NCBI GenBank assembly: GCA_963765715.1
Contig: CAVXXN010000004.1
Location: 342,373-406,372, forward strand
Source of the DNA: Terriglobia bacterium
GTDB taxonomy: Bacteria > Acidobacteriota > Terriglobia > Terriglobales > Acidobacteriaceae
Length of the DNA stretch: 64,000 bases
Direction of reading: 5' to 3'
Shown here: in pieces, positions 1 to 64,000 of the stretch
Layout of the letters: each line of letters opens with the position of its first letter
How positions within the stretch are numbered: position 1 is the first letter of the stretch
The notes under the pieces: model-generated
Seen by the model: the letters and a program-made list of their open reading frames with translations, nothing else
Told to the model about the DNA's origin: nothing
The model's database searches: none
Made by a program: the position numbers and the translations under genes

Positions 1-82
1 AACGTCGAAAACTTTTGCCTGACGTGCGAACGTCTAAAACCGTCCCTGGTCGAACAATGGAACGGAAGGAAGTGAGGACACG

Positions 83-793
83 ATGCGCGAAATGATTGTG
101 AACGAACTGACTCAGGCCACGCAGGAACTCATCCGCGAATTCGCGCGCTTCCTGCCCCGCCTCATGGCGATGCTGGTGGTCGTGCTTCTGGGCTGGCTCA
201 TCGCTTACATCCTCAAGTGGACCCTGCGCAGTATCCTGCGCCTGGTAAAGTTCGATAAACTTTCCGAAGGCGCCGGCGCCACTCAACTTCTCAACAAGGC
301 CGCGCTTCCATCTTCCACCGAACTGGTCAGCCGCTTTGCCTTCTGGATCGCGTGGCTCGGCTTCGTACTCCTTGGTATCAGCGCCCTCGGCATTCTGGGG
401 ATGCAGGAATACGTCACCCGCTTTTTCATCTTCCTGCCACGCCTGATCGTTGCCCTGTTCTTCCTTTTCTTCGGACTGCTTGCCGCCAGCTTCTTCTCTC
501 GCGCTGCGCTCCTGTGGGCCGTCAACACCGACATGCCGTCGCCGCGCCTCCTCAGCTCCTCGGTGCGCATCATGATCACTATTTTCACCGCGTCCGCGGT
601 TTTTGAGGAACTGGGACTCGCCGACTCCACCATGCTCCTGGCCTTCGCCATCGTCATGGGAGCGGTAATGCTGGGCCTGGCCATCGCCTTCGGTTTAGGA
701 GGCCAGGATCTAGCCAGAAGGTTCCTGGAATCGCGCTTCGCGAAAGAACAAAAAGAAAACAAAGAAGGTGAAGACGAACTCTCCCCACTCTAG
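83..793 (+). CDS. integral membrane protein with conserved-TM-helix repeats (mechanosensitive-channel-related type)
   Basis: 236-aa ORF with ATG at 83. Several hydrophobic helices with small-residue-rich segments (LGLAIAFGLGGQD) and a charged KEQKENKEGEDE tail. Family assignment is from memory only. Confidence 0.55.
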   Translation: MREMIVNELTQATQELIREFARFLPRLMAMLVVVLLGWLIAYILKWTLRSILRLVKFDKLSEGAGATQLLNKAALPSSTELVSRFAFWIAWLGFVLLGISALGILGMQEYVTRFFIFLPRLIVALFFLFFGLLAASFFSRAALLWAVNTDMPSPRLLSSSVRIMITIFTASAVFEELGLADSTMLLAFAIVMGAVMLGLAIAFGLGGQDLARRFLESRFAKEQKENKEGEDELSPL

Positions 794-820
794 AACCAAG
801 CCGTCGGAGCTATACACACC

Positions 821-859
821 AACTGTCATCCCGAGCGAAGTCGAGGGACCTTGCTGTTG
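821..859 (+). repeat. REP-A interspersed repeat (aactgtcatcccgagcgaagtcgagggaccttgctgttg)
   Basis: Near-identical copies at 917-955, 2408-2446 and 4649-4687. Translates to the VIPSEVEGP peptide seen in spurious ORFs. Confidence 0.85.
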
Positions 860-916
860 CGGTCACGAAACATGCAGTCCCAGACGGAGTCGTGCCGACT
901 GTGATTCCAAACGTCC

Positions 917-955
917 AACTGTCATCCCGAGCGAAGTCGAGGGACCTTGCGTTTA
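917..955 (+). repeat. REP-A interspersed repeat, second copy
   Basis: caactgtcatcccgagcgaagtcgagggaccttgcgttt, starting 96 nt downstream of the start of the first copy. Confidence 0.85.
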
Positions 956-1059
956 GGTCAAGCAGTAATCAGGGCGATTGCCTAAAGGCGTGGCGACGGC
1001 GCTCACATAATGGGCAATACCGCTCAGTAATGCACTTCCCATGCGCCTACCATGGTGTC

Positions 1060-1287
1060 ATGAGAAAAAAGGGTTCTACAAACGACAGCACAACCACGCG
1101 GGTTGTGGAGGGATGGCTAAATGCTCTGTCCGGCATGCCGCCGCAGGTCTGTCTTCATTGTGGCAAGCAGATGACGCAAAAGTTCGCCACATTTTTCTTG
1201 CCGGGAAACGAAAAATCGTGGACGATGCCGCTGCCGATCTGTGCAAATTGCGATCCAGCAGTGGGACCGATAGTAGCGGCAGCCTAA
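1060..1287 (+). CDS. small hypothetical protein with CxxC...CxxC zinc-ribbon-like pattern
   Basis: Internal ATG at 1060 of ORF 892-1287; the upstream part of that ORF is REP translation. Contains CLHCGK and CANCDP pairs. No homology recognised. Confidence 0.3.
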   Translation: MRKKGSTNDSTTTRVVEGWLNALSGMPPQVCLHCGKQMTQKFATFFLPGNEKSWTMPLPICANCDPAVGPIVAAA

Positions 1288-1420
1288 GACGTGCTGTCAC
1301 TCTAAATTAGCAATGCCAATGCCGCAGATCTTTAACAGGTAAAACTCGCCTCAACTTAGACCCCAAAAAATCTGCTCACAGAACACTGCCCACCGACCGC
1401 TGCTTTTGTATACTTTCCCC

Positions 1421-2206
1421 ATGACCCTCATCGATAAATATCCCGTCCACTCTTTTTGCTGGCTCGAACTGGCCACCACGGATCAGGGCGCTGCCAAGAA
1501 GTTTTATAGCAATCTTTTCGGATGGTCTCCCGCCGACATGACCATGGGGCCCGGCGAGGTCTACACCATGTTCAACATCGGAGACCGCGGCGCCGGCACT
1601 GCCGCGTACACCCTGCGCAAGGACCAGCAGGCGCATGGCGTTCCCCCGCACTGGGGCATTTATATCGCGGTGGAGAACGCAGACTTGTCCGCGAAGCGCG
1701 CTGCCGAACTGGGCGGCAAGATCATCGCGCCCCCGTTCGACGTTTTCGATGCTGGCCGCATGGCGGTTGTACAGGACCCGGCCGGGGCCACGTTCTCATT
1801 GTGGCAAGCCAAGCAGAAAGCCAACGCGGTGACTGCGGTCGACGGCACTCTCTGCTGGGCCGACCTGAACACGTCCGATCCCGACAAGGCGACGAAATTC
1901 TATTCCAGTCTTTTCGGATGGAAATTCGAGAAAGCGGAGCGCGATTCCTCAGGCTACCTGCACATCAAAAATGGCGACCAATTTATAGGAGGCGCCCCGC
2001 CAGCCCAGCATCGTCCGCCAGGCCCTTCGCACTGGCTGCCATACATTCAGGTCTCGGACTGCGACGCCACCGCCGCGAAAGCCAGGCAATCCGGCGCGAA
2101 GTTCCATCTCGAACCCATGACCATGGAAGGTGTAGGCCGCTTCGCAATAATTGCCGATCCGCAAAGCGCAGTCTTCGCAATCTTCCAGCCATTACCGAGA
2201 AAGTAA
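1421..2206 (+). CDS. VOC family protein (two glyoxalase/bleomycin-resistance-like domains)
   Basis: Two tandem modules, each with the F.W.EL...D...A..FY..LFGW pattern, plus HW..YI.V.D and GG.I..P....GR.A...DP.GA.F.LWQ blocks. Confidence 0.85.
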   Translation: MTLIDKYPVHSFCWLELATTDQGAAKKFYSNLFGWSPADMTMGPGEVYTMFNIGDRGAGTAAYTLRKDQQAHGVPPHWGIYIAVENADLSAKRAAELGGKIIAPPFDVFDAGRMAVVQDPAGATFSLWQAKQKANAVTAVDGTLCWADLNTSDPDKATKFYSSLFGWKFEKAERDSSGYLHIKNGDQFIGGAPPAQHRPPGPSHWLPYIQVSDCDATAAKARQSGAKFHLEPMTMEGVGRFAIIADPQSAVFAIFQPLPRK

Positions 2207-2531
2207 AACCACCAGAGCTCGTGTCGGGACGGTCTACGACCCGTCCAGGCCGGGCAAACCTCGGCAGCGTTTTTGATGGAGGGCGTCGCTCGGCAGGGTG
2301 CCGGGCCCCCGTCCAAGTTAAGCTTGGACGGGAGGTTAAAACCTGACCACGCCAACAGTTCAGCTGCTTTGCGAAGGGTAGTAGCGGGACGCCACCACCT
2401 TCCACTCAACTGTCATTCCGAGCGGAGTCGAGGGACCTGCTGTTTTCTAAGACACACACTTGAAGATGCCCCGTCCAAGTTAGCTTGGACGGGGCTTTTA
2501 ACGTGCCAGCGCAGTCCTTTCGAGTAGTCTG
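2207..2531. repeat. repeat-dense intergenic region (REP-B hairpins plus one REP-A)
   Basis: Hairpin gggacgg-N7-cccgtcc at 2226-2246. ccgtccaagtta(a)gcttggacgg palindromes near 2308-2335 and 2469-2495. REP-A at 2408-2446. Confidence 0.8.
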
Positions 2532-3532
2532 TTACGCGGCCACCTTACCCGCACCCCGAGCCTTGTGCGGTGCGCCCACATAGGGGAATTCCGCGAGCAG
2601 GTCTTTGTGTGGTCCAACCTTGTCGTCGGTCACCTTTCCGTTCGTGAGGATAGGAAGGAAGAAATTACGACATCGTCGGTGAGTGCCCGGCCATTGTTCG
2701 GGAACACCGCCGGCCGCGTGGAATCATACTTGGAGGACGTCCGGCAGCAGAGTCCCGGCGGCGCGGGTTGCTTCTGCCGGCGTATATCCACCGGTATGCT
2801 CCAGCGCATGCGCGAAGACGGGGACGAACTGGGCATCGTCCTTCGGCTCCGCACCAAGGTAGGCGGCGTTCGCCTCGCCCGCAAGAAAGGGCGTTTGTTG
2901 TGGACGCGCACCGCGATCCGCCTGAACCCATTTCCCGCTCGAGCCGTCCAGGGTGCGAACCCATATGCCGATCTTTTTAGTACCGAAGGCAGAGTTGGGC
3001 ACTTCCAGCACGATGCTGCACACGTCCGCGTCGACGAAGCCATCCTCCCCGGTAAATTGCAGGTTGTTCAGGGCGCCACCTACGTCGAAGAAAAAGGGAT
3101 CGCTGCGCCAGCCGGCGAAGAAGCGGTGATCACCAGCCTCTGTTACCCGTGTCTCCTTCCCAGTCGAGACCGGCACGCCCTCAATCATCACCTGCCCGTC
3201 GTCACCTGTTCCAGCGGCCGCCGCGCCCTCAACCCGGCGAAGCGTCGCCGTCTGACGTCCCGTCCTTAGCGGAGGTGAATCGCACCCGGTATGCGATATC
3301 TGCGACGTTATCGCCGTTCGTATCGATCTTGAGTTCATAAATCGCGTCAGGCGAAAAGGCGTCAGCGCTGGTGGGTCCCGGCGGGTTGGCGCCGACGCGA
3401 CGGATGAAAGTTCATAATCAGGATCGTCTTGCTGGCATCCCCAGGCTTCGGGAAAGCGTAGAGATCGGTAAAGTCCAGGCGGGCGTCCCCGTGGGGAAAC
3501 CCAAATTCGGGGCCGGAGTAATGATGGGACAT
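2532..3532 (-). pseudogene. DUF4331 family protein, multiply frameshifted
   Basis: N-terminus MSHHYSGPEFGFPHGDARLDFTDLYAF, preceded by ggagaag. Continues through at least 4 frame changes: AIYELKIDTNGDNVADIAYRV, then FFAGWRSDPFFFD...LLPDVL, then FPNNGRALTDDVV, then ILTNGKVTDDKVGPHKDLLAEFPYVGAPH, with the stop at 2532-2534. Confidence 0.75.
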
Positions 3533-3605
3533 GGCTTCTCCTCTGTGGTTTCTAGGTGAGATTGAGTTTACAAACAGAATTTCAGCAGGATGTCTGACTC
3601 GAAAA

Positions 3606-4010
3606 TTATACGCCCGGCGCCGCACCTTCGCACTTGCGGAGACTCACCTGGCGGCCGTTTAGCCGATAGCGATAGTCCGTGTTAAACAATACAACCTGGC
3701 TGGCATCCATGTCGGTTGGCTCATCCACGATGATCTCGATCCACAAAGCAGCATAGTCTTCAACCGCAATGCCCATTCCTTCTTCCCGGCAAGTCAACAA
3801 ACGGGAGACTGTCGCGCGAATCTTCTTGGCAGGGGCGTCTTCGTAGAACAGTTCAATTCGATCACTAGGTTGGAGATCTTGCATTTCTACCTCCGCATTC
3901 CCCAAGGCAATCCCGTTATAAACGACTTGGATGTGCAGCCGCAAGATCAACCAGACGGATTGCCGCAAAAAAGGCAGTAACAGGTCGAGTCGGGTGCCAT
4001 TCAAAGCCAC
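3606..4010 (-). CDS. hypothetical protein
   Basis: 134-aa ORF directly downstream of 4014-4418 on the same strand. No recognised domain, and the start is uncertain. Confidence 0.4.
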   Translation of the reverse strand: MALNGTRLDLLLPFLRQSVWLILRLHIQVVYNGIALGNAEVEMQDLQPSDRIELFYEDAPAKKIRATVSRLLTCREEGMGIAVEDYAALWIEIIVDEPTDMDASQVVLFNTDYRYRLNGRQVSLRKCEGAAPGV

Positions 4011-4013
4011 CCC

Positions 4014-4418
4014 TTATTCAGGTTTCTTTTCGATTGACGGAGCGGCAGGCGCGCCCCCCACGCCATGGCCCTTCATCATGCCGGGCTGCATCGAGTCCAT
4101 GTTCTTTTGCAATCTGTCCATGTGGGCAATTACCGTCTCCCACAAATCCACATTGTCTCGCCAGCGTGAGAACTCGTTCGTATCCTTGATCGTGAAAAGG
4201 TTAGCCTTCATCTGAGCCAGCGACGACTTCATCTTCTCGATGTCGGCCCTCATGGCTTCCATCTCTTGTCTATGCATCTCCATCATTTTTTGACGTTGTT
4301 CGGCCCGCATCTGGTTTCCAGCGCCAGCGCCCGGAGATGCTTGTGCGGGTTTATCCTGCCCGAACATCGCAGGCGCCAGACCAATCATCAGGACGAGTAG
4401 GAAATCTCGAATCTTCAT
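4014..4418 (-). CDS. secreted hypothetical protein (coiled, Met/Gln/Lys-rich)
   Basis: N-terminal signal-like MKIRDFLLVLMIGLAPAMFGQ, followed by a charged helical M/E/K-rich body. Confidence 0.6.
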   Translation of the reverse strand: MKIRDFLLVLMIGLAPAMFGQDKPAQASPGAGAGNQMRAEQRQKMMEMHRQEMEAMRADIEKMKSSLAQMKANLFTIKDTNEFSRWRDNVDLWETVIAHMDRLQKNMDSMQPGMMKGHGVGGAPAAPSIEKKPE

Positions 4419-4648
4419 TGCAACTCCCTTTCCAGAGACATCGAATCCAATGAGTATAGGGCGGGTGAACGGACCGGCGGCGGGTGCCCCATCCTTTCAC
4501 GTACTTTGTGAAAGGGTGGGAAAGGGAATCGCCCCCAGCCTAGCTGCTCCGCCACGACCCACGTAGGGGCAGAACCTGTCCTGAGCGAAGTCGAAGGATG
4601 TCCCCATCTGCCCAGCCGAGCAAAGCTCGGCAAAACAAGCCATCTACG

Positions 4649-4687
4649 CACTGTCATCCCGAGCGAAGTCGAGGGACCTTGTGCTTT
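4649..4687 (+). repeat. REP-A interspersed repeat
   Basis: cactgtcatcccgagcgaagtcgagggaccttgtgcttt. A degenerate relative, cctgtcctgagcgaagtcgaaggatg, lies near 4575-4598. Confidence 0.85.
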
Positions 4688-4704
4688 CTCTTCCGGCCCG
4701 AGAC

Positions 4705-5035
4705 GGGTGGCCCATTCAAAGCCTGCCCTGAGCCTGTCGAAGGGCCCGCCTTTGGCTTGATGGGGCAGTTCATATTTCCCAACTTTGTCATCCCGACCGG
4801 AACAGATCATCGCGAATGCGATGATCTGCGGAGTGGAGGGATCTGCTGTTGTTTGTGAGCGACGGTGAAGGTCGACGGCGGTGGTAACAGCAGAATGTGA
4901 CGAAATGACTCTGCCCGCTGTGGTGAAAACGTGTCAGTCCCCATGGCATGAGGGCAATCTAGTTTGTTCTCGGGTCCAAGTCTGTGACTGTGAACATCCC
5001 CACTCAAGCCAAAACCGGGCTTGAGTGGGCCACCC
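4705..5035 (+). mobile_element. MITE-like element, copy 1 (331 bp, terminal inverted repeats)
   Basis: Starts gggtggcccattcaaagcc and ends ggcttgagtgggccaccc. Aligns along its length with 5719-6021. Carries an internal REP-A variant containing the palindrome gatcatcgcgaatgcgatgatc. Confidence 0.75.
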
Positions 5036-5063
5036 ACCGAAAGGTCTTTCGGGTTGATGTAGC

Positions 5064-5712
5064 ATGAGATCCAGAATGGAAATTCGAACCTATGCACGTG
5101 TTAGACCCTATCTATATCATCTGACCGATTGGTCAAACGTTGACCATATTATCCAGACGAATGAGCTTCTGTCGGCAGCGACTTGGATTGAACATGCTGC
5201 GCGTGAAGACTTGTTAACAATACGACGCCCTGTAGATGAACGACTAACTGTAAGCGATACTGTAATTCTCATTCGCGACCAAGCGCCTCTACATAGAGGA
5301 AACCTGTCGTTGCCGACTGGCTATACATTCGAGCAGTTCATCGAGAGCCTAAATCGAAGAATCTTTTTTTGGCCAGGCACTGATGCGGGTCCCATCATTA
5401 TGGTGTCCGCCACTTCGAGCGATATCGGTCGGAGCATCCTGCAATTTTAAAAATCGATTTTCAATCCTTAATTAATTCAAATCCTGCCGTCGAGCCGCGT
5501 TATTGCCGGTACAACTCAGGCTCCCCGCGATGTTCACATGGACAGAAGAGCCCCGTGGCCCAAAGACATTCCAGTCTGGAGATCAATTCGTCGGGACACC
5601 CAGTGCCGCTGTTGAGGTGACGTTCAGCGGCCCGCTTATACTGCCAGCAAATGTGAGAATCGGCAGGCTCCCTTCAGGTCCGTGGCGCCACCTCAACTCT
5701 CGCCTAAAGTAG
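5064..5712 (+). pseudogene. DUF7002-like protein, frameshifted (at least two -1 events)
   Basis: Frame 0 reads RPYLYHLTDWSNV...LIRDQAPL...LNRRIFFWPG. After about 5398 it reads YGVRHFERYRSEHPAILKIDFQSL...RYNSGSPR. After about 5555 it reads PRGPKTFQSGDQF...AVEVTF. About 40 percent GC in hand-counted stretches. Confidence 0.55.
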
Positions 5713-5718
5713 AACGGT

Positions 5719-6021
5719 GGGTGGCCCATTCAAGCCCTCTTTTGGATTGAGTGGGAGTCCATATTCCCCAACTCTGTCATCCCGACCGGAACAGATCGTC
5801 GCGAACGCCATGATCTGTGGAGTGGAGGGACCTGCTGTTGTGAGCGAGAGTGAAGGTCGACGGCGGTGATAACAGCAGAATGTGACGGAATGACTCTGCC
5901 CGCTGTGGCGAAAACACATCAGTCCCCATGGCGTGAGGACAATCTGGTTTGTTCGTCGGTCCGAGTCTGTGACGTGTGAACATCCCCACTCAAGCCAAAA
6001 CCGGGCTTGAATGGGCCACCC
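5719..6021 (+). mobile_element. MITE-like element, copy 2 (303 bp, perfect 18-nt terminal inverted repeats)
   Basis: Starts gggtggcccattcaagcc and ends ggcttgaatgggccaccc. Same orientation and internal blocks as copy 1. Confidence 0.75.
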
Positions 6022-6050
6022 GTGCATGAAAGAATTAACCTAGGATTTGA

Positions 6051-7478
6051 ATGAGTAGCGGCAAGAAAAAAATAGAGAGAATAGGAGATTGCACTTGGAA
6101 GCTTGGGCGCAATGACCCGTGCAGTTGTGGAAGCGGCCTAAAGTTCAAAAAATGTTGCTGGCCCGAAAATAATAAGTCCCGCCGATCCCCGAGTAATGTC
6201 GTCGAAAGATGGAAAAGCCTGGAAGGAAGCCCCACCAGAATTGCGCGAGAAGGCAATTCATGTGTTTGAAGAAAAAGGAGCGCAAGGAGCAGGAACGCGT
6301 CTGCACATTTTGGTCAAATAAGGCCGCAGTATTCAATGGTGCATCAAGGCCACCGAATGGTCACGGTGCGCAACAGAATCTACTATTCGGACAAATGGAA
6401 GTTCTTTCCCGATTTTCTCCGTGACTACGTGCCGCAGGTTCTTGGCCTTGAATGGTGCAAAGCAGAAGCAGCGAAGCCAGAAGCAGAGCGCCATCCAATC
6501 ATTACTTGGCGCGCGCAAGGAGTAGCGTACATCAACAATCAGCCAGCTCAACCTGATGGGAGCCGGGTGGCGCTGCCCTGTGGTGCATTGGCAGCATATA
6601 GTTGCTTCGCGTACGACCTTTACGTCGTCGCCGACAACGGCGGGCTTGATGACGAATTCCTACAACGGCTGAAGAATCGGGAACTGTTTCAGGGTGCACG
6701 CCATGAACTCTTCGCTGAAGCGACTTGCTATCGGGCGGGGTTCACAGTGCAACACGAAAACGAGAAAGATGGGAGCGCCCGCCACGCAGAATTTACCGTA
6801 AGGCACGCACCAACGGGCCAGCTTCTATCGGTCGAAGCGAAAAGTAGGCATCGCGCTGGTGTACTAGCGATGCAGGGTACGCCAGAAGATAGGCCGCAGT
6901 TACGGCTCACGCCCCTAATCAATGACGCAGTGGCGAAAAACCCAAACCACCCTCTCGTGATCTTTGTGGACGTTAATCTGCCGTTCAAATTGGCGGAAAG
7001 GGTGTTAGGGCGGCAGGCGGGAAACACAATATCTCGCCCCCTGCAGATCATGCTAGACAGAATTAAGAAGCAGCACAATGACGTGGATCCCTATTGCATG
7101 ATTATTTTCAGCAATCATCCGCATCACTACGCGGTTCGTGATTTAGACCCACAGCAGCATCTACTTTCCGTGGTGTCGCAAAAGCCAAGTGCGCACAAGC
7201 TTTCCTTGCGGAGCCTTTTCTTGGCTGCCGGATTGTACGGCAACATTCCGATGGGCTTTTCGTTGGACGAGGGCGACCCGCCGCCGCCCGCCGTGCCCGT
7301 TGTTTGGCCCAAGGTCCGTTATGACTTTCAAATGACCGAAACAGATGTTAGCGTGTTGCGTGAAGGGATGGCGGTACCCAAGAAATTTTTGACCACCGAC
7401 AAAGACCGTGCACAAGCACCCAGCGCGCTGCACGAGTTTTGGAAGATATTGGGTTATCACGTGCGGATGCTCACATGA
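6051..7478 (+). pseudogene. SEC-C motif protein with PD-(D/E)xK-like core, N-terminal region disrupted
   Basis: [20 protein letters not shown] metal-binding motif at the N-terminus. The reading appears to pass through frames 0, 1 ([20 protein letters not shown]), 2 (ERKEQERV) and back to 0 (GQIRPQYSMVHQGHRMVTVRNRIYYSDKW), followed by an intact 380 aa. Possible nuclease motif HAEFTV...LLSVEAKSR. Confidence 0.55.
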
Positions 7479-7597
7479 TTTGTGAGGCTATCGAAGAAGG
7501 CAAGTCTATATCCGCTGTTTACGCTACGAAGTAGCACAAGGGAATAAAAGATGACGCGGGTGGCCCGAGTGAAGCCTGGTCTTGGCTTGAGTGTGGC

Positions 7598-7720
7598 CGT
7601 TCCCCCGCTCCAATGTCCTGTCAAGCCCCCAAACCCACCCAATTCCCCCTAACTCCTTCTCCCCAAACACGCCATAGTTAGTACATCCATGTCCCATTCC
7701 CCCCACCCATCCTGCTATCC
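7598..7720. other. C-rich, G-poor tract (G-run rich on the minus strand)
   Basis: Hand count over 7601-7720 gives about 59 C and 9 G. The minus strand carries many GGG to GGGGGG runs. Confidence 0.7.
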
Positions 7721-7740
7721 TTAAAATAGAAGACCAAAGA

Positions 7741-7768
7741 AGGCGCAGCCCAAAAGCTGCGCCTTTTG
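7741..7768 (+). terminator. rho-independent terminator-like hairpin
   Basis: aggcgcagc-ccaaaa-gctgcgcct followed by tttt. Confidence 0.5.
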
Positions 7769-7820
7769 TATTAGGAGCACGGATATAGACAAATCAGGCC
7801 ACTCGAAATCAGGTTAAGTA

Positions 7821-8327
7821 ATGGATAAACCCAAAGCGCGCCCCCTTCCGCGACGTCCCGCCACTAACCAGCGCCATGCTCTGCCTCCCAAGCGCCGCGG
7901 AGAGATCGCGGAACTTGCGTTCATGCAGAAAGCCGTCAGCCTGGGCTTCGGCGTCGCCAAACCCTGGGGAGACAGCGACCGCTACGACTACATCCTCGAC
8001 GCCGGACGCCGCTTCTGGCGCGTGCAGGTCCGCTCCACCGCCTACGAAAGCCATCGCGGATACGCCGTCCATACCTACGTCTACGTGAAGCGCAAAATGG
8101 TCGCCCTCACCGCCGACGACATCGATTGCATCATCGCCTACATCGTCCCGCTCAATCTCTGGTACGTGCTCCCGGTCGAGTCTTTTTCGCCCTGCAAAAA
8201 TCTGTGGTTCTATCCCCACGGCAGCAAAAAAGGTTCCCGCTTCGAAACTTTCCGCGAAGCCTGGTGGCTCCTCGACCCCGAACTCAAAGAAATCCGGGAC
8301 GAGCCGTCCCAACCAAAGCCTGTGTAG
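7821..8327 (+). CDS. PD-(D/E)XK endonuclease (group I intron-associated endonuclease-like family)
   Basis: RRGEIAELAFMQKAVSLGFGVAKPWGDSDRYDYILD...FWRVQVRS matches the GE.AE......G..V..P.GD...YD.I.D....RVQVK pattern of that family (from memory). Confidence 0.65.
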   Translation: MDKPKARPLPRRPATNQRHALPPKRRGEIAELAFMQKAVSLGFGVAKPWGDSDRYDYILDAGRRFWRVQVRSTAYESHRGYAVHTYVYVKRKMVALTADDIDCIIAYIVPLNLWYVLPVESFSPCKNLWFYPHGSKKGSRFETFREAWWLLDPELKEIRDEPSQPKPV

Positions 8328-8500
8328 GGACGGGTCTCTGACCCGTCCAGGCCGAGCGAAAAGCTCGACAAGCCTTTGCTGTTGGATTCTTCCAGACCAA
8401 GCCCTCAGCCGAGCTTCGCTCGCCCCGACCGGGTCGCTTCGACTTCGCTCAAGGCAGGCTCCGATCCCAGTCCCACACAGTTCGTGTCACCACAAAAAGC

Positions 8501-8530
8501 AAAAGCCCCGCGCTTCCGCGCAGGGCTTTT
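8501..8530 (-). terminator. groEL terminator hairpin
   Basis: On the minus strand: aaaagccctgcgcg-gaag-cgcggggctttt followed by a T-rich run, 40 nt past the groEL stop. Confidence 0.6.
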
Positions 8531-8569
8531 GATCTAGATGAAAGCTGAGAGCTGATAGCTGACAGCTTC

Positions 8570-10252
<1,683 letters not shown>

Positions 10253-10327
10253 TCAGAAATGAAAATCTTTTAACCACGAAGGGCACGAAGGTCCACGAAG
10301 GAAACCCGACGCCCTCTCAGAAACCAG

Positions 10328-10654
10328 TTAGCGGCGCGATCCGGCGAGTTCTTTCTTGGTTGCGCCGGTCAAAACTCCGAGGACTTCTTCTTCGCGCATG
10401 ATGATGAAATCTTCACCATCCAGCTTGATTTCGGTACCGGAATACTTGCCGAACAGTATGCGATCGCCCTCTTTTACGGCCAAGGGGAACACCTTGCCCT
10501 CATCGTTGCTCTTGCCTTTGCCGGCGGAGATGACTTCTCCCTCCTGAGGCTTTTCTTTGGCGCTGTCGGGGATAATGATGCCACCACGGGTGGTCTCGCC
10601 TTCTTCAATACGGCGGACTAGAATGCGGTCGTGTAGCGGGGTGAACTTAGCCAT
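10328..10654 (-). CDS. groES: co-chaperonin GroES
   Basis: [40 protein letters not shown]. Lies immediately upstream of groEL. Confidence 0.97.
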
Positions 10655-10723
10655 ACGTGCAGACTCCTTTCGTTCGTTTTTATGGTTTGGCCTGGATAGG
10701 TTCCAGGATCAAGTTTGGGGTTG

Positions 10724-10750
10724 TTAGCACTCAGTGCTTACGAGTGCTAA
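10724..10750 (-). promoter_or_regulatory. CIRCE operator (HrcA binding site)
   Basis: ttagcactc-agtgcttac-gagtgctaa is a perfect match to TTAGCACTC-N9-GAGTGCTAA, 70 nt upstream of the groES start. Confidence 0.95.
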
Positions 10751-10779
10751 TTGTAGGTAAGCGAAGGACTTGTTGTCAA
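10750..10779 (-). promoter_or_regulatory. sigma-70-type groESL promoter
   Basis: On the minus strand: TTGACA, an 18-nt spacer, then TACAAT, with the -10 abutting CIRCE. Confidence 0.6.
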
Positions 10780-10941
10780 ATGAGGATTCCGTAAATTCCA
10801 TCTATCATATTGATTATAAGCATGATATCAAGTTTTGGCCAGGCGAGAACACTTGTTTGCTTTTGGGTGAGCTTGCCTTCAGGCGATCAGAGTTGCAAGG
10901 GTAGGACGCTCGCGGCTACATTGTTGGGTCGGGATCTGGTT

Positions 10942-11385
10942 ATGAAAAAAGCTGTTCTAAGCCTTGTTATCGCGGTTCTTCTCGCCTCAGGGGTGGCCTT
11001 CGCCCAGGACGACGATACCTCCATGCTTAACTTCCAGGTTATCCGGGATTACAACGGGAAGCCGATTCGCAATGCGAGCGTGGTCATGCATCCAGTCCAG
11101 AAAAATGGCAAGCAAGCTAAGGGCGGCCTCCAAATCAAGACCGATGCGGATGGCAAGGCAAGCTTTGATGGCGCGCCTTATGGGAAGTTGCGGGTGCAGG
11201 TCCTGGCTCAGGGTTTCCAGACTTTCGGCGCGGACTATGACGTCGACAAGCCCACGATCGAAATTACTGTGAAAATGAAGCGGCCCGCCGGGCAATATTC
11301 CATCTACGAAGATCATCCTGGCGACAAGAAGGACGACCAGGGAGCGTCTCCGGCAGCGCCGGATTCGACTCCAAAACCGCAGTAG
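10942..11385 (+). CDS. secreted carboxypeptidase-regulatory-like domain protein
   Basis: Signal peptide MKKAVLSLVIAVLLASGVAFAQ. Body DYNGKPIRNASVVM...KTDADGKASF...GKLRVQVLAQGF resembles the CarboxypepD_reg fold pattern. Confidence 0.6.
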   Translation: MKKAVLSLVIAVLLASGVAFAQDDDTSMLNFQVIRDYNGKPIRNASVVMHPVQKNGKQAKGGLQIKTDADGKASFDGAPYGKLRVQVLAQGFQTFGADYDVDKPTIEITVKMKRPAGQYSIYEDHPGDKKDDQGASPAAPDSTPKPQ

Positions 11386-11515
11386 GGAAGTCGCCCAATG
11401 GATTTGGGTCTTCAGCAAATTTCAGGATTGATTACCAGTTCCAACTTTAAGCGCGCTTTGAGTCCCGGCGTCAAACGCGAATCTAAATCTCGAATCGGAA
11501 AGCTGAAATATTCCC

Positions 11516-11893
11516 ATGGACTATCTACTAAAGACCGAGCCGACCGTTTATTCATTCGCCGATTTGCAACGTGACAAGAGCACCGTATGGGATGGTGTAA
11601 CCAATCCGGTGGCGGTGAAGCATCTGCGCGAGACGAAGCCGGGTGACCGGTTGGTGATCTACCACACTGGCGACGAAAAGAGCGCGGTGGGCACTGGGAC
11701 CGTGATGTCTGTGGACACTTCAGACCCAAAAACTCCTTTGGTGAAGATCAAAGCGGGGAGCGCGGTGAAGGCCGTGACTTTGGCAGAGGTAAAAGCGAAC
11801 CGGATCTTTGCCGATTCACCTCTGGTACGGCAGGGACGGTTGAGTGTCGTTCCATTGAACGCGGCCCAGTTTAAGTTTCTGACGGGGGAGTGA
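11516..11893 (+). CDS. EVE domain protein (PUA-like fold)
   Basis: MDYLLKTEP..YSF.DL......WDGV.N..A.KHLRE.K.GD..V.YH is the typical EVE signature. Confidence 0.8.
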   Translation: MDYLLKTEPTVYSFADLQRDKSTVWDGVTNPVAVKHLRETKPGDRLVIYHTGDEKSAVGTGTVMSVDTSDPKTPLVKIKAGSAVKAVTLAEVKANRIFADSPLVRQGRLSVVPLNAAQFKFLTGE

Positions 11894-11910
11894 TTTTTCC
11901 TGGATTGGGG

Positions 11911-11951
11911 AAAGGCCCCACTTCTCGCAAAGTACGCGAGAAATGGGGCAC
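11911..11951. terminator. REP-C hairpin, likely bidirectional terminator
   Basis: aaaggccccacttctcgc-aaagta-gcgagaaatggggcac between convergent genes. Same termini as the 16895-16944 element. Confidence 0.55.
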
Positions 11952-11987
11952 CCATCTTCACTAATGCCTTCCCCGGACCGTGCGATG

Positions 11988-12233
11988 CTAGCTCGCTAGT
12001 TTGCGGAGGAATTCGCGTTCGTCCATGTGGTACTTGAAGGCCTTGTGGCCGTCGATGAAGACGACCGGGACTTCGTCGGTGAAGCGACGGCGGAGTTCGT
12101 CGTCACTCTCCACATCAATTTCGCGCCAGGCGAAGCCGCCACGGCGCTCCAGTTTGGACAGGGTTTCCTTGACGATTTCGCAAAGATGGCAGCCTTTGCG
12201 TGAGTAAACCACGACTTGACGAAGGCCATCCAT
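11988..12233 (-). CDS. glutaredoxin-family protein
   Basis: VVVYSRKGCHLCE with a CxxC motif, plus VPVVFIDG. 81 aa. Confidence 0.8.
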   Translation of the reverse strand: MDGLRQVVVYSRKGCHLCEIVKETLSKLERRGGFAWREIDVESDDELRRRFTDEVPVVFIDGHKAFKYHMDEREFLRKLAS

Positions 12234-12388
12234 GGGCGGAGTTTAGCAGGTTTAATTGTGGGGAAAAAGGACATAGAAAGCTTTAATTCCGGGCTTCGCG
12301 AACGGCGGACCCGATTCAATACCTAGGCGAAAACAGCAATTACACACAGAACCGCTCCCCGGAAAGAATCAATGGGTGTAATCGCGGG

Positions 12389-12703
12389 TCATAAAAGCTC
12401 AACTGCGAAGACGACTAACAACAGGACGGCAAGATGAACAAACGGAAGCAGGAATAAATAGGCTGTAGGGGGTTTCCACCACGGGCGATGTTTGAGAGCA
12501 ATTCGCCGCGCGATGAGATACCCGAGTCCGGCAAGGAATCCCCATGGGTAGGTCCAGATCCCATACGCAAATATCCACCTTGCGGTGTCAGCTCTTCCGT
12601 GAACTGGGGCATCGAAAAGGAAGGCACTGAGGAAAAAGGCCACTGGCCAGGCCGCGACCAGGACGGACGAAAGAACGACACAAGTTATGGCAAATGTTTT
12701 CAT
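12389..12703 (-). CDS. small membrane protein, hypothetical
   Basis: 104 aa with three or four hydrophobic helices. No recognised domain. Confidence 0.5.
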   Translation of the reverse strand: MKTFAITCVVLSSVLVAAWPVAFFLSAFLFDAPVHGRADTARWIFAYGIWTYPWGFLAGLGYLIARRIALKHRPWWKPPTAYLFLLPFVHLAVLLLVVFAVELL

Positions 12704-12785
12704 TAGCCTCCTAGCTAGAGTGCATACTTCCGTAGTGCGAATATTCCAAACCGACGCAATTGCTGGACGGAGCTACAGGCAACAG

Positions 12786-13293
12786 TTAATTGCTGTATTG
12801 GAATAGCAGAGTTTCATGTCCCTTTTGGCCGTCCCCCAAGTCGGCGTCTTGCTCCTGCCGCAACGGAACGCCGGAGCTTTTCGATACCCATATCAGAGAG
12901 TCATACGTCTCGTCCCCGTTCTTGTGGAGCTGGCGATATACTTCCGCTGCCTCCCCATTGGTCGCCTCACTCCGCACGTCGCTGCAAGTCGTACCATCTC
13001 CCGCTCCGTAAATCATGGCGCGGCGACCGGTCATCGCGCCACGTGGATGCACGCGCCAGTTTGAAGTGGCGTCCAGAAAGCATCTGCTTCCGGTAGGCAT
13101 CGTCGATAGCCTTGCAGGCGGGGGCCGACGCAGAAGACGACACTGTGGGTGCGGGCAGAGACAATCGTGGCGCGCAAAGTCCTACGACCAAAATCGAGAG
13201 CGCAAGCAAGCGTTGACGAGCCGTGTACGTTGGTCTCCTTAAATTTGAAATCCAAACCTGGGCGATTGTGGAGGAGAGGGGATGTGCAGTCAA
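12786..13293 (-). CDS. secreted hypothetical protein, one frame disruption near 13080
   Basis: ORF 12967-13293 supplies a signal-like RQRLLALSILVVGLCAP...ACKAIDDAYRKQM. ORF 12786-13100 supplies the rest (AMIYGAGDGTTCSD...). The phase change is consistent with a 1-nt insertion. Confidence 0.35.
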
Positions 13294-13608
13294 TAAAACT
13301 GAGCCTTAAATGTGGCTTAACTATGACGCCCTTCCTTTTCTGCCATTTAGGAGGTTGTCTTAACTGAAAGCGAGTCGGTGAGCGGGGCCTACAGTGCGGG
13401 GTCTCCCGGTTAGGGAGGGAACAGTTAGACGGGCGCGCCGTGCGTTGCGATCCGAGATCATATTCCAGAATGGAATTGGCGATTTTCTATTCGTGCATTT
13501 TCCTGCCGAGCGTAAGCAGGTGATCGCACCAACCACGATCCAGTCTCGTTTTGAGGTCTTCACAGCAATAAGAATTGGCCCATACCTTCTTCGATTTACA
13601 ATCCCTGC

Positions 13609-14355
13609 ATGATTCCGAATGATGGCAAGCCTCTTTCCGGGCGGACTGCTTTGATTACAGGTGGGGCGCTACGTCTAGGGCGTGCGACGGCGCTGGCATT
13701 GGCGGAAGCAGGGGCGGACGTGGCCATCACCTTTCTGAACTCGGCGCGCGAGGCGCAGCACACGGTAATCGATATTGGAAGCTTCGGCGTTCGCGCCGTG
13801 GCGCTCCATTGTGACATCACCAACGAAAAGAGCGTGAGATCGGCGATCAAAGAGACGGTCAAGGAACTGGGAGGAGTGGATATTCTAGTTAACAACGCCG
13901 CCAACTATGAGACCGTTGAGTTCGATCAATTGACCGTGAAACAGTGGGATGCGATTTTTGCTTCGAATACGCGCGGCCCCTTTCTGGTTTCGCGTGAAGC
14001 TTTAAAGCATCTGCGAGAGCGCGAGGGCAGGATTATTAATATGGGATCGCTGGGAGGGGTTCGTCCCTGGGAAACCCATGCTCACTACTGTTCTTCGAAA
14101 GCCGCGGTGCATATGTTGACCAAGGTGATGGCCAAGGCGCTCGCTCCGGAAATTGCCGTGAATTGCGTGGCGCCGGGGATGATCGATCTGGGAGAGAAAG
14201 CGGCGGCGAGCTTCATGAAGAAGATGGCGAAGCAGACGCCGATGCGGCGAAATGGGAGTGGTGAGGAGATTGCCGCGGCGGTTAAGTTCTTTGCCACGGC
14301 TCCGAAGTTTATTACCGGGCAAATATTGGTAGTGGATGGCGGGCTGGGGCTTTGA
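13609..14355 (+). CDS. SDR family oxidoreductase
   Basis: TGGALRLGRA glycine-rich motif, NNAA, and the YCSSK catalytic YxxxK. Confidence 0.9.
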   Translation: MIPNDGKPLSGRTALITGGALRLGRATALALAEAGADVAITFLNSAREAQHTVIDIGSFGVRAVALHCDITNEKSVRSAIKETVKELGGVDILVNNAANYETVEFDQLTVKQWDAIFASNTRGPFLVSREALKHLREREGRIINMGSLGGVRPWETHAHYCSSKAAVHMLTKVMAKALAPEIAVNCVAPGMIDLGEKAAASFMKKMAKQTPMRRNGSGEEIAAAVKFFATAPKFITGQILVVDGGLGL

Positions 14356-14506
14356 TCACGCCCAGCGTTCACCGAACCGACTCGTGCTGCCGGCACGCGG
14401 GCGAGGGCGCCCGCGCCACACGGTCCGCAATGTTGTTTGTCATGGACAGATGTTTACTGTATCTTGGCCAGTCTTGTGGGTGGGTGATTGCGGTTTCGAG
14501 CTCGCG

Positions 14507-15100
14507 ATGAAGAAAAGTTCAGCGATATTCTTTCTGCTGATGTGCGCTTCGTTGTCCTGGGCACAGTCCCGGGTCGAGGATGGCGGACACGAAATACAAG
14601 TCTGGACCGGAGGCGGGTACTCCGTCCCAGGAGGAACTTCTGACACCGGCGTATGGAATGCCGGGTTGCGTTATGGATGGATCCTCACCCGGCCGCACGG
14701 GCCGGGCTTTCTCAAGGGAAGATTTGAGTACGCCCTGGATGCGGTGCCGGTGTTCGTGGTATTTCAGCCTGCCAATACTGCTTACGGCGCCGGCTTCAAT
14801 CCATTGAACCTGAAGTGGAATTTCGCTACGCGAGGGCGGGTTGTGCCTTATCTGGAACTGAGCGGTGGGACTTTGTTCACCAATCACGATGTGCCGACCG
14901 GGACCAACTCCGTGAACTTCACTTCCGCCGCCGCTCTTGGTGCGCATATTTTGAGGGACTCGCTGAACTGGAGCGTCGAAGTACGATATATGCACATCTC
15001 CAACGCGGGACTGGGCGATCGCAATTCTGGGATCAACACCGTGCAAGTACGGCTGGGTCTTGGGAAGTTTTTGGGAAATCATAAAGCCAGCAAGAACTAG
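14507..15100 (+). CDS. acyloxyacyl hydrolase (PagL-like lipid A deacylase family)
   Basis: Signal peptide MKKSSAIFFLLMCASLSWAQ and a beta-barrel-like body ending VEVRYMHISNAGLGDRNSGINTVQVRLGLGKF (H..SNA motif). Confidence 0.7.
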   Translation: MKKSSAIFFLLMCASLSWAQSRVEDGGHEIQVWTGGGYSVPGGTSDTGVWNAGLRYGWILTRPHGPGFLKGRFEYALDAVPVFVVFQPANTAYGAGFNPLNLKWNFATRGRVVPYLELSGGTLFTNHDVPTGTNSVNFTSAAALGAHILRDSLNWSVEVRYMHISNAGLGDRNSGINTVQVRLGLGKFLGNHKASKN

Positions 15101-15117
15101 CTGGCGGGAGAAACGAT

Positions 15118-16875
15118 TTGAATCGAAGAATCGTGCTAGGCCTGGTTGGTGCGTTACTGAGTATGCCAGCAAAATCACAAACACCCGCTCCTGACTGGAT
15201 CGCTGTCAGCAACAAGTACACGAACATGTTGTTGGCGGTGGAGATGAAACACGCTCCTGAGCTCGGTTCCGAGGAGGGTTTGAGCCAGTTTGATGCTGAA
15301 GTGTCTCAGCCGACGCTGGCAGATGACGACCGGCAAAGACAAGAAACTGAGGTGGTCCTGTCCACGCTGAAAAGCGCCGAGGGGCAGGAGAAACAAAAGG
15401 AAGTTGCCCAGGACCTGGAGATCGTGATTCGCAGGATCGGGCTGCAATTCAGAGAAGATGATTTCTCCCGTGCTCATCGAGTGGAATTTTTGAATGCCAG
15501 TGAAACGGTCTTCAGCGGACTGCGAGTTCTATTGGATGAACAGACGCCTGCGGAGAGGCGAGCTGCAGCGATCGTGCGCATCCGCAAGTATGCCGGGTTG
15601 GAACCTGGTTACAGGCCGCTTACTGAGATCCTGAAGCAGCGTGTGATGGAACAGATGGCCAAGCCGGGGGTGGTGTATCCGGCGCGCACTGAGATTGAAA
15701 CTGAGCTCTCGCGCAACGGCAATTACATGGACGGGATTGCCGCGTTGTTACAAAAGTACAAAATGACCGGATGGGAGGAGCCCTTCGGCAAACTGAAATC
15801 GCAACTCGTCGAATACGACGCGTGGACGAAAACGAACGTGCTGCCGAAAGCTCGCAGTGACTTCCGGCTTCCACCTGAGGAGTATGCGCTCAATCTGGAA
15901 GACTTCGGCATTGACATTCCGCCGAGCCAACTCGCGGCCATGGCGCACCAGGCATTCAGCGATCTTCAGGCGGAGATGAAACCGATCGCGGCGCAGATTG
16001 CGAAAGATCGAAATCTGCCGTCGAGCGACTATCGGGATGTAATCCGGGAACTGAAGAAGCAACAATTGGTGGGCGACGCGATTCTTCCGTTTTACCAGGA
16101 GCGATTGAAGCAGATCGAAAAGATCATTGTCGAAAAACAGATCGTGACTCTGCCTGACCGTCCGGCGCGCATAAGGATCGCCACCGCGGCCGAGACCGCT
16201 CAGCAGCCTGCGCCGCATATGCTGCCGCCGCCTTTTCTGCACAATACCGGACAGAAGGGCGAGTTTGTGCTGCCTTTGAATATTCCTGCCGGAGCGGGAC
16301 AGAGCACATCCGAGAAGTATGACGATTTCACTTTCGATGCGGCGGCATGGACGCTCACTGCACATGAGGCGCGTCCGGGGCACGAGTTGCAGTTTGATTC
16401 CATGCTGGAGCACGGGGTTTCCGTGGCGCGGTTTCGATACGCGTTTAACAGTACCAATGTGGAAGGCTGGGGACTCTATTCGGAATATCTGATCCGGCCT
16501 TATATGCCTCTGGAAGGACAGTTGATTTCGCTCGACTACAGGCTGATGCGGGCGGCTCGGGCGTTTCTCGATCCTGAGTTGCAGGCCGGGAAGATTCAAC
16601 CGGAGGAGGCTTATCGGGTGCTTGAGCAGGACGTGGTGCAGTCGCATGCCTTCGCGCGGGAAGAGGTCGAACGATATACATATCGCGCGCCCGGACAGGC
16701 CAACAGCTACTTTTACGGTTACACCAAGCTGATTGCATTGAGGAAAGAGACTGAGACGGCCTTAGGCCCGAAGTTCAATCAGAAGAAGTTCCATGATTTT
16801 ATTCTGGCACAGGGGTTGTTGCCTCCCGACTTGATGCGTAAAGCAGTTTTGGCAGACTTTGTGAGAACGCAGTAG
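15118..16875 (+). CDS. DUF885 domain protein (putative metallopeptidase-like)
   Basis: 585 aa with a signal-like N-terminus, HEARPGHELQ, and EVERYTYRAPGQANSYFYG near the C-terminus. Confidence 0.8.
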   Translation: MNRRIVLGLVGALLSMPAKSQTPAPDWIAVSNKYTNMLLAVEMKHAPELGSEEGLSQFDAEVSQPTLADDDRQRQETEVVLSTLKSAEGQEKQKEVAQDLEIVIRRIGLQFREDDFSRAHRVEFLNASETVFSGLRVLLDEQTPAERRAAAIVRIRKYAGLEPGYRPLTEILKQRVMEQMAKPGVVYPARTEIETELSRNGNYMDGIAALLQKYKMTGWEEPFGKLKSQLVEYDAWTKTNVLPKARSDFRLPPEEYALNLEDFGIDIPPSQLAAMAHQAFSDLQAEMKPIAAQIAKDRNLPSSDYRDVIRELKKQQLVGDAILPFYQERLKQIEKIIVEKQIVTLPDRPARIRIATAAETAQQPAPHMLPPPFLHNTGQKGEFVLPLNIPAGAGQSTSEKYDDFTFDAAAWTLTAHEARPGHELQFDSMLEHGVSVARFRYAFNSTNVEGWGLYSEYLIRPYMPLEGQLISLDYRLMRAARAFLDPELQAGKIQPEEAYRVLEQDVVQSHAFAREEVERYTYRAPGQANSYFYGYTKLIALRKETETALGPKFNQKKFHDFILAQGLLPPDLMRKAVLADFVRTQ

Positions 16876-16894
16876 TGTTCTTAAGATAAAAGTC

Positions 16895-16944
16895 AAAGGC
16901 CCCACTCTAGACTCTCCAAAAACAGAGAGACTAGAATGGGGCAC
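16895..16944. terminator. REP-C hairpin downstream of the DUF885 gene
   Basis: ccccactctagactctc-caaaaaca-gagagactagaatgggg gives a 15 of 17 paired stem, flanked by aaagg and cac as in 11911-11951. Confidence 0.55.
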
Positions 16945-16998
16945 TCTCGCACCGCAAACGTAAGGTCCAATATCCTTCAGTGATATTCTTTTTGCCGT

Positions 16999-18471
16999 AT
17001 GTCAACCCTTGTTGAATGTGTTCCCAATTTTTCCGAAGGCCGCGATAAGGCGAAGGTGGATGCGATCGTCGAGGCCATGAAGATGGACGGCGTGTATCTG
17101 CTTGATCGAGAGATGGACACGGACCACAACCGCTGCGTGATTACGCTGGTGGGAGAGCGGGAACCGATCCAGGAAGCGGCTATTCGGGGAGTTGGCAAAG
17201 CTACCGAGTTGCTGGACTTGACTAAACATCAGGGCGCACATCCGCGTATGGGCGCGACTGACGTGGTCCCGTTTATTCCGATTGACGGTGTGACTATCGA
17301 GGATTGTGTCGCCATGGCGCGGCATGTTGGCGAACAGATATGGACGCGCTATCAGGTTCCGGTGTACCTGTACGAAGCGGCGGCGACATCGCCGGAGCGA
17401 CAGAACCTGGAGAATATCCGGCGCGGTCAATTTGAAGGGATCCGGGCCGACATTGCGACGAACCCGGCCCGCAAGCCGGACTTTGGCGAATTGCGAGTGC
17501 ATCCCACCGCGGGCGCAACGGTTGTTGGCGCGCGAAAGTTCTTAGTTGCTTACAACGTTTTTCTCAATACGACGGACGTTGAGATTGCTAAAAAAATTGC
17601 GAAGGCGGTGCGCGCCTCAAACGGAGGCATGCGGTTCGTCAAGGGAGCGGGATTTCTGGTGCGCGGAATGGCCCAAGTTTCCATGAACCTCACAGACTTT
17701 GAGCAGACGCCAGTTCACCGCGTGTTCGAACTGGTGAAGAGAGAAGCCGCTCGTTACGGCGTGCTGCCGACGAGCAGTGAGATCGTGGGGCTTATCCCGA
17801 AGAAGGCGCTGGAGTCGGCGGCGGAGTGGTTTCTGCAAGTGGAGAATTTTGATTCGTCCCTGATCCTGGAGAACCGTTTGAGTGCGGTCATGGGCGGCAA
17901 GATGGCAGTTGGGGGATTGAGGGCTGGAGTGGAACCGTTCGTGGAACAACTCGCCGCGCCTACGGCGACTCCCGGTGGCGGTAGTGCCGCAGCGGCCAGC
18001 GGAGCCATGGCGGCAGGGTTGGCGGTCATGGTGGCTTCAATGTCACGCGGGAAGAAAGCTTATCTTCAGCATGAACGTGAATTGAGTGGGGCCATTGCCC
18101 GCCTTTCACCATTGAGGGAAGAGTTGAAGGCGGCGATCGATGGCGACGCGGAGTCGTACAACGCGGTGATGAAGGCTTACAAGGCGGCGAAGAATTCAGT
18201 AGGGGCCGAAGGCATTATCGATGACGCCTTGAAACTTGCCACGACGGTTCCGCTTGGAGTGGCAGAGCGGGCGAGGGAAGTCGCGGTTATCGCCGAGCAC
18301 CTGAAGCCGATTACGAATCCGAATATGAAGTCGGATCTGGCGACGGCGCTGGCGCTGGCGCGCGCGGCTATCGAAGGAGCACTGGCCAATGTGGAGATCA
18401 ATCTGGAGTCACTGAAAGACGCTAAATTTGTGGCTCAAACCCGTAAAAAAGCGGACTTCCTGCGGAATTGA
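16999..18471 (+). CDS. ftcD: bifunctional glutamate formimidoyltransferase / formimidoyltetrahydrofolate cyclodeaminase
   Basis: N-terminus LVECVPNFSEGRD (formiminotransferase). C-terminus APTATPGGGSAAAASGAMAAGLAVMVASMSRGKK (cyclodeaminase domain). Confidence 0.85.
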   Translation: MSTLVECVPNFSEGRDKAKVDAIVEAMKMDGVYLLDREMDTDHNRCVITLVGEREPIQEAAIRGVGKATELLDLTKHQGAHPRMGATDVVPFIPIDGVTIEDCVAMARHVGEQIWTRYQVPVYLYEAAATSPERQNLENIRRGQFEGIRADIATNPARKPDFGELRVHPTAGATVVGARKFLVAYNVFLNTTDVEIAKKIAKAVRASNGGMRFVKGAGFLVRGMAQVSMNLTDFEQTPVHRVFELVKREAARYGVLPTSSEIVGLIPKKALESAAEWFLQVENFDSSLILENRLSAVMGGKMAVGGLRAGVEPFVEQLAAPTATPGGGSAAAASGAMAAGLAVMVASMSRGKKAYLQHERELSGAIARLSPLREELKAAIDGDAESYNAVMKAYKAAKNSVGAEGIIDDALKLATTVPLGVAERAREVAVIAEHLKPITNPNMKSDLATALALARAAIEGALANVEINLESLKDAKFVAQTRKKADFLRN

Positions 18472-18584
18472 CAATGCGGGTCATGCACCTTCCTGAATGC
18501 ACGAAGTGCCCTTTCGTTTAGCCTTTTCTCCTGCGGATTGACATACAATAAGGGCATAAACCGCATCCAATCGTACGTATTCTT

Positions 18585-19535
18585 TTGAGGTCGATAATGA
18601 TGAAAACAGTTAAGAGTGCTGTCTGTGTTTTGCTGGTGCTGAGCGCCGCAGCGTGGGCGATGCCGCTGGGAAGCTCAGCCCGGACCGTGATTCCTTCCGA
18701 CATCCAACAGATTATTTCGGTGGACTACCGAGCGCTGAAGAATTCCGATACGGCGATGGCGTTGAAGCAGCAGGTTCTGCCTCCAAGTCTCAAGGAATTC
18801 GAGGGGGCGTTGCGCGGCGTGGGCATCGATCCGGATAAGGATGTCGAGCAGCTTACGTTTGCTTCGTATCGCAGCGGTAAACAGGGCGTGCGGGTAGTGG
18901 GAGTGGCGCAGGGACAGTTTCCGATGGCGGCCTTCCTGAAGAAGATGCGTTTGCAGAAAGTGAAGCCGGTAAAGCTCCGGAATTCGGACATCTATCCCAT
19001 GCCCGCCGGAATGCAGATGACATTTCTCGACGACAACACGCTCTTGTTTGGAGATAGTGGAGCTTTGCGCGGTGCGCTGGATGCGCGCGACGGCTACTCC
19101 TACAGTCTGGACAGCAACACCCAGATAGCGGACATGATCGGATCGGTGGAGTCTGGAACAGTGTGGAGTGTGCTTGATCAGCAGGGAACGCAGAACATGC
19201 TGCACTCGGCTTTGGGCGACGCGTCCGGGCTGGCGGATTACGATACGGTGAAGAAACGCATCTTGGGATCGCGCTACACCATGAACTTCGAGAGTGGCGT
19301 GAATTTCGATCTGGATGTGGTTACGTCTGACTCAATGACGGCGACCACGCTATCTTCTCTGCTCAAGGCGGGGATGCTGTACAAGAAGATGTCTGCCACG
19401 CCGACGGAGAAGCTGGCGCTGGAAAATGTAACGGTGAATTCGGACAGTTCGAATCTGCAGATGCATTTCAAAGCGGACGATAAGCAGTTCCAGGGGCTGA
19501 TGCACTCTGAGTTGTTTGCGGCGGTTTCGAAGTAA
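18585..19535 (+). CDS. secreted hypothetical protein
   Basis: Signal-like MKTVKSAVCVLLVLSAAAWA. 316 aa with no recognised domain. Confidence 0.6.
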   Translation: MRSIMMKTVKSAVCVLLVLSAAAWAMPLGSSARTVIPSDIQQIISVDYRALKNSDTAMALKQQVLPPSLKEFEGALRGVGIDPDKDVEQLTFASYRSGKQGVRVVGVAQGQFPMAAFLKKMRLQKVKPVKLRNSDIYPMPAGMQMTFLDDNTLLFGDSGALRGALDARDGYSYSLDSNTQIADMIGSVESGTVWSVLDQQGTQNMLHSALGDASGLADYDTVKKRILGSRYTMNFESGVNFDLDVVTSDSMTATTLSSLLKAGMLYKKMSATPTEKLALENVTVNSDSSNLQMHFKADDKQFQGLMHSELFAAVSK

Positions 19536-19550
19536 ACTTTTGAGTGTGTG

Positions 19551-19604
19551 ATGGAGGACGGGCGTCTTCGCCCGTCCCAGCCGGGCGGGAAGCCCGGCCT
19601 CCAT
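19551..19604. terminator. compound REP-B hairpin between convergent genes
   Basis: atggagg...cctccat encloses gacgggcg-tctt-cgcccgtc and gccgggc-ggga-agcccggc. Confidence 0.55.
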
Positions 19605-19616
19605 TAAGCTTCCTAA

Positions 19617-21053
19617 CTACTTGGCTTTTTGGGCTTTTGCTTTTTCCCGCTTTTCTTTGGCCCAGCCTTCCTTGTTGATCTGACGGACCCGAGCCAGGGC
19701 CAGTGAATCCGGTGGGACATCTTCAGTGACCGTAGTCGCGGCGGCGATGTATGCGCCTTTTCCGATGCGGATGGGCGCAATCAGAATGCTGTCACTGCCC
19801 ACGAACACGCCATCTTCGATGATGGTCTTGTGTTTGTTGACGCCGTCGTAGTTGCAGGTGATGGTGCCGGCGCCGACATTTACCTTTTCGCCGATTTCGG
19901 AGTCACCCAGGTAAGTGAGATGGTTTGCCTTGGAGCCCTTGCCGAGACGGCTCTTTTTCAACTCCACAAAATTTCCCACGTGAGCGTCTTCGCAGATTTC
20001 GCAACCGGGGCGCAGATGGCTATAGGGTCCCATTGAAGCGCGCGCTCTGACAATCGAATGTTCGAGCACGCAGCCGGTTTGTACCAGCACCTGGTCCCCG
20101 ATTTCGCAATTGATGATCACGCTGTAAGAACCAATGCGGGTGTCGCTGCCGACGCGGGTGTTGCCGCGCAACTGGACGAAAGGCTCGATGGTGGTATCAG
20201 CGCCGACTTCGACGTCGTTATCGATCATGCATGTGCCAGGGAAGAGAATCGTGACCCCCTCAGCCATCAGTTTCTGGCATTTCGCCATGCGCATGTGCTG
20301 ATCGATTTCGGCCAGGTCGGCGCGGGTGTTGCCGCCCAGGACTTCATGAGGATTGTCGGCGACTACAGCGACGACACGTTGTCCTGCCTTCCCTAGAATT
20401 GATGCCAGGTCGGTGAGATAAAACTCGCCGTGATGATTGTTTGTGCTGAGCTGGTCGATGTGATTGAAGAGCGGTTGAGCTTCGAAGGCGTAAAAACCGC
20501 TGTTGATCTCGTGGATCTTCTGCTGGGCCGGAGAAAGATGTTTCTGTTCGACGATGGCCTGGATGTCATCGCTGCCGGCCTTCTTGCGAACAATTCTTCC
20601 ATAGCCGGTGGGATTCTCCACTTCGGCCGTGAGCACAGTCATGGCAGCTTTTTTTGAGACATGAAAATCGCGCAGCTTCCGGATCGTCTGGGCGGTAATG
20701 AGAGGCGCGTCGCCGTAGAGGACGATAATCAGATCGTAGGGCGCGAGAGCCTCGCGGGCGACCATCAGCGCGTGCCCGGTGCCATGCTGTTCTGTCTGGA
20801 GCACGAAATTGATTCCGGAGGCGGCGACGGCGTCCCGGACGCGGTCTGCTTCGTGACCGATGATGGCATACACATCGGCGGCGGGAACGATTTCGGTCGC
20901 GGCCGCGATCACGTGCGCCAGCAACGGCTTGCCCCCGACTTCGTGCAGCACCTTGGGATGCTTGGATTTCAGCCGCGTTCCTTTACCTGCGGCTAGGATC
21001 GCGATGGCTACGCGAACGGAGCTTTTATTTGTTGTGATCGACATTTGATCCAA
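19617..21053 (-). CDS. glmU: bifunctional UDP-N-acetylglucosamine diphosphorylase / glucosamine-1-phosphate N-acetyltransferase
   Basis: AILAAGKGTRLKSKHPKVLHEVGGKPLLAHV at the N-terminus and a left-handed beta-helix hexapeptide-repeat C-terminus. Confidence 0.95.
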   Translation of the reverse strand: MDQMSITTNKSSVRVAIAILAAGKGTRLKSKHPKVLHEVGGKPLLAHVIAAATEIVPAADVYAIIGHEADRVRDAVAASGINFVLQTEQHGTGHALMVAREALAPYDLIIVLYGDAPLITAQTIRKLRDFHVSKKAAMTVLTAEVENPTGYGRIVRKKAGSDDIQAIVEQKHLSPAQQKIHEINSGFYAFEAQPLFNHIDQLSTNNHHGEFYLTDLASILGKAGQRVVAVVADNPHEVLGGNTRADLAEIDQHMRMAKCQKLMAEGVTILFPGTCMIDNDVEVGADTTIEPFVQLRGNTRVGSDTRIGSYSVIINCEIGDQVLVQTGCVLEHSIVRARASMGPYSHLRPGCEICEDAHVGNFVELKKSRLGKGSKANHLTYLGDSEIGEKVNVGAGTITCNYDGVNKHKTIIEDGVFVGSDSILIAPIRIGKGAYIAAATTVTEDVPPDSLALARVRQINKEGWAKEKREKAKAQKAK

Positions 21054-21183
21054 TATACCGCGAGAGGTTCGGGGAGGGCTTGATTACCGTCGTTACTGGT
21101 TGAGTGTTCGGTATAGCAAACCAAGGCATTGCCGAGCCTGCTCGGCTGGGCAGGTGGGACACCTGCCCCTACGCATATTGTCG

Positions 21184-22264
21184 TTACGGGGTGGCGGCGC
21201 GAGTGCCGCCGGGGGCTTGGGCCGCCAGATCGACCAGATCGGCGGCGATTCGATCCGTCGCGTGCCGGGCCACCATGCCAGGCTCCAGATAATCGCCCAT
21301 TACCGGAATCACGCCCAATTCTTCGATCGCATCAAGATCGGTGACGATCTGGTTGGCGCCTTCCAGCGCGTACTTTGCCTTGAGTTCCGGAGGCACGGAC
21401 GCACGATTAATCAAGCGCGAAATCGAAGATGCGTTTAGTTTGAGCATGGCGATTCAAGGCGCGGATATGATCGGAGGCGGTCAGACCGAGGCTCTCGTTG
21501 GCCTGTGTCATAAGATTTCCGACATATACCTTTACTGCAGCGGAGTTAATCAAGGCCTGAGCTATTCCAGGAACCAGCAGGTTGGGAATGAGGCTGGTGA
21601 AAAGGGAACCGGGGCCGATGGTGATCAGGTCAGCGCGGGCCATGGCTTCCAACGTCTGCGGCAACGGTTGAACATTAGGCGGGTCGAGAAAGAGCTGCTT
21701 GATACGTCCGCTGCTGGCGGTGATTTTGGTTTCACCGCGAATCTTCGAGCCATCTTCCATCAGAGCTTCGAGCTCGACGTGCGATGTGGTTGCCGGATAA
21801 ATATGTCCGCGAGTGAGCAGGATCTCGGAAGAGAGGCGGACCGCCTCGCCAAAGTCGCTGGTGATCGAGGTCAAAGCAGCGAGAAACAAGTTGCCGAAAC
21901 TGTGACCTTCAAGGCCACCCTTCACGAAACGGTGCTGGAAGAGACGCGAGAGCAGGGCTTCATCTTCCGAAAGAGCGACGATACAATTTCGGACGTCGCC
22001 CGGCGGGAGCATGCCGAGTTCCTTGCGCAGCCGACCGCTGGAGCCTCCGTCGTCACTGACGGTGACTACCGCGCACAGTTCATTGATTCGGGCGACTCCG
22101 GGTTTTTCCACGGTGCCGGGACGGGCTACATAGCGCTTAAGACCTTTGAGCAGCGTGGAAAGACCTGTACCGCCACCGATGGCGACGACATTAAGGCCAT
22201 GTGACAAGGATGCCTTGCCTCGTGGGTACCGCCGCGAACCCGGTTGGGGATCTACTACCGCCAC
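21184..22264 (-). CDS. yvcK: YvcK-family gluconeogenesis factor (CofD-like), one frame disruption near 21420
   Basis: VVAIGGGTGLSTLLKGLK and VTVSDDGGSSGRLRKELGMLPPGDVRNC. The C-terminal 80 aa continue in ORF 21184-21447. Confidence 0.8.
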
Positions 22265-22266
22265 GG

Positions 22267-22839
22267 CTAGCCGTCGTCCTCAGGACTGGCACTGTCAGCC
22301 AAAAACTCGCCCGCTGGATCGGGATAGAGAAGTTCTGTAAAGCGGGGATCTTCAGCAAGGTTCTGGAAATCAGTATCGTTACGAGCCTGGAAGCGAAGCG
22401 CAGCATTGATCCGAATCGCGGAATCCAAATGGCGCAACGAGTCTTCCAGATGGCCTGTCAGGCAATCGAGAGCAGCCATACCATAGGCGACATAGTCAGC
22501 ACCAGGGACCTGCTTGGAAAGCTTGTCGAGGTGTTCACGGGCAGTGACATAATCGCCGACATTCATCAGCGAGACGGCGTAGTCATAGTGCTCTTCCGGA
22601 CTTTTGAACTGATTGGCGGACCGCTCGAGGTTCTGGTTGCAGGTGTTGAGGTGGACGGAAACGCGATCAGCCAATTCCTTGCTGGAGCCGGTTACCGCCT
22701 TCTGGAGCAGACCTTTGGCTTTCTCAAATTTGCGCTCTTGCATTGCGCGCAACCCGGCCTCGTAGTTTTGCACAGCTTGTGCAAAACGAGGATCCTCGGA
22801 TAGCGGCTTTTTAGCGGTAGTCTTCTGAGCCATCCGCAA
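22267..22839 (-). CDS. tetratricopeptide-repeat protein
   Basis: 190 aa with repeated A..Y..G......A...L..A pattern. Its stop lies 3 nt before the yvcK start. Confidence 0.7.
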   Translation of the reverse strand: MRMAQKTTAKKPLSEDPRFAQAVQNYEAGLRAMQERKFEKAKGLLQKAVTGSSKELADRVSVHLNTCNQNLERSANQFKSPEEHYDYAVSLMNVGDYVTAREHLDKLSKQVPGADYVAYGMAALDCLTGHLEDSLRHLDSAIRINAALRFQARNDTDFQNLAEDPRFTELLYPDPAGEFLADSASPEDDG

Positions 22840-23165
22840 AACCTTCCCTGAACTCTTCGTAAGTTCTCCTTTTTGACGTCCTTACGCGAAGTCTGTCGAA
22901 ACTAAAAACGCCAGCTTCACTTCGTCGGGCCGTCATTCGTATGACTGCTGGTCAAGGAGCCGAGAAATTCATCTGTGGAAATTGCTCTAAACATCCCGAA
23001 TCAGCAGGTTATACGCGGATTCGCGAATTCGTCAACCCGGGCCCGGCGCGTCAAACCCGTGAAACCTGGCCCTTGTTACGTCATCAAGTGACTCACGGCG
23101 CGCTGCGCGATGCGAAGATCGCTTTTCCGCATGACCTTTGATGCGAAGCACGTGATCGGGTCTAA

Positions 23166-23654
23166 TTAATTGATGGAGGCTGCCGTATGCAGATCGACCT
23201 GCTTCCATTCGCCCTTCATAATCCCCTGACGGATCTGGGCGGGGGTCTTTTTCTGCTGGTGCATGGAATAGGTGTAGTAGAGCTCTTTCAGGCACACGGA
23301 GCACTGGGCGCCATGGGTGCCCTCGAAGCAACTATGCAGGCTGTTATGTCCCATGCCGCGATCGCAGTAGCAATAGCACGGCTGCTGGTGCAGTACGGCG
23401 GGAATCTTCGCCGCCAATTCGTACGCGTGAGTCTGAAAAGGATATTGGGCGTTGTCACCCCAGAGTTGCTCTTTGCCAAGAATGGGGGGCAAAACCGTCC
23501 CTTTGGCCGGAGGGCCGGAGTTGAACGCCGGCGTCTCGCCTTCCTGCTGTGACACTGCCCAAGGGGCGGACACGGCGACGACTACCAGGGCCAAAACCGC
23601 CACAGTGAATCCGCGCTTGATGACCTTCAGATTCAACGGATACAGATTAGACAT
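23166..23654 (-). CDS. PCYCGC-motif-like secreted protein
   Basis: Signal or TM segment GFTVAVLALVVVAVSAPWA, then QQPCYCYCDRGMGHNSLHSCFEGTHGAQCSVC. ATG chosen at 23654. Confidence 0.6.
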   Translation of the reverse strand: MSNLYPLNLKVIKRGFTVAVLALVVVAVSAPWAVSQQEGETPAFNSGPPAKGTVLPPILGKEQLWGDNAQYPFQTHAYELAAKIPAVLHQQPCYCYCDRGMGHNSLHSCFEGTHGAQCSVCLKELYYTYSMHQQKKTPAQIRQGIMKGEWKQVDLHTAASIN

Positions 23655-23785
23655 GTCCAGATTCCTTCGTTGGACAATTGTAACCTGAATCATGGAGCCG
23701 CGACAGTAGCCCTTGGGTAACCACAGAACGCTTGGGGAGCGTGGGACGACAACCGTCGGAAGTGCGGATTCACCGTATAATTGAG

Positions 23786-24373
23786 ATGAGTATGCCGGAA
23801 CAATCAAGCACAGCGGAACCGCGTCCGCGGAAGAAGGAAATTCCGGTTCCGCCACCGCGCACGCTGCCCATGCTTTCGGTGTGGCTGCGCGACCTGATGA
23901 TTTCACTGGCAATCTCTGCATTCATCATCATTTTTCTTTACCAACCGGTGAAAGTGGAAGGCACCAGCATGATGCCTTCGCTGGACGATCAGGAACGGAT
24001 CTTCGTCAACAAGTACGTGTACCGGTTGGAACCCATCCAGCGCGGTGACATTATTGTGTTCCGGTATCCTCGGGATCCTTCCAAGAGTTTTATTAAAAGA
24101 GTGATCGGGTTGGCCGGAGACAGCATTCGCATCGAAGGTGGCGAAGTATTCGTGAACGGCGTGGCACTCGAAGAAGACTACGTTCCACCCGCTTACTCGG
24201 ACCAGAGATCGTATGCCGAGATCATCGTCCCTCCGCACAGTTACTTCGTTCTGGGCGATCATCGGACCATGTCGAATGACAGCCGGGATTTCGGGCCGGT
24301 GGACGTCGGCTTTATCTACGGCAAAGCCGTGTTCGGGTACTGGCCGATGGATAAAATGGGGCGAGTGCGGTGA
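23786..24373 (+). CDS. lepB: signal peptidase I
   Basis: VEGTSMMPSL, KRVIGLAGD and VLGDHRTMSNDSRDFG boxes. Confidence 0.92.
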   Translation: MSMPEQSSTAEPRPRKKEIPVPPPRTLPMLSVWLRDLMISLAISAFIIIFLYQPVKVEGTSMMPSLDDQERIFVNKYVYRLEPIQRGDIIVFRYPRDPSKSFIKRVIGLAGDSIRIEGGEVFVNGVALEEDYVPPAYSDQRSYAEIIVPPHSYFVLGDHRTMSNDSRDFGPVDVGFIYGKAVFGYWPMDKMGRVR

Positions 24374-24558
24374 TTTGCTCAGCGTGCTTTGTTCTTTGCT
24401 AGCTTTCTTTGCTAGCTTTGCGATAAAAGCTTTTTAACCGCTGAGGACGCCAAGAAAAACCGCAAAGTACACAAAGAAAATCATTCACATCGAAATCATT
24501 TGTTTCGTGATTTAGACATCCCTGCTAAAATCTCTAAAATCCACTCCCTGGAGCAGGA

Positions 24559-25689
24559 ATGCAAGCTACGCTTGCGCTCGAAGACGGACGAGTCTTCCGA
24601 GGCAAAGGTTACGGCGCCAAAGGCGAATGTTACGGCGAAGTCGTTTTTAATACTTCCATCACTGGCTATCAGGAAATCTTTACCGATCCTTCCTACTGCG
24701 GCCAGATTGTAGTTCTCACCAATCCTCAAATCGGTAACTACGGGACCAACGCGGAAGACAACGAAGCTACGCGTCCGTATATCGAGGGATTGATCGTGCG
24801 CGAGTTTTCCCGAGTCAGTTCGAACTGGCGCTCGCAGCAGGTGGCCGAGGAATATCTCGAACAATTCAAAATTCCGGTGCTGGCGGAGATCGATTCGCGC
24901 GCCCTGGTGCGGCATTTGCGCGACCACGGGGTTATGCGCGGCGTGGTGTCCACGCTGGAAGATGATGCCGAGAAGCTGGTGGCGAAGGCGCGGGCGCTTC
25001 CAAAGATGGACGGCACCGACCTGGCGAAAGTGGTCAGCACCAAGAGCACGTACGTCTGGGAGACCGGAGAGCGCTCGCATTTGCCCGACGAGGTTGTAGG
25101 TTTCAAGGACGAGCCGGCGCGCTTTCATGTTGTCGCGTACGACTACGGAATCAAGCAGAACATTTTGCGCAAGCTGCGAGGCGAAGGGTGCAAGGTGACA
25201 GTGGTTCCGGCGCAGACACTGGCGGAAGATGTGCTCGCGCTGAAACCGGATGGAGTGTTTTTGTCGAACGGCCCAGGAGATCCTGAGCCGTGCAACTACG
25301 CTGTGGATAACATTCGCCGGCTAATGGGGCGGCAGCCGATCTTCGGAATTTGCCTGGGGCACCAACTGACCGGAATTGCGCTCGGTGGAAAAACTTTCAA
25401 GCTGAAGTTTGGACACCACGGCGGAAATCATCCGGTGAAGCAGTTGCATTCGGGGAAGATCGAGATCACGGCCCACAATCATAACTTCGCCGTCGATCCG
25501 GATTCGCTGCCGCAGAGTGAAGTCGAACTCACGCACATCGATTTGAACGACAACACGCTCGAAGGCATGCGGCACCGCAACCTGCCGCTGTTCACCGTGC
25601 AATATCATCCCGAAGCGTCGCCGGGCCCGCATGATTCGCATTATCTGTTCAAGGATTTTGTGAAGATGATGGAGGAGTGGAAAGGGTAG
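24559..25689 (+). CDS. carA: carbamoyl-phosphate synthase small subunit
   Basis: LALEDGRVFRGKGYGA, NGPGDP, and GICLGHQL (the glutaminase Cys). Confidence 0.97.
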   Translation: MQATLALEDGRVFRGKGYGAKGECYGEVVFNTSITGYQEIFTDPSYCGQIVVLTNPQIGNYGTNAEDNEATRPYIEGLIVREFSRVSSNWRSQQVAEEYLEQFKIPVLAEIDSRALVRHLRDHGVMRGVVSTLEDDAEKLVAKARALPKMDGTDLAKVVSTKSTYVWETGERSHLPDEVVGFKDEPARFHVVAYDYGIKQNILRKLRGEGCKVTVVPAQTLAEDVLALKPDGVFLSNGPGDPEPCNYAVDNIRRLMGRQPIFGICLGHQLTGIALGGKTFKLKFGHHGGNHPVKQLHSGKIEITAHNHNFAVDPDSLPQSEVELTHIDLNDNTLEGMRHRNLPLFTVQYHPEASPGPHDSHYLFKDFVKMMEEWKG

Positions 25690-26306
25690 TGGTGACGACG
25701 CGAAGGAGGTCCCTCGCGCGCTAATTCGGTGTGGTATCGAGATTGCGGATGATGAGCTATGCGGGGTAGGGACTTGGCTCGTGAAAGATGTGATCCGAGT
25801 GGAGCATGTTCGCTTGCGAATCGCGCTGGGCGCAGTCAGCAGAGACGCTCTCTCTGGAGCATCCGGTGATAGATCGTCTATTGCGGTATGGTTGGCAACA
25901 GTTGCACGCCCATGTACACCGGGATGACGAAAATATCTCGAAGCGCAGGATTTTAGAGGCGTCAGATGATCGAAGTTGATCAGACGTCGGAAGCAATACA
26001 AGTGCCTCGGTTGTTTACTACGAATCGTTTGATGCATGTGACAAAGGTCGAACCGATCGGGAGAAGCAGCTGAAGCGATCGGAATTTGGCATCGAGAGAA
26101 TACTGGATTCCTGATCGAGCTGAGAAAATCCAGACTTGCGGAACTCGATAACTTGGCTGGCGGAGTGGTTTGGCGGTCATCGGTGCGCTTGACAGGCATG
26201 GTCCATTGACTCGCAAGTTGATTCGGGAACGTTTCAACTGGGTCTGTCGGGATGACAAAGTTTGTGAATACCAATAGCTTCAGATTACGAAGTTACAAGT
26301 AAACAA

Positions 26307-29300
26307 ATGCCGAAACGCACTGACATCTCGAAAATCCTGATCATCGGCTCTGGCCCCATCATCATTGGCCAGTCGGCGGAGTTTGACTACTCCGGGACGC
26401 AGGCTTGCAAGGCGCTGAAGGCCGAGGGGTTTGAGGTGGTGCTGGCGAATTCCAATCCGGCGACCATCATGACCGATCCGGAGATCGCCGACCGCACTTA
26501 CATCGAGCCGCTGACGCGCGAGTACCTGGAAGAAATCATTCGTGTCGAACGCGAGATGTCGCCGGGCGCGGGCTTCGCGATCCTGCCTACCGTCGGTGGC
26601 CAGACGGCGCTCAATCTCGCAATTGAACTTTCTGACGGCGGCGTGCTCGAAAAATACAACGTACCTCTTATCGGCGCCAATGTGGCGGCGATCAAGAAGG
26701 CGGAAGACCGTCTTTTCTTCAAAGACGCGATGCAGAAGATTGGGCTCGATGTTCCAAAGTCAGCCCTGGTCAACAATCTGAAAGATGGCCTCGAGTTCGC
26801 CGGGAAAATCGGCTTTCCGGTGATCGTGCGTCCGTCGTTCACGCTGGGCGGAAGCGGCGGAGGCATTGCCTACAACCGCGAAGAGCTGCTGGAAGTCCTG
26901 GCCCGCGGGCTTGATTTCTCTCCGGTTCACGAGGCGTTGATCGAAGAATCGGTGCTCGGGTGGAAAGAATATGAGCTCGAAGTGATGCGCGATATGCGCG
27001 ACAACGTCATCATCATCTGCTCGATTGAAAATTTCGATCCGATGGGCGTTCATACCGGGGATTCCATCACCGTGGCGCCGGCGCAAACTTTAAGCGATCG
27101 TGAATATCAGGCCATGCGTGACGCGGCGATTGCCGTGATCCGGGAGATTGGAGTGGAGACCGGCGGATCGAATATCCAGTTTGGCATCCATCCCACCACC
27201 GGGCGCATGGTGATTATTGAGATGAATCCGCGAGTTTCGCGCTCGTCGGCGCTGGCGTCGAAGGCGACAGGTTTTCCCATTGCAAAGATTGCCGCCAAGC
27301 TTGCGGTGGGTTATACGCTGGACGAAATTCCCAACGACATTACGCGCAAGACTCCAGCCTGTTTCGAGCCTACGCTGGATTACGTGGTCGTGAAAATTCC
27401 CAAGTGGCAATTCGAGAAGTTTCCCGGCGCGGACGAGAATCTTGGGCCGCAGATGAAGTCGGTGGGCGAAGTGATGGCCATCGGGCGCACCTTCAAGGAG
27501 GCGCTGCTCAAAGGAGTGAGGGCTCTTGATACCGGGAAGAGAGTCGGGTCGGAAAAGATTGAGCCGAAGATTCTTACTCAGCGCCTGGTGACGCCGCATC
27601 CGGAGCGGCTGTCTTACGTTCGCTACGCGTTGCGGCAGGGGCATACCGTCAAGCAACTGGCGAAGATGACTTCCATCGATCCTTGGTTTCTGTACCAGCT
27701 GAAAGAAATTAACGACATGCAGCTGGAACTGGAAAAACATCCGATGGAGTCAATTCCCACCGAAGTGTTGCGGTCGGCGAAGCGCATGGGATTCTCGGAT
27801 GGCCGCCTGGCCGGGGTTTGGCGGCTGGATGGCAAGGGGTCGCAGGAAAAAGTTCGTCATTTGCGGAAGAAACATGGAATCTCGCCGGTTTACAAGCGGG
27901 TGGATACCTGCGCGGCGGAATTTGAGAGTTTCACGCCGTACCTTTATTCGACTTACGAAGAAGAAGACGAAGCGACTCCGACCGACAAGAAGAAAGATCA
28001 TCATCCTGGGAAGCGGGCCGAACCGGATTGGGCAGGGAATCGAGTTTGATTACTGCTGCTGCCATGCGGCGTTTGCGCTGCGCGATGATGGCTACGAGAC
28101 TGTGATGATCAATTGCAATCCGGAGACGGTCTCGACTGATTACGACACCAGCGATCGCCTGTATTTCGAACCGTTGACGCTGGAGGATGTTTTCGCCATC
28201 TGCGAGCACGAGGCTTCTTCGGGCGCTCCGGTGGGCGTGATTGTGCAGTTCGGTGGGCAGACGCCTTTGAATCTCGCGCTGCCGTTGAAGGCTGCGGGCG
28301 TGAATATCATCGGGACAACGCCGGAATCAATCGACCTGGCCGAAGACCGCAAACGATTCGGCAAATTGCTGGACGAACTCGGTATTCCGCAAGCCCCGGG
28401 GGCGATGGCCGCTTCGGTGGAAGAGGCCGTCGAAGGAGCAAAGAGGGTTGGGTTTCCGGTGCTGGTGCGGCCGTCGTACGTGCTGGGTGGACGGGCGATG
28501 GTGATCGCGTACGACGAAGAGATGGTCGTCCGCTATATGAAGGAAGCGGTGGAGTATTCGCAGGACCGTCCGGTGCTGATCGATCACTTTTTGGAAGACG
28601 CGATTGAAGTGGACGTGGACGCGCTTTCGGATGGCGAGGATGTCGTCATCGGCGGGATCATGCAGCACATTGAGGAGGCCGGAATTCACTCCGGTGATTC
28701 TTCCTGCGTGCTGCCGGCGGTGGATATTCCAGAGGCATTGCTGGAGCGGATGCGGGATTACACCTTCCGACTGGCACGTGCCCTGAAGGTTGTGGGGCTG
28801 ATGAATATTCAGTTCGCGATTCCGAGGATGGCGGGTGAGGCTTCAGACGAATTTTCAAGCCGTCCGCACACCGAGCGGGACACAATTTATGTTCTGGAAG
28901 TGAATCCACGGGCTTCGCGAACGGTGCCGTTCGTTTCAAAAGCGACGGGGATACCGATGGCGAAGATCGCGGCGCGACTGATGACTGGACGCAAGCTGCG
29001 GGAATTTCTGCCGGAGTTCATTGAGCGGCGTGCGGACCTCGATACGGGGCGGAGCTATCACGTAAAGTCTCCGGTGTTTCCGTGGAACAAGTTTCCCGGG
29101 GTCGACACCGTCTTGGGTCCGGAGATGAAGTCAACTGGCGAGGTGATGGGCGTCGCTGACACCTTCGGAGAGGCATTCGCCAAAGCCCAGACAGCGGCGG
29201 GGCAAAAGCTGCCGACGCAGGGAACGGTTTTTATCAGCGTTACAGATCACGACAAGCCCAACGTCACAGAGGTGGCCCGCAAATTTGTGGATATGGGTTT

Positions 29301-29640
29301 CAAGCTGGTGGCGACGGCGGGTACCGCCGACGTGCTGGAATCCGCGGGCATGACCGTGGAGCGCGTCTACAAAGTGAAAGAGGGAAGGCCTAACACGGTC
29401 GATTTGATCAAGGGTGAGCGCATCCATTTGATCGTTAACACGCCACACGGGGCGGATCCCTGGTTTGATGAGCAGTCGATCCGGCGAGCGGCGGTGATGG
29501 CGCGAATTCCCACCATCACGACCTTGTCGGCGGCCCGGGCAGCCGCGGAAGGGATCGCGTTTTTGCAGCGCGGCGAGGTTCACGTGCAGGCATTGCAGCA
29601 CTTGCATGCGGAGCGTACAGTGAGAGGCCAAAGCGGGTAG
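26307..29640 (+). CDS. carB: carbamoyl-phosphate synthase large subunit, one +1 frame disruption near 27988
   Basis: [33 protein letters not shown]. The second half continues in the +1 frame as [21 protein letters not shown]. The junction reads gacaagaagaaaGatcatcatc. Confidence 0.95.
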
Positions 29641-29660
29641 CTTGTCCGCGGAGGTGGTTT

Positions 29661-30116
29661 ATGGCGCAAGAAAACAGCAGTTTGATCCGGCGCTGGTTTG
29701 ACGAAGTATGGAACAAGGGACGCATGGAAGCGATCGATGAGATGGCTTCTCCGGACATTATCGGCCACGGTCAGGCACAGCATGACACCGATATCGGACT
29801 AAAGGAATTCAAGCCCTTCGTAGTAGCCCTTCGTAGCGCATTCCCCGACATGACAGTTGTGATCGATCACACGATCGAGCAAGGCGACAAAGTTGTCGCT
29901 CGCTGGACGTCGACGATGACCCACCAAGGGGAATTCCTTGGGTTTGCCCCGACTGGGAAGAAGGTAAAGATCACCGGGACCAGCATTCAACGAATATCCA
30001 ACGGCAAGATCGTAGAGGGTTGGGACAACTGGGATCAGCTAGGTTTGCTGGTGCAGATTGGGGCTGTTCCTGCGGCGCGGTTCGTGGCCCAGGAGCAGGA
30101 ACGGCGCACGGCATAA
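29661..30116 (+). CDS. ester cyclase (SnoaL-like)
   Basis: LIRRWFDEVWNKG......E...PD...HG and ....H.GEF.G..PTGK.V......I.R...GKIVE.W. Confidence 0.8.
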   Translation: MAQENSSLIRRWFDEVWNKGRMEAIDEMASPDIIGHGQAQHDTDIGLKEFKPFVVALRSAFPDMTVVIDHTIEQGDKVVARWTSTMTHQGEFLGFAPTGKKVKITGTSIQRISNGKIVEGWDNWDQLGLLVQIGAVPAARFVAQEQERRTA

Positions 30117-30213
30117 TCGTTCAGGCCTGCGCTTCCTGGGACGCAAGCAAAGAGGCGCAACGTCGATTTGATAAGCTTTAGTGTCTTTTGTTTAAGGCAC
30201 GAGGCTGAATTTC

Positions 30214-31278
30214 ATGTTACTGCAAGGTATTTTCCCTCCGATTACTACGCCGTTTTATCCCGACGGCAACATTTACTTCAAAAAGCTGGAGCACAATGTC
30301 GACCGCTATTCCAAAACGCCTGTCGCAGGTCTCACGGTGTTGGGGTCGACTGGCGAAGCGATCATGCTCTCGGATGACGAGCGTCGCAGCGTGCTTAAGG
30401 CAGCGCGAGAGGCTGCTGCGCCGAACAAGGTGCTGATTGCAGGAACTGGAATTGAGTCGGCTATTGAGACGCTGCGGCTCACAGAATATGCGGCCGAACT
30501 TGGTTACGACGCGGCGCTGATCCGCACTCCGCACTTCTACAAACGAGTGATGCATCCCGCAAACATGCTGGCGTTTTATCGCACGGTTGCGGACAGTTCG
30601 TCCCTGCCGGTGATGCTCTATAACGTCCCAGGTTTTACGGGGTATGACATTCCCGCTGAAGTCGCGATAGAACTGGCAGAACATCGCAACATCATCGGAA
30701 TGAAGGAATCGGGCGGCGACGTGGAGAAAATTTGCAAGATGGTGGAGGGTACGCGGCATGTGAAGCGCACTGCCACCGTGACCGAAACTTTCGATGCGGT
30801 GACGCCGCGCATGCTCAAGGCTTCGAGCGGCAGTAATGGGCAGGGCGGGGAGCTGGTGCAAGTCGGAGGATTGGGCGGGACGAAACCGTCGTCCGCGGCA
30901 GTGAGCGTAGTCAGTGGACTGAAGACACGACAAAAAGAAGTGGGTTTCCAGGTGTTGGTCGGTTTGGCGCAGAAGCTGGAGCCATCTCTGCAAGCTGGCG
31001 CGGTGGGTGGAATTCTGGCGTTCGCCGACGCGGCTCCCACTGCCTGTTACGAGATTTATGCTGCCTGGAAAGAAGGCGATGCGGAACTGGCTCGCCTGAA
31101 GCAGGACCGCATTACGAACGCCACGCAACGCGTCTCGGGCGAACTCGGCATTCCGGGATTGAAATATGGAATGGACCTGAACGGTTATTTTGGCGGCCCG
31201 TCCCGCTTGCCGCTGTTGCCGCTTACGGCGGCGTTAAAGGCTGAAGTGGAGCAGTTGCTGGCGGATGTTCGGAATTAG
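30214..31278 (+). CDS. dihydrodipicolinate synthase family protein with an internal insertion of about 60 aa
   Basis: ITTPF, GLTVLGSTGE, YNVPGFTG and IIGMKES (Schiff-base Lys). Extra segment at aa 183-242 (about nt 30760-30940), judged against E. coli DapA from memory. Confidence 0.8.
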   Translation: MLLQGIFPPITTPFYPDGNIYFKKLEHNVDRYSKTPVAGLTVLGSTGEAIMLSDDERRSVLKAAREAAAPNKVLIAGTGIESAIETLRLTEYAAELGYDAALIRTPHFYKRVMHPANMLAFYRTVADSSSLPVMLYNVPGFTGYDIPAEVAIELAEHRNIIGMKESGGDVEKICKMVEGTRHVKRTATVTETFDAVTPRMLKASSGSNGQGGELVQVGGLGGTKPSSAAVSVVSGLKTRQKEVGFQVLVGLAQKLEPSLQAGAVGGILAFADAAPTACYEIYAAWKEGDAELARLKQDRITNATQRVSGELGIPGLKYGMDLNGYFGGPSRLPLLPLTAALKAEVEQLLADVRN

Positions 31279-31402
31279 GGTTCCCATTTGCCGTGGTAAA
31301 AGCATTGACCGCCAAGGACGCTAAGTAACACGAAGGAAGTCCCTCTCGTCACTTGCCCCTCAACCCCTCAGCTTGCATCCCTGGTTGCTGGTGGTCTATT
31401 AT

Positions 31403-31422
31403 TTGAACGAACGTTCGAACAA
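31403..31422. promoter_or_regulatory. candidate TetR operator (imperfect 20-bp palindrome)
   Basis: ttgaacgaac|gttcgaacaa, with a perfect 10-bp core cgaacgttcg at 31408-31417, abutting the TetR start codon. Confidence 0.4.
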
Positions 31423-32114
31423 TGGCTACCGTCTCTCCAATCGATTCGCGGTTTTCAGGCCGGCGACGAAGTCCTGATTCGGGGCTTCGTCTGGAGACCC
31501 GCTTTGACCGCCGGCTGGCTAAGATCCTCGTCCACGCCACCAATGTTTTCTTCGAAAAGGGATATGCTGCCGCGTCGATGCGAGATCTATCGCGCGCTAG
31601 CGGAGTCTCGCTTTCTGGCCTGTACTACTACTTCAAATCAAAAGAAGAACTGCTTTATCTGATCCAAAAAGACACTTTTGCCACAATTGTCACCCGGTTG
31701 CGACAACGACTCGAAGGCGTCAGCGATCCCACGGAACGGATTCGCTGTTTCATCCTCAATCATCTGGAATATTTTCTCGCCAATCAAAAAGCGATGAAAG
31801 TTCTTTCGCATGAAGACGAAGTCCTTGGGAACGGCTTCGGCAGTGAGATCGCCGCCATCAAGCGCGAGTACTACCGCATATGCATCGAGCTCCTGGACAA
31901 CTACAAGGCGGCAAGAGGACTAGAATTTTCCAGTCGGACCGGAGTGCTCAGTCTGTTCGGGATGATGAACTGGATTTACACCTGGTACAACCCGCGGGTC
32001 GACGCTGGCGCCCAGGAATTGGCGAGAGAGATGGGCGACATTTTTCTGAAGGGTGTGGGAGCCACATCGGGCAAAGCGACGGGGACAAAGAGAAAACCAC
32101 ATTCTGCAAACTGA
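31422..32114 (+). CDS. TetR/AcrR family transcriptional regulator
   Basis: ATNVFFEKGYAAASMRDLSRASGVSLSGLYYYFKSKEELL helix-turn-helix. Confidence 0.9.
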   Translation: MATVSPIDSRFSGRRRSPDSGLRLETRFDRRLAKILVHATNVFFEKGYAAASMRDLSRASGVSLSGLYYYFKSKEELLYLIQKDTFATIVTRLRQRLEGVSDPTERIRCFILNHLEYFLANQKAMKVLSHEDEVLGNGFGSEIAAIKREYYRICIELLDNYKAARGLEFSSRTGVLSLFGMMNWIYTWYNPRVDAGAQELAREMGDIFLKGVGATSGKATGTKRKPHSAN

Positions 32115-32150
32115 AACGAACTATTACGATTGCAAAAAAGGAGTATGACC

Positions 32151-32972
32151 ATGGCAACTACAGTACAGCCGGCGAGCGGTGAGACTACGAAGCAGCTGAT
32201 TAACTATCGCGTGGATGGCGGCGTGGGAGTGATCGAGTTGAGCGATCCTCCGGCAAATACATATACCTACGAGATGAACCGCCAACTGGACGAGGCGATC
32301 CTGAAGGCACGCATGGACAACGATGTACACGTGATCGTGCTTACCGGTGCGGGAGACAAGTTTTTCTCCGCAGGCGCCAACATCAAGATGCTGGTCAGCG
32401 TCGATCCGACATTCAAGTATTACTTCTGTCTTCATGCCAACGAAACTCTGTTAAGGCTCGAGCACACTCCCAAGCTGGTCATCGCGGCGATCAATGGTCA
32501 TTGCGTAGGCGGCGGCCTGGAGATTGCCATGGCGGCGGACATTCGAATCGCGCGCCAGGATGCCGGGAAGATTGGTCTGCCGGAAGTGAACCTGGGTGTG
32601 TTGCCCGGAACTGGCGGCACGCAGAGGCTTTCGCGAATGGTGGGCAAAAGCAAGGCCATCGAATTGATGGTTACAGGGAATACTTTCTCTTTCGAAGAAG
32701 CGAAAGAGATGGGAATCGTGAACGACGTTTATGAGCGCGATAATTTCATGGAGAACATCATGGAGTATGCCCGCCAGTTCTGTCCGCCTAACAAAGCCTC
32801 AAAGGCCGTGGGACGGATCAAACGTGCGGTGCAGACGGGTTGGGAGATTCCCATGGAATCCGCGCTGGCGGTGGAGCGGGAAAATCAGCAGCTGCTGTTC
32901 CAAAGCGAGGATGCCAAGGAAGGCCTGGCAGCTTACGTGGAGAAGCGTCCAGCTACGTTCAAGGCTAAATAA
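32151..32972 (+). CDS. enoyl-CoA hydratase/isomerase family protein
   Basis: VIVLTGAGDKFFSAGANI, AAINGHCVGGGLEIAMAADIRIA, EGLAAYVEKRPATFK. aaggag lies 8 nt upstream of the ATG at 32151. Confidence 0.9.
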   Translation: MATTVQPASGETTKQLINYRVDGGVGVIELSDPPANTYTYEMNRQLDEAILKARMDNDVHVIVLTGAGDKFFSAGANIKMLVSVDPTFKYYFCLHANETLLRLEHTPKLVIAAINGHCVGGGLEIAMAADIRIARQDAGKIGLPEVNLGVLPGTGGTQRLSRMVGKSKAIELMVTGNTFSFEEAKEMGIVNDVYERDNFMENIMEYARQFCPPNKASKAVGRIKRAVQTGWEIPMESALAVERENQQLLFQSEDAKEGLAAYVEKRPATFKAK

Positions 32973-32980
32973 CAAAGTTA

Positions 32981-33051
32981 AACCACCAAGGACATTAAGT
33001 ATCACGAAGGAAGACTTTAAAACCTCGTGTTACTTCGTGTTCTTGGTGGTT
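32981..33051. repeat. REP-D inverted pair (aaccaccaaggac...cacgaagg hairpin)
   Basis: aaccaccaaggacattaagtatcacgaagg pairs with cctcgtgttacttcgtgttcttggtggtt. Relatives at 10272-10306 and 31307-31345. Confidence 0.8.
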
Positions 33052-33068
33052 CGAGAGGTTTAGAAATT

Positions 33069-34245
33069 ATGCCGGGAAAAGTTGCAAAGATCGGGACATT
33101 TAGCGACTGGGTTGGCTTGTTTGATGATTGGCGCAAGGACATTGGCGTCAATCACGATGAAATTGCCAGCTTCAAATTCGACACGCTATTCGGTGCTATC
33201 GAGACGGATGAGATCCAATTCGGACATTTCAAGGGACGGCGCAAATGGGAAAACCTGCGCCAGGTGCCTACGCAGCAGATGCGCGACGCGATGATGAACA
33301 TGATCGTCTATCAGGGCGACACCGAATTCGCCAGCGTGGAGCAGCAACGCTATCTTTTCGAGAGCGCACCCACCGACTGGGACCGGCGGGCGATCACACG
33401 GGTAATGATCGAAGAAATGCGTCATGGCTGGCAGATGTGCGCTTTGCTCGTCGACCACTTCGGTTATTCGGGAAAAGTGGAAGCGCAGAAGATGCTGGAA
33501 CGGCGGGCATTCGATAACAAGCGTCTGTTGGGCGCATTCAACGTTGACGTAGATAACTGGATGGATTTCTTCACATACACCGATTTCGTGGATCGTGATG
33601 GCAAATTCCAGTTGCAGATGTTCAAGTATTCGGCCTTCGCGCCGCTGGGGCGTTCGATGTCTTATATGCTGCGCGAGGAAGCGTTCCACATGGGGACGGG
33701 GAATGATGGTCTGCGCCGTATCGTGCAGGCCGGCGTGATTCCGGGCTGGCTGATCCAGAAGTATCTCAACAAGTGGATTTCGAGTTCCTACGATTTATTC
33801 GGGACCGATCACTCGTCGTCGGCACATTGGGCTTATGTGTGGGGTATCAAGGGACGGTATGACGAGCCGAAAAACGAGCAGACTGCGGACCTCGACGACT
33901 TGAACGACTACAACCGGCATCTTTATCGCGATGAGGTGGCGGCGATTGATCGAGCGATTTAACGGGGTGCTGGCGGCGGGCCAGCCCAGGCTTTATGCTC
34001 CGCACATCAAGTTCAATCGCCACATCGGACGCTGGTCGGGACAGAAATTCCATGCGCAGACTGGCGAGGCGATTGACGATACCTCGTACGACGGGCACCT
34101 GAAAGAGTACATGCCGTCCGGCCGAGGACAAGAAGTTTTGCTCGATATCATCAGCAGCGAGAAAAAGTGGATTGTACCAAAAGAAGGCGCGCGCGATCCG
34201 CTGGCTTCGATTGGCGAGGTTCGCAAGTCAGCAATTAATTTGTAA
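33069..34245 (+). CDS. BoxB-like diiron acyl-CoA oxygenase (benzoyl-CoA 2,3-epoxidase subunit B family), one +1 frame disruption near 33940
   Basis: IVYQGDTEFASVEQQRYL, MIEEMRHGW, FVDRDGKFQL and MLREEAFHMG give two E-x-x-H diiron motifs. The C-terminus continues in ORF 33931-34245 (LIERFNGVL...HIKFNRHIG). Confidence 0.65.
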
Positions 34246-34328
34246 GGGTTTGATTTGCGGATCACCGGAGCTCTACGGATTCACAAACAGTTCGCAGATC
34301 CCGGTTCTTCAGTTGAAATAATCTGACG

Positions 34329-35090
34329 ATGGCTGAAGCTACTTACACTCTGGGTGAGTTGATGGTGGCCAGCGCGGCGCGGGAGATCCGTGATGGTGAA
34401 GTGGTTTTCGTCGGGATGCGCCTGCCGCTCATCGCGTTTGTGGTGGCAAAGAAGACCCACGCGCCCAACGCCGTTGGACTATTCGAGAATGGCGTAATCC
34501 GGACCACGCCCGCGCCGGAATTGATTTACACGATGGCCGACCCGCCGAATCTACTCGGCGCAACCCAGTGTCTCGATATGCTGGGGGTGATGAGCCTGTT
34601 GCAATCGGGACGCGTGAATCTCGGCTTCCTGGGAGCGGCGGAAGTTGACCGCTTCGGCAACCTGAATTCGACCGAAGTTCACGGGCCGAAGGGGTTGACA
34701 CGATTGCCGGGATCGGGTGGTGCCTGCGATATTGCGTCCCTGGCGCACCGTTTTGTGGCCTTGTTGGAGCATAGCAAGGGACGCCTGCCGGAGCGGGTCT
34801 CATATCTTACCAGCCCGGGAAACGGTGACGGGGCGGGTTGGCGGCGACATATGGGTCTGCCGCGGGGCGGTCCTGCGGCCGTGATCACGACCAAGGCTGT
34901 GCTTCGCTTCGGCAATGATGGTGAGGCTTACCTGTCATCTGTGCATCCCGGAGTTGAAGTTGACGACATCTTACGCAACACAGGATGGAATCTGCGTATT
35001 CCCGGCAAGGTTTCACCGACGCAGGAGCCCAGCGCGGAAGAATTGAAAGCCATCCGGGAATACGACAAAGACGGATTCTGGACCAAGTAA
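34329..35090 (+). CDS. CoA-transferase subunit B-like protein (glutaconate / 3-oxoacid CoA-transferase family)
   Basis: LGFLGAAEVDRFGNLNST....G...RLPGSGGACDIA. Confidence 0.8.
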   Translation: MAEATYTLGELMVASAAREIRDGEVVFVGMRLPLIAFVVAKKTHAPNAVGLFENGVIRTTPAPELIYTMADPPNLLGATQCLDMLGVMSLLQSGRVNLGFLGAAEVDRFGNLNSTEVHGPKGLTRLPGSGGACDIASLAHRFVALLEHSKGRLPERVSYLTSPGNGDGAGWRRHMGLPRGGPAAVITTKAVLRFGNDGEAYLSSVHPGVEVDDILRNTGWNLRIPGKVSPTQEPSAEELKAIREYDKDGFWTK

Positions 35091-35109
35091 CATTTCTGCT
35101 CCGCTGAAA

Positions 35110-35899
35110 ATGAAAACCAGCGAGACACTTTCGCGATCGCGAATCAACTTGGAGATCCAACCTCCTCTGGCGCGCATCTGCCTGTGTAATCCGCCGCTGA
35201 ACGTGATCGATATCGCGATGATGGAAGAACTCACGGTAGCTCTGGGCGAGATCGAAGCACGAAATGAGCTATCCATTATCTTGCTGAGCGGTACCGGAAA
35301 GGCGTTTTCGGTTGGAGTGGACGTCGCCGACCATACACCCGACAAAGGTGCAGAACATGCTGAGCAAGTTTCACGCGGTGATTCGTGCGCTGATCGGCAC
35401 AAAGAAAGTGACCATCGCATGCGTGCATGGCCATTGTCTGGGCGGCGGGGCGGAACTGGCGATGGTGTGCGACATGGTGTATACCGCCGACAACGCGGGG
35501 TGGGGGTTCCCTGAGATCAAACTGGGATGCTATCCACCTGTCGCCGCGACGGCGCTGGCGGCATTAGTCGGGCAGAAACATGCCGCGGAACTGATGCTCA
35601 CCGGGCGCACGATCCAGCGGTCAGGAAGCAGCAAACATTGGCCTGGCAAACCGCGCAGTTCCCGAGAGCTGAAGTAGAGGCCACTGTGCTGGAAACCGTG
35701 CAGGAGCTATCGAAACTCAGTTCGGCTGCGCTGGCTGTGGCCAAAAAGGCGATGTACGGCTGGGACTCGATGCACTTCGACAAAGGCTTGGCGCGGGCGG
35801 AAAAGATTTATCTGGATGAGTTGATGAAGATCGAAGACATGCACGAGGGCATTCAACGCCTTTCTGGAGAAGCGGCCGCCAAAGTGGAAGGGAAAGTAG
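35110..35899 (+). CDS. enoyl-CoA hydratase/isomerase family protein, four successive +1 frame disruptions
   Basis: Phase runs 1, 2, 0, 1, 2 across LLSGTGKAFSVGVDVADH, CVHGHCLGGGAELAMVCD, TGRTISGQEAANIGLANRAVP, AEVEATVLE...AKKAMY and AFLEKRPPKWKGK, with the stop at 35897-35899. Confidence 0.75.
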
Positions 35900-36825
35900 A
35901 TGTCGAGCGCCTCCAAAGTTCGATCCATGCGCGAAGCCATCGCTGAGTTTGTCCCGGACGGCGCTGCCGTCGCGCTTGGTCTGCAAATGGAGCAGATGAT
36001 TCCTTTTGCCGCGGGGCACGAGATAGTTCGGCAGGGCAAACGCGGCCTCACACTGATTGGACCGATCTCGGACATTCTGTTCGATCAAATGATCGTCGGC
36101 GGATGTGTCGAACGAGTGATTGCAGCATGGGTTGGAAACGTGATGATGGGGTCGGCCTACAATTTCCGACGCGCGGCGGAGCGCGGCAGCGTCAAAGTCA
36201 CCAACATGACGAATTTCAGCGTCGCGCTGGCGCTTCAGGCCGCTGCGATGGGCGTACCGTTTCTTCCGACTCGAACGGCGCTTGGCAGCGATGTAGCGCA
36301 AGGGAATGAGTTTTTCGCCGAGATCGGATCGCCGTTTGCTGAGCGATGACGCTGCAAAACTGCATGCGGTGCAAGGCGCTTTCGCCGGATGTTGCGATAG
36401 TTCACTTGCAACGGGCCGACCGCGATGGGAATGCGCATTGCTGGGGGAATTTCGGCGTCATGATCGAAGCGGTGCGAGCGTCGAAGCGCGTGATCGTCGT
36501 GGCCGAAGAGATTGTCGAACCGGACGTGATTGCAAGCGATCCGAACCGGACGGTAATTCCGGGATTTCTGGTCGACGCAGTGGTAGAGTGCCGGTACGGC
36601 GCACATCCGTCACCGGTGCAGGGATATTACAAGCGTGACGATGCGTTCTTCCGTCAGTATCACGAACAGACGAAGGCGCCAGCAGACAGCGCCGCATGGT
36701 TGCAGCGTTGGGTTCATGGCGTTGCCGATCGTCAAGCGTGCATGAATCAGTTGGGCGGGTGTCGCGTGGAAGAACTGGGTGTCAAGAAACATGCATACGC
36801 GGCGCCGACGGATTTTGGGTATTAA
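35900..36825 (+). CDS. CoA-transferase subunit A-like protein, two +1 frame disruptions near 36345-36380
   Basis: MREAIAEFVPDGAAVALG, then ALSPDVAIVHLQRADRDGNAH. Its ATG directly follows the previous stop (TAGATG). Confidence 0.75.
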
Positions 36826-36959
36826 AGGCGCTCCTAGCTGCTGGCTCCTAGCCTCTAGCTGCTCGCTTTCCTCGATCAGCTCGCGGCTTGAATCCAGTGC
36901 TCAGTGGATAGTGGTCAGTGGCTAGAAGCCAGAAGCTAGTAGTTAGAAGCGGTTTACCT

Positions 36960-37283
36960 ATGGACTTTGAAATCAGCGCCGGTTTCGTAAAAAGCATGCT
37001 CAAGCGTGGGGACAAGTTCACGCTGCTGGATGTGCGCGAGCCCTGGGAGTTGGAGAAGGCGAGCCTGGAAGGCACAAAGAATATTCCTATGGGCGATGTG
37101 ACCATGCGTGCCCACCAGGAACTTGATCCGGAAGACCACATCGTGGTGGTTTGCCATCACGGGGTGCGGTCGCTCAGCGTTACGAATTGGCTCCGGCAGC
37201 AAGGATTTGAAAAGGTGCAGTCGATGCGGGGCGGCATCGACGGTTGGGCGCGAACTGTGGATCCGAAAGTTCCGTTGTATTGA
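36960..37283 (+). CDS. rhodanese-like domain protein
   Basis: LLDVREPWE and the active-site loop VVCHHGVRS. Confidence 0.85.
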   Translation: MDFEISAGFVKSMLKRGDKFTLLDVREPWELEKASLEGTKNIPMGDVTMRAHQELDPEDHIVVVCHHGVRSLSVTNWLRQQGFEKVQSMRGGIDGWARTVDPKVPLY

Positions 37284-37329
37284 AAAACAGTTGTCGGTGG
37301 GCGGTTGTCAGTTGTCAGTAGGAAAGACT

Positions 37330-37944
37330 CTAGCGCGATGTGAACAGGTGGCCCAGTTTTTCTTTTTTAGTCTTCAGGTAGTCCTCAGTGTGGGCCGAGG
37401 GCGCAACTTCGCAAGGTACTCGTTCAGCCACGACGATGCCGCCGTTTTCCAGCGCCGCGACTTTATCGGGATTGTTGGACAGCAGGCGCACGCTTTTGAC
37501 GCCGAGCAATTTCAGGATCTCCGCGGGTAGGGCAAATTCGCGGTGGTCAGCTTTGAAACCCAGACGTTCGTTGGCCTCGACTGTATCCAATCCTTGGTCC
37601 TGTAATTCGTATGCCTGTAGCTTAGGCATCAAGCCAATTCCGCGACCCTCCTGCTGCTCGTAAATCAGAATTCCCGCGCCTTCTTCGGCGATCATCGACA
37701 GCGCCATTTCCAGTTGGTCACGGCAGTCACAGCGCAGCGAACCAAAAACATCGCCAGTAAGGCACTGGGAGTGAATGCGAACCAACGGCGGCGAAGAATG
37801 AATATCGCCCATAACCAGGGCTACGGCTTCCTCGTCCTTTGCTTGCGAGCCGGGGCCAAACTCTCCCCGAAAGCCGTGAATGCGGAAAGTGCCCCAGCGG
37901 GTGGGGAAGTCAGCAGAGGCAATCTGTCGAACCTGAACAGCCAC
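37330..37944 (-). CDS. ribA: GTP cyclohydrolase II
   Basis: VRIHSQCLTGDVFGSLRCDCRDQL and YEQQEGRGIGL. Confidence 0.93.
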   Translation of the reverse strand: MAVQVRQIASADFPTRWGTFRIHGFRGEFGPGSQAKDEEAVALVMGDIHSSPPLVRIHSQCLTGDVFGSLRCDCRDQLEMALSMIAEEGAGILIYEQQEGRGIGLMPKLQAYELQDQGLDTVEANERLGFKADHREFALPAEILKLLGVKSVRLLSNNPDKVAALENGGIVVAERVPCEVAPSAHTEDYLKTKKEKLGHLFTSR

Positions 37945-38003
37945 AAGAACATTATAGCGGGACGCAGTGGAGAGTCGCTGGAAGGAGGCTTTGGTGCCGC
38001 GAG

Positions 38004-38702
38004 CTAACCCTTACCCAAACGAGGGAAGTGATAGAAGACGTCCTGCTTCGACGGGATGGCGACGCCGTTCCGGGTGGCGGGGCGAAAGCGCCAGTTGTTC
38101 AACGCTTCGAGCACTTTGCCGTCGATCGAGGGAGCCAGGCTTTGAAGCACTACTTTCCGGACGATATTTCCTTGTTCGTCTATCGTGACTTCGATTACGA
38201 CATCGCCCTGAACGCCGTTCAATTCGTCCGCCGCGACGATGGGGTCAGGAGAGACGACGGGCAATGCCGGACGGACCTCTTCTCCGCTTAAAGGCCCTTC
38301 CAATACCGTCCCTGACGGCATCCCCGCTGGGCGAACGTTGGAAACCTCACCCGGTGACGAAGTCTGATCTTCGGAGCCGAGTTTCGGTCGGGCTTGGTCA
38401 CGCTTCGGGGTTTTCGATACCTTACCTTTTCGTTGTCTATATGTGAGGTGTGCGTTCAGCTGCTGAACGGTCGACGAGTCGGCCGTGCCAGGAGATGAAT
38501 CATTTACCAACTGGGTTCGTTGGTTCGGCCAGTAGAGGTGTGCGATCTGGGTTCCATGGTCGCCGTTAACGACGAAGGACGGTGCGACCACTTTTGGGGT
38601 GGGCGCGCGCAGAAGCCAAAGCAGCAGTAAACAGTGAAAGGCCACGGAACACAGCTTGGCTATAGGGTAACGGCGACTACGAGGTTGAAGCGACGTAAAC
38701 AT
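38004..38702 (-). CDS. energy transducer TonB family protein
   Basis: N-terminal TM segment, a Pro/Ser-rich linker, and a C-terminal GDVVIEVTIDEQGNIV...LEALNNWRFRPATRNG domain. Confidence 0.8.
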   Translation of the reverse strand: MFTSLQPRSRRYPIAKLCSVAFHCLLLLWLLRAPTPKVVAPSFVVNGDHGTQIAHLYWPNQRTQLVNDSSPGTADSSTVQQLNAHLTYRQRKGKVSKTPKRDQARPKLGSEDQTSSPGEVSNVRPAGMPSGTVLEGPLSGEEVRPALPVVSPDPIVAADELNGVQGDVVIEVTIDEQGNIVRKVVLQSLAPSIDGKVLEALNNWRFRPATRNGVAIPSKQDVFYHFPRLGKG

Positions 38703-38842
38703 TCAAAATCAATGCGATGTACCCTTATTAGACGTTGAAACTCTCAGGAGGTAAACACAATTGTTGTGGAGGAGCGTGCGTGTTCTGGGGTTTGGTCTTG
38801 ACGGAAAACGCTGCTAAAATTGCGTTGTCGATCCCGCCACGT

Positions 38843-38918
<76 letters not shown>

Positions 38919-38985
38919 AATAAATCCCAAAAAAAGTGGCAGTCTACGACGGATACACAACGAAATGTAACCAAATCCTGCCCAT

Positions 38986-39201
38986 GTGGGTACAATGCAA
39001 GGCCGCAGTCTGTCGAAAGAAACGACAGAACAGTCGAAGACACTTTTTCAAAAGCAGCTTCTTCCCTGGGCGAAGCACCGTGGCCTAAATCGGTTGCGCG
39101 ATCTAACATCGGCCGAGCTGGTCGATTTCCGGGCTACATGGAAGAACAATGGTCTAACGGCGAACCGCAAACTCTCGCGTCTAGGCTCGACCTGGTTCTG
39201 A
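38986..39201 (+). pseudogene. tyrosine integrase, N-terminal fragment only
   Basis: LLPWAKHRGLNRLRDLTSAELVDFRATWKNNGLTANRKLSRL resembles the SAM-like N-terminal domain of phage integrases. No catalytic domain follows. Confidence 0.5.
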
Positions 39202-39597
39202 CCGTTGCGCATGTGCTTCACAATCTCGCGCTCGGCAGCGATGGTCTTGACGGTTGTGAGGAGTTGCGCTGTCTAATGCGCGCTCTGTTGGACACTGACA
39301 AATTCGCCGGATCTTTGGCGGCATGCCAGACTGTCGCGAACCTCGGCGTATCTGATCTCGCCCATACCACGACGGAGCGAGTCCCGGACCAAGAGTCGCT
39401 CATCGACGACGGCCTCGCGCTCAAAGTTTTTGTCATCCGCGAAAGTGACAGCTTCATTGACGCGTTGTGTGGAATCGATTCTCGGCGCCAGCCGTTCGAC
39501 GCGTTGCCGTGCGGCCCTGACAACCGCTTCAGGCTGATTTCCGAAGTCTGCTGCGGGTCGGCGATGAGCGACTAGGACCTCCCGTGGGGACAGGATC
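39195..39597 (-). pseudogene. conjugative relaxase (TrwC/TraI-type) internal fragment, frameshifted
   Basis: Absent from the ORF track because it has no start codon. Hand translation gives AVVRAARQRVERLAPRIDSTQRVNEAVTFADDKNFEREAVVDERLLVRDSLRRGMGEIRYAEV, then in another frame LLTTVKTIAAEREIVKHMRNGQNQVEP. Confidence 0.5.
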
Positions 39598-39602
39598 GTG
39601 CG

Positions 39603-40221
39603 TTAGATTTGCTTGCCAAGAATCAGGGGCACATAGCTTCGGGCGTCTTGCAGCAATTGCTCGCGCGCAATACCGGCCTTGGCGCGAAGTTGCAAACCCT
39701 TCATCAAGTCAACGAGCGCACGGCCTCGCACCTTGGCAGAGGGTGTGCGAGTCAGGCGCCCCGCCTTCATCTCCTGCTCGAAACGTTTCGCGAAAATATC
39801 AGCAGCTGCGGTGAGGCCCTTCGCGAGACAGGAACGGATCTCCGTTACTCGCTCCGACTGTCCCAGCGCCGCGGCGACCATCATGCAACCGCCGCGAGCC
39901 TCACCCGAAGCGAGTGTTGACGGTAGCCTCGCAAAAGGCGGTCACGGCCTTGTGGATGTCCGGCTCCGCTTGAAACGCTGCCATTATGGGAGCTCCATAC
40001 GTCATCGCATAGCGCTCGACCGCCTTGAGCAGCAGGGTGGACTTGTCTCCGAAGGCTCGGTATAGCGCGGGTTTGGTGACGTTCACGGCCTGTGCGATCC
40101 GATCTACGTCGACTCCTTCATACCCATGCTCCCAAAACATCTCAACGGCACGGTCGAGTGCTTCGTCGGGGATAAAGCCTTTTGGACGTCCTCGGGCGCG
40201 CTTCGAAATATTAGTTACCAT
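39603..40221 (-). CDS. TetR/AcrR family regulator, one frame disruption near 39890
   Basis: RGRPKGFIPDEALDRAVEMFWEHGYEGVDVDRIAQAVNVTKPALYRAFGDK. The C-terminus continues in ORF 39603-39884. Confidence 0.8.
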
Positions 40222-40364
40222 TGCGTACGAAACTCCTTGCATTGCAGCTGTGATTATCGTACTCTCGCGTATGTAATACTTCAAGACAGATAAACACAGG
40301 AGACAACATGGATAGGTTCAAAGGAAAAACAGCACGACCTTCACCCTTCACCACGGAGACGCCC

Positions 40365-41340
40365 ATGGAACATTCGATCGCGCTCGTCACCGGCACCACC
40401 TCCGGGCTCGGTTATGCGGCAGCCCGCCTGCTCGCCACAGAGGGCTGGCGCGAGATCATCGTCACCGGGCGCAGCCTGGCCCGGGTCCAGGAAACGGCCG
40501 CTCAACTCGCGGCTGAGACCAAAACACAGGTCTTCACGCCGCTGGAGCTGGATCTGAACGCGCCGGCCAGCGTTCAATCCGCCCTCGCCGAGCTGGTCAA
40601 GCGAGGTCGGCCGATCGATTTCCTGCTGCTCAATGCCGGGATTGGTCCCAAGCAAGAAGCGCGTGATCACTGCGGCGGGCGTCGAGGCGTCTCAGGCCCC
40701 GCTGATCGGCCATCATCAACTGACTGTCGGGTTGCTTCGCGCCAACCTGCTGAGCCCCAACGCGCGGATTGTTATCGCCGGCGCGGAGCCTGCCCGCGGG
40801 GGCGTACCCATGTTCAAGTACACCGACGTGCCAGCCTTCGCGGCCAAATACCACCGGGGTGACCGAACCGCCGCTGTGGAAGCCCTGATTCGCAACGGGC
40901 CGAACGTGAAGTACGTGCCCAACAATGCGTATGCCGACGCGAAGCTCATCATCGCTTGGTGGGCCGCGGCGCTGGCGCGCCGGCTACCCTCCGGCATGGC
41001 CGTGTACGCTGTCTCGCCCGGTGGGGCGACCGACACCAAGGTGGTGCGAAACGCTGGCCCGTTGTTGAAGTATCTGTTTATCCCAATCGTGAACCTCATT
41101 CCCGGCATGAATCAGACGCCGGAGACCGCGGCCCGTCGGTACCTCCAGGCGTCGGAGTTCGGAACCGACGTCTCAGGGCAATTCTTCGCCTCGGCTCAAG
41201 GGAAGTTCTCGGGCCCAATTGAGGCGCAGCGCCACCCACACCTCCACGATCGCGCCAGCCAGGAAGCCGCGTGGCAGGCCGTCGTCAAGGTCTCCGGCGT
41301 CGACTTGTCTCACCCAGCATCCTTGACCGCGGTGTCCTGA
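40365..41340 (+). CDS. SDR family oxidoreductase, one +1 frame disruption near 40650
   Basis: IALVTGTTSGLGYAAA and LLLNAGI. The second frame carries NNAYADAK (YxxxK). Divergent from the TetR gene. Confidence 0.8.
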
Positions 41341-41442
41341 GGAGCTGATCGGCGCGCAACAGTATGCCAAAGAACATCGCCACCTCGCTAACTTGAATCA
41401 CGGCGACAGAATGAATAACAACCAATCATCAGGAGAATAAAC

Positions 41443-41600
41443 ATGAAACGGTACGAAGGTAAAAAGGCATTGCCATGGTCCCCATGAGGCGCTGGGGGAC
41501 GTCGGAGGAAATCGCGAAGGCCGTCCTCTTCCTTGCCTTTGATGCGACCTCCACGACCGGCGCCGAGCTTACGGTCGACGGAGGATGGTCTCAACTCTAA
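41443..41600 (+). pseudogene. SDR remnant with internal deletion
   Basis: aggaga RBS then [10 protein letters not shown], fused out of frame to a C-terminal tail [39 protein letters not shown]. Confidence 0.7.
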
Positions 41601-41676
41601 GGTGTGGACCTCGCTTGATGAGTGACCGATGAGTATCTGCGCGAGATGCAGGCCGGTAAAAGGGGGGACTAGAAAG

Positions 41677-41883
41677 ATGCACAACTTAGTAGTGAGCTGT
41701 TTGGCGGTTGCTTATCTCGCGGCGAATGTATACGCCATCGTGAAGGTAGGAGCGTTTGAGTTAGCCCGCTCGCGCAAGCACCTCCTACTCTATGGCGTCC
41801 CCTTCATATTGTGGGGTTCTCTCATTCTGTTGGGATGCAAGCTCATGGAGATCATGCGCCGATTCGATGAATGGGCCGCCTGA
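41677..41883 (+). CDS. small two-helix membrane protein, hypothetical
   Basis: MHNLVVSCLAVAYLAANVYAIV...LLLYGVPFILWGSLILLGC. Confidence 0.4.
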   Translation: MHNLVVSCLAVAYLAANVYAIVKVGAFELARSRKHLLLYGVPFILWGSLILLGCKLMEIMRRFDEWAA

Positions 41884-42165
41884 CCAGGCGTCCCCAATTG
41901 AAGAAAACAGGCCGAGTGACTTCATTGAAGACCTCGCTAACGATTGGTCCCGAAAAACGCGCTTGTGTTGACTGATCGGGCGAACTTCCGGACTGTCGGA
42001 AAACTTGGAAGTTAGAACAATTGCGGTTTGACGGGCCTGGAGTGCTTCAAGTGCGAAGCAAGTGACTGTACCCAAAATGTACCCAAGAGTCGGTCACGTT
42101 GCCTTTGTTGGCCTTTTGGGCTGCATAAGAATCAATAACTTAAATTCTATCAACAGGGCTGAATA

Positions 42166-42190
42166 GTTCGATCCCGACTAGCTCCACCAA
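42166..42190 (+). repeat. attR-like direct repeat
   Basis: gttcgatcccgactagctccaccaa, with no tRNA body upstream of it. Confidence 0.85.
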
Positions 42191-42373
42191 GTTTTCAATC
42201 ACTTACAACCCCCCTCCGAAGTCCACCTTGTCACGCTTTGTCACGGAGCCTGCTGCCTAAAGATGACCTTCGCTGGCCGCTCATAAGTGAGATGGTGAAA
42301 TCCGCTCGGCTTCATATCGGCGGTTCTCGCTGGAAATATTGTGCATAGGGTAGACTTGCGATCCTCGACGAGA

Positions 42374-43642
42374 ATGGCGAACGAACCGAAACAGTTGCTC
42401 GAAGACCAGGAGGGGCTTCAGTTGGACCTCAGCCCAAGCGGTGCAGACCGGCAAGCGGAACTTCAGTCGGGAGCGTTCCAAGTTGCGGCAACCGCTTTTG
42501 TCGTCTTGTTCTGCGTTGTGGGTCTTGCGCTGTGGGGGTTGCCTTTCTATTACGACTTCATGGTGCAGCAGTTCGGTTGGACGCGAGCACAAGTCACATC
42601 GGGAAATGCACTGAGCAAGTTGGTTGTAGGGCCGGTCTTTGGATTTATCGCGGGCTGGATCATCGATCGCTTTGGACCGCGCCGCGTCATGATGGCTGGC
42701 ATCCTGATGGCTGGTGGAGCGCTGGTGGGGCTGGGTTGGGTATCGACCCTCGGCATGTTTTATTTGTTTTACTTCTTCAATGCTCTCGGCTACGTGTGCG
42801 GCGGGCCACTGCCAAACCAGGTTCTGTTGTCGCGCTGGTTCGATAAGTCTCGCGGCAAAGCAATGGGCTTTGCTTACCTCGGAATTGGGATTGGAGGCGC
42901 GACCGTACCCTGGATCTCGCATGCCCTGATACAGCATCTTGGCTGGCAATCAGCATTGAGATTGCTTGGAGTCCTGATCATTCTGATCTCCTTTCCGTTG
43001 GCGTTCTTCGTTAAGGAGTCACCCTCCGAACTCATTTCGGATCCTAAAACGAGCGGACCAGCGAACGTCATGGGCGCCTTCAAGACAATTCCGTTCTATC
43101 TGCTTACATTCGCCAGCATGTGTTCGATTGCGGCGGTGAGCGGGACACAGCAGAACCTGAAACTCTTTCTTAGTCTCGATCGTCACTTCAGTCAGGGGGA
43201 TGCGGCGCGTGTGTTGTCACTCGTGCTGTCGTTCAGCATCGCGGGCCGCCTGCTCATGGGGTGGCTGGCCGATCGCTTTTCCAAGAAGTATGTCATGCTG
43301 CTGACCTACTTGCTGGTGGCAGCCGGCATTCCGTTTCTGTTCCTCGCGCACTCGCAAGCAGTGATGTATGCGGCGGCCGCCCTGTTTGGGGTCGGGCTCG
43401 GTGGCGACTACATGATCATTCCGCTGATGACCGCTGAAATCTTCGGCATGCAGGTTCTTGGACGCCTGCTGGGAGTAATCCTGACCGCCGGCGGCATTGC
43501 TGAAGCCGTGTCACCGTGGCTGACCGGGCGTTTGCGCGATGCGACCGGAAATTATTCCGAAAGTTGTTTCGTTCTGGTGGGTATCGCGTTACTCGGGGCT
43601 GCGGTCGTTCTAGGACTACCTCAGCGGCGGGAGACAGCATGA
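42374..43642 (+). CDS. MFS transporter
   Basis: About 12 predicted helices and MFS motif A GWIIDRFGPRRVMMAG. Confidence 0.88.
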   Translation: MANEPKQLLEDQEGLQLDLSPSGADRQAELQSGAFQVAATAFVVLFCVVGLALWGLPFYYDFMVQQFGWTRAQVTSGNALSKLVVGPVFGFIAGWIIDRFGPRRVMMAGILMAGGALVGLGWVSTLGMFYLFYFFNALGYVCGGPLPNQVLLSRWFDKSRGKAMGFAYLGIGIGGATVPWISHALIQHLGWQSALRLLGVLIILISFPLAFFVKESPSELISDPKTSGPANVMGAFKTIPFYLLTFASMCSIAAVSGTQQNLKLFLSLDRHFSQGDAARVLSLVLSFSIAGRLLMGWLADRFSKKYVMLLTYLLVAAGIPFLFLAHSQAVMYAAAALFGVGLGGDYMIIPLMTAEIFGMQVLGRLLGVILTAGGIAEAVSPWLTGRLRDATGNYSESCFVLVGIALLGAAVVLGLPQRRETA

Positions 43643-45102
43643 CTCCAAAATCCATTCTGCGTCTTGGAACCTTGAAGAACGTGACAAGTTTTAAAGAACA
43701 CCTGCATTCGCTGGGTCTGATGATCCCCTGTGATGACGAACTCTTGAAAGACCAGGCGTCTCCCTTGCGCCAACCCATGGTCAGCGGCAATATCACAATT
43801 GGCAATCGGATCGTCGTGCATCCGATGGAAGGATGGGACGGCTCTCCCGATGGCAGCCCGTCTGAAAACACGATCCGGCGCTGGCGGCGCTTCGGCCGCA
43901 GCGGAGCGAAATTGATATGGGGAGGGGAAGCGGTCGCGGTCTCGCACGCGGCGCGGGCCAATCCCAATCAACTCGTGGCCGCGGCGCATACGCAAGGAGG
44001 CTTGTCGAGGCTGCGAGCTACACTGATCGAGGAACACCGGCTCACGAGTGGCACCGACGATGGCTTGTTGATAGGTTTGCAGCTGACGGATTCTGGCCGC
44101 TACAGCCGCCCCAATGCGCACGGCCAGCCCGAGCCGCGTATTCTGTATCACCACCCGTTCCTGGATCGCCGGCTGGGGCTACCTGCTGACTTTCCCGTCC
44201 TTACGGACGAGGAAATTGAAGCCATCGTCGAGAACTTTCATCGCGCCGCTCTGATGGCGTGGAAGTTGGGCTTCGACTTCGTGGATATCAAACATTGCCA
44301 CGGCTACCTCGGTCACGAATTTCTCAGCGCCCACACTCGCCCCGGCCGCTACGGTGGAAGCTTCGAGAATCGAACTCGATTCCTGCGCGAGGTGGTGCAA
44401 GGTATTCGGTCTGTCGCTCCCGGACTGAAGATTGCTGTCCGCCTTTCAGCCATCGACAGCGTTCCATTCCATACTGATCCTGCGAAGTCATCCAAGGGAA
44501 AGCCGGGGCAAGGAATTCCCGAGCCCTACGAAAACGAAATTCCGTATCGCTGGGGATTCGGCGTGAACCCGCTCGCGCCAACGGAATCGGACTTAAAGGA
44601 GCCCATTCGCTTTCTGGGTCTGCTTGAGCAGCTCGGAATCCGGCTGGTAAATATCACCGCCGGCAGTCCCTACTACAACCCGCACCTCCAGCGACCCGCG
44701 CTCTATCCGCCTTCGGATGGATACTTGCCTCCCGAAGACCCGCTCATAAGCGTGGCGCAACAGATGGAGGCAACGCAGCGTTTGAAGCAACAGTTTCCGA
44801 ACCTGATATTCGTCGGGACTGGCTACAGCTACCTGCAGGATTTCCTGCCACACGTCGCCCAGGCGGCTCTGCGAGAAGGCTGGGTCGACATGGTGGGATT
44901 GGGACGAATGGTGCTGACTTATCCCGAGCTGTTATGGGACGCATCCGAAGGACGCACCATTGAGCGAAAACGGATTTGCAGAACATTTAGCGATTGCACG
45001 ACCGCTCCGCGAAAAGGATTGCCTTCGGGATGTTATCCGCTGGACAGCTTCTACAAAGATTCTGAACTGATGACGCAACTAACCCTTGCGAAAAGACCCT
45101 AA
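43639..45102 (+). CDS. NADH:flavin oxidoreductase (Old Yellow Enzyme family)
   Basis: FDFVDIKHCHGYLGHEFLSAHTRPGRYGGSFENRTRFLREVV. Its ATG overlaps the MFS stop (ATGA). Confidence 0.85.
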   Translation: MTPKSILRLGTLKNVTSFKEHLHSLGLMIPCDDELLKDQASPLRQPMVSGNITIGNRIVVHPMEGWDGSPDGSPSENTIRRWRRFGRSGAKLIWGGEAVAVSHAARANPNQLVAAAHTQGGLSRLRATLIEEHRLTSGTDDGLLIGLQLTDSGRYSRPNAHGQPEPRILYHHPFLDRRLGLPADFPVLTDEEIEAIVENFHRAALMAWKLGFDFVDIKHCHGYLGHEFLSAHTRPGRYGGSFENRTRFLREVVQGIRSVAPGLKIAVRLSAIDSVPFHTDPAKSSKGKPGQGIPEPYENEIPYRWGFGVNPLAPTESDLKEPIRFLGLLEQLGIRLVNITAGSPYYNPHLQRPALYPPSDGYLPPEDPLISVAQQMEATQRLKQQFPNLIFVGTGYSYLQDFLPHVAQAALREGWVDMVGLGRMVLTYPELLWDASEGRTIERKRICRTFSDCTTAPRKGLPSGCYPLDSFYKDSELMTQLTLAKRP

Positions 45103-45144
45103 GACTGCTCCCAGATCTGGAGATCAGGAGCTAGAGACAAGGGA

Positions 45145-46090
45145 ATGAACATAGCAGCCATTCTAGAGCGCCGGCAACTTCGCCGAAAAGTACACGGAAT
45201 CGCCGCGGCTCTGCTGCCTTACGAGTCGGACGGAACTATTGCTGTGGATGCCTTCAAACAGCACTTGATTGCCACTCATCAGGTCGGATTGATGAATGCC
45301 GTCAACATGGACACGGGCTATGTGAACTATTTGAGCGAGCCAGAAAAACGTGATGTGCTGCGCTGGACGGTTGAAGCCCTGGGCAAGAACGTGCCATTTG
45401 TGGGCAGGAGCGTATATCGAAAATCAGACCGGGGACATTGTGGCTCTTTATCGGCAGCAGATGGATACGATCGTTCAGGCCGGCGGTATTCCGATCCTCT
45501 TTCAGACTGCACGGCTGCATGGTTTGTCGCCCAAAGAGAAGGCAGTAGTCTACAAGGCTGTGTGCCAGGGATATCCTCATGTGCTGGCTTTTGAGTTAGG
45601 CACAATGTTCGCGCCCAATGGAGAGATCTTTGATGAGGACACGGTTCGTCGCCTGATGGATATTCCTGAGATTAAGGGCATGAAGCATTCGTCCCTCGAC
45701 CGCCTCGTCGAACTCAAGCGCCTGGCTTTGCGCGACGAACAACGGCCTGAGTTCCTCATTTACACCGGAAACGATCTGGGCATCAACATGATTGAATATG
45801 GCTCGGACTATCTTTTAGGCCTAGCCAGTTTCGCTCCGGAAAAGTTCTCTGAACGTGACCGGTTGTGGGAGGCCGGCGACCCGGCATACTACGCGCTTTC
45901 CGACGCACTGCAGTATTTAGGCAACGTTGCCTTTCGCGCACCAGTCCCAGCTTACAAACACTCTGCTGCGGTGTTTCTGCATATGACCGGACGAATTCCC
46001 ACCGACCGGGTGCATCCCAAGAATCCAAAACGTCCTGCCTGGGAAGCTGACATATTGCGAGACTGTGCGAGCCGGTTGGGTTGTGAGTAG
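45145..46090 (+). CDS. dihydrodipicolinate synthase family protein, one +1 frame disruption near 45400
   Basis: VHGIAAALLPYESDGTIAVDAFKQHL, then AGAYIE...GIPILFQTARLHG...IKGMKHSS in the next frame. Confidence 0.65.
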
Positions 46091-46099
46091 TCCCCAAAC

Positions 46100-47890
46100 T
46101 TGTCCAAAACTTTAGCCGATTGGCTACACTTGCTTAGTGGGTATGCCCAAAGGCTCCGGATGTCACCTTCTCCGAAATCCAAAGCCGTCTTTATGCTTAT
46201 TTCGGCTCGCTATATTCTCTCCGTCACACTAATTCTTTCGTGGACATTTCCAGGCAATGGACAAGAATCGCCGGAGCCGGTGACGATTCGGGTCGACGCC
46301 GACCACAGTCAGGGCTCGATGCCGCCGGTGTGGAATTTCTTTGGCTATGACGAGCCTAACTACACGTACGCCCCAAATGGAGCCAAACTACTGGGCGAGC
46401 TGACCGCACTTAGTCCGCGACCGGTATACGTTCGCGTGCACAATTTGTTTACGAGTGGCGATGGTTCTGCATCGTTGAAGTGGGGTTCCACAAATATCTA
46501 TAGTGAAGATGCGGCGGGAAATCCAGTTTACAGCTGGACAATCGTCGATCGCATATTCGACACGTTCAGAGAAAAAGGGATCAAACCGCTGGTGGAACTC
46601 GGCTTTATGCCGCAGGCGCTTTCAATCCATCCCGAGCCTTATCGTCATAACTTTCCCAATGGACCCGTTGGAGGCCTCTACACCGGGTGGGCGTATCCGC
46701 CAAAGGATTATCAGAAGTGGTCCGAACTGGTTTTTCAATTCGTCCGACATGTGCGGGAACGCTACGGCGATGCCGAGTTGAAAGACTGGCTTTGGGAAGT
46801 TTGGAATGAACCGGACATTGGGTACTGGCAAGGAACGCCCGAAGAATTTTTCAAGCTCTACGATTATTCGGTCGATGCCGTTCTACGCGCCTGGCCGGAA
46901 GCGCGGATTGGAGGACCTGACAGCACCGGCCCCGGGTCTGCGCACGCCACCGAATTCCTGCGCTCGTTTCTTGATCATTGTGCGCACGGACGCAACTATG
47001 CGAGCGGCAAGACCGGGTCGCGTCTGGACTTCATCAGCTTTCATCCGAAGGGCGCGCCCAACTGGCAAGCGGACCATGTACAGATGGGAATTGGGCGTCA
47101 TTTGGCTGCAATCGAGCAGGGCTTCAAAATCGTTGCTTCGTTTCCTGAGTGGCGCACGACCTCCATTGTTTTAGGAGAATCAGATCCTGAGGGATGCGCA
47201 GCCTGTTCCGCTCGAAACAATCCTCAAAATTCTTACCGCAACGGACCGCTGTACGCGTGTTATGAAGCCGAGGTGCTGAACAATATCCTGGCTCTCGCGG
47301 CGGCTGAGCATGTAAGTGTCCTGGGCGTAGTCACCTGGGCTTTCGAGTTTGAAGGGCAGCCCTACTTCGAAGGCTTTCGCACGCTCGCGACCAACGGCGT
47401 CGATAAGGCGGTTTTAAATGCTTTTCGGATGTTTGGGATGCTCAGTGAAAACCGAGTCAGGACCAGCAGTTCGGGCTCACTGGAAAGTAGCGCGGTTCTG
47501 CAGGATGGGGTACGGGAGAAACCAGACATCAATGCGATCGCGACACGCAAAGACAACCAGATCGATGTTTTGATCTGGAACTATCATGATGACGATCTGC
47601 CGGCACCCGCAGCTTCAATTGTCCTCTCGCTGGGAGGCCTGCCGGCCAACGTGAAGCGAGCGTTGTCGGAGCATTTTCGAGTCGATTCGGACCACAGCAA
47701 TGCCTATGCGGCATGGAAGCAGATGGGATCACCTCAATCACCTTCGGCCATACAAGTCGAACAACTGCGGACGGCGTCACAATTGCTATTAGGGGACTCT
47801 CCGGCGTGGATCAGCGTTGCTGGCGGGAGTGCCCATCTGCAATTCAAATTGCCTCGGCAGGGTCTCTCCTTGGTGCGCGTTACCTGGTAA
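46100..47890 (+). CDS. glycoside hydrolase family 39-like protein
   Basis: WLWEVWNEPDIGYW (NEP acid/base), DFISFHPKG and ESDPEG. The start could be the internal ATG at 46193, which precedes a signal-like segment. Confidence 0.75.
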   Translation: MSKTLADWLHLLSGYAQRLRMSPSPKSKAVFMLISARYILSVTLILSWTFPGNGQESPEPVTIRVDADHSQGSMPPVWNFFGYDEPNYTYAPNGAKLLGELTALSPRPVYVRVHNLFTSGDGSASLKWGSTNIYSEDAAGNPVYSWTIVDRIFDTFREKGIKPLVELGFMPQALSIHPEPYRHNFPNGPVGGLYTGWAYPPKDYQKWSELVFQFVRHVRERYGDAELKDWLWEVWNEPDIGYWQGTPEEFFKLYDYSVDAVLRAWPEARIGGPDSTGPGSAHATEFLRSFLDHCAHGRNYASGKTGSRLDFISFHPKGAPNWQADHVQMGIGRHLAAIEQGFKIVASFPEWRTTSIVLGESDPEGCAACSARNNPQNSYRNGPLYACYEAEVLNNILALAAAEHVSVLGVVTWAFEFEGQPYFEGFRTLATNGVDKAVLNAFRMFGMLSENRVRTSSSGSLESSAVLQDGVREKPDINAIATRKDNQIDVLIWNYHDDDLPAPAASIVLSLGGLPANVKRALSEHFRVDSDHSNAYAAWKQMGSPQSPSAIQVEQLRTASQLLLGDSPAWISVAGGSAHLQFKLPRQGLSLVRVTW

Positions 47891-47919
47891 GCGAAACAAC
47901 GCATCGTTGGGAACAATTC

Positions 47920-48135
47920 TTACAGCGGATATTTACGCGGCATTCGCACCTGTCGTGTCGAATCGACCTTCACCACTAAACCGAGACGAGTGGAGTATCC
48001 ATCGCCTTCTTCCTCATCGTCGTCGTCATCCTCATCGTCGTCGTCATCCTCCTCTTCTTCGTCTTCTTCTTCTCGAAGGAGAATGTCTGAACGATAAGAG
48101 AGTGCCAGGCAGGATAGTTCTGGATGTTTGCGCAT
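47920..48135 (-). other. acidic low-complexity micro-ORF over a GA(C/G/T) triplet tract (coding status doubtful)
   Basis: REEEDEEEEDDDDDEDDDDDEEEGDG encoded by 47998-48075. Lies between convergent genes. Confidence 0.25.
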
Positions 48136-48203
48136 GTTGAAATGGTACGCCTTCTCACCGTGGAAAATTTAGGTTGAGTTCCAAAAAGTCAGGCAACTTG
48201 CGA

Positions 48204-49466
48204 TTAGAAATCCACCACCTTGGCTTGCACGGCGAATTGCCTCGAGTTTCGCTGAAGCAGGAGAGTGCGGAACTCTCCCGGCCTGCCGTGCATGGCGGAG
48301 AAGATTTCTGCCCACGTCGCAGTAGCCGTGCGCAGCGCACCGATCTGGAGCAATTTGTCTCCGACCAGGACACCGTCGACCGTCGCTTTACCGTTTTGAG
48401 TGGCGATCGCAGCCACGAAATACTGGCCGTTTTCCGATTTCAGAGTGAGACCGACCTGATCGAGATCGTGCGGGTTCAGCTTCTTCTGCTGCAGCCAATA
48501 GATTTTATGATTCGGATAGTCGATGGTGATTCGAAAACCCTGCAGGACATTGCCACCAAGCCAGCCGATAACGGGTCCCGGAGTTTTGTTCGAATACCAG
48601 TCCATAAAATCCCAATTCGTCTTGCTGGGCCCGATCGCGAGCGCTCCAATCTGCTCCAGTGACAATGATCCCAATTTAATCTCAGGTATACGTACGACGA
48701 TACCTGCGGCTTCGATTCCATCGTCCGCCATTCTCATATTGGCTGCTCCGACGGCACCAATCCCCCGTTGCCAATCAGGATGCACGTCAAGCCATTTCTG
48801 CACGGTAGTTTTTCTCAACCAGGTGTAAGCTGAGCCGCAGTCGACCGTTACAGGATATTGCCGGCCATTGATGGAGACATCGATTGCGATAAGGCCTGTC
48901 TTTTCGTCGAGTCGAAGAGGGACTGGAACGCCCGTCGGCGTCAAAGTTCCAGGTTGCGCAAGAGTCAGGGTTTGCCGCGCGTAGTCGATCACAACCTGAT
49001 ATTTCTGCAACACGCCGGCAGGCAGAAGCGCTTCTACCTTGCGATTATCGCCGATGGAATAAGGCAGCCAGGTATCGCTCGTGACGGTGCCGGGATCGAC
49101 GCGCACCGCCATGTTTCCAACCTTGAAGGTCAGAGATTCCGTTTGGTCGATTTGGAGCTCCTTGAACAGGGCTTCGGATAAGACGGTTGATGGGCCGCCG
49201 AGGTCGACGAAGGCGAGCGCTTTGTGAAGCGATCCGTCCGGGCGGATGAATGCCAATTCGGCGTAGACACGATTCCCAGCAAAGATAAAAGGTGCCGTGC
49301 CAGAAGGGCTCATTTGCGATCCGACGCAGAGTGGGGAGAGCACGAGGAATGCAAAGAGAGACGGGAGGAACTTCTGAATCGTTATGCCCAACATTCCGCT
49401 CCAGTCTTTTGCATCATGAGTTTTTGGCATTGCAAACCTGTCCTCTGGGTGTGCCAGGAGCGACAT
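48204..49466 (-). CDS. retropepsin-like double aspartyl-protease domain protein with C-terminal PDZ domain
   Basis: Two pseudo-repeats containing AFVDLGGPSTVL and VTVDCGSAYTWL (D-[TSC]-G-like). C-terminal GLTLKSENGQYFVAAI...VLVGDKLLQIG is PDZ-like. Confidence 0.5.
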   Translation of the reverse strand: MSLLAHPEDRFAMPKTHDAKDWSGMLGITIQKFLPSLFAFLVLSPLCVGSQMSPSGTAPFIFAGNRVYAELAFIRPDGSLHKALAFVDLGGPSTVLSEALFKELQIDQTESLTFKVGNMAVRVDPGTVTSDTWLPYSIGDNRKVEALLPAGVLQKYQVVIDYARQTLTLAQPGTLTPTGVPVPLRLDEKTGLIAIDVSINGRQYPVTVDCGSAYTWLRKTTVQKWLDVHPDWQRGIGAVGAANMRMADDGIEAAGIVVRIPEIKLGSLSLEQIGALAIGPSKTNWDFMDWYSNKTPGPVIGWLGGNVLQGFRITIDYPNHKIYWLQQKKLNPHDLDQVGLTLKSENGQYFVAAIATQNGKATVDGVLVGDKLLQIGALRTATATWAEIFSAMHGRPGEFRTLLLQRNSRQFAVQAKVVDF

Positions 49467-49582
49467 CGGTCCAACCTATTTTGCTTTAGACGCAAGCGGC
49501 AACGGCGCGTCACAGGGCGACTGGCGTCCGCAGGCTGAGCGATCAACGTGTATACTCACCGTTCGCCTTCCAACCGAAAACC

Positions 49583-51107
49583 ATGCGCGCACGGAACCTG
49601 CTGGTCTCTACTCTCCTGCTTTTCTGCAGTATTCACCTTGTTGCCGCCGACATTCTGCTTAAGAATGTCACCGTCTATGACGGCAGTGGCAAACCTCCTT
49701 TTGCCGGCGATGTCCGCATCCACGGTGACCGTATTACCGCTGTCTCGAAGCATCTGGATGCTGCGGCCGGCGAGGTCGTCCGTGACGAACACGGGCTGGC
49801 GCTTGCGCCGGGGTTTATCGACATGCACAGCCATGGCGACCGGGGCCTCCTGAAAGATCTGGATGCCGCCACAATCTCCCGCCAGGGGGTGACGACGATA
49901 TTCGTCGGACAGGACGGAGAGTCGCACTTGCCCCTGGGGGACTATTTCGCCAGCTTCGAAAAAACACCCGCCGCGATCAATGTGGCCAGCATGATTGGCC
50001 ACGCGACGTTACGCGAAAAAGTGATGGGGCAGGATTTGTATCGCCCATCGACGCCGGAAGAACTGGCCAAGATGAAAACGTTGCTCGCAAGTGAATTGCA
50101 GGCGGGGGCCTTTGGGCTTTCAACCGGACTCGAATACGAGCAGGCTCACTTCTCCACTACCGAGGAAGTGGTCGAACTAGCCAAGATCGCCGCGGCCTCG
50201 GGAGGCTTTTACATCAGTCACGTCCGCGATGAAGGCAACAAAGTCTTCGACTCGTACGACGAGATACTCCGAATTGGCCGTGAAGCCAAAATTCCGGTCG
50301 AAATCACCCACATAAAATTGGGCTCAACTCCGGTCTGGCATCTCGCCTCGTCACGTATGCCCGAGTACTTTGCCACCGCCAAGCACGAAGGAATCGACTT
50401 GAAAGCGGACGTCTATCCCTACACGTATTGGCACTCCACGATCCGGGTCATCGTGACAGACCGCGATTTTTATCAATCCTGAAAAAGTTGCAAAAGCGAT
50501 CGCCGACAATGGCGGTGCCGCGGCGATCCGGTTGGCTCACTACGCTCCGGAGCCTGCGATGGCCGGCAAAACACTGGACCAAGTCGCCGCTGCGTGGAAG
50601 ATCACGCCGGTCGAGGCCTACATGCGAATCGTGAAAGCTACCGAGGCCGAAGTCGATTCACACGTAGAGCTGGAAGACATTATTGGCACGTCAATGAGTG
50701 AAGATGACGTTCGCTGGTTCATCGCGCAGCCGCAAATCATGTTCAGCAGCGACGGCGAACTGCATGGAGCGCATCCGCGCGGAGCGGGAGCGTTTCCGAG
50801 GGTTCTGGGGCGTTACGTGCGGGAACAAAAGGTTCTTCCGCTCGAAATGGCCATCCACAAAATGACCGGCCTTTCGGCACAGCAGCTTGGGCTGAAAGAT
50901 CGGGGACAGATCGCCGAAGGATATGTTGCCGACCTTGTCATCTTTGATCCGGCTACCGTACTGGATCAGTCAACGATCGAGCATCCCGAGGCGCCGCCAC
51001 TCGGCATCCCAAGCGTAATGGTATCCGGGCAGTGGGTTATTGATGGCGGGAGGGTTACGGGGAATCATCCCGGCCACGTATTGCGCAGCCCAGCTTTTCA
51101 TCAGTAG
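49583..51107 (+). CDS. N-acyl-D-amino-acid deacylase family amidohydrolase, one +1 frame disruption near 50470
   Basis: ILLKNVTVYDGSG...GDVRIHGDRI, PGFIDMHSHGD and ADLVIFDPATV. The second half lies in ORF 50532-51107. Confidence 0.8.
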
Positions 51108-51333
51108 CGCCGGCTTCCCGTTGGCGCTATTGGGCCAGCAGGCCCTCAGCCTGCTTGGTTTGTAGGAACCGACAATCGTTCTTGCCCTGGCGCATGGCCT
51201 CTTGCGACGTTCCGACCCGTTAATCTTTTCAGTCGGCAGCGTTCCCAAAATGGAACTAAATAGAGCTTCTCAGGGAAGAAATGGCATCCAACAGCGTACA
51301 TCCCATAAACCAGACCGAACCCAGGGGTTATAA

Positions 51334-51582
51334 ATGCGCCGAATAGGCCTCAATCGATGTCCCTACTGCAGCGGATTTGTGGTGTACGATTCCTCGGCCA
51401 AGACATTTTGGGAAAAGCTTTTGCCCGTAGTGCTGCTTCGATTGGTGCGATGCGATGATTGCAGACGCAGGCACTTGCGACCACTGTTCCTGCCCGCGTT
51501 GAAACGGTCAGTGCAGCCTTTGGCGCCTAAAAAGCCTTCCCGGTTAGCTTCGGATGATGGTCAGAAAGAACGTCACGCCTGA
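51334..51582 (+). CDS. small zinc-ribbon-like hypothetical protein
   Basis: CPYCSG...CDDCRRRH pairs and a basic tail. Confidence 0.35.
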   Translation: MRRIGLNRCPYCSGFVVYDSSAKTFWEKLLPVVLLRLVRCDDCRRRHLRPLFLPALKRSVQPLAPKKPSRLASDDGQKERHA

Positions 51583-51651
51583 TTTTGATTCTCTCGAGCT
51601 TCAAGAACATTCTGAACTAATCACTCGATCATTATCAAAAAGCTAGCTTTA

Positions 51652-52926
51652 TTACTGCAACAAAATCCCCACAATAGATGCCGACATCAGATTGGCCATC
51701 GTACCAGCGATCATCGCACGGAAGCCCAGTTTGGCCAGTTCGCCGCGTTTGTTGGGAGCCAGGGCGCTGATGCCGCCGATCTGGATTCCGATCGAGCTGA
51801 AGTTGGCGAAGCCGCATAGCGCGAAGGTCGCGATGGCGAAAGACCGGGGATCGAGGACGGCCTGCTTCGCGCCCAGCATGGAGTAGGCGACCAGTTCATT
51901 GATCACCATTCGAGTTCCAAGAAGATTGCCGACCAAGCCACAATCCTTCCACGGAATGCCGATCACCCATGCGATGGGAGCGAATATCACTCCGAAGATC
52001 TGCTCCAGGCTGGAGGGAAACCAGCTGAATAAGTGATTATGGATACCACCGAATATGCCGTTCACCAGGGCGATCAAGGCGAGGAAGGAAATCAGCATGG
52101 CGGCGATGTTCAGGGCCAGATGAAGGCCGTCGATCGTACCTCGGGTAATAGCGCCGAGAACGTTTTCGTCCTTTGGCAAAGCGTCGGCATCCATTTCGAC
52201 TTTGGATTTTGCGGTCAGGACAGGAGCGGCATCAGCGTCGGGCTTACGGTTCGGACTGGTTAGAGGCTCTTCGGTTTCGGGCACGAACATCTTGGCCATC
52301 AGGACGGTGCCCGGGGCGGTCATGATGACGGCGCTGAGCAGATGTTCTGCTTTCACGCCATAAAGAATGTAAGCCCCCATGATTCCGCCGGAGACATGCG
52401 CCATGCCGGCAGTCATAACGGTCATCAACTCGGAGCGCGTCAGGGACGGCAAGTAGGGCCGGATGGTGAGTGGGGCTTCGGTCTGGCCCATGAAGATGCT
52501 GGCTGCCACGTCGAGCGATTCCGCGCCGCTGGCACCCATGCGGATCATCACCTTGGCCATTTGGCGGATGATGAACTGCATCACGCCATAGTGATAAAGC
52601 ACCGCGAAAAATGCCGAGATGAAGATTACGGTTGGGAGAACCTGGAAGGCAAAGACCATGCCGAACTGTCCGCCCTTGCGGCCCAATTCTCCGAATACCA
52701 TCTGAGAACCGGCGAATGAATACTCTAGAAACTTGTCTACACCGCGTCCGGCCCAAGCCAGAAGATTGCGGCCGAAGCTGAAGCGCAGCACGAAGAGGGC
52801 GAAGATGAATTGCAGGACAAGTCCCAGGCCCACAGTCTTGAATCGGATCGCCCTGCGGTTGCTGGAAAACAAATAGGCGAGCCCGAGCATGGTGATCAAA
52901 CCGAGAAGCCCCGTCAGACGGCCCAT
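51652..52926 (-). CDS. nupC: NupC/NupG family concentrative nucleoside transporter
   Basis: LLGLITMLGLAYLFSSNRRAIRFKTVGLGLVLQFIFALFVLR and a CNT-like C-terminus GFANFSSIGIQIGG. Confidence 0.88.
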   Translation of the reverse strand: MGRLTGLLGLITMLGLAYLFSSNRRAIRFKTVGLGLVLQFIFALFVLRFSFGRNLLAWAGRGVDKFLEYSFAGSQMVFGELGRKGGQFGMVFAFQVLPTVIFISAFFAVLYHYGVMQFIIRQMAKVMIRMGASGAESLDVAASIFMGQTEAPLTIRPYLPSLTRSELMTVMTAGMAHVSGGIMGAYILYGVKAEHLLSAVIMTAPGTVLMAKMFVPETEEPLTSPNRKPDADAAPVLTAKSKVEMDADALPKDENVLGAITRGTIDGLHLALNIAAMLISFLALIALVNGIFGGIHNHLFSWFPSSLEQIFGVIFAPIAWVIGIPWKDCGLVGNLLGTRMVINELVAYSMLGAKQAVLDPRSFAIATFALCGFANFSSIGIQIGGISALAPNKRGELAKLGFRAMIAGTMANLMSASIVGILLQ

Positions 52927-53008
52927 GTAAGACTCCTGTTCGTGGCTTGACTGTGAGATTCGGTACCAATCGGAAATGGAGCGGCAAGGGAAGCCAGTGT
53001 GGTGATCG

Positions 53009-54376
53009 TCATGCCTGCGTTCCTTTGCCTGCGATAACTCGATGAATCAGGGGCCGCTTCACAGCAGGCGGTTTCTCTGCGATACGGTAGGCATTTTGCA
53101 GCAGAAGCCGTGCATCGGCCAGGTGTGCGTCAGAATTGTAATGAATGGTACAAAGCGGGTCGCCCTTGCGAACCTGATCGCCAACTTTTTTGTGCAGTAC
53201 CAGACCTACTGCCGGGTCGATGACATCTTCTTTTTTCTCGCGGCCGCCGCCGAGAACGAGACTGGCGACGCCGACCTGCTCGCATTGGATGCTATCAACA
53301 AAGCCGTTCGCTGGGCTCGGAAATGCGGATCGATGCCGCGCCTGGGGCAGGCGTTGGGGATCATCGATCACACGCGGGTCGCCGCCTTGCTGCGAGATGA
53401 TCTCACGGAACTTCTTCAGTGCTGATCCGTTGCGGATAAGGTCCAATGCCAGCTGGCGACCCCCATCAACGCTGGGAGTGCGTTCCGCGAGATAGAACAT
53501 CCAGGCGGAAAGTTCGACGGAAACCTCGATCAAGTCGGCGGGGCCGCCACCCTTCATTACCTCGATACATTCGTCGACTTCCAGTGCGTTGCCTACCTTC
53601 AGGCCTAACGGTTGGTCCATGTCGGTGATCAGTGCGACCATCTTTTTGCCCATACGCTCGCCGGTTTCGACCATCAACTCGGCAAGGTGGACGGAATCCT
53701 TTTCGGTTTTCATGAACGCACCGCTGCCGGTTTTTACGTCGAGGACCAAACCGTCTATCCCCTCGGCCAGCTTCTTGCTCATGATGGAGGCGCAGATCAG
53801 GTTGGGACTCTCGACGGTTGCAGTGACGTCGCGGAGGGCATACAGCTTTTTGTCGGCGGGGGCGATTTCGGCGGTCTGCCCGATCAGTCCGCAGCCACAG
53901 GCTTTAAGAACCCGGCGGAACTCTTCCAACGAGAGACTGATATTGAAACCGGGAATGGCCTGGAGCTTATCCAACGTGCCGCCGGTATGGCCAAGACCTC
54001 GGCCGCTGATCATTGGAACGGTAACGCCACCGGCGGCAACTACCGGGGCAATAATCAGCGAAGTCTTGTCGCCGACCCCCCCGGTGGAGTGCTTATCGAT
54101 CTTTGGGCCCGGCAAATCTGAGAGATCGAGAACCTCGCCGGAGTTCAGCATCGCAGAAGTCAGGGCGCTCAATTCGGGACCGTTCATGCCGCGGATCAGA
54201 ACGGCCATCAGCCACGCTGCCATTTGATAGTCGGGGATTTCGTCGCGAGTATAGGAGTCGACAAGAAAATGAATTTCGTCGGCGGAGAGTTCACCGCCAT
54301 CGCGCTTCTTGCGGATAAGGTCGAGGGGACGCATGGTGACGGCAGCGGCGGAGGTGGTTGAAGAACGGGTCGACAT
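53009..54376 (-). CDS. deoA: thymidine / pyrimidine-nucleoside phosphorylase
   Basis: LIRKKRDGGELSADEI, DKHSTGGVGDKTSL, SGRGLGHTGGTLDKL. The start at 54376 has ggag upstream; the alternative is 54334. Confidence 0.93.
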   Translation of the reverse strand: MSTRSSTTSAAAVTMRPLDLIRKKRDGGELSADEIHFLVDSYTRDEIPDYQMAAWLMAVLIRGMNGPELSALTSAMLNSGEVLDLSDLPGPKIDKHSTGGVGDKTSLIIAPVVAAGGVTVPMISGRGLGHTGGTLDKLQAIPGFNISLSLEEFRRVLKACGCGLIGQTAEIAPADKKLYALRDVTATVESPNLICASIMSKKLAEGIDGLVLDVKTGSGAFMKTEKDSVHLAELMVETGERMGKKMVALITDMDQPLGLKVGNALEVDECIEVMKGGGPADLIEVSVELSAWMFYLAERTPSVDGGRQLALDLIRNGSALKKFREIISQQGGDPRVIDDPQRLPQARHRSAFPSPANGFVDSIQCEQVGVASLVLGGGREKKEDVIDPAVGLVLHKKVGDQVRKGDPLCTIHYNSDAHLADARLLLQNAYRIAEKPPAVKRPLIHRVIAGKGTQA

Positions 54377-54606
54377 CGGTCTCCGTGAGCCGGAACAGGG
54401 AAGCTTACATTGTGGGAGCGATTGTGGAAAGTCTTTCCAGTTGGTCACAAACAAAGTCGTCTTGGCGTGGGTTTTCGAGAAAACATCATTCGTTCAAGGC
54501 TGCCATGTCACCGGTAATTCTCCTACAATGTCACTTTAAGAATGAAAGTCCACAGCCGGATCGATAAGCGGAAATCTTCCTTCGCAGTGCCAGCCAGCGC
54601 CACGGA

Positions 54607-56295
54607 ATGACTTGCTCACGCCCCTTACGGCTGGCATCGCCGGCTTTGTCGTGGCGGTGGGCATTTTCGCCATTCTACAGCCCTGCATTAAATTTCCAAT
54701 TCATTCTCGACGATCACCGCTTCGTCAGCGATCCACGATTGCAGTTTCCCGGTCATGTTTGGGAATACTTTACAAGTTATGTGTGGGCGCAAGTTCAGGC
54801 AGGGCCGGTAAGTTTCTATCGCCCATTGTTCGTATTTTGGCTAAGGTTGAATTTTATTCTTAGCGAGATGTCGCCCTGGGGCTGGCATCTGGTCAGCATC
54901 CTGAAACACCTGCTGGTAGCGGGTTTACTTGGGCTGGCGGTGTGGAGACTGCTTCGGGATCGCGTGGCCGCATTGATTGCGGCTACTTTGTTTGCATTGC
55001 ATCCGGCGCACACAGAATCTGTGGCATGGGTAACAGTCCCCGATCCGCTGATGTCCGCCGCATTGCTTGGCAGCCTTCTCCTATATCTCGAGTATGCGGA
55101 ACGCGTGTCGAGAGCAGCGGAGATCAACGCAAACAACCCGGCTAGAAAGTCCCGCAAACATGTTCGCAACAAGCCAGAGAGTTCGCCGACCAGTTGGCTG
55201 CTTGCGTCTGCGGCTGCTTTCCTGGCCGCATTAATGATTAAGGAAACGGCCATCGTGTGGCCTGTCGTCGTGTTTGCCCTGGCCTTATTCGTGCCGGTCA
55301 ACAACCCAGATAGCGTAAAAGCGACGAAAAGTGGGAAACCAAATCTTCAGGTTCGGATCGCTTCTGCCTTTCGCGAGACCCTTCCATTCCTGGGCGCAGG
55401 GGTGATTTATCTCGTCTGCCGGTACTTTGCCCTCGGAAGACATCTGAGCCCCGCGACACAGCATTTGGCTTGGCATACCGTGCTACTGTCCTGGCCTGCG
55501 ACTCTCTGGTTCTATTTGAAAGTCATGGTTTGGCCGGTCCGGCCACGTGGCTTCGCGGACCCTACGCTGGTTGAAGCCTTCTCATTGCGTGAAGTCGTGT
55601 TGCCGGCTGTGGGGGTGGGTTGCGCCGTAGGAATTCTCGTCTGGGCCTGCGTCTGGGTATGGAGACGGTCGCGGAATAATCTTCCGGAGCAGGAAGCGAT
55701 GGGTGTGCAGCGCGCTTTGCTATTTAGCGCACTGATTCTTGTGCTTCCAATTCTCCTGACGTTGAACCTGAATGCCCTTAATCCCGGCGACTTCCTGCAC
55801 GGTCGCTACACATATCTCCCGTTGACCGGACTTATGGTCCTGCTTGCAACTTTTTGGCATGTATCGAACCGGGGGCGAATCGTGCTGTTATGTGTTGCCG
55901 GAGCGCTGGCGGTTGCGCTCGGCGTACTCAGTGTGATGCAGGAGAGTATGTGGAAAGACGATTTGACGGTGTTCACCGTCGCTCACGAAAACGCGCCCAA
56001 CAACGGTCCGGTTGCGCAGAGTCTGGTAAGGGCGCACGTACAGGGCGCGCTCGATCTCGACCAGGAAGGGCGATGCGACGAAGCCGTGCCGATATTTGAG
56101 CAGGCGATCAAGGAATATCCGCAGGACTGGTTTGCCTGGGCGGGGCTCGGAGAGTGTCGTTTCAAACTCAATGATTTTGCAGGGGCTGAGCAGTCGTTGC
56201 GCCGTGCCTCCGAGCTTTCGCACGAACCTCGTGTGAAAGAGCAGTGGCAAGCGATCAGGGAAAAGATGGGACTGCCGTCGGTGCCGTTGGACTGA
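54607..56295 (+). CDS. TMTC-like polytopic membrane protein with C-terminal TPR repeats, N-terminal frame disruption near 54680
   Basis: SPALNFQFILDDHRFV, FYRPLFVFWLRLNF, LFALHPAHTESVAWV. TPR-like tail GECRFKLNDFAGAEQSLRRA. Confidence 0.7.
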   Translation: MTCSRPLRLASPALSWRWAFSPFYSPALNFQFILDDHRFVSDPRLQFPGHVWEYFTSYVWAQVQAGPVSFYRPLFVFWLRLNFILSEMSPWGWHLVSILKHLLVAGLLGLAVWRLLRDRVAALIAATLFALHPAHTESVAWVTVPDPLMSAALLGSLLLYLEYAERVSRAAEINANNPARKSRKHVRNKPESSPTSWLLASAAAFLAALMIKETAIVWPVVVFALALFVPVNNPDSVKATKSGKPNLQVRIASAFRETLPFLGAGVIYLVCRYFALGRHLSPATQHLAWHTVLLSWPATLWFYLKVMVWPVRPRGFADPTLVEAFSLREVVLPAVGVGCAVGILVWACVWVWRRSRNNLPEQEAMGVQRALLFSALILVLPILLTLNLNALNPGDFLHGRYTYLPLTGLMVLLATFWHVSNRGRIVLLCVAGALAVALGVLSVMQESMWKDDLTVFTVAHENAPNNGPVAQSLVRAHVQGALDLDQEGRCDEAVPIFEQAIKEYPQDWFAWAGLGECRFKLNDFAGAEQSLRRASELSHEPRVKEQWQAIREKMGLPSVPLD

Positions 56296-56324
56296 GGGCG
56301 AGGCTTTGAGCCTGAATCAGATTC

Positions 56325-56730
56325 TTATAGGCGGAAGCCTTCGGGTAGCAGCTTCGTGATCAGCATCTGCTCCGTACCGGACTGGCCGCGAAACAGGACG
56401 ACGGCCTCTGGACCGAATTCAAAAATTACCTGGCGGCAAGCCCCGCATGGGGCACACGGTCCATCGCGCTGGGTGGCCACGGCGACAGCTTTGATTCTCA
56501 TGCCGGATCCCTCGGCGGCGACCGCGGCAAAGATGGCGTTGCGCTCGGCGCAAATGGTCAATCCGTAAGAAGCGTTTTCAACATTGCAACCCGAATAAAG
56601 AGCGCCGCTTTCGGTGAGGATTGTCGCATCCAACGCGAAAATTGGAGTAGGGGGCGTGCGCATTCTTGAAGGCGGCGCGGGCGGAGGAGAGCATTTGTTC
56701 CTGTTGTGCGGAGGAGAGGGTTATGGGCAT
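56325..56730 (-). CDS. cdd: cytidine deaminase, one 1-nt insertion near 56640
   Basis: CNVENASYGLTICAERNAI and PCGACRQV zinc ligands. The N-terminus MPITLSS...APYSNFRVG is in the preceding phase. Confidence 0.88.
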
Positions 56731-56751
56731 TTAGTTAGTCCTGCGGTAGAG

Positions 56752-56808
56752 ACAAAAGCAGGTCCCTCCACTTCGCTTGCTTCGCTGCGCTCCGGTCGGC
56801 ATGACAGT
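56752..56808 (-). repeat. REP-A long variant (as found inside the MITE-like elements)
   Basis: The reverse complement reads aactgtcatgccgaccggagcgcagcgaagcaagcgaagtggagggacctgcttttgt. Confidence 0.75.
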
Positions 56809-56833
56809 TAATCTGGTACCGCTTGTCTAATCT

Positions 56834-58227
56834 TTAGATCGCCGGGCTTGCGCCTCGTTTGATGAATTCACCCTGGCCGGGACGTCCGAAAAACTTTTCG
56901 CCTTCGACCAGTACGCGCCCACGTGAGAACACGACATCTGGCATTCCCGTGACTTTGATGCCCTCAAACATCGAGTAGTCCACGCGCATGTGATGGGTCT
57001 TGGCGCTGATGGTGTGCTCGCGTTTCGGATCGAAGATAACCAGATCGGCGTCGCTGCCTACGGCGATCGTGCCTTTGCGAGGATAGAGTCCGAAAAGCTT
57101 GGCGGGCGCGGTGGAGACCAACTCCACGAAGCGATTAACGCTGAAGCGTCCCTGTCGCAACTCCTCCCGAATAAATCAGGCTCATGCGGTGTTCGATTCC
57201 GGGACCGCCGTTAGGAATTTTGGTGAAGTCGCCGATGCCCATCTCCTTCTGTTCCTTAAAGCAGAATGGGCAATGATCGGTGGAAACCACTTGCAGGTGG
57301 TCGTGCTTCAGTCCCTGCCAAAGTTTTTCCTGATGCCATTTTTCGCGCAGCGGAGGAGTGAAGACGTACTTGGCGCCTTCGAAGCCAGGTTCGTCCATGT
57401 TTTCGAGTGAAAGGTATAGATATTGCGGACAGGTTTCAGCGTAGACAGGCAGGCCGCGATCACGGGCCTCGCGAACTTTTTCCAGCGCGTCGTTACAGCT
57501 CAGGTGCACGATATAGACGGGGGCGTCGGCCATCTCAGCCAGGGCGATGGCGCGACTCGTGGCCTCGGCTTCAGCGGTGGTCGGTCGGGTGAGCGCGTGA
57601 TACTTCGGAGCAGTCTTGCCTTCAGCCAGAGCCTGCTTGACGATCACGTCAATCGCTCCGCCATTTTCTGCGTGCATGCAGACCATCGCGCCGGCTTTAG
57701 CGGAGGTCGCGCATGGCCTTGAAGATGCTGGCGTCGTCGAGCATGAATACTCCGGGGTAGGCCATGAACAGCTTGAAACTGGTGATGCCTTCGCGCACCA
57801 ATTGTGGCATTTCGGCGAGCTGGGCATCAGGAAGGTCGGTGATGATGCAATGGAAAGAGTAGTCGGACACTGCCCTGGATGACGCCTTTTGCATCCAGGT
57901 GTCGAAGGCGGTACGCAGCGACTGTCCCTTGTACTGGATGGCAAAGTCGATCAGCGTGGTAGTGCCGCCAAAGGCCGCGGCGCGGGTACCGGTTTCAAAG
58001 TCATCGGCGCTAGTGGTACCGCCGAACGGCATATCGAGATGGGTGTGGACGTCAATCCCGCCGGGGAAAACGAACTTGTTCGTGGCGTCGATCAGCCGTT
58101 TGGCGTTCTCGCGCGGCAAGCTGGACCCGAGGGCAACCACGCGTCCATTTTCGATCGCGACATCGGCCTGATACGTGTCGACGGCGGTGACGACAGTGCC
58201 GTTTGTAACGATGGTGTCGAAACCCAT
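56834..58227 (-). CDS. dihydropyrimidinase / D-hydantoinase, two frame disruptions (near 57720 and 57150)
   Basis: PGGIDVHTHLDMPFGGT, FKLFMAY, VHAENG, YIVHLS, STDHCPF, GSDADLVIFDP, spread over three ORF pieces. Confidence 0.88.
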
Positions 58228-58338
58228 TGACTAATCCCCTGTGCTGCAAGAGTCCCATCTGTCCGGGCAGAAGCGTGATGTATTCTATTCTACAAAGTTA
58301 TTGATTTGCGTTGGATGCATCGGCAAGAGAGGGAACGC

Positions 58339-59336
58339 ATGAAGTTCGGGATCACGATCAAGCCGGATCTTTCTGTGGAGCGCATTGTTTCTTTGACGCG
58401 CCAGGCTGAACAGGCGGGTTTCGAATACGGCTGGATCTTCGATTCCCACGTACTGTGGAAAGAACCTTACCCGTTGCTCGCCTTGATGGCGAATGCAACG
58501 CGCAACATGAGGCTTGGGACGTGCGTAACGAATCCGGCGGTGCGCGATCCGACAGTTACCGCCAGTCTGTTCGCTACCCTCAACCTTATTTCGGGCGGGC
58601 GCATGCAACTAGGTATCGGACGCGGAGACAGTTCGCGACGAGTTCTCGGGAAAAAGCCCGTAAGCCCGGCTGAACTGGAACGTGCGGTTGCCACATTTCG
58701 CGAACTGACATCAGGGCAGGAGGTTCAATATGAAGGTCAAGCGACGCGACTTTCATGGGCAAAGTCCGCCGCCGGTGTGGATCGCAGGATACGGACCGAA
58801 GGTCCTGAATATGGCGGGGCGGGTCGCGGACGGTGTGATTTTGCAGTTCGCTGATCCCGATCTGATTGCGTGGTGTCTTGGATTTGTGTGGCAGGGCGCG
58901 AAGGAAGCTGGCCGCGATCCCAAATCGATCGAGATCATGGCGGCAGCTCCGGTGTGGGTATCGGACGACCTTGAGGTGGCACGGCAACGGGTGCGATGGT
59001 TTCCGGCGCTGGTTTCAAATCACGTCGTGGACCTGATATCGCGATATAAGCCCGAAGACCTTCCGGCGTCGCTCACCTCTTACGTGCAGAAGCGGGCCGG
59101 GTATGACTACCTGCATCACGCCGAGGTGGGAAGTGACAATGCCAGCTTTGTTTCCGATGAAGTGGTGGACCGGTTCTGCCTGGTAGGTCCGGCGGAAGCA
59201 CATCGTCAGAAGCTGAGGAAACTGGCAGAAGTGGGAGTGACCCAGTTCAATATTTATCTGATGTGCGGGGAGGAAGAGCAAACTTTGGAGATTTACGAGC
59301 GGGAAGTGTGCCGGGGTTCGCGGGCTTCAGGCGTGA
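58339..59336 (+). CDS. LLM-class (luciferase-like) flavin/F420-dependent oxidoreductase, frame disruptions near 58740 and possibly 59308
   Basis: MKFGITIKPD, GFEYGWIFDSHVLW, LGTCVTNP, GGRMQLGIGRGDS, then VWIAGYGPKVLNMAGRVADGVILQFADP. The 3-prime end is uncertain. Confidence 0.7.
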
Positions 59337-59390
59337 CAGTTTTCGGTCTTCAGTTTCTTGGGCCGGTTGCAGTGTTCCTTCGGGTAACAT

Positions 59391-61004
59391 GTGTGCGAGC
59401 ACACTTTGGATTCGCAAGACGCGAAGATCGAAATCCGTTCCGGTAATTTCCTGCCTGCGTGGTTGCGATTTCTCGTTCCTTCCGTTGCCGACCTGATCTT
59501 CATCGTTCTGCTTGCTGCCATGACGGGCGGGACTGTTAGCTCCGCGCTTGCTGGGCGATGCCGGCATCGGATGGCACATCCGCAATGGCGATCTGATGCT
59601 CCGCACCCATGCGATCACGCGGACCGATCCTTTCTCGGCCACGATGAGCGGGCAGGCCTGGTATGCCTGGGAATGGTTCTACGACATCGTGATCGCGGGC
59701 GTCCATCAATGGTTTGGCCTCAACGGAGTGGTCCTTTCTCACTGCCGTGATTATTGCCGCGACTTTTGCGTTGACTCTGCGGTTAAGCCTGCGGCGCGGC
59801 GCGGACTTGCCTGTGGCGTGGTTCTGCTGGCATTGTCGCTGGGCGCGTCCATGATTCATTTGTTTGCGCGCCCTCATGTTCTGAGCTGGTTGTTAACCGT
59901 CATCTGGTTCCATATCCTGGATGGCTCGCAGAATGCGAGCGCGTGCGGGGCCGGCGGTTGTGGTGGTTCCCGCTGTTGATGTTGCTTTGGGTCAATGTGC
60001 ATGGCGGTTTCGTCGTGGGCTTCGTTCTGCTGCCTTTACCTGCTGAGCAATGGAATCGAATATTCAACGTGCAAAGAGCAAGACGCGCGTGCGCAACTCG
60101 CCGGGCGGTTACGGCAATTGGGAACGGTGACGGTGGTTTCGCTGGTGGCGAGCCTGCTGAACCCTTACGGCTACAAGCTGCATGTTCATGTTTACCGCTA
60201 TCTTTCCAGCCGCTGGCTGATGAACCACATCGATGAATTTCTTTCGCCTAATTTTCATGGCGTGGCGCAGCAGTGCTTTGTTTTGCTTCTGTTGATCACG
60301 ATTGTGGCATTGGCGGGCGGGAAGAAGCCGCCGCTTGCGCATGTGCTGGTACTGCTCTTTGCCGCGTATAGCGGTTTGTATGCTTCCCGCAATCTTCCGG
60401 GATCGTCGCTTCTGCTCACGCTGCTGATCGCGCCCTTGCTTTCGCAAACTGTAAGGCGAGGCTATGCCAACTCCGAATCTCTCATCGGCGGTGCGTGCAT
60501 TTTTGGAAAGATGGAAAGGTTTCGGCGATCCGCATGACAGCGATGGAATTGAATCTGCGGGGACATGTGTGGCCGCTGATCGCGGTGATTGCCGGTCTCC
60601 TGATTTGCATGCAGGGAGGAAGGCTGGGTTCCTATCGATGGATGGATGCGCACTTCGATGCCAATAAGTTTCCGGTGCTGGCAAGCGACCTTATTGTCCA
60701 GCGCGACATTCGCGATCCAATTTTTGCTCCTGACCTGTGGGGCGGATACCTCATTTACCGGCTCTCCCCACAGACAAAAGTATTCGTCGATGACCGTCAC
60801 GATTTCTATGGAGAAGATTTTTTTAAAGGCTACTTGAAGACACTGCGTCTCGCGCCCGATTGGAAGGTATTTCTCGATGACCGGAGAGTAAATTGGGCAT
60901 TGCTGCCGTCGGGATCTTCATTGGCCAATATGCTGGAAGAAACGTCAAGGTGGAACATCGTCTATCGGGACAAGACGGCAGTCTTGTTTGAGCGGAAGCT
61001 CTAG
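59391..61004 (+). pseudogene. large polytopic membrane protein split over at least six frame changes
   Basis: Pieces include DLIFIVLLAAMTGG, LLGDAGIGWHIRNGDLML, FLTAVIIAATFALTL, LWWFPLLMLLWVNVHGGFVVGF, LLNPYGYKLHVHVYRYL and FVDDRHDFYGEDFFKGYL. Confidence 0.6.
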
Positions 61005-62944
61005 AACTGGTCGTTGGTATCGATATTGAATCCCAGGATGACGCTGACTTCGATGGGCTTGTCTCCCCTGAGCGCAGGACTGAACTTCCATGTGTTCAGC
61101 GCGGCCAGCACCTTGCTGGTCATGACCGCGGAGCCCGGTTCGAGAACGCGCGGCCGCCGCAGTAATCCGGAGACATCAAGAACGCATTCAATCACGAGAC
61201 GCGTCTTGGGCAGGCCCGCAGGCAGGGCCGAACGCATGGGCTGTGGGGCGGTAAGATCTTCCGCATAGCCGTGCGCGGCCGAGGCAGGATCGGCGTATGA
61301 CATTACCGTCGGCAGGGCGGTTGCGATGTAAATGGTATAAACCTTCTCGCCTTTGAGACGGCCGTAGAAATCGAAGGCGCCGCCGGATCGTGAGGTGGCG
61401 ACCACGGTGATATCCGGTCCGGTATTCTTGTGGCCGGTTTGCGAGCGTGCGGGACCACCAGGCTGACTTGATCCCGAGCCAAAACTTGGCAAGGTTACGA
61501 TATTGTTGCCGCCCTTCACAGAGACTCCGGGCATCGAAGGGCTGCCGTTTGTGCCGGTTCCCGCGCCTCCTGATCCTGGATAAGGGGAGATACCACCGCG
61601 AGCATTAGGATCGGAGCCAGGGCCGGTGCCATCTTTTCCCGCGCCTGATCCGGGGCCAGAAAATCCGCTGCCTGGGCCATCGCCGTGGCCGATTCCGGCG
61701 CCGCCGCCGGCGCCTCCGATTCCAGGCTTGTCGCCTCCCGCAGGGGACATCGCCAGAGCGCCGCTTCCGCCGTTTCCGGGCATGCCTACTTTCGATCCAG
61801 GTTTGCTGGAAAGCACTACGCCCGAACTGCTTCCGCCGCCATTGCTGGTGGGCGGAGCGGCAGCCAGGCCGGCATCAAGGGCCCCGCCAAATCCTGTGCC
61901 ACGGTTTCCGCGGCCTTGCCCCATAAGCGACCCTCCGCCTCCGATTGAGGGCGGAGGTGCCACCACTTCAGTCCCGGAGCCCATGCCACCCGCCATGGAG
62001 CGTTGCGCTGAACCTGCACCCATCTGAACTGTTGGTGGTACAACGGCCGTATTGCCCAGTCCGTTTACGGCGCGACGTTCCGACGAATTACTCACCTGGA
62101 CCGTCGGGGGTACGACCTGCTTATCCAGCTGGTCGGCACCGAATCCGGGACCCATGGGTGTGATTTCGCGAGTGATTGTCGGCGCCGGCGCAACCACGCT
62201 CGGGGCCGGCAACGACAGCCGCGGATTCAGATTGGTCATCTGCTCCGGGGCTGAAATGGTCGGTGGAACTACCTGCACCGCTTGCGATCCAGGCATGTGC
62301 AGCATGGACACTTCGCGTTGCGGAGCGGCAGCACTGGGCGGAACAGCTCCGGGATTGAGCGTCGGAGCTGTCCGCAACAGGTCCTGCACCTGGGGAGCGG
62401 GCGCCACCGCCATCTGGTTTAACGATGGACTGCGTTGAGAGGATCGCATGCCTTCCGCCGGAGCAGGACCCGGGAGCGCCTTGAGTGCGAGCAGATTGGC
62501 GACTGCGGAGTCGGAGACCGGAAGATTCATCTTGGGGGCGTCAGCAACAGTTTCGCGAACAGTGCTGCCACGGGCCACCCGGATAGTTTGCGTGGGATGA
62601 AAAGCTTCGCGTCCACCGGCGCGTCCGGAACGTCCGGCTTCAGCACCGCCGATGTCCTCGGTCTTCGGGAGTTCGTTGCCTGAGTAGTAAATGATGTCGT
62701 ACTTGGGCTTGGGCGGCGGTTCGTAAGGCCGCATACTCGCAAGTTTTGCCGGAATGACGATGATCGCAATCAGAAAGGCCAGTTCGAACACCCAGGAAAT
62801 CAGGATGCCCCAATAGGGAAATAGTCCCGTATGCGCTTCGCCTGCCAAGCGTTCGGGCGAGCGTCCCATGGCGGGACGAATAGCACTGAGGAATTCATCC
62901 CAGCGTGATGGCCACTCAATCAGAAATTTGGGGGCATCATTCAC
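61001..62944 (-). CDS. Pro/Gly-rich membrane-anchored protein with TonB-C-like terminal domain
   Basis: One TM helix (ILISWVFELAFLIAIIVIPA), repeated VVPPTVQ / VAPAP motifs, a long Gly-rich tract, and a C-terminal LAALNTWKFSPALRGDKPIEV. Confidence 0.7.
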   Translation of the reverse strand: MNDAPKFLIEWPSRWDEFLSAIRPAMGRSPERLAGEAHTGLFPYWGILISWVFELAFLIAIIVIPAKLASMRPYEPPPKPKYDIIYYSGNELPKTEDIGGAEAGRSGRAGGREAFHPTQTIRVARGSTVRETVADAPKMNLPVSDSAVANLLALKALPGPAPAEGMRSSQRSPSLNQMAVAPAPQVQDLLRTAPTLNPGAVPPSAAAPQREVSMLHMPGSQAVQVVPPTISAPEQMTNLNPRLSLPAPSVVAPAPTITREITPMGPGFGADQLDKQVVPPTVQVSNSSERRAVNGLGNTAVVPPTVQMGAGSAQRSMAGGMGSGTEVVAPPPSIGGGGSLMGQGRGNRGTGFGGALDAGLAAAPPTSNGGGSSSGVVLSSKPGSKVGMPGNGGSGALAMSPAGGDKPGIGGAGGGAGIGHGDGPGSGFSGPGSGAGKDGTGPGSDPNARGGISPYPGSGGAGTGTNGSPSMPGVSVKGGNNIVTLPSFGSGSSQPGGPARSQTGHKNTGPDITVVATSRSGGAFDFYGRLKGEKVYTIYIATALPTVMSYADPASAAHGYAEDLTAPQPMRSALPAGLPKTRLVIECVLDVSGLLRRPRVLEPGSAVMTSKVLAALNTWKFSPALRGDKPIEVSVILGFNIDTNDQF

Positions 62945-63393
62945 GCCTGGGCGGTCTCCTCTACGGTGATTTCAATCTCGTCCCCGATGGCGGTTCGAGT
63001 CGAATTCAGAGTGTGTCCCGGAAGCTCGAGTACCGATGCGGCGCTAATACGAACGGCAGCCAGACGCCAGGGCTTGAGATTTTCTTCGATGTGAACTACG
63101 ACTTTGCCGCGATCCAGGTAAACGACATCGATGGGAAAGCGCATCGCGAAAGTGTGTACTCCGTGGCAGGGGACGATCCACAGACCTTCGCCAGAGGGAA
63201 AGCGGGAGGCTTCCGTGCCCATCAAGCCGCGGAAGCGGGACCAATGGGTTGCGGCGAGACGCACACGGGTCGCCAAATAAGCGTTCCGCGTGCGATTCAA
63301 TGCATATCCCTTGGGACCCGGTACAGACATCAAAACTCCTAGGCTCGATACTATGGGCTCGATACTACGGACTCGCAGCTGCTGGGACTCCAA
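62941..63393 (-). CDS. DUF192 domain protein
   Basis: RGLMGT......GLWIVPCHGVHTFAMRFPIDVVYLD. Its stop overlaps the next gene's start. Confidence 0.8.
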   Translation of the reverse strand: MESQQLRVRSIEPIVSSLGVLMSVPGPKGYALNRTRNAYLATRVRLAATHWSRFRGLMGTEASRFPSGEGLWIVPCHGVHTFAMRFPIDVVYLDRGKVVVHIEENLKPWRLAAVRISAASVLELPGHTLNSTRTAIGDEIEITVEETAQA

Positions 63394-63399
63394 ACTTCT

Positions 63400-64000
63400 T
63401 CAATGTGCTCCCTGCGGGGCCAGAATACGAAACAGTTCGATAATGGCGGGCCCCAGGGTCACAAAGATGATGGAGGGGAGGACGAACAAGACCAGAGGGA
63501 CGATCATCTTGATAGTGGTTTTGGCGGCCTGTTCTTCCGCTCGCTGGCGCCGCTCGGTGCGCAGCGAATCGGAATGAATACGTAATGCCTGACTAACGCT
63601 GGTGCCGAAACGGTCGGTTTGAATCAAGGTCGCGACGAGGGCGCGGACATCATCCACGCCGGTGCGATCCACGAGGTTCCTGAGGGCTTCGGCGCGAGGT
63701 TTTCCCGCCCGCATTTCCAGGTTGACGAGGTGGAACTCATCGCTGAGGTCGGGATGGGCGTGCTTCAAGTCTTCGCCCACTCGCATTAAGGCCTGATCAA
63801 GGGCAAGGCCTACTTCGACGCAGATGACGGTCAGATCTAGGGCGTCCGGAAGAGCGACGGTGATGCGGCGTTGCCGGTTGCGGATCATGCGCTTGAGCAC
63901 AAACCTGGGTATAAAGAATCCAAACGCTCCCACGGCGACGACCAGCAGGATATCGGACTTGCTGCCCTCGATGACAATTGCGATTGCCATTGCAAACAGA
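63400..64000 (-). CDS. tadC: type II secretion system F family protein (TadC-like), 5-prime end outside the window
   Basis: LPDALDLTVICVEVGLALDQAL and TERRQRAEEQAAKTTIKMIVPLVLFVLPSIF-like C-terminus. Confidence 0.8.
   Translation of the reverse strand, partial: LFAMAIAIVIEGSKSDILLVVAVGAFGFFIPRFVLKRMIRNRQRRITVALPDALDLTVICVEVGLALDQALMRVGEDLKHAHPDLSDEFHLVNLEMRAGKPRAEALRNLVDRTGVDDVRALVATLIQTDRFGTSVSQALRIHSDSLRTERRQRAEEQAAKTTIKMIVPLVLFVLPSIIFVTLGPAIIELFRILAPQGAH

Follow-up and report, generated by a model that had tools for sequence, protein, structure and literature searches.

Two direct repeats, E1 and E2, bracket a single gene near the left end of the window, by which we mean the whole 64,000-nt stretch of Terriglobia DNA that was analysed. 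The repeats are best explained as copies of a REP/RAYT unit that have decayed and are no longer autonomous, the block that they form with the gene as old, inherited and situated in a hypervariable region, and the repeats as marking boundaries of gene exchange; to this explanation as a whole we assign a probability of about three in four. Judged from the sequence, E1 and E2 derive by internal deletion from a REP/RAYT unit, known in the literature as a REPtron or 'TIRtron', and the copies in the window are themselves only relics. The features concerned are as follows.

4705-5035, minus strand: E1, an internally deleted REP/RAYT unit, direct repeat of 5719-6021
4705-4765, plus strand: left hairpin of E1 with an enlarged loop (covariance model, 12.8 bits only)
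4786-4850, plus strand: SR module in E1, a variant form of a short intergenic repeat (CTGTCATCCCGA...GGGACCTGCTGTT) that contains an 11-bp inner hairpin
4869-4949, minus strand: relic of a Y1/HUH (RAYT) transposase, first ~27 codons (MPWGLTRFHHSGQSHFVTFCCYHRRRP)
4995-5039, minus strand: right hairpin of E1, the 5′-side hairpin of the RAYT unit (covariance model, 65.6 bits)
5064-5712, plus strand: DUF7002 gene (Pfam PF22531), predicted DarT-like ADP-ribosyltransferase fold
5719-6021, minus strand: E2, also an internally deleted REP/RAYT unit, whose deletion junction is that of E1
5715-5759, plus strand: left hairpin of E2 (covariance model, 54.8 bits; ssDNA fold, -7.4 kcal/mol)
5981-6025, minus strand: right hairpin of E2 (covariance model, 66.1 bits)
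6051-7534, plus strand: SEC-C-motif protein gene of the variable cassette (Pfam SEC-C; homologues P0134-P0160)
7554-7599, plus strand: E3, a degenerate hairpin at the right edge of the variable cassette (covariance model, 24.5 bits)
7821-8327, plus strand: PDDEXK_5 (PD-(D/E)XK endonuclease) gene (Pfam PF11645), conserved right anchor of the possible hot spot
8570-10237, minus strand: groEL, next after PDDEXK_5

Architecture of the repeats and of their parent unit

An earlier note, made by eye, had described copy 1 (4705-5035) and copy 2 (5719-6021) as direct repeats, and BLASTN bore this out with 88% identity over 293 nt (E ~1e-103); in a MAFFT alignment the two are 90% identical over the shared columns, and the shared blocks that had been quoted occur in both. 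A 4-nt indel between the copies is real as well; a further one, of 24 nt, lies in the left hairpin loop, and a third is of 1 nt. The 18-mer GGGTGGCCCATTCAAGCC and its complement, which had been read as a terminal inverted repeat, indeed show no mismatch at either end of copy 2 and occur in copy 1 with two mismatches at the left end and one at the right, giving four matches in the window against a chance expectation of 0.08. They do not form a plain inverted repeat, however: either end is a stem-loop in its own right (12-bp stem, GGGTGG tail), and the hairpins at the two ends point in opposite directions. These inverted terminal hairpins of E1 and E2 are 37-45 nt long.

E1 is composed of a hairpin, the SR hairpin repeat, a RAYT N-terminal relic, a 5′ leader and a second hairpin. 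Its left hairpin scores so low because the loop is enlarged, with ~24 nt (CCTGAGCCTGTCGAAGGG-type) nested inside it, and the same enlarged-loop variant was found in the loci L014, L122 and L152. The SR module folds as ssDNA at -15.7 kcal/mol (z = -3.9); it also occurs in the window as solo copies at 825, 921, 2412 and 4653, and the combination of hairpin and SR was seen again in L077, L036, L058, L104 and L046. The right hairpin of E1 folds at -14.4 kcal/mol (z = -5.4), and its GGGTGG tail points toward the DUF7002 gene. The deletion junction is shared with E2, which shows that both units go back to a single deleted ancestor. In E2 the RAYT start codon has been lost (ATG to ACG). The hairpin relative that had been noticed near 7547-7597 was located as the degenerate copy E3; the orthologous hairpins, at 12176-12220 in L121 and 12177-12222 in L122, are followed by a RAYT C-terminal relic (tblastn).

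The minus-strand ORFs of the units had been dismissed as not coding. Pfam and NCBIfam scans of these ORFs gave no matches because the relics are too short, and the link to Y1 transposases was obtained solely through a large protein search, in which the minus-strand ORF of E2 matched PF01797 (Y1_Tnp) proteins, including the full-length 183-aa proteins P0012 and P0013. In both of these proteins the N-terminus aligns with the relic, and the hairpin encodes the C-terminus. By tblastn, residues 1-45 of P0012/P0013 match E1 at 4949-4812, and residues 1-33 of P0012 match E2 at 5934-5833. The minus strand is a remnant of coding sequence and not merely non-coding DNA.

P0012 and P0013 scored 109-112 bits, and the proteins of L116 and L074 scored 113.9 and 116.1 bits, against NCBIfam NF047646 'REP-associated tyrosine transposase', for which the cut-off is 80 bits, whereas with the IS200/IS605 model NF033573 the RAYT proteins reached 30.7-37.6 bits, under its cut-off of 55. 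Among solved structures they match E. coli TnpA-REP best (4ER8, E = 2e-13), in an alignment spanning the HUH and Tyr regions (HVH, YIHRNPV). The intact unit, of ~626 nt, carries the gene for a 183-aa Y1 (HUH) tyrosine transposase between two inverted stem-loops, each with the GGGTGG tail, a 12-bp stem (CCCAYTCAAGCC/GGCTTGAGTGGG) and a loop of ~7 nt; the 5′ hairpin lies ~25 nt upstream of the ATG, and the 3′ hairpin encodes the final residues (PHSSQNRA) and the stop codon. Canonical two-hairpin units were found in L116 (751-1376), L074 (6050-6676) and L014. The autonomous partner for which the earlier note had proposed a search thus has a counterpart in relatives, where an autonomous-type gene is present. 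Its term 'MITE-like' is apt in that E1 and E2 derive from a mobile element and are non-autonomous, but not in the sense of a DDE-type MITE with target-site duplications: none flank E1 (GAGAC|...|ACCGA), E2 (ACGGT|...|GTGCA) or the whole block.

In E1 and E2 the transposase sequence after codon ~26 is missing, and the unrelated short hairpin repeat SR occupies its position. On the model of E. coli TnpA-REP, the hairpins would be recognised as ssDNA by a RAYT acting in trans.

The hairpin family across Terriglobia

The hairpin is widespread in Terriglobia genomes. A hairpin scan found it in at least 120 genomic stretches, nearly all from Acidobacteriaceae/Terriglobia, and the 120 loci listed hold 202 hairpins, a single one in 67 loci. 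Over 144 distinct copies, 98.4% of the stem cells are paired, 7 of the 12 stem pairs show double-sided changes (0.3 in shuffles), and the ssDNA folds are predicted to be stable. Tails-out pairs among the 120 loci fall into sizes of 98-121, 155-540 and 625-632 nt, which are REPIN-like doublets, deletion derivatives (E1 and E2 among the examples) and full units, respectively. In the window, by contrast with this dispersal, the covariance model confines the family to 4.7-7.6 kb, and an Rfam scan of the window returned nothing beyond one tRNA. Several RAYT fragments per locus were found in L087 and L122, and together with the three remnants at the present locus they argue for more than one past RAYT copy. 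Many metagenome contigs end exactly at RAYT-unit hairpins; such units disrupt short-read assemblies.

The common origin of E1 and E2 could also be local, one RAYT remnant having been duplicated in place or gene-converted while the deleted form never transposed. The common deletion junction fits this account, as do the absence of a further copy from the window and the finding that the exact E1/E2 architecture occurs only at the orthologous locus (L121, L122, L152), with no unrelated locus found. So does the degree of likeness: E1 and E2 are 90% identical to each other but 88% and 83% identical to their positional counterparts in L121, an excess that would need gene conversion or later re-duplication. 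Yet a tandem event would have copied the intervening gene too, and nothing past E2 resembles DUF7002, for which reason a tandem duplication of unit plus gene was rejected. The hairpin family as a whole is clearly dispersed, and other deletion derivatives, consisting of hairpin, SR and RAYT C-terminus (~260 nt), recur across different genomes (L077, L058 and L104). We consider a purely local origin unlikely.

The enclosed gene and the variable region

The earlier note had interpreted the arrangement as a composite capture of a foreign gene, and comparison of the locus with its relatives spoke against this. The unit-DUF7002-unit block is syntenic in the related metagenome contigs L121 and L122, with 89% identity between window 5021-6023 and L121 9715-10719 and 81% between window 4909-5914 and L122 9605-10639. 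In the same contigs, identity across the flanking genes PDDEXK_5 and groEL and the left anchor is 86-94%, and a block that is syntenic and diverged about as much as the neighbouring core genes is old and inherited. On this comparison the E1-DUF7002-E2 block is taken to predate the split from the L121 and L122 lineages and is no recent composite transposon. At the position of E1, L122 carries a near-full-length RAYT gene (tblastn), which, given the shared E1/E2 junction, would need conversion or replacement. The groEL-syntenic locus L077 was uninformative, synteny ending just beyond groEL. Proteins P0001, P0004, P0008 and P0011 stem from SRR accessions in a catalogue of soil reads and do not belong to the source genome.

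For the composite, cassette-like transposon itself, in which two direct non-autonomous elements would have captured a foreign low-GC gene and E1, gene and E2 would move as one, the case is made by the direct orientation of both units, by a perfect inverted repeat of 17 nt at the outer ends (4703-4719 and 6007-6023), by a GC content of the gene ~6 points under that of the window, and by the patchy, accessory distribution of DUF7002 in varied contexts. Against these stand, besides the age of the block and the missing target-site duplications, the failure to find the block anywhere outside the syntenic locus; the more distant DUF7002 genes of ~60% identity (L123, L155), which lack hairpins; and the contig of P0023, in which PDDEXK_5 immediately follows DUF7002, suggesting a long-standing resident of the neighbourhood. 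Moreover, Y1/HUH enzymes use single-strand hairpin ends and not IS-type inverted repeats. A composite transposon is accordingly very improbable.

The enclosed gene does start 28 nt past copy 1 and stop 6 nt before copy 2, as had been described, but it is not intact as assembled. Compared with the intact homologue P0014 (tblastn), it lies in three frames (5076-5396, 5384-5554 and 5545-5700), broken by two 1-nt deletions near 5391-5400 and 5549-5553. These may be assembly errors. A firm conclusion of 'pseudogene' was rejected, since other genes of the window are also split, namely a luciferase-like monooxygenase (58306-59446), an SDR (40308-) and the SEC-C gene, as is GroEL in L121. Nor did the ~40% GC estimated for the bracketed DNA hold: the gene has 49.8% GC against 56.2% for the window and 56% for the two repeat units, single 60-nt stretches of it ranging from 30% to 65%. 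Pfam PF22531 matched the first ORF with 65 bits and the stitched translation with 93.7 bits. The glutamate E181 of P0014 is invariant. The AlphaFold2 model (pLDDT 90.4) found only DarT among its best Foldseek matches (7yk3_C, probability 0.99, E = 6.7e-4), at TM-scores of only 0.37-0.45, and PADLOC gave a DarT match (E = 0.006) over 33 residues. A profile search against the PDB yielded no sequence match, only a spurious PCNA hit; no DarG macrodomain antitoxin lies near the gene, and in L123 a MazE-like gene lies upstream of DUF7002. From the predicted structure, DUF7002 is a putative toxin-like gene with a DarT-like ADP-ribosyltransferase fold. A literature search returned no paper mentioning DUF7002, and this prediction now assigns a fold to the uncharacterised family.

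Beyond E2 the relatives part company. Homology to L121 and L124 stops at 6023, 2 nt past the tail of the right hairpin of E2, and in place of segment 6024-7553 every relative examined has unrelated genes. The segments between E2 and E3 are mutually unrelated in the window, L121, L122, L124, L152 and L142/L130, and their contents include DUF5677, a Ppl-like PHP+ATPase, DUF6680 and a PD-T7-4-like/DUF4145 gene. The SEC-C segment of the window, whose gene is split into ORFs 6051-6269 and 6336-7478 (intact homologues have 445-493 aa), is missing at the locus in L121, L122, L124, L142 and L152. The variable interval has the DUF4331 operon at one end and PDDEXK_5-groESL at the other. To the right, PDDEXK_5 (PADLOC HEase, 54.5 bits) is 92-94% identical at the nucleotide level in L121 and L122, and as an anchor it was found in 31 related metagenome loci. 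A promoter and terminator scan of 4400-8400 gave no excess of sites over shuffled sequence, and no site that would account for expression of the cargo. The locus is thus hypervariable among relatives, with its genes separated by RAYT-unit remnants, which lends some support to a looser 'cassette' idea and makes a hairpin-linked cassette hot spot possible.

The strongest form of that idea would be a series of RAYT-plus-cargo modules, each made of a hairpin, a minus-strand RAYT, a hairpin and one plus-strand cargo gene up to the next hairpin. The Y1 transposase would mobilise what lies between two same-strand hairpins, in the fashion of IS200/IS605 passengers, with insertion alongside a hairpin already present. 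At rather long odds, the stretch upstream of PDDEXK_5-groESL might then be an integron-like cassette array driven by REP/RAYT and not by an integrase; in each module the 5′ hairpin of a RAYT unit would link it to a single divergent gene of accessory, toxin or defence type, and the next hairpin would form the far end. Three successive modules of the same orientation (E1-DUF7002, E2-SEC-C and E3-PDDEXK_5) are consistent with this, and the first gene past the tail of a minus-strand hairpin is on the plus strand three times in the window and also in L121, L122, L124 and L142. The breakpoints of the variable E2-E3 segment lie at hairpin tails, and the DUF7002-PDDEXK_5 adjacency in the P0023 contig fits E2-SEC-C as an inserted module. 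The SEC-C gene, a RAYT remnant and a hairpin also occur together in the unrelated context of L156: the junction of SEC-C, RAYT remnant and terminal half-hairpin falls within ~4 nt of the point in the window, no other homology is shared, and in both a hairpin follows the SEC-C stop codon. Were the array real, E2-SEC-C would be its first example.

SEC-C is, however, the only cargo seen with its hairpin in a second context, and its copy in L157 lies hairpin-free within an integrase island. When 14 cassette proteins were searched by tblastn against the 120 hairpin-bearing loci listed, only homologues of PDDEXK_5 were found, in 3 loci, and the other cargo genes were absent. The canonical full-length units of L074 and L116 sit between housekeeping genes without cargo, and the Ppl-like cassette of L142 departs from the scheme, being bordered by a plus-oriented RAYT relic to the left but lacking a hairpin to the right. 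Genes enclosed by tails-in hairpins are, besides, a trivial outcome if RAYT units insert between genes. We regard mobile modules of this kind as a tentative and rather unlikely reading.

In the preferred explanation, the two units, the DarT-like DUF7002 gene and the third remnant E3 would belong to an old, vertically inherited, hypervariable accessory-gene region upstream of PDDEXK_5-groESL, in which the repeats would mark the boundaries of the exchange of accessory and defence-type genes among relatives. Recombination at the repeats probably promotes such exchange, as the homology breakpoints suggest.

Significance and comparison with known systems

What RAYTs do, and how REP-type repeats shape genomes, is still debated. 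A widespread, little-described REP/RAYT family of Terriglobia appears to leave gene-relic 'MITE-like' units, which can be mistaken for TIR transposons when the sequence alone is read. At the present locus, RAYT remnants lie between individual genes of accessory or defence type, which change from one close relative to the next, and one such gene travels with its hairpin. The units are ordinary and the variable gene array is mildly interesting; the locus offers a concrete site for testing REP/RAYT-mediated cassette exchange against the mere marking of recombination hot spots.

IS200/IS605 elements encode a Y1 HUH transposase, which recognises their subterminal hairpins as ssDNA; they make no target-site duplications, leave deletion derivatives and can carry passenger genes. 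Their non-autonomous forms are called palindrome-associated transposable elements. Their end hairpins are direct, on the same strand, whereas the ends of the present unit are inverted, and the present protein falls below the IS200/IS605 cut-off.

In REP/RAYT systems REPINs are mobilised by REP-associated tyrosine transposases. The present family resembles them in that a Y1/HUH gene lies between two inverted copies of a palindromic repeat whose 5′ tail is conserved, copies of this hairpin are scattered through the clade as singletons and short inverted doublets, and the protein passes NF047646 with TnpA-REP as its best solved relative. Differences are the tail, GGGTGG here and GTAG there, the overlap of the 3′ hairpin with the stop codon, the modest hairpin copy numbers per genome among the matches listed, and the many partly deleted gene copies, with at least three remnants at one locus, classical RAYTs being typically single-copy (PMC5581495). 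Acidobacterial RAYT-like tyrosine transposases have been described as a sharply defined group, the TIRtrons/TIRYTs, with Terriglobus, Koribacter, Acidobacterium and Granulicella as hosts (Di Nocera et al., 2013, PMC3733652). In that account, inverted repeats border the TIRYT genes on both sides; some of these repeats are self-complementary, and some make up repeat families. The likeness of the present units to TIRtrons is one of description and not of sequence comparison, and the parts of that account consulted do not describe deleted 300-nt derivatives or a position in a variable array (PMC3733652).

With MITEs, E1 and E2 share a short, non-coding form, inverted termini and an origin by internal deletion of an autonomous element, but they lack target-site duplications, their termini are stem-loops and not simple TIRs, and the parent enzyme is an HUH tyrosine transposase and not a DDE enzyme. 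As in integron arrays and defence hot spots, single accessory, toxin or defence genes lie between hairpin-forming repeats, and the content varies between close relatives beside a conserved anchor; unlike integron arrays, the present locus has no integrase or attC-type site, and its separators are remnants of a transposase gene.

Hairpin-ended units and their transposase relics

The earlier note's observation is largely correct. BLASTN aligned its two direct-orientation copies, termed E1 and E2, at 88% identity over 293 nt (E about 1e-103), and multiple alignment gave 90% over shared columns; the 4-nt indel that it reported is present, beside one of 24 nt near the left end and one of 1 nt. The 18-mer GGGTGGCCCATTCAAGCC had four matches in the window versus 0.08 expected by chance, and these are the four ends of E1 and E2, arranged as inverted pairs. 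Each end is more than an inverted repeat: it is a stem-loop whose stem has 12 bp (CCCAYTCAAGCC/GGCTTGAGTGGG), whose loop is ~7 nt and which carries a GGGTGG tail; ssDNA folding predicted -7.4 to -14.4 kcal/mol for these hairpins. What looks like a 24-nt insertion in E1 is a left hairpin with an enlarged loop, a variant that also occurs in the compared loci L014, L122 and L152.

Repeat features in the window
4705-5035, minus-strand unit: E1 (copy 1), direct repeat of E2
5719-6021, minus-strand unit: E2 (copy 2), direct repeat of E1
4949-4869, minus strand: N-terminal transposase peptide relic in E1, same peptide as the start of P0012/P0013
5934-5854, minus strand: N-terminal transposase peptide relic in E2, same peptide as the start of P0012/P0013
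825-848, 921-944, 2412-2435 and 4653-4676, intergenic: solo short repeat SR, CTGTCATCCCGAGCGAAGTCGAGGGACCTTGCTGTT (4 matches vs 0 expected)
56752-56810, minus strand: longer-loop SR variant, present also inside E1 and E2

Searched against a large protein collection, the 107-aa minus-strand ORF of E2 matched Y1_Tnp (PF01797) proteins, among them the full-length, 183-aa P0012 and P0013, which begin with (V/M)P(W/R)(G/R)L..(Y/F)(H/Q)HSGQSHF(V/I)TFCCYHRRP and whose C-terminus, PHSSQ(Q/N)(K/R)A, is the translated hairpin. These two proteins and the genes read in genome loci L116 and L074 passed the NCBIfam model NF047646, 'REP-associated tyrosine transposase' (RAYT), with 109-116 bits against a cut-off of 80 bits, and stayed under the IS200 cut-off. 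Their best solved relative was E. coli TnpA-REP (4ER8, E = 2e-13), in an alignment that takes in the HUH motif as well as the tyrosine region YIHRNPV; the four products are RAYT-type. The intact unit, readable in L116, L074 and L014, is ~626 nt long and comprises a GGGTGG-hairpin, ~25 nt, ATG, 183 codons and a stop inside a second, inverted hairpin. E1 and E2 retain both hairpins, the 5' leader and ~26 RAYT codons, the start codon in E2 being mutated from ATG to ACG. RAYT homology ends past codon ~26 at the identical point in both, and the rest of the gene is replaced by a variant of SR, CTGTCATCCCGA...GGGACCTGCTGTT. The peptide relic, the hairpin-encoded C-terminus and the intact units thus mark E1 and E2 as minus-strand REP/RAYT units that have undergone internal deletion. 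A target-site duplication was looked for around E1, E2 and the pair and none was found; the units are decayed REP/RAYT (TIRtron-type) units, not MITEs of the kind with terminal inverted repeats and target-site duplications.

SR folds into its own hairpin and had no match in Rfam. The third family of short repeats, GGCCTGCCGAGCTTTGCTCGGCCTGGACGGGTCGGAGACCCGTCCCCACAC-like, lies at 8312-8378, 2221-2267 and 4615-4632 and is common to L077, L064 and L121.

The groESL-side locus in relatives

Two metagenome contigs syntenic with the window, L121 and L122, were reached via the closest homologues of DUF7002, the gene between E1 and E2.

Aligned segments and identity
End of E1, DUF7002, all of E2: window 5021-6023 = L121 9715-10719, 89%
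End of E1, DUF7002, most of E2: window 4909-5914 = L122 9605-10639, 81%
PDDEXK_5 gene: window 7598-8294 = L121 12280-12976, 94%
PDDEXK_5 gene: window 7610-8288 = L122 12291-12966, 92%
groEL: window 8496-10238 = L121 14309-16053, 92%
Left anchor: window 2536-4443 = L121 6792-8662, 86%

As the E1-DUF7002-E2 block is syntenic in both contigs, it goes back to the time when these lineages separated. The composite, cassette-like capture envisaged earlier finds no support: the block has no duplications at its ends, it occupies the same position in three lineages and no copy was seen elsewhere, hairpins are lacking at more distant DUF7002 genes (L123, L155), and in one contig DUF7002 directly precedes PDDEXK_5. 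That DUF7002 lies between two units is an old, inherited state and not the product of a recent composite capture. At the E1 position, L122 carries a near-full-length RAYT gene (aa 7-183) broken by a hairpin insertion and another repeat. L122 has multiple insertions of a repeat, CCCGGACAAGGGTAGAGCAGCGCTTCAGCGCTGCATAAAAA..., at its N-terminal RAYT relic (9467-9604, 10640-10700, 10850-10990), and each of them duplicates ~20 nt of the relic. E1 and E2 are slightly more alike (90%) than either is to its own L121 counterpart (88% and 83%); these identities suggest gene conversion between E1 and E2.

Window 6024-7553 had no counterpart in L121 or L122, which hold other, mutually unrelated genes in its place. 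Homology to L121 breaks 2 nt beyond the tail of E2's right hairpin (6023) and restarts right after a degenerate hairpin at 7554-7599; in L121 and L122 a C-terminal RAYT relic comes after the corresponding hairpin (third unit, E3). Scanning metagenomes with PDDEXK_5 added 31 loci. Many of the contigs stop just upstream of this gene, which is the expected outcome when repeats interrupt short-read assembly, and the longer ones carry differing genes separated by hairpins or E-type units.

Variable segment by locus
Window: one SEC-C-motif gene
L124: DUF5677 gene
L152: 437 nt
L142: 1.2-kb segment, PEGA-domain gene, Ppl-like PHP+ATPase pair (PADLOC 70 bits)
L130: of the L142 contents, only the Ppl-like PHP+ATPase pair
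L140: PD-T7-4-like/DUF4145 and GIY-YIG genes

The region beside groESL is thus a hot spot at which accessory or defence-type genes are hypervariable. The closest counterpart (78-83% nt) of the glyoxalase-family gene at 1406-2206 lies between PDDEXK_5 and groEL in six loci (L121, L122, L128, L129, L133, L148), a shift in place that points to rearrangement around the hot spot. The conserved PDDEXK_5 gene (7821-8327) matches the PADLOC 'homing endonuclease' model at 54.5 bits, and in 3 (L013, L063, L081) of the at least 120 genome loci listed a homologue is found at a distance of 0.6-1.5 kb from a family hairpin.

The DUF7002 and SEC-C genes

DUF7002 starts 28 nt past E1 and ends 6 nt ahead of E2, exactly the spacing first reported. 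The single gene described at 5064-5712 is, on inspection, spread over three frames: ORF 5064-5450 matches the N-terminal half of the Pfam DUF7002 model at 65 bits, and the remainder runs on in the other two. The intact homologue P0014 (216 aa, 73% identical) aligned by tblastn in three collinear pieces, implying that one nucleotide is missing near 5391-5400 and another near 5549-5553, and the stitched translation brought the Pfam score up to 93.7 bits. DUF7002 is frameshifted elsewhere, about aa 60-67, in L121 and L122. Since GroEL is split in L121, and in the window a luciferase-like monooxygenase (58306-59446) is broken up as two overlapping ORFs (Pfam model positions 3-155 and 162-314) and an SDR ORF (40308-41340) spans just the first half of its model, the frameshifts may be indels of the assembly and not true pseudogenes; for the monooxygenase and SDR, the splits suggest assembly indel errors or scattered pseudogenes. 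The GC dip had been overstated at about 40%: inter-unit GC is 49.8% versus 56.2% in the window and 56% in E1/E2, with single 60-nt stretches ranging from 30% to 65%.

An AlphaFold2 model of DUF7002 built with 34 homologues reached pLDDT 90.4. The best seven Foldseek matches were all DarT, a DNA ADP-ribosyltransferase toxin (best 7yk3_C, probability 0.99, E = 6.7e-4; TM-scores modest, 0.37-0.45, over matches), followed by cholera toxin A1 and Tpt1/KptA; the PADLOC DarT match was weak (E = 0.006). DUF7002 would, on this model, be a DarT-like ART-fold protein, possibly a toxin or defence effector. A MazE/AbrB-type antitoxin-like gene precedes it in two contigs (L123 4512-5642 and a second JGI contig); there are hints of a toxin-antitoxin pairing.

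The SEC-C gene is split in the window (6051-6269 and 6336-7478), intact homologues having 445-493 aa with the motif N-terminal. It recurs in L156 (window 6005-7534 = L156 5953-7473, 82% nt identity), which adjoins a pst operon and has no other homology with the window. There the terminal half of the same hairpin as in the window precedes the gene, the junctions fall within ~4 nt of the same point with a common leader CATGAAAGAAT, and a minus-strand RAYT relic (aa 115-176) lies to the left; a GGCTGGCCCGC hairpin follows the stop codon. A RAYT unit and SEC-C thus stand together in two contexts, which favours a looser cassette idea of RAYT units joined to cargo genes, as does the window's order of three same-oriented modules (E1-DUF7002, E2-SEC-C, E3-PDDEXK_5). 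We consider it unlikely. Full-length RAYT units elsewhere lie between housekeeping genes with no cargo, SEC-C occurs in an integrase island (L157) without hairpins, the other cargo genes are absent from the at least 120 hairpin loci listed, and hairpins facing a gene from both sides are trivial if RAYT units insert between genes. What merits follow-up is a hypervariable gene array with boundaries at RAYT remnants and a single cargo gene hairpin-linked in two contexts.

The hairpin family and known REP systems

Within the window the covariance model of the hairpin placed the family only at 4.7-7.6 kb; 179 matches to it came from 100 loci. Of the stem cells in 144 distinct copies, 98.4% were paired, and 7 of 12 stem pairs had double-sided changes versus 0.3 in shuffles, variation being low because seeds were picked by sequence. 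A scan for GGGTGGCCCAYTCAAGCC with one genome per species gave at least 120 stretches, those listed being almost all from Acidobacteriaceae/Terriglobia MAGs, plus the complete genome CP085323. Among these listed loci, 202 hairpins were counted, 67 loci had a single hairpin, and tails-out pairs formed a size series: REPIN-like doublets (98-121 nt), deletion derivatives in the E1/E2 size range (155-540 nt) and full units (625-632 nt). By tblastn, the listed hairpins were accompanied by a few full-length RAYT genes and by many N- or C-terminal fragments. In L077, L058 and L104 the hairpin and SR module is fused to a C-terminal rather than an N-terminal relic, so the family yielded several different deletion derivatives.

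Hairpins sharing the GGGTG(C/G)CCCA...TGGGG base with other upper stems (4478-4524, 11913-11957, 16897-16950) may be sister REP families of one superfamily. Family hairpins also sit inside RAYT genes just after ...HLL(L/V)SEP codons, at nearly the same site in either orientation (L014 3596-3660, L122 9229-9273, proteins P0002, P0004, P0006 and P0009), a possible hot spot for insertion in the transposase gene itself. An E-type unit in L152 (1-451) has the same ~65-nt insertion in each of its terminal hairpins, one insertion being the mirror image of the other, suggesting that the two ends of a unit are homogenised against each other.

REP/RAYT systems and REPINs have already been described (PMC3116915, PMC5581495), and for Acidobacteria PMC3733652 reports a sharply defined RAYT-like gene group, 'TIRYT', flanked by inverted repeats as 'TIRtrons'.

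Follow-up and report, generated by a model that had tools for sequence, protein, structure and literature searches.

A TetR-controlled Terriglobia operon with a short BoxB-like diiron oxygenase, a candidate variant of CoA-dependent diiron oxygenase pathways

The closest described relative of the oxygenase analyzed here is BoxB, the oxygenase component of benzoyl-CoA 2,3-epoxidase, of Azoarcus evansii (PDB 3PER and 3PM5; equivalog family TIGR03225), a protein of ferritin-like diiron fold that binds benzoyl-CoA and is accompanied by the reductase BoxA, BoxC and BoxD. The PaaABCDE phenylacetyl-CoA epoxidase with PaaG and PaaZ follows a logic of oxygenase, crotonase(s) and aldehyde dehydrogenase, and the paa operons controlled by the TetR-type repressor PaaR in Thermus thermophilus, Burkholderia cenocepacia and Corynebacterium have a TetR-first, autoregulated layout; the operon described here is predicted to share both. 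Further points of comparison are the uncharacterised protein SSO1313 of Sulfolobus solfataricus (PDB 4MUD, 'ring oxidation complex / phenylacetic acid degradation-like protein') and GctAB of Acidaminococcus fermentans (1POI), a two-subunit glutaconate CoA-transferase of family I. Literature searches found no biochemical data for any member of the short BoxB-like family considered below.

The window analyzed comprises 64,000 nt from a Terriglobia bacterium (Acidobacteriaceae; assembly GCA_963765715.1, contig CAVXXN010000004.1, forward-strand positions 342,373-406,372), in which a cluster at window positions 31403-36825 contains, in this order, genes for TetR, ECH1, a BoxB-like oxygenase, CoA-transferase beta (CtB), ECH2 and CoA-transferase alpha (CtA). 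Coordinates together with domain and family profile matches bear out this order, which had been read in a preliminary description of the sequence. The features are listed below in window coordinates.

31397..31402, + strand: -10-like hexamer TATTAT, directly upstream of the operator; read from the sequence
31405..31420, + strand: operator core GAACGAACGTTCGAAC, inside an imperfect 20-mer (31403-31422); ends 1 nt before the TetR ATG
31422..32114, + strand: TetR repressor, PaaR/PfmR/FadR-like acyl-CoA-sensing type, 230 aa, intact
32151..32972, + strand: ECH1, crotonase-fold enoyl-CoA hydratase, 273 aa from the second ATG, intact
33069..34245, + strand: short BoxB-like diiron oxygenase, 391 aa once one inserted base near 33946 is removed
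34329..35090, + strand: CtB, CoA-transferase beta of glutaconate-CoA-transferase type, 253 aa, intact
35110..35899, + strand: ECH2, second crotonase, 261 aa in relatives, four +1 frameshifts here
35900..36825, + strand: CtA, CoA-transferase alpha of glutaconate type, ~307 aa, two +1 frameshifts at ~36340-36375
36961..37283, + strand: single-domain rhodanese, co-directional, of uncertain membership in the system

The TAGATG junction between the last two genes of the operon is real, the stop codon of ECH2 (TAG, 35897-35899) being followed at once by the start codon of CtA (ATG, 35900-35902). Two crotonases are indeed encoded, but to say that they flank the oxygenase is loose wording, because CtB separates ECH2 from it.

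The corrected oxygenase agrees with the length of about 390 aa given previously, nearly all of the best 120 homologues listed are equally long, and all the motifs reported for it were found (IEEMRHG, LREEAFHMG, QGDTEFASVEQQRYL, DRDGKFQL and FNRHIG). Its homology to BoxB spans the entire protein (E 1.4e-50 with 3PER), and its AF2 model (pLDDT 90) has BoxB as the top Foldseek match (TM 0.85). All six iron ligands survive the frameshift correction, E86, E116, H119, D175, E204 and H207 being equivalent to Glu120, Glu150, His153, Asp211, Glu240 and His243 of BoxB, and most of the residues that contact the benzoyl group in BoxB are also retained, including the thioester and ring contacts Gln116, Thr119, Ser123, Phe193 and Phe203. 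However, the pocket differs consistently from that of BoxB at four positions (P121F, M205T, F206Y and T210V, giving a signature F/T/Y/V instead of P/M/F/T), and the protein is ~80 residues shorter, missing four segments: two on the N-terminal side (an extension and an insert), one of ~19 aa that follows the second ExxH helix, and one of ~25 aa. Its scores against TIGR03225 (203-230 bits) are less than half of the equivalog cut-off of 499 bits, whereas canonical BoxB members score 509-908, and a neighbor-joining tree places it in a clade of its own that is not nested within canonical BoxB. The second-closest solved structure is SSO1313 (sequence E 4e-18; Foldseek TM 0.85 on the target), likewise a partner-less member of the superfamily, which differs in having only 235 aa, corresponding to the four-helix core alone, and is 23% identical. 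The PaaA_PaaC Pfam domain is shared with PaaABCDE, but the protein resembles PaaA only weakly (42 bits, cut-off 280), and the oxygenase is a single polypeptide without PaaB, PaaC, PaaD, PaaE or a PaaK ligase.

The six-gene order is not the conserved unit; what is conserved, in Terriglobia and metagenome loci alike, is the pair of ECH1 and oxygenase. In 81 of 83 Terriglobia loci the two genes are neighbors or belong to one cluster, with a median ECH1 identity of 91% (81 loci), and they occur together in ~30 of the 36 soil and marine metagenome loci with sufficient flank, in which the oxygenase is 46-62% and the adjoining ECH1 56-74% identical. An ECH1-like gene lies even beside an oxygenase of 36% identity, and several divergent members of the oxygenase family stand alone, without metabolic neighbors. 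RibA and the DapA-like neighbor are less conserved than the pair. ECH1 matches the ECH_1 profile with 203 bits, has 2PPY as its best solved relative (E 3e-70) and keeps both catalytic Glu motifs (GGGLEIA and PEVNLG, read from the sequence); this single-domain crotonase, the partner of the oxygenase in place of BoxA, BoxC and BoxD, looks like an ordinary short-chain hydratase, a point against the course proposed below. Because the pair is found again in metagenome contigs from soil and sea, with the usual reductase missing, it is probably the hallmark of an undescribed route for the O2-dependent breakdown of CoA-activated, likely aromatic, acids.

The regulator contains the TetR_N and TetR_C_24 domains, matches 3DCF and 3VPR in the PDB and, always below cut-off, the acyl-CoA-binding FadR and FasR families of NCBIfam. 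It is 29-32% identical to a TetR inside a Paracoccus paa cluster and to one encoded by Thermus pTT27, which heads an acyl-CoA operon; the operator architecture matches in both places. The palindrome reported over the TetR start, TTGAACGAACGTTCGAACAA (31403-31422), does end on the A of the ATG, although it is imperfect, being self-complementary at 16 of 20 positions around a perfect 10-bp core (CGAACGTTCG). Alone, the single exact occurrence of the 16-mer within 64 kb carries no significance; the 16-nt core is, however, identical and single-copy in 59 of 59 TetR-bearing loci while its flanks drift, is kept in clades in which TetR identity falls to 37-54%, and is absent from the TetR-less Terriglobia loci, so that the two strictly co-occur there. 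In divergent soil loci the operator lies directly upstream of oxygenase genes without a TetR nearby. The predicted operator fits the Thermus PaaR boxes CNAACGNNCGTTNG and AACnAACGTTnGTT (PMC6651687), and regulator and operator are, as judged from sequence, of PaaR/PfmR type. With the operator ending so close to the TetR ATG, the mRNA probably has no leader or a very short one. Most related loci have a TAT(T/G/A)AT-like hexamer where TATTAT lies here; because the consensus promoter scan did not call TATTAT, its role as -10 element is one that we infer.

The other genes of the operon vary with lineage: an aldehyde dehydrogenase, a PaaG-like crotonase, a glutaconate-type CoA-transferase or a benzoate-CoA-ligase-family gene may accompany the pair. 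Both CoA-transferase subunits resemble GctAB in their division into a long alpha and a beta subunit. CtB (CoA_trans, 73.8 bits; best PDB match 1POI_B, E 8e-35) conserves the catalytic Glu of the GctAB beta subunit, with FENG aligned to VESG, unlike IpdB. CtA has CoA_trans matches in both of its pieces, is contiguous in a related locus (L007) and, when reconstructed, can be aligned over its full length with GctA (1POI_A, E 1.3e-39). CtAB differs from GctAB in belonging to an aerobic soil bacterium, in lying inside an oxygenase operon and in its restriction to some of the lineages that have the system. Activation by CoA transfer, as proposed earlier, is consistent with CtAB here but is one of several lineage-specific options. 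A benzoate-CoA-ligase-family gene is linked in two other lineages: in one locus as a clear member of the family (L103; 594 bits, cut-off 375) co-directional with ECH1 and the oxygenase, and in another (L089) as a partial gene 1 kb from the oxygenase. Such linkage is a point of likeness to BoxB. Aldehyde dehydrogenase genes occur in about half of the relatives, including many sister genomes, and are absent from the window. The best NCBIfam match of ECH2, cyclohexa-1,5-dienecarbonyl-CoA hydratase, scores 168 bits where the cut-off is 292, level with generic families, and the operon crotonases lie below the PaaG and oxepin-hydrolase cut-offs.

The operon is predicted to be an uncharacterised variant of CoA-dependent diiron oxygenase pathways. 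We judge the chances about even that its six genes form one unit repressed by the PaaR-type TetR and degrading a CoA-activated acid, with the short oxygenase and ECH1 as core. Gene content, homology and the conservation of ligands, fold, gene pairing and operator were observed directly; the reaction, substrate, electron donor and order of steps are inferred as follows. The free acid would be converted into its CoA thioester by glutaconate-type CtAB, or by the benzoate-CoA-ligase-family enzyme in other lineages, and the thioester would bind TetR, releasing it from GAACGAACGTTCGAAC, which overlaps the operon promoter and start. The oxygenase would bind the acyl-CoA as BoxB binds benzoyl-CoA, and O2 at the diiron centre would epoxidize or hydroxylate it with two electrons from an unlinked, general ferredoxin or reductase. 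ECH1, aided by ECH2, would then hydrate or open the oxygenated product; in sister genomes the clustered aldehyde dehydrogenase may oxidize the resulting aldehyde, and beta-oxidation-type enzymes would finish the degradation.

The most likely substrate is an aryl-CoA, namely benzoyl-, substituted benzoyl- or phenylacetyl-CoA. Counting for it are the two linked ligase-family genes, the fit of the operator to the box determined by experiment for PaaR, which responds to phenylacetyl-CoA, the operator architecture shared with the Paracoccus paa cluster and the Thermus acyl-CoA operon, and the PaaG/oxepin-hydrolase-like crotonase and aldehyde dehydrogenase of larger clusters; counting against the proposed module as a whole are the pocket differences, the lack of any PaaZ- or BoxC-type ring-opening enzyme, the divergent stand-alone members, the aldehyde dehydrogenase missing from the window, a TetR only ~30% identical to regulators of known PaaR context and a CoA-transferase that is nearest, among characterised enzymes, to one acting on C5 dicarboxylates rather than on aromatic acids. 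The kinship of CtAB with glutaconate CoA-transferase and the lack of a ring-cleavage-specific enzyme give some room to a non-aromatic substrate, perhaps the CoA thioester of a C4-C7 mono- or dicarboxylate (glutarate or glutaconate, for instance), with the diiron protein acting as O2-dependent desaturase, hydroxylase or oxidative decarboxylase and ECH1 as plain enoyl-CoA hydratase. Both crotonases are indeed nearest to short-chain enoyl-CoA hydratases with both catalytic Glu kept, marine clusters add a 3-hydroxyacyl-CoA dehydrogenase, and TetR also resembles the fatty-acyl-CoA sensors FadR, FasR and PfmR. Yet the aromatic-lined pocket of BoxB is largely retained, ligase-family genes are linked in two lineages, the operator fits the PaaR box and not the Thermus FadR box, and aerobes can carry out such steps with the flavin acyl-CoA dehydrogenases they already have, so that we regard an aliphatic substrate as rather unlikely.

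The frameshifts, which the preliminary description had under-counted, number seven, all +1 (one in the oxygenase, four in ECH2 as mapped by three-frame reading against the intact copy of L004, and two in CtA). They could signify decay, with the oxygenase C-terminus, ECH2 and CtA being pseudogenes and the system non-functional in this genome, considering that seven of the eight frameshifts detected at 25-38 kb cluster at 33.9-36.4 kb and four fall within the 0.8 kb of ECH2. This seems improbable: the essential gene carB is also frameshifted, every shift is a single-base +1 change as systematic read or assembly error would produce, the closest relative (L004) is a long-read metagenome-assembled genome that has split genes too, though different ones, and amino-acid identity to intact homologues is 77-93% on both sides of each break. 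The shifts are probably assembly errors.

Searches by tblastn with real reference proteins found no BoxA, BoxC, PaaB-E or PaaK in the window and 96 related loci, and no credible BoxA or BoxC appeared in 80 further metagenome loci; in these 176 loci combined no reductase gene is credibly linked. The claim that BoxA, BoxC and a ligase are missing from the window held in these searches and in Pfam scans of 30 further large ORFs, and a distinct oxygenase-based route for a CoA thioester with an unlinked donor, as first suggested, fits the data, including the lack of a credibly linked reductase. The same lack counts against monooxygenation, which needs two external electrons, and would be explained if the diiron protein were a reductase-independent oxidase drawing all four electrons from its substrate, for instance by aromatising or doubly dehydrogenating an alicyclic acyl-CoA, with which the weak top score of ECH2 would agree. 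We consider this quite improbable, as it has no precedent in the BoxB/PaaA branch, unlinked general donors serve many diiron enzymes and the ECH2 match is not discriminating. That the oxygenase is an ordinary BoxB of the classical box pathway, whose boxA, boxC, boxD and benzoate-CoA ligase genes would then lie in other parts of the genome, is scarcely credible in spite of its ligands and fold and of the name 'benzoyl-CoA 2,3-epoxidase subunit B' given to many members by JGI/IMG, given its scores, clade, pocket signature, missing segments and different conserved neighbors, the lack of BoxA and BoxC in the window and 96 loci and of any credible one in 80 more, and an NCBI pipeline that does not call it BoxB.

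Absent from the marine loci, the rhodanese gene, whose conservation may be synteny only, is kept downstream in the majority of Terriglobia loci and, within a second soil clade, in 11 loci.

The operon contains six co-directional genes, as deduced from the listing of ORFs combined with Pfam and NCBIfam scans, with the following positions in the window:

31422-32114, TetR repressor with TetR_N and TetR_C_24 domains
32151-32972, ECH1, crotonase
33069-34245, BoxB-like oxygenase, a PaaA_PaaC-domain protein
34329-35090, CtB, CoA-transferase beta
35110-35899, ECH2, second crotonase
35900-36825, CtA, CoA-transferase alpha

The TAGATG reported in the preliminary description lies at 35897-35902 and joins the ECH2 stop to the CtA start, and every motif quoted there for the oxygenase is found in the window sequence. 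TetR, ECH1 and CtB have intact reading frames. The other three genes share seven +1 frameshifts between 33.9 and 36.4 kb: ECH2 has four and CtA two, and the oxygenase is shifted once by a surplus base near position 33946. The upstream carB gene (26307-29640) is also broken into two overlapping ORFs, by a +1 frameshift in the region of 27,940-28,000. Each of the eight frameshifts found from 25 to 38 kb is a +1 shift of a single base, a uniformity suggestive of systematic base insertion during assembly. We read the frameshifts as assembly errors because they also hit the essential carB, go in a single direction and are not shared by the nearest relative, the locus L004 of a long-read MAG (90% nucleotide identity), in which other genes are split. 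Real decay of the operon keeps some room as an explanation, given the clustering of frameshifts in ECH2. Pfam scans of 30 further large ORFs of the window revealed housekeeping genes (GroEL, carA/carB, a GlmU-like nucleotidyl/acetyltransferase, ribA and others), with no reductase or ligase candidate among them. A scan for promoters and terminators returned nothing usable.

Once its frameshift is corrected, the oxygenase is 391 aa long and lacks four segments of BoxB (~470 aa), which together account for about 80 residues. A search of 5.8 billion proteins retrieved 4066 homologues at E ≤ 1e-5, the best 120 of which are 85-93% identical and nearly all exactly 391 aa. We call these proteins and their relatives the short family. 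On the BoxB equivalog model TIGR03225, whose curated cut-off is 499.1 bits, representatives of canonical BoxB reach 509-908 bits. The fragment in the window reaches 202.6 bits and intact short-family homologues range from 150 to 234 bits, under half of the cut-off. Nor is the PaaA equivalog TIGR02156 reached (35-47 bits vs. a cut-off of 280). The Pfam domain PaaA_PaaC (PF05138) is recognized in the window fragment with 36 bits, above its cut-off of 28.5, and is assigned to every one of the best 120 homologues. In a neighbor-joining tree of representatives at 50% identity, the short proteins are placed outside the tight clade of canonical BoxB, in agreement with the view that the oxygenase is distinct. 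Judged by these membership tests, it is neither a BoxB nor a PaaA family member. We found no curated model naming the short subfamily, and literature searches retrieved neither a characterized short BoxB-like protein nor a BoxB in Acidobacteria; canonical boxB alone is present in the plasmid collection.

By sequence, Azoarcus BoxB (3PER, E 1.4e-50) is the nearest protein of solved structure, followed by SSO1313 (4MUD) and PaaA, and the AlphaFold model of the oxygenase (pLDDT 90.3) matches BoxB with a TM score of 0.85 over the query. The diiron ligands of BoxB are Glu120, Glu150, His153, Asp211, Glu240 and His243, reported together with second-shell residues (PMC5489048). In the alignment with BoxB all six ligands are kept after frame correction, as E86, E116, H119, D175, E204 and H207, so that the diiron site of the preliminary description stands, and the short family as a whole shows little or no variation at these positions. 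Of the second-shell residues that orient benzoyl-CoA in BoxB, the same alignment finds Gln116, Thr119, Ser123, Phe193 and Phe203 retained, Phe206 changed to Tyr and Thr210 changed to Val. The short family has a consistent pocket signature, Phe/Thr/Tyr/Val at BoxB Pro121/Met205/Phe206/Thr210; in the short-protein numbering these residues are Phe87, Thr169, Tyr170 and Val174. The oxygenase very probably works like BoxB and PaaA. In one protein of a divergent branch of the family, P0193 (367 aa; L092, 8001-9104), the iron ligands have disappeared (QADCH, QENVTS, VNLCAK), which recalls the non-catalytic PaaC; its gene is flanked by ppx and ruvA and lacks metabolic neighbors.

Scanning one genome per GTDB species produced at least 549 stretches encoding a relative of the oxygenase, the best 80 of which all come from MAGs of Terriglobia/Acidobacteriota. 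Comparison of these 80 stretches and three more loci places the locus at a fixed chromosomal position, carB - SnoaL - DapA-like - (TetR) - ECH1 - (ALDH) - oxygenase - (CtB - ECH2 - CtA) - (rhodanese) - ribA, where parentheses indicate optional genes and ALDH is an aldehyde dehydrogenase. The six-gene order is not the conserved unit; the invariant part consists of ECH1 and the oxygenase, found in 81 of the 83 loci. These two proteins also have the highest median identity in the locus, 91% for ECH1 and 88.5% for the oxygenase (RibA, 83%), of which only the ECH1 figure is unbiased since the loci were chosen by oxygenase similarity. Scanning metagenomes with divergent members as seeds added 80 loci, sampled from soil, peat and ocean, and each of them carries the QGDTEF signature of the short family. 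The identity of their oxygenases to the window protein is 46-62%, except for four Terriglobia-like loci with 70-89%. An ECH1-like gene (56-74% identical) lies within 2.6 kb of the oxygenase in 25 of the 36 well-flanked metagenome loci (at least 1.1 kb on each side), and farther upstream in the same cluster in another five. The oxygenase P0182, which is 36% identical, adjoins a crotonase closer to ECH1 (40% identity) than to ECH2 (30%), with an acyl-CoA ligase on the other side of its gene. Some divergent members of the short family stand alone or have a TetR as sole companion.

The DapA-like gene upstream of the operon was considered as a member of the system and rejected, its conservation being confined to Terriglobia synteny (it occurs in one of the 80 metagenome loci). 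This gene of the DHDPS family (30214-31278, 354 aa) has an insertion of ~60 aa, so that its match to the dapA model (155 bits, cut-off 206) falls into two parts. Every Terriglobia locus has it immediately ahead of the operon, and it shows no linkage to the oxygenase outside the class.

Partner proteins were searched with reference BoxA, BoxC and benzoate-CoA ligase from the annotated box cluster of Mycetohabitans and with PaaA-E, K, G and Z from the paa cluster of Paracoccus. The claimed absence of BoxA is borne out by tblastn, which matched it neither in the window nor in any of 96 related loci; the same holds for PaaB, PaaC, PaaD, PaaE and PaaK, and the BoxC and PaaG queries retrieved generic crotonase similarity alone. 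The sole 'BoxA' match among the 80 metagenome loci, in L179, was rejected as a BoxA-like partner: it is a flavoprotein of CysJ type, and two genes, for a biotin carboxylase and an HTH protein, separate it from the short-family member. We also rejected a reductase hidden in the unassigned gaps of 'minimal' loci, for the gaps between the DapA-like, ECH1, oxygenase and rhodanese genes measure just 30-170 bp. No dedicated reductase was found at the window, the 96 related loci or the 80 metagenome loci.

ECH1 and ECH2 have the general crotonase (ECH_1) fold and both catalytic Glu motifs. ECH1 scores 136 bits on both PaaG (cut-off 345) and oxepin_alt (cut-off 300), and the likeness to BoxC is limited to the crotonase domain of the latter (34%). 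Its assignment as a hydroxycinnamoyl-CoA hydratase-lyase is unsupported, this enzyme being missing from its top 60 PDB matches. CtA and CtB match the subunits of glutaconate CoA-transferase, GctAB (1POI_A, E 1.3e-39, and 1POI_B, E 8e-35, respectively). The catalytic Glu of family I CoA-transferases, which IpdB-type hydrolases lack, is kept in CtB (FENG aligned to VESG), indicating that CtAB is a true transferase. The alternative of an IpdAB-like ring-cleaving hydrolase, following the KstR2-type logic of steroid catabolism, was rejected on this ground and because CtB is far closer to genuine GctB.

This glutaconate-type transferase is one of several accessory sets that differ by lineage. Among the other variable genes is an ALDH resembling BADH and StyD; these are its best families, and its identification as BoxD in the relatives is unsupported. 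Some clusters have a third crotonase that matches PaaG, the alternative oxepin-CoA hydrolase and generic families about equally, always below cut-off, and marine clusters add a 3-hydroxyacyl-CoA dehydrogenase. Locus L103 carries a full-length gene of the benzoate-CoA-ligase family (594 bits vs. a cut-off of 375), transcribed in the same direction as ECH1, the oxygenase and a GntR regulator, and L089 has a partial gene of this family 1 kb from the oxygenase. Between the latter two genes lies an EF-hand protein (L089, 1966-2820) with lanmodulin/XopAW-like repeats, whose LanM score of 98.7 bits stays under the model's cut-off of 135. Within the catabolic cluster of L126, a gene for a Mug-like G/U-mismatch DNA glycosylase (5449-5961), an odd passenger for a catabolic operon, is found between the ALDH and a PaaG-like crotonase. 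L173 and L122 have an unannotated gap of ~560-630 bp at the matching position, which follows ECH1 in L122, a locus without ALDH.

The TetR protein (TetR_N, 53 bits; TetR_C_24, 62 bits) has a C-terminal domain of the acyl-CoA type, with 3DCF and 3VPR as its nearest solved relatives. The palindrome described over its start does end on the start codon and is an imperfect 20-mer, with 16 of 20 positions matching. The 16-nt operator core, GAACGAACGTTCGAAC, is preceded by a TATTAT hexamer and, in most loci, followed by the ATG after 1-6 nt. All 59 TetR-bearing Terriglobia loci share the identical core while its flanks vary; it occurs in single copy and is missing from Terriglobia loci wherever TetR is missing. 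It also persists in a clade with TetR 48-54% identical and in a low-GC organism with TetR 37% identical, and is found directly upstream of stand-alone oxygenase genes. PaaR of Thermus thermophilus is a TetR repressor that has phenylacetyl-CoA as effector and the operator forms 5'-CNAACGNNCGTTNG-3' and 5'-AACnAACGTTnGTT-3' (PMC6651687). Of the 10 positions that the PaaR box specifies, (T/C)GAACGAACGTTCG agrees at nine in the window and at all 10 in loci where the leading base is C; compared with the REPSA consensus, (T/C)GAACGAACGTTCG agrees at 10 of 12 positions. The window operator has the same design as the PaaR site of B. cenocepacia, ACCGACCGGTCGGT, described as a 'dual overlapping inverted repeat' (PMC2770484). 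Similar GC-rich boxes are present in intergenic regions of the Paracoccus paa cluster and 5 nt ahead of the start of the Thermus pTT27 TetR, which heads an acyl-CoA operon; the TetRs of these two systems are 29-32% identical to that of the window and among its best annotated matches. PaaR proper controls paaABCDE and is released by phenylacetyl-CoA; tblastn finds no linked paa genes in the window or the 96 loci. Operator conservation, fit to the PaaR box and like boxes at related TetRs make it well supported that the operon would be autoregulated, with TetR first and little or no leader, and that its predicted effector belongs to the class of acyl-CoAs, possibly aryl-acyl-CoAs.

In L161, which has flank and no TetR nearby, a stand-alone oxygenase gene is preceded at a distance of ~40 nt by the near-perfect palindrome TTCTAACGATCGTTCGAAC (~6857-6880), implying control in trans by a repressor of like type. 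The motif also occurs upstream in the short contigs L174 (~190-213) and L129 (~11-30), where a neighboring TetR is possible. The window has a second TetR-like gene (39901-40284, minus strand), weakly similar to the Thermus pTT27 TetR and divergent to a plus-strand gene (40308-41340) whose sequence is spread over two frames, its larger piece having no Pfam match.

The evidence fits a putative O2-dependent module for the catabolism of CoA thioesters, in which the BoxB-like diiron oxygenase and a crotonase would form the obligate pair and the steps of activation, aldehyde oxidation and beta-oxidation would be added differently lineage by lineage. Our best guess for the substrate is an aromatic acyl-CoA, in view of the retained BoxB pocket, the linkage to benzoate-CoA ligase and the PaaR-type control. 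It may instead be aliphatic or alicyclic, as the glutaconate-type transferase, the ordinary look of the hydratases and the lack of a ring-opening specialist at the loci would favor. Returning to an aromatic substrate, we propose very tentatively, and with more doubt than conviction, that the short BoxB-like protein and ECH1 might be the core of a third, unrecognized pathway of aerobic CoA-dependent dearomatization beside Box and Paa, which would be common among the Acidobacteriota of soils and occur in marine bacteria as well. Its single-polypeptide oxygenase would operate without a dedicated reductase, drawing on a general ferredoxin or on electrons from the substrate, and would be induced by aryl-CoA via the PaaR-like repressor. 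To our knowledge, aryl-CoA diiron epoxidases comprise two families only, BoxAB and PaaABCDE, to which the short family would add a third lineage. The different set of partners and the lack of a dedicated reductase turn the electron source and the product into a clear, testable question, and the invariant operator with its PaaR-like repressor offers a direct experimental handle on the substrate.

The short family is also of practical interest, for it is widely mis-annotated as boxB. Among the best 120 of the 4066 homologues, many are named 'benzoyl-CoA 2,3-epoxidase (or dioxygenase) subunit/component B' in JGI/IMG; the NCBI name of one member, 'Phenylacetic acid catabolic protein', reflects its Pfam domain only. 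Given the IMG label, surveys of soil and marine samples in which boxB counts stand for the box pathway probably include a protein failing the tests of BoxB membership, and if a third pathway did exist, the capacity for the box pathway now estimated for soils from metagenomes would be wrong. In scale, the family accounts for at least 549 stretches from GTDB species, with additional loci from soil, peat and ocean metagenomes. The family may even extend to marine archaea, since in the Tara Oceans contig L179 (6154-8023) the short-family oxygenase is preceded by a regulator with HTH_10, a domain of the bacterio-opsin-activator type that is typical of Archaea.
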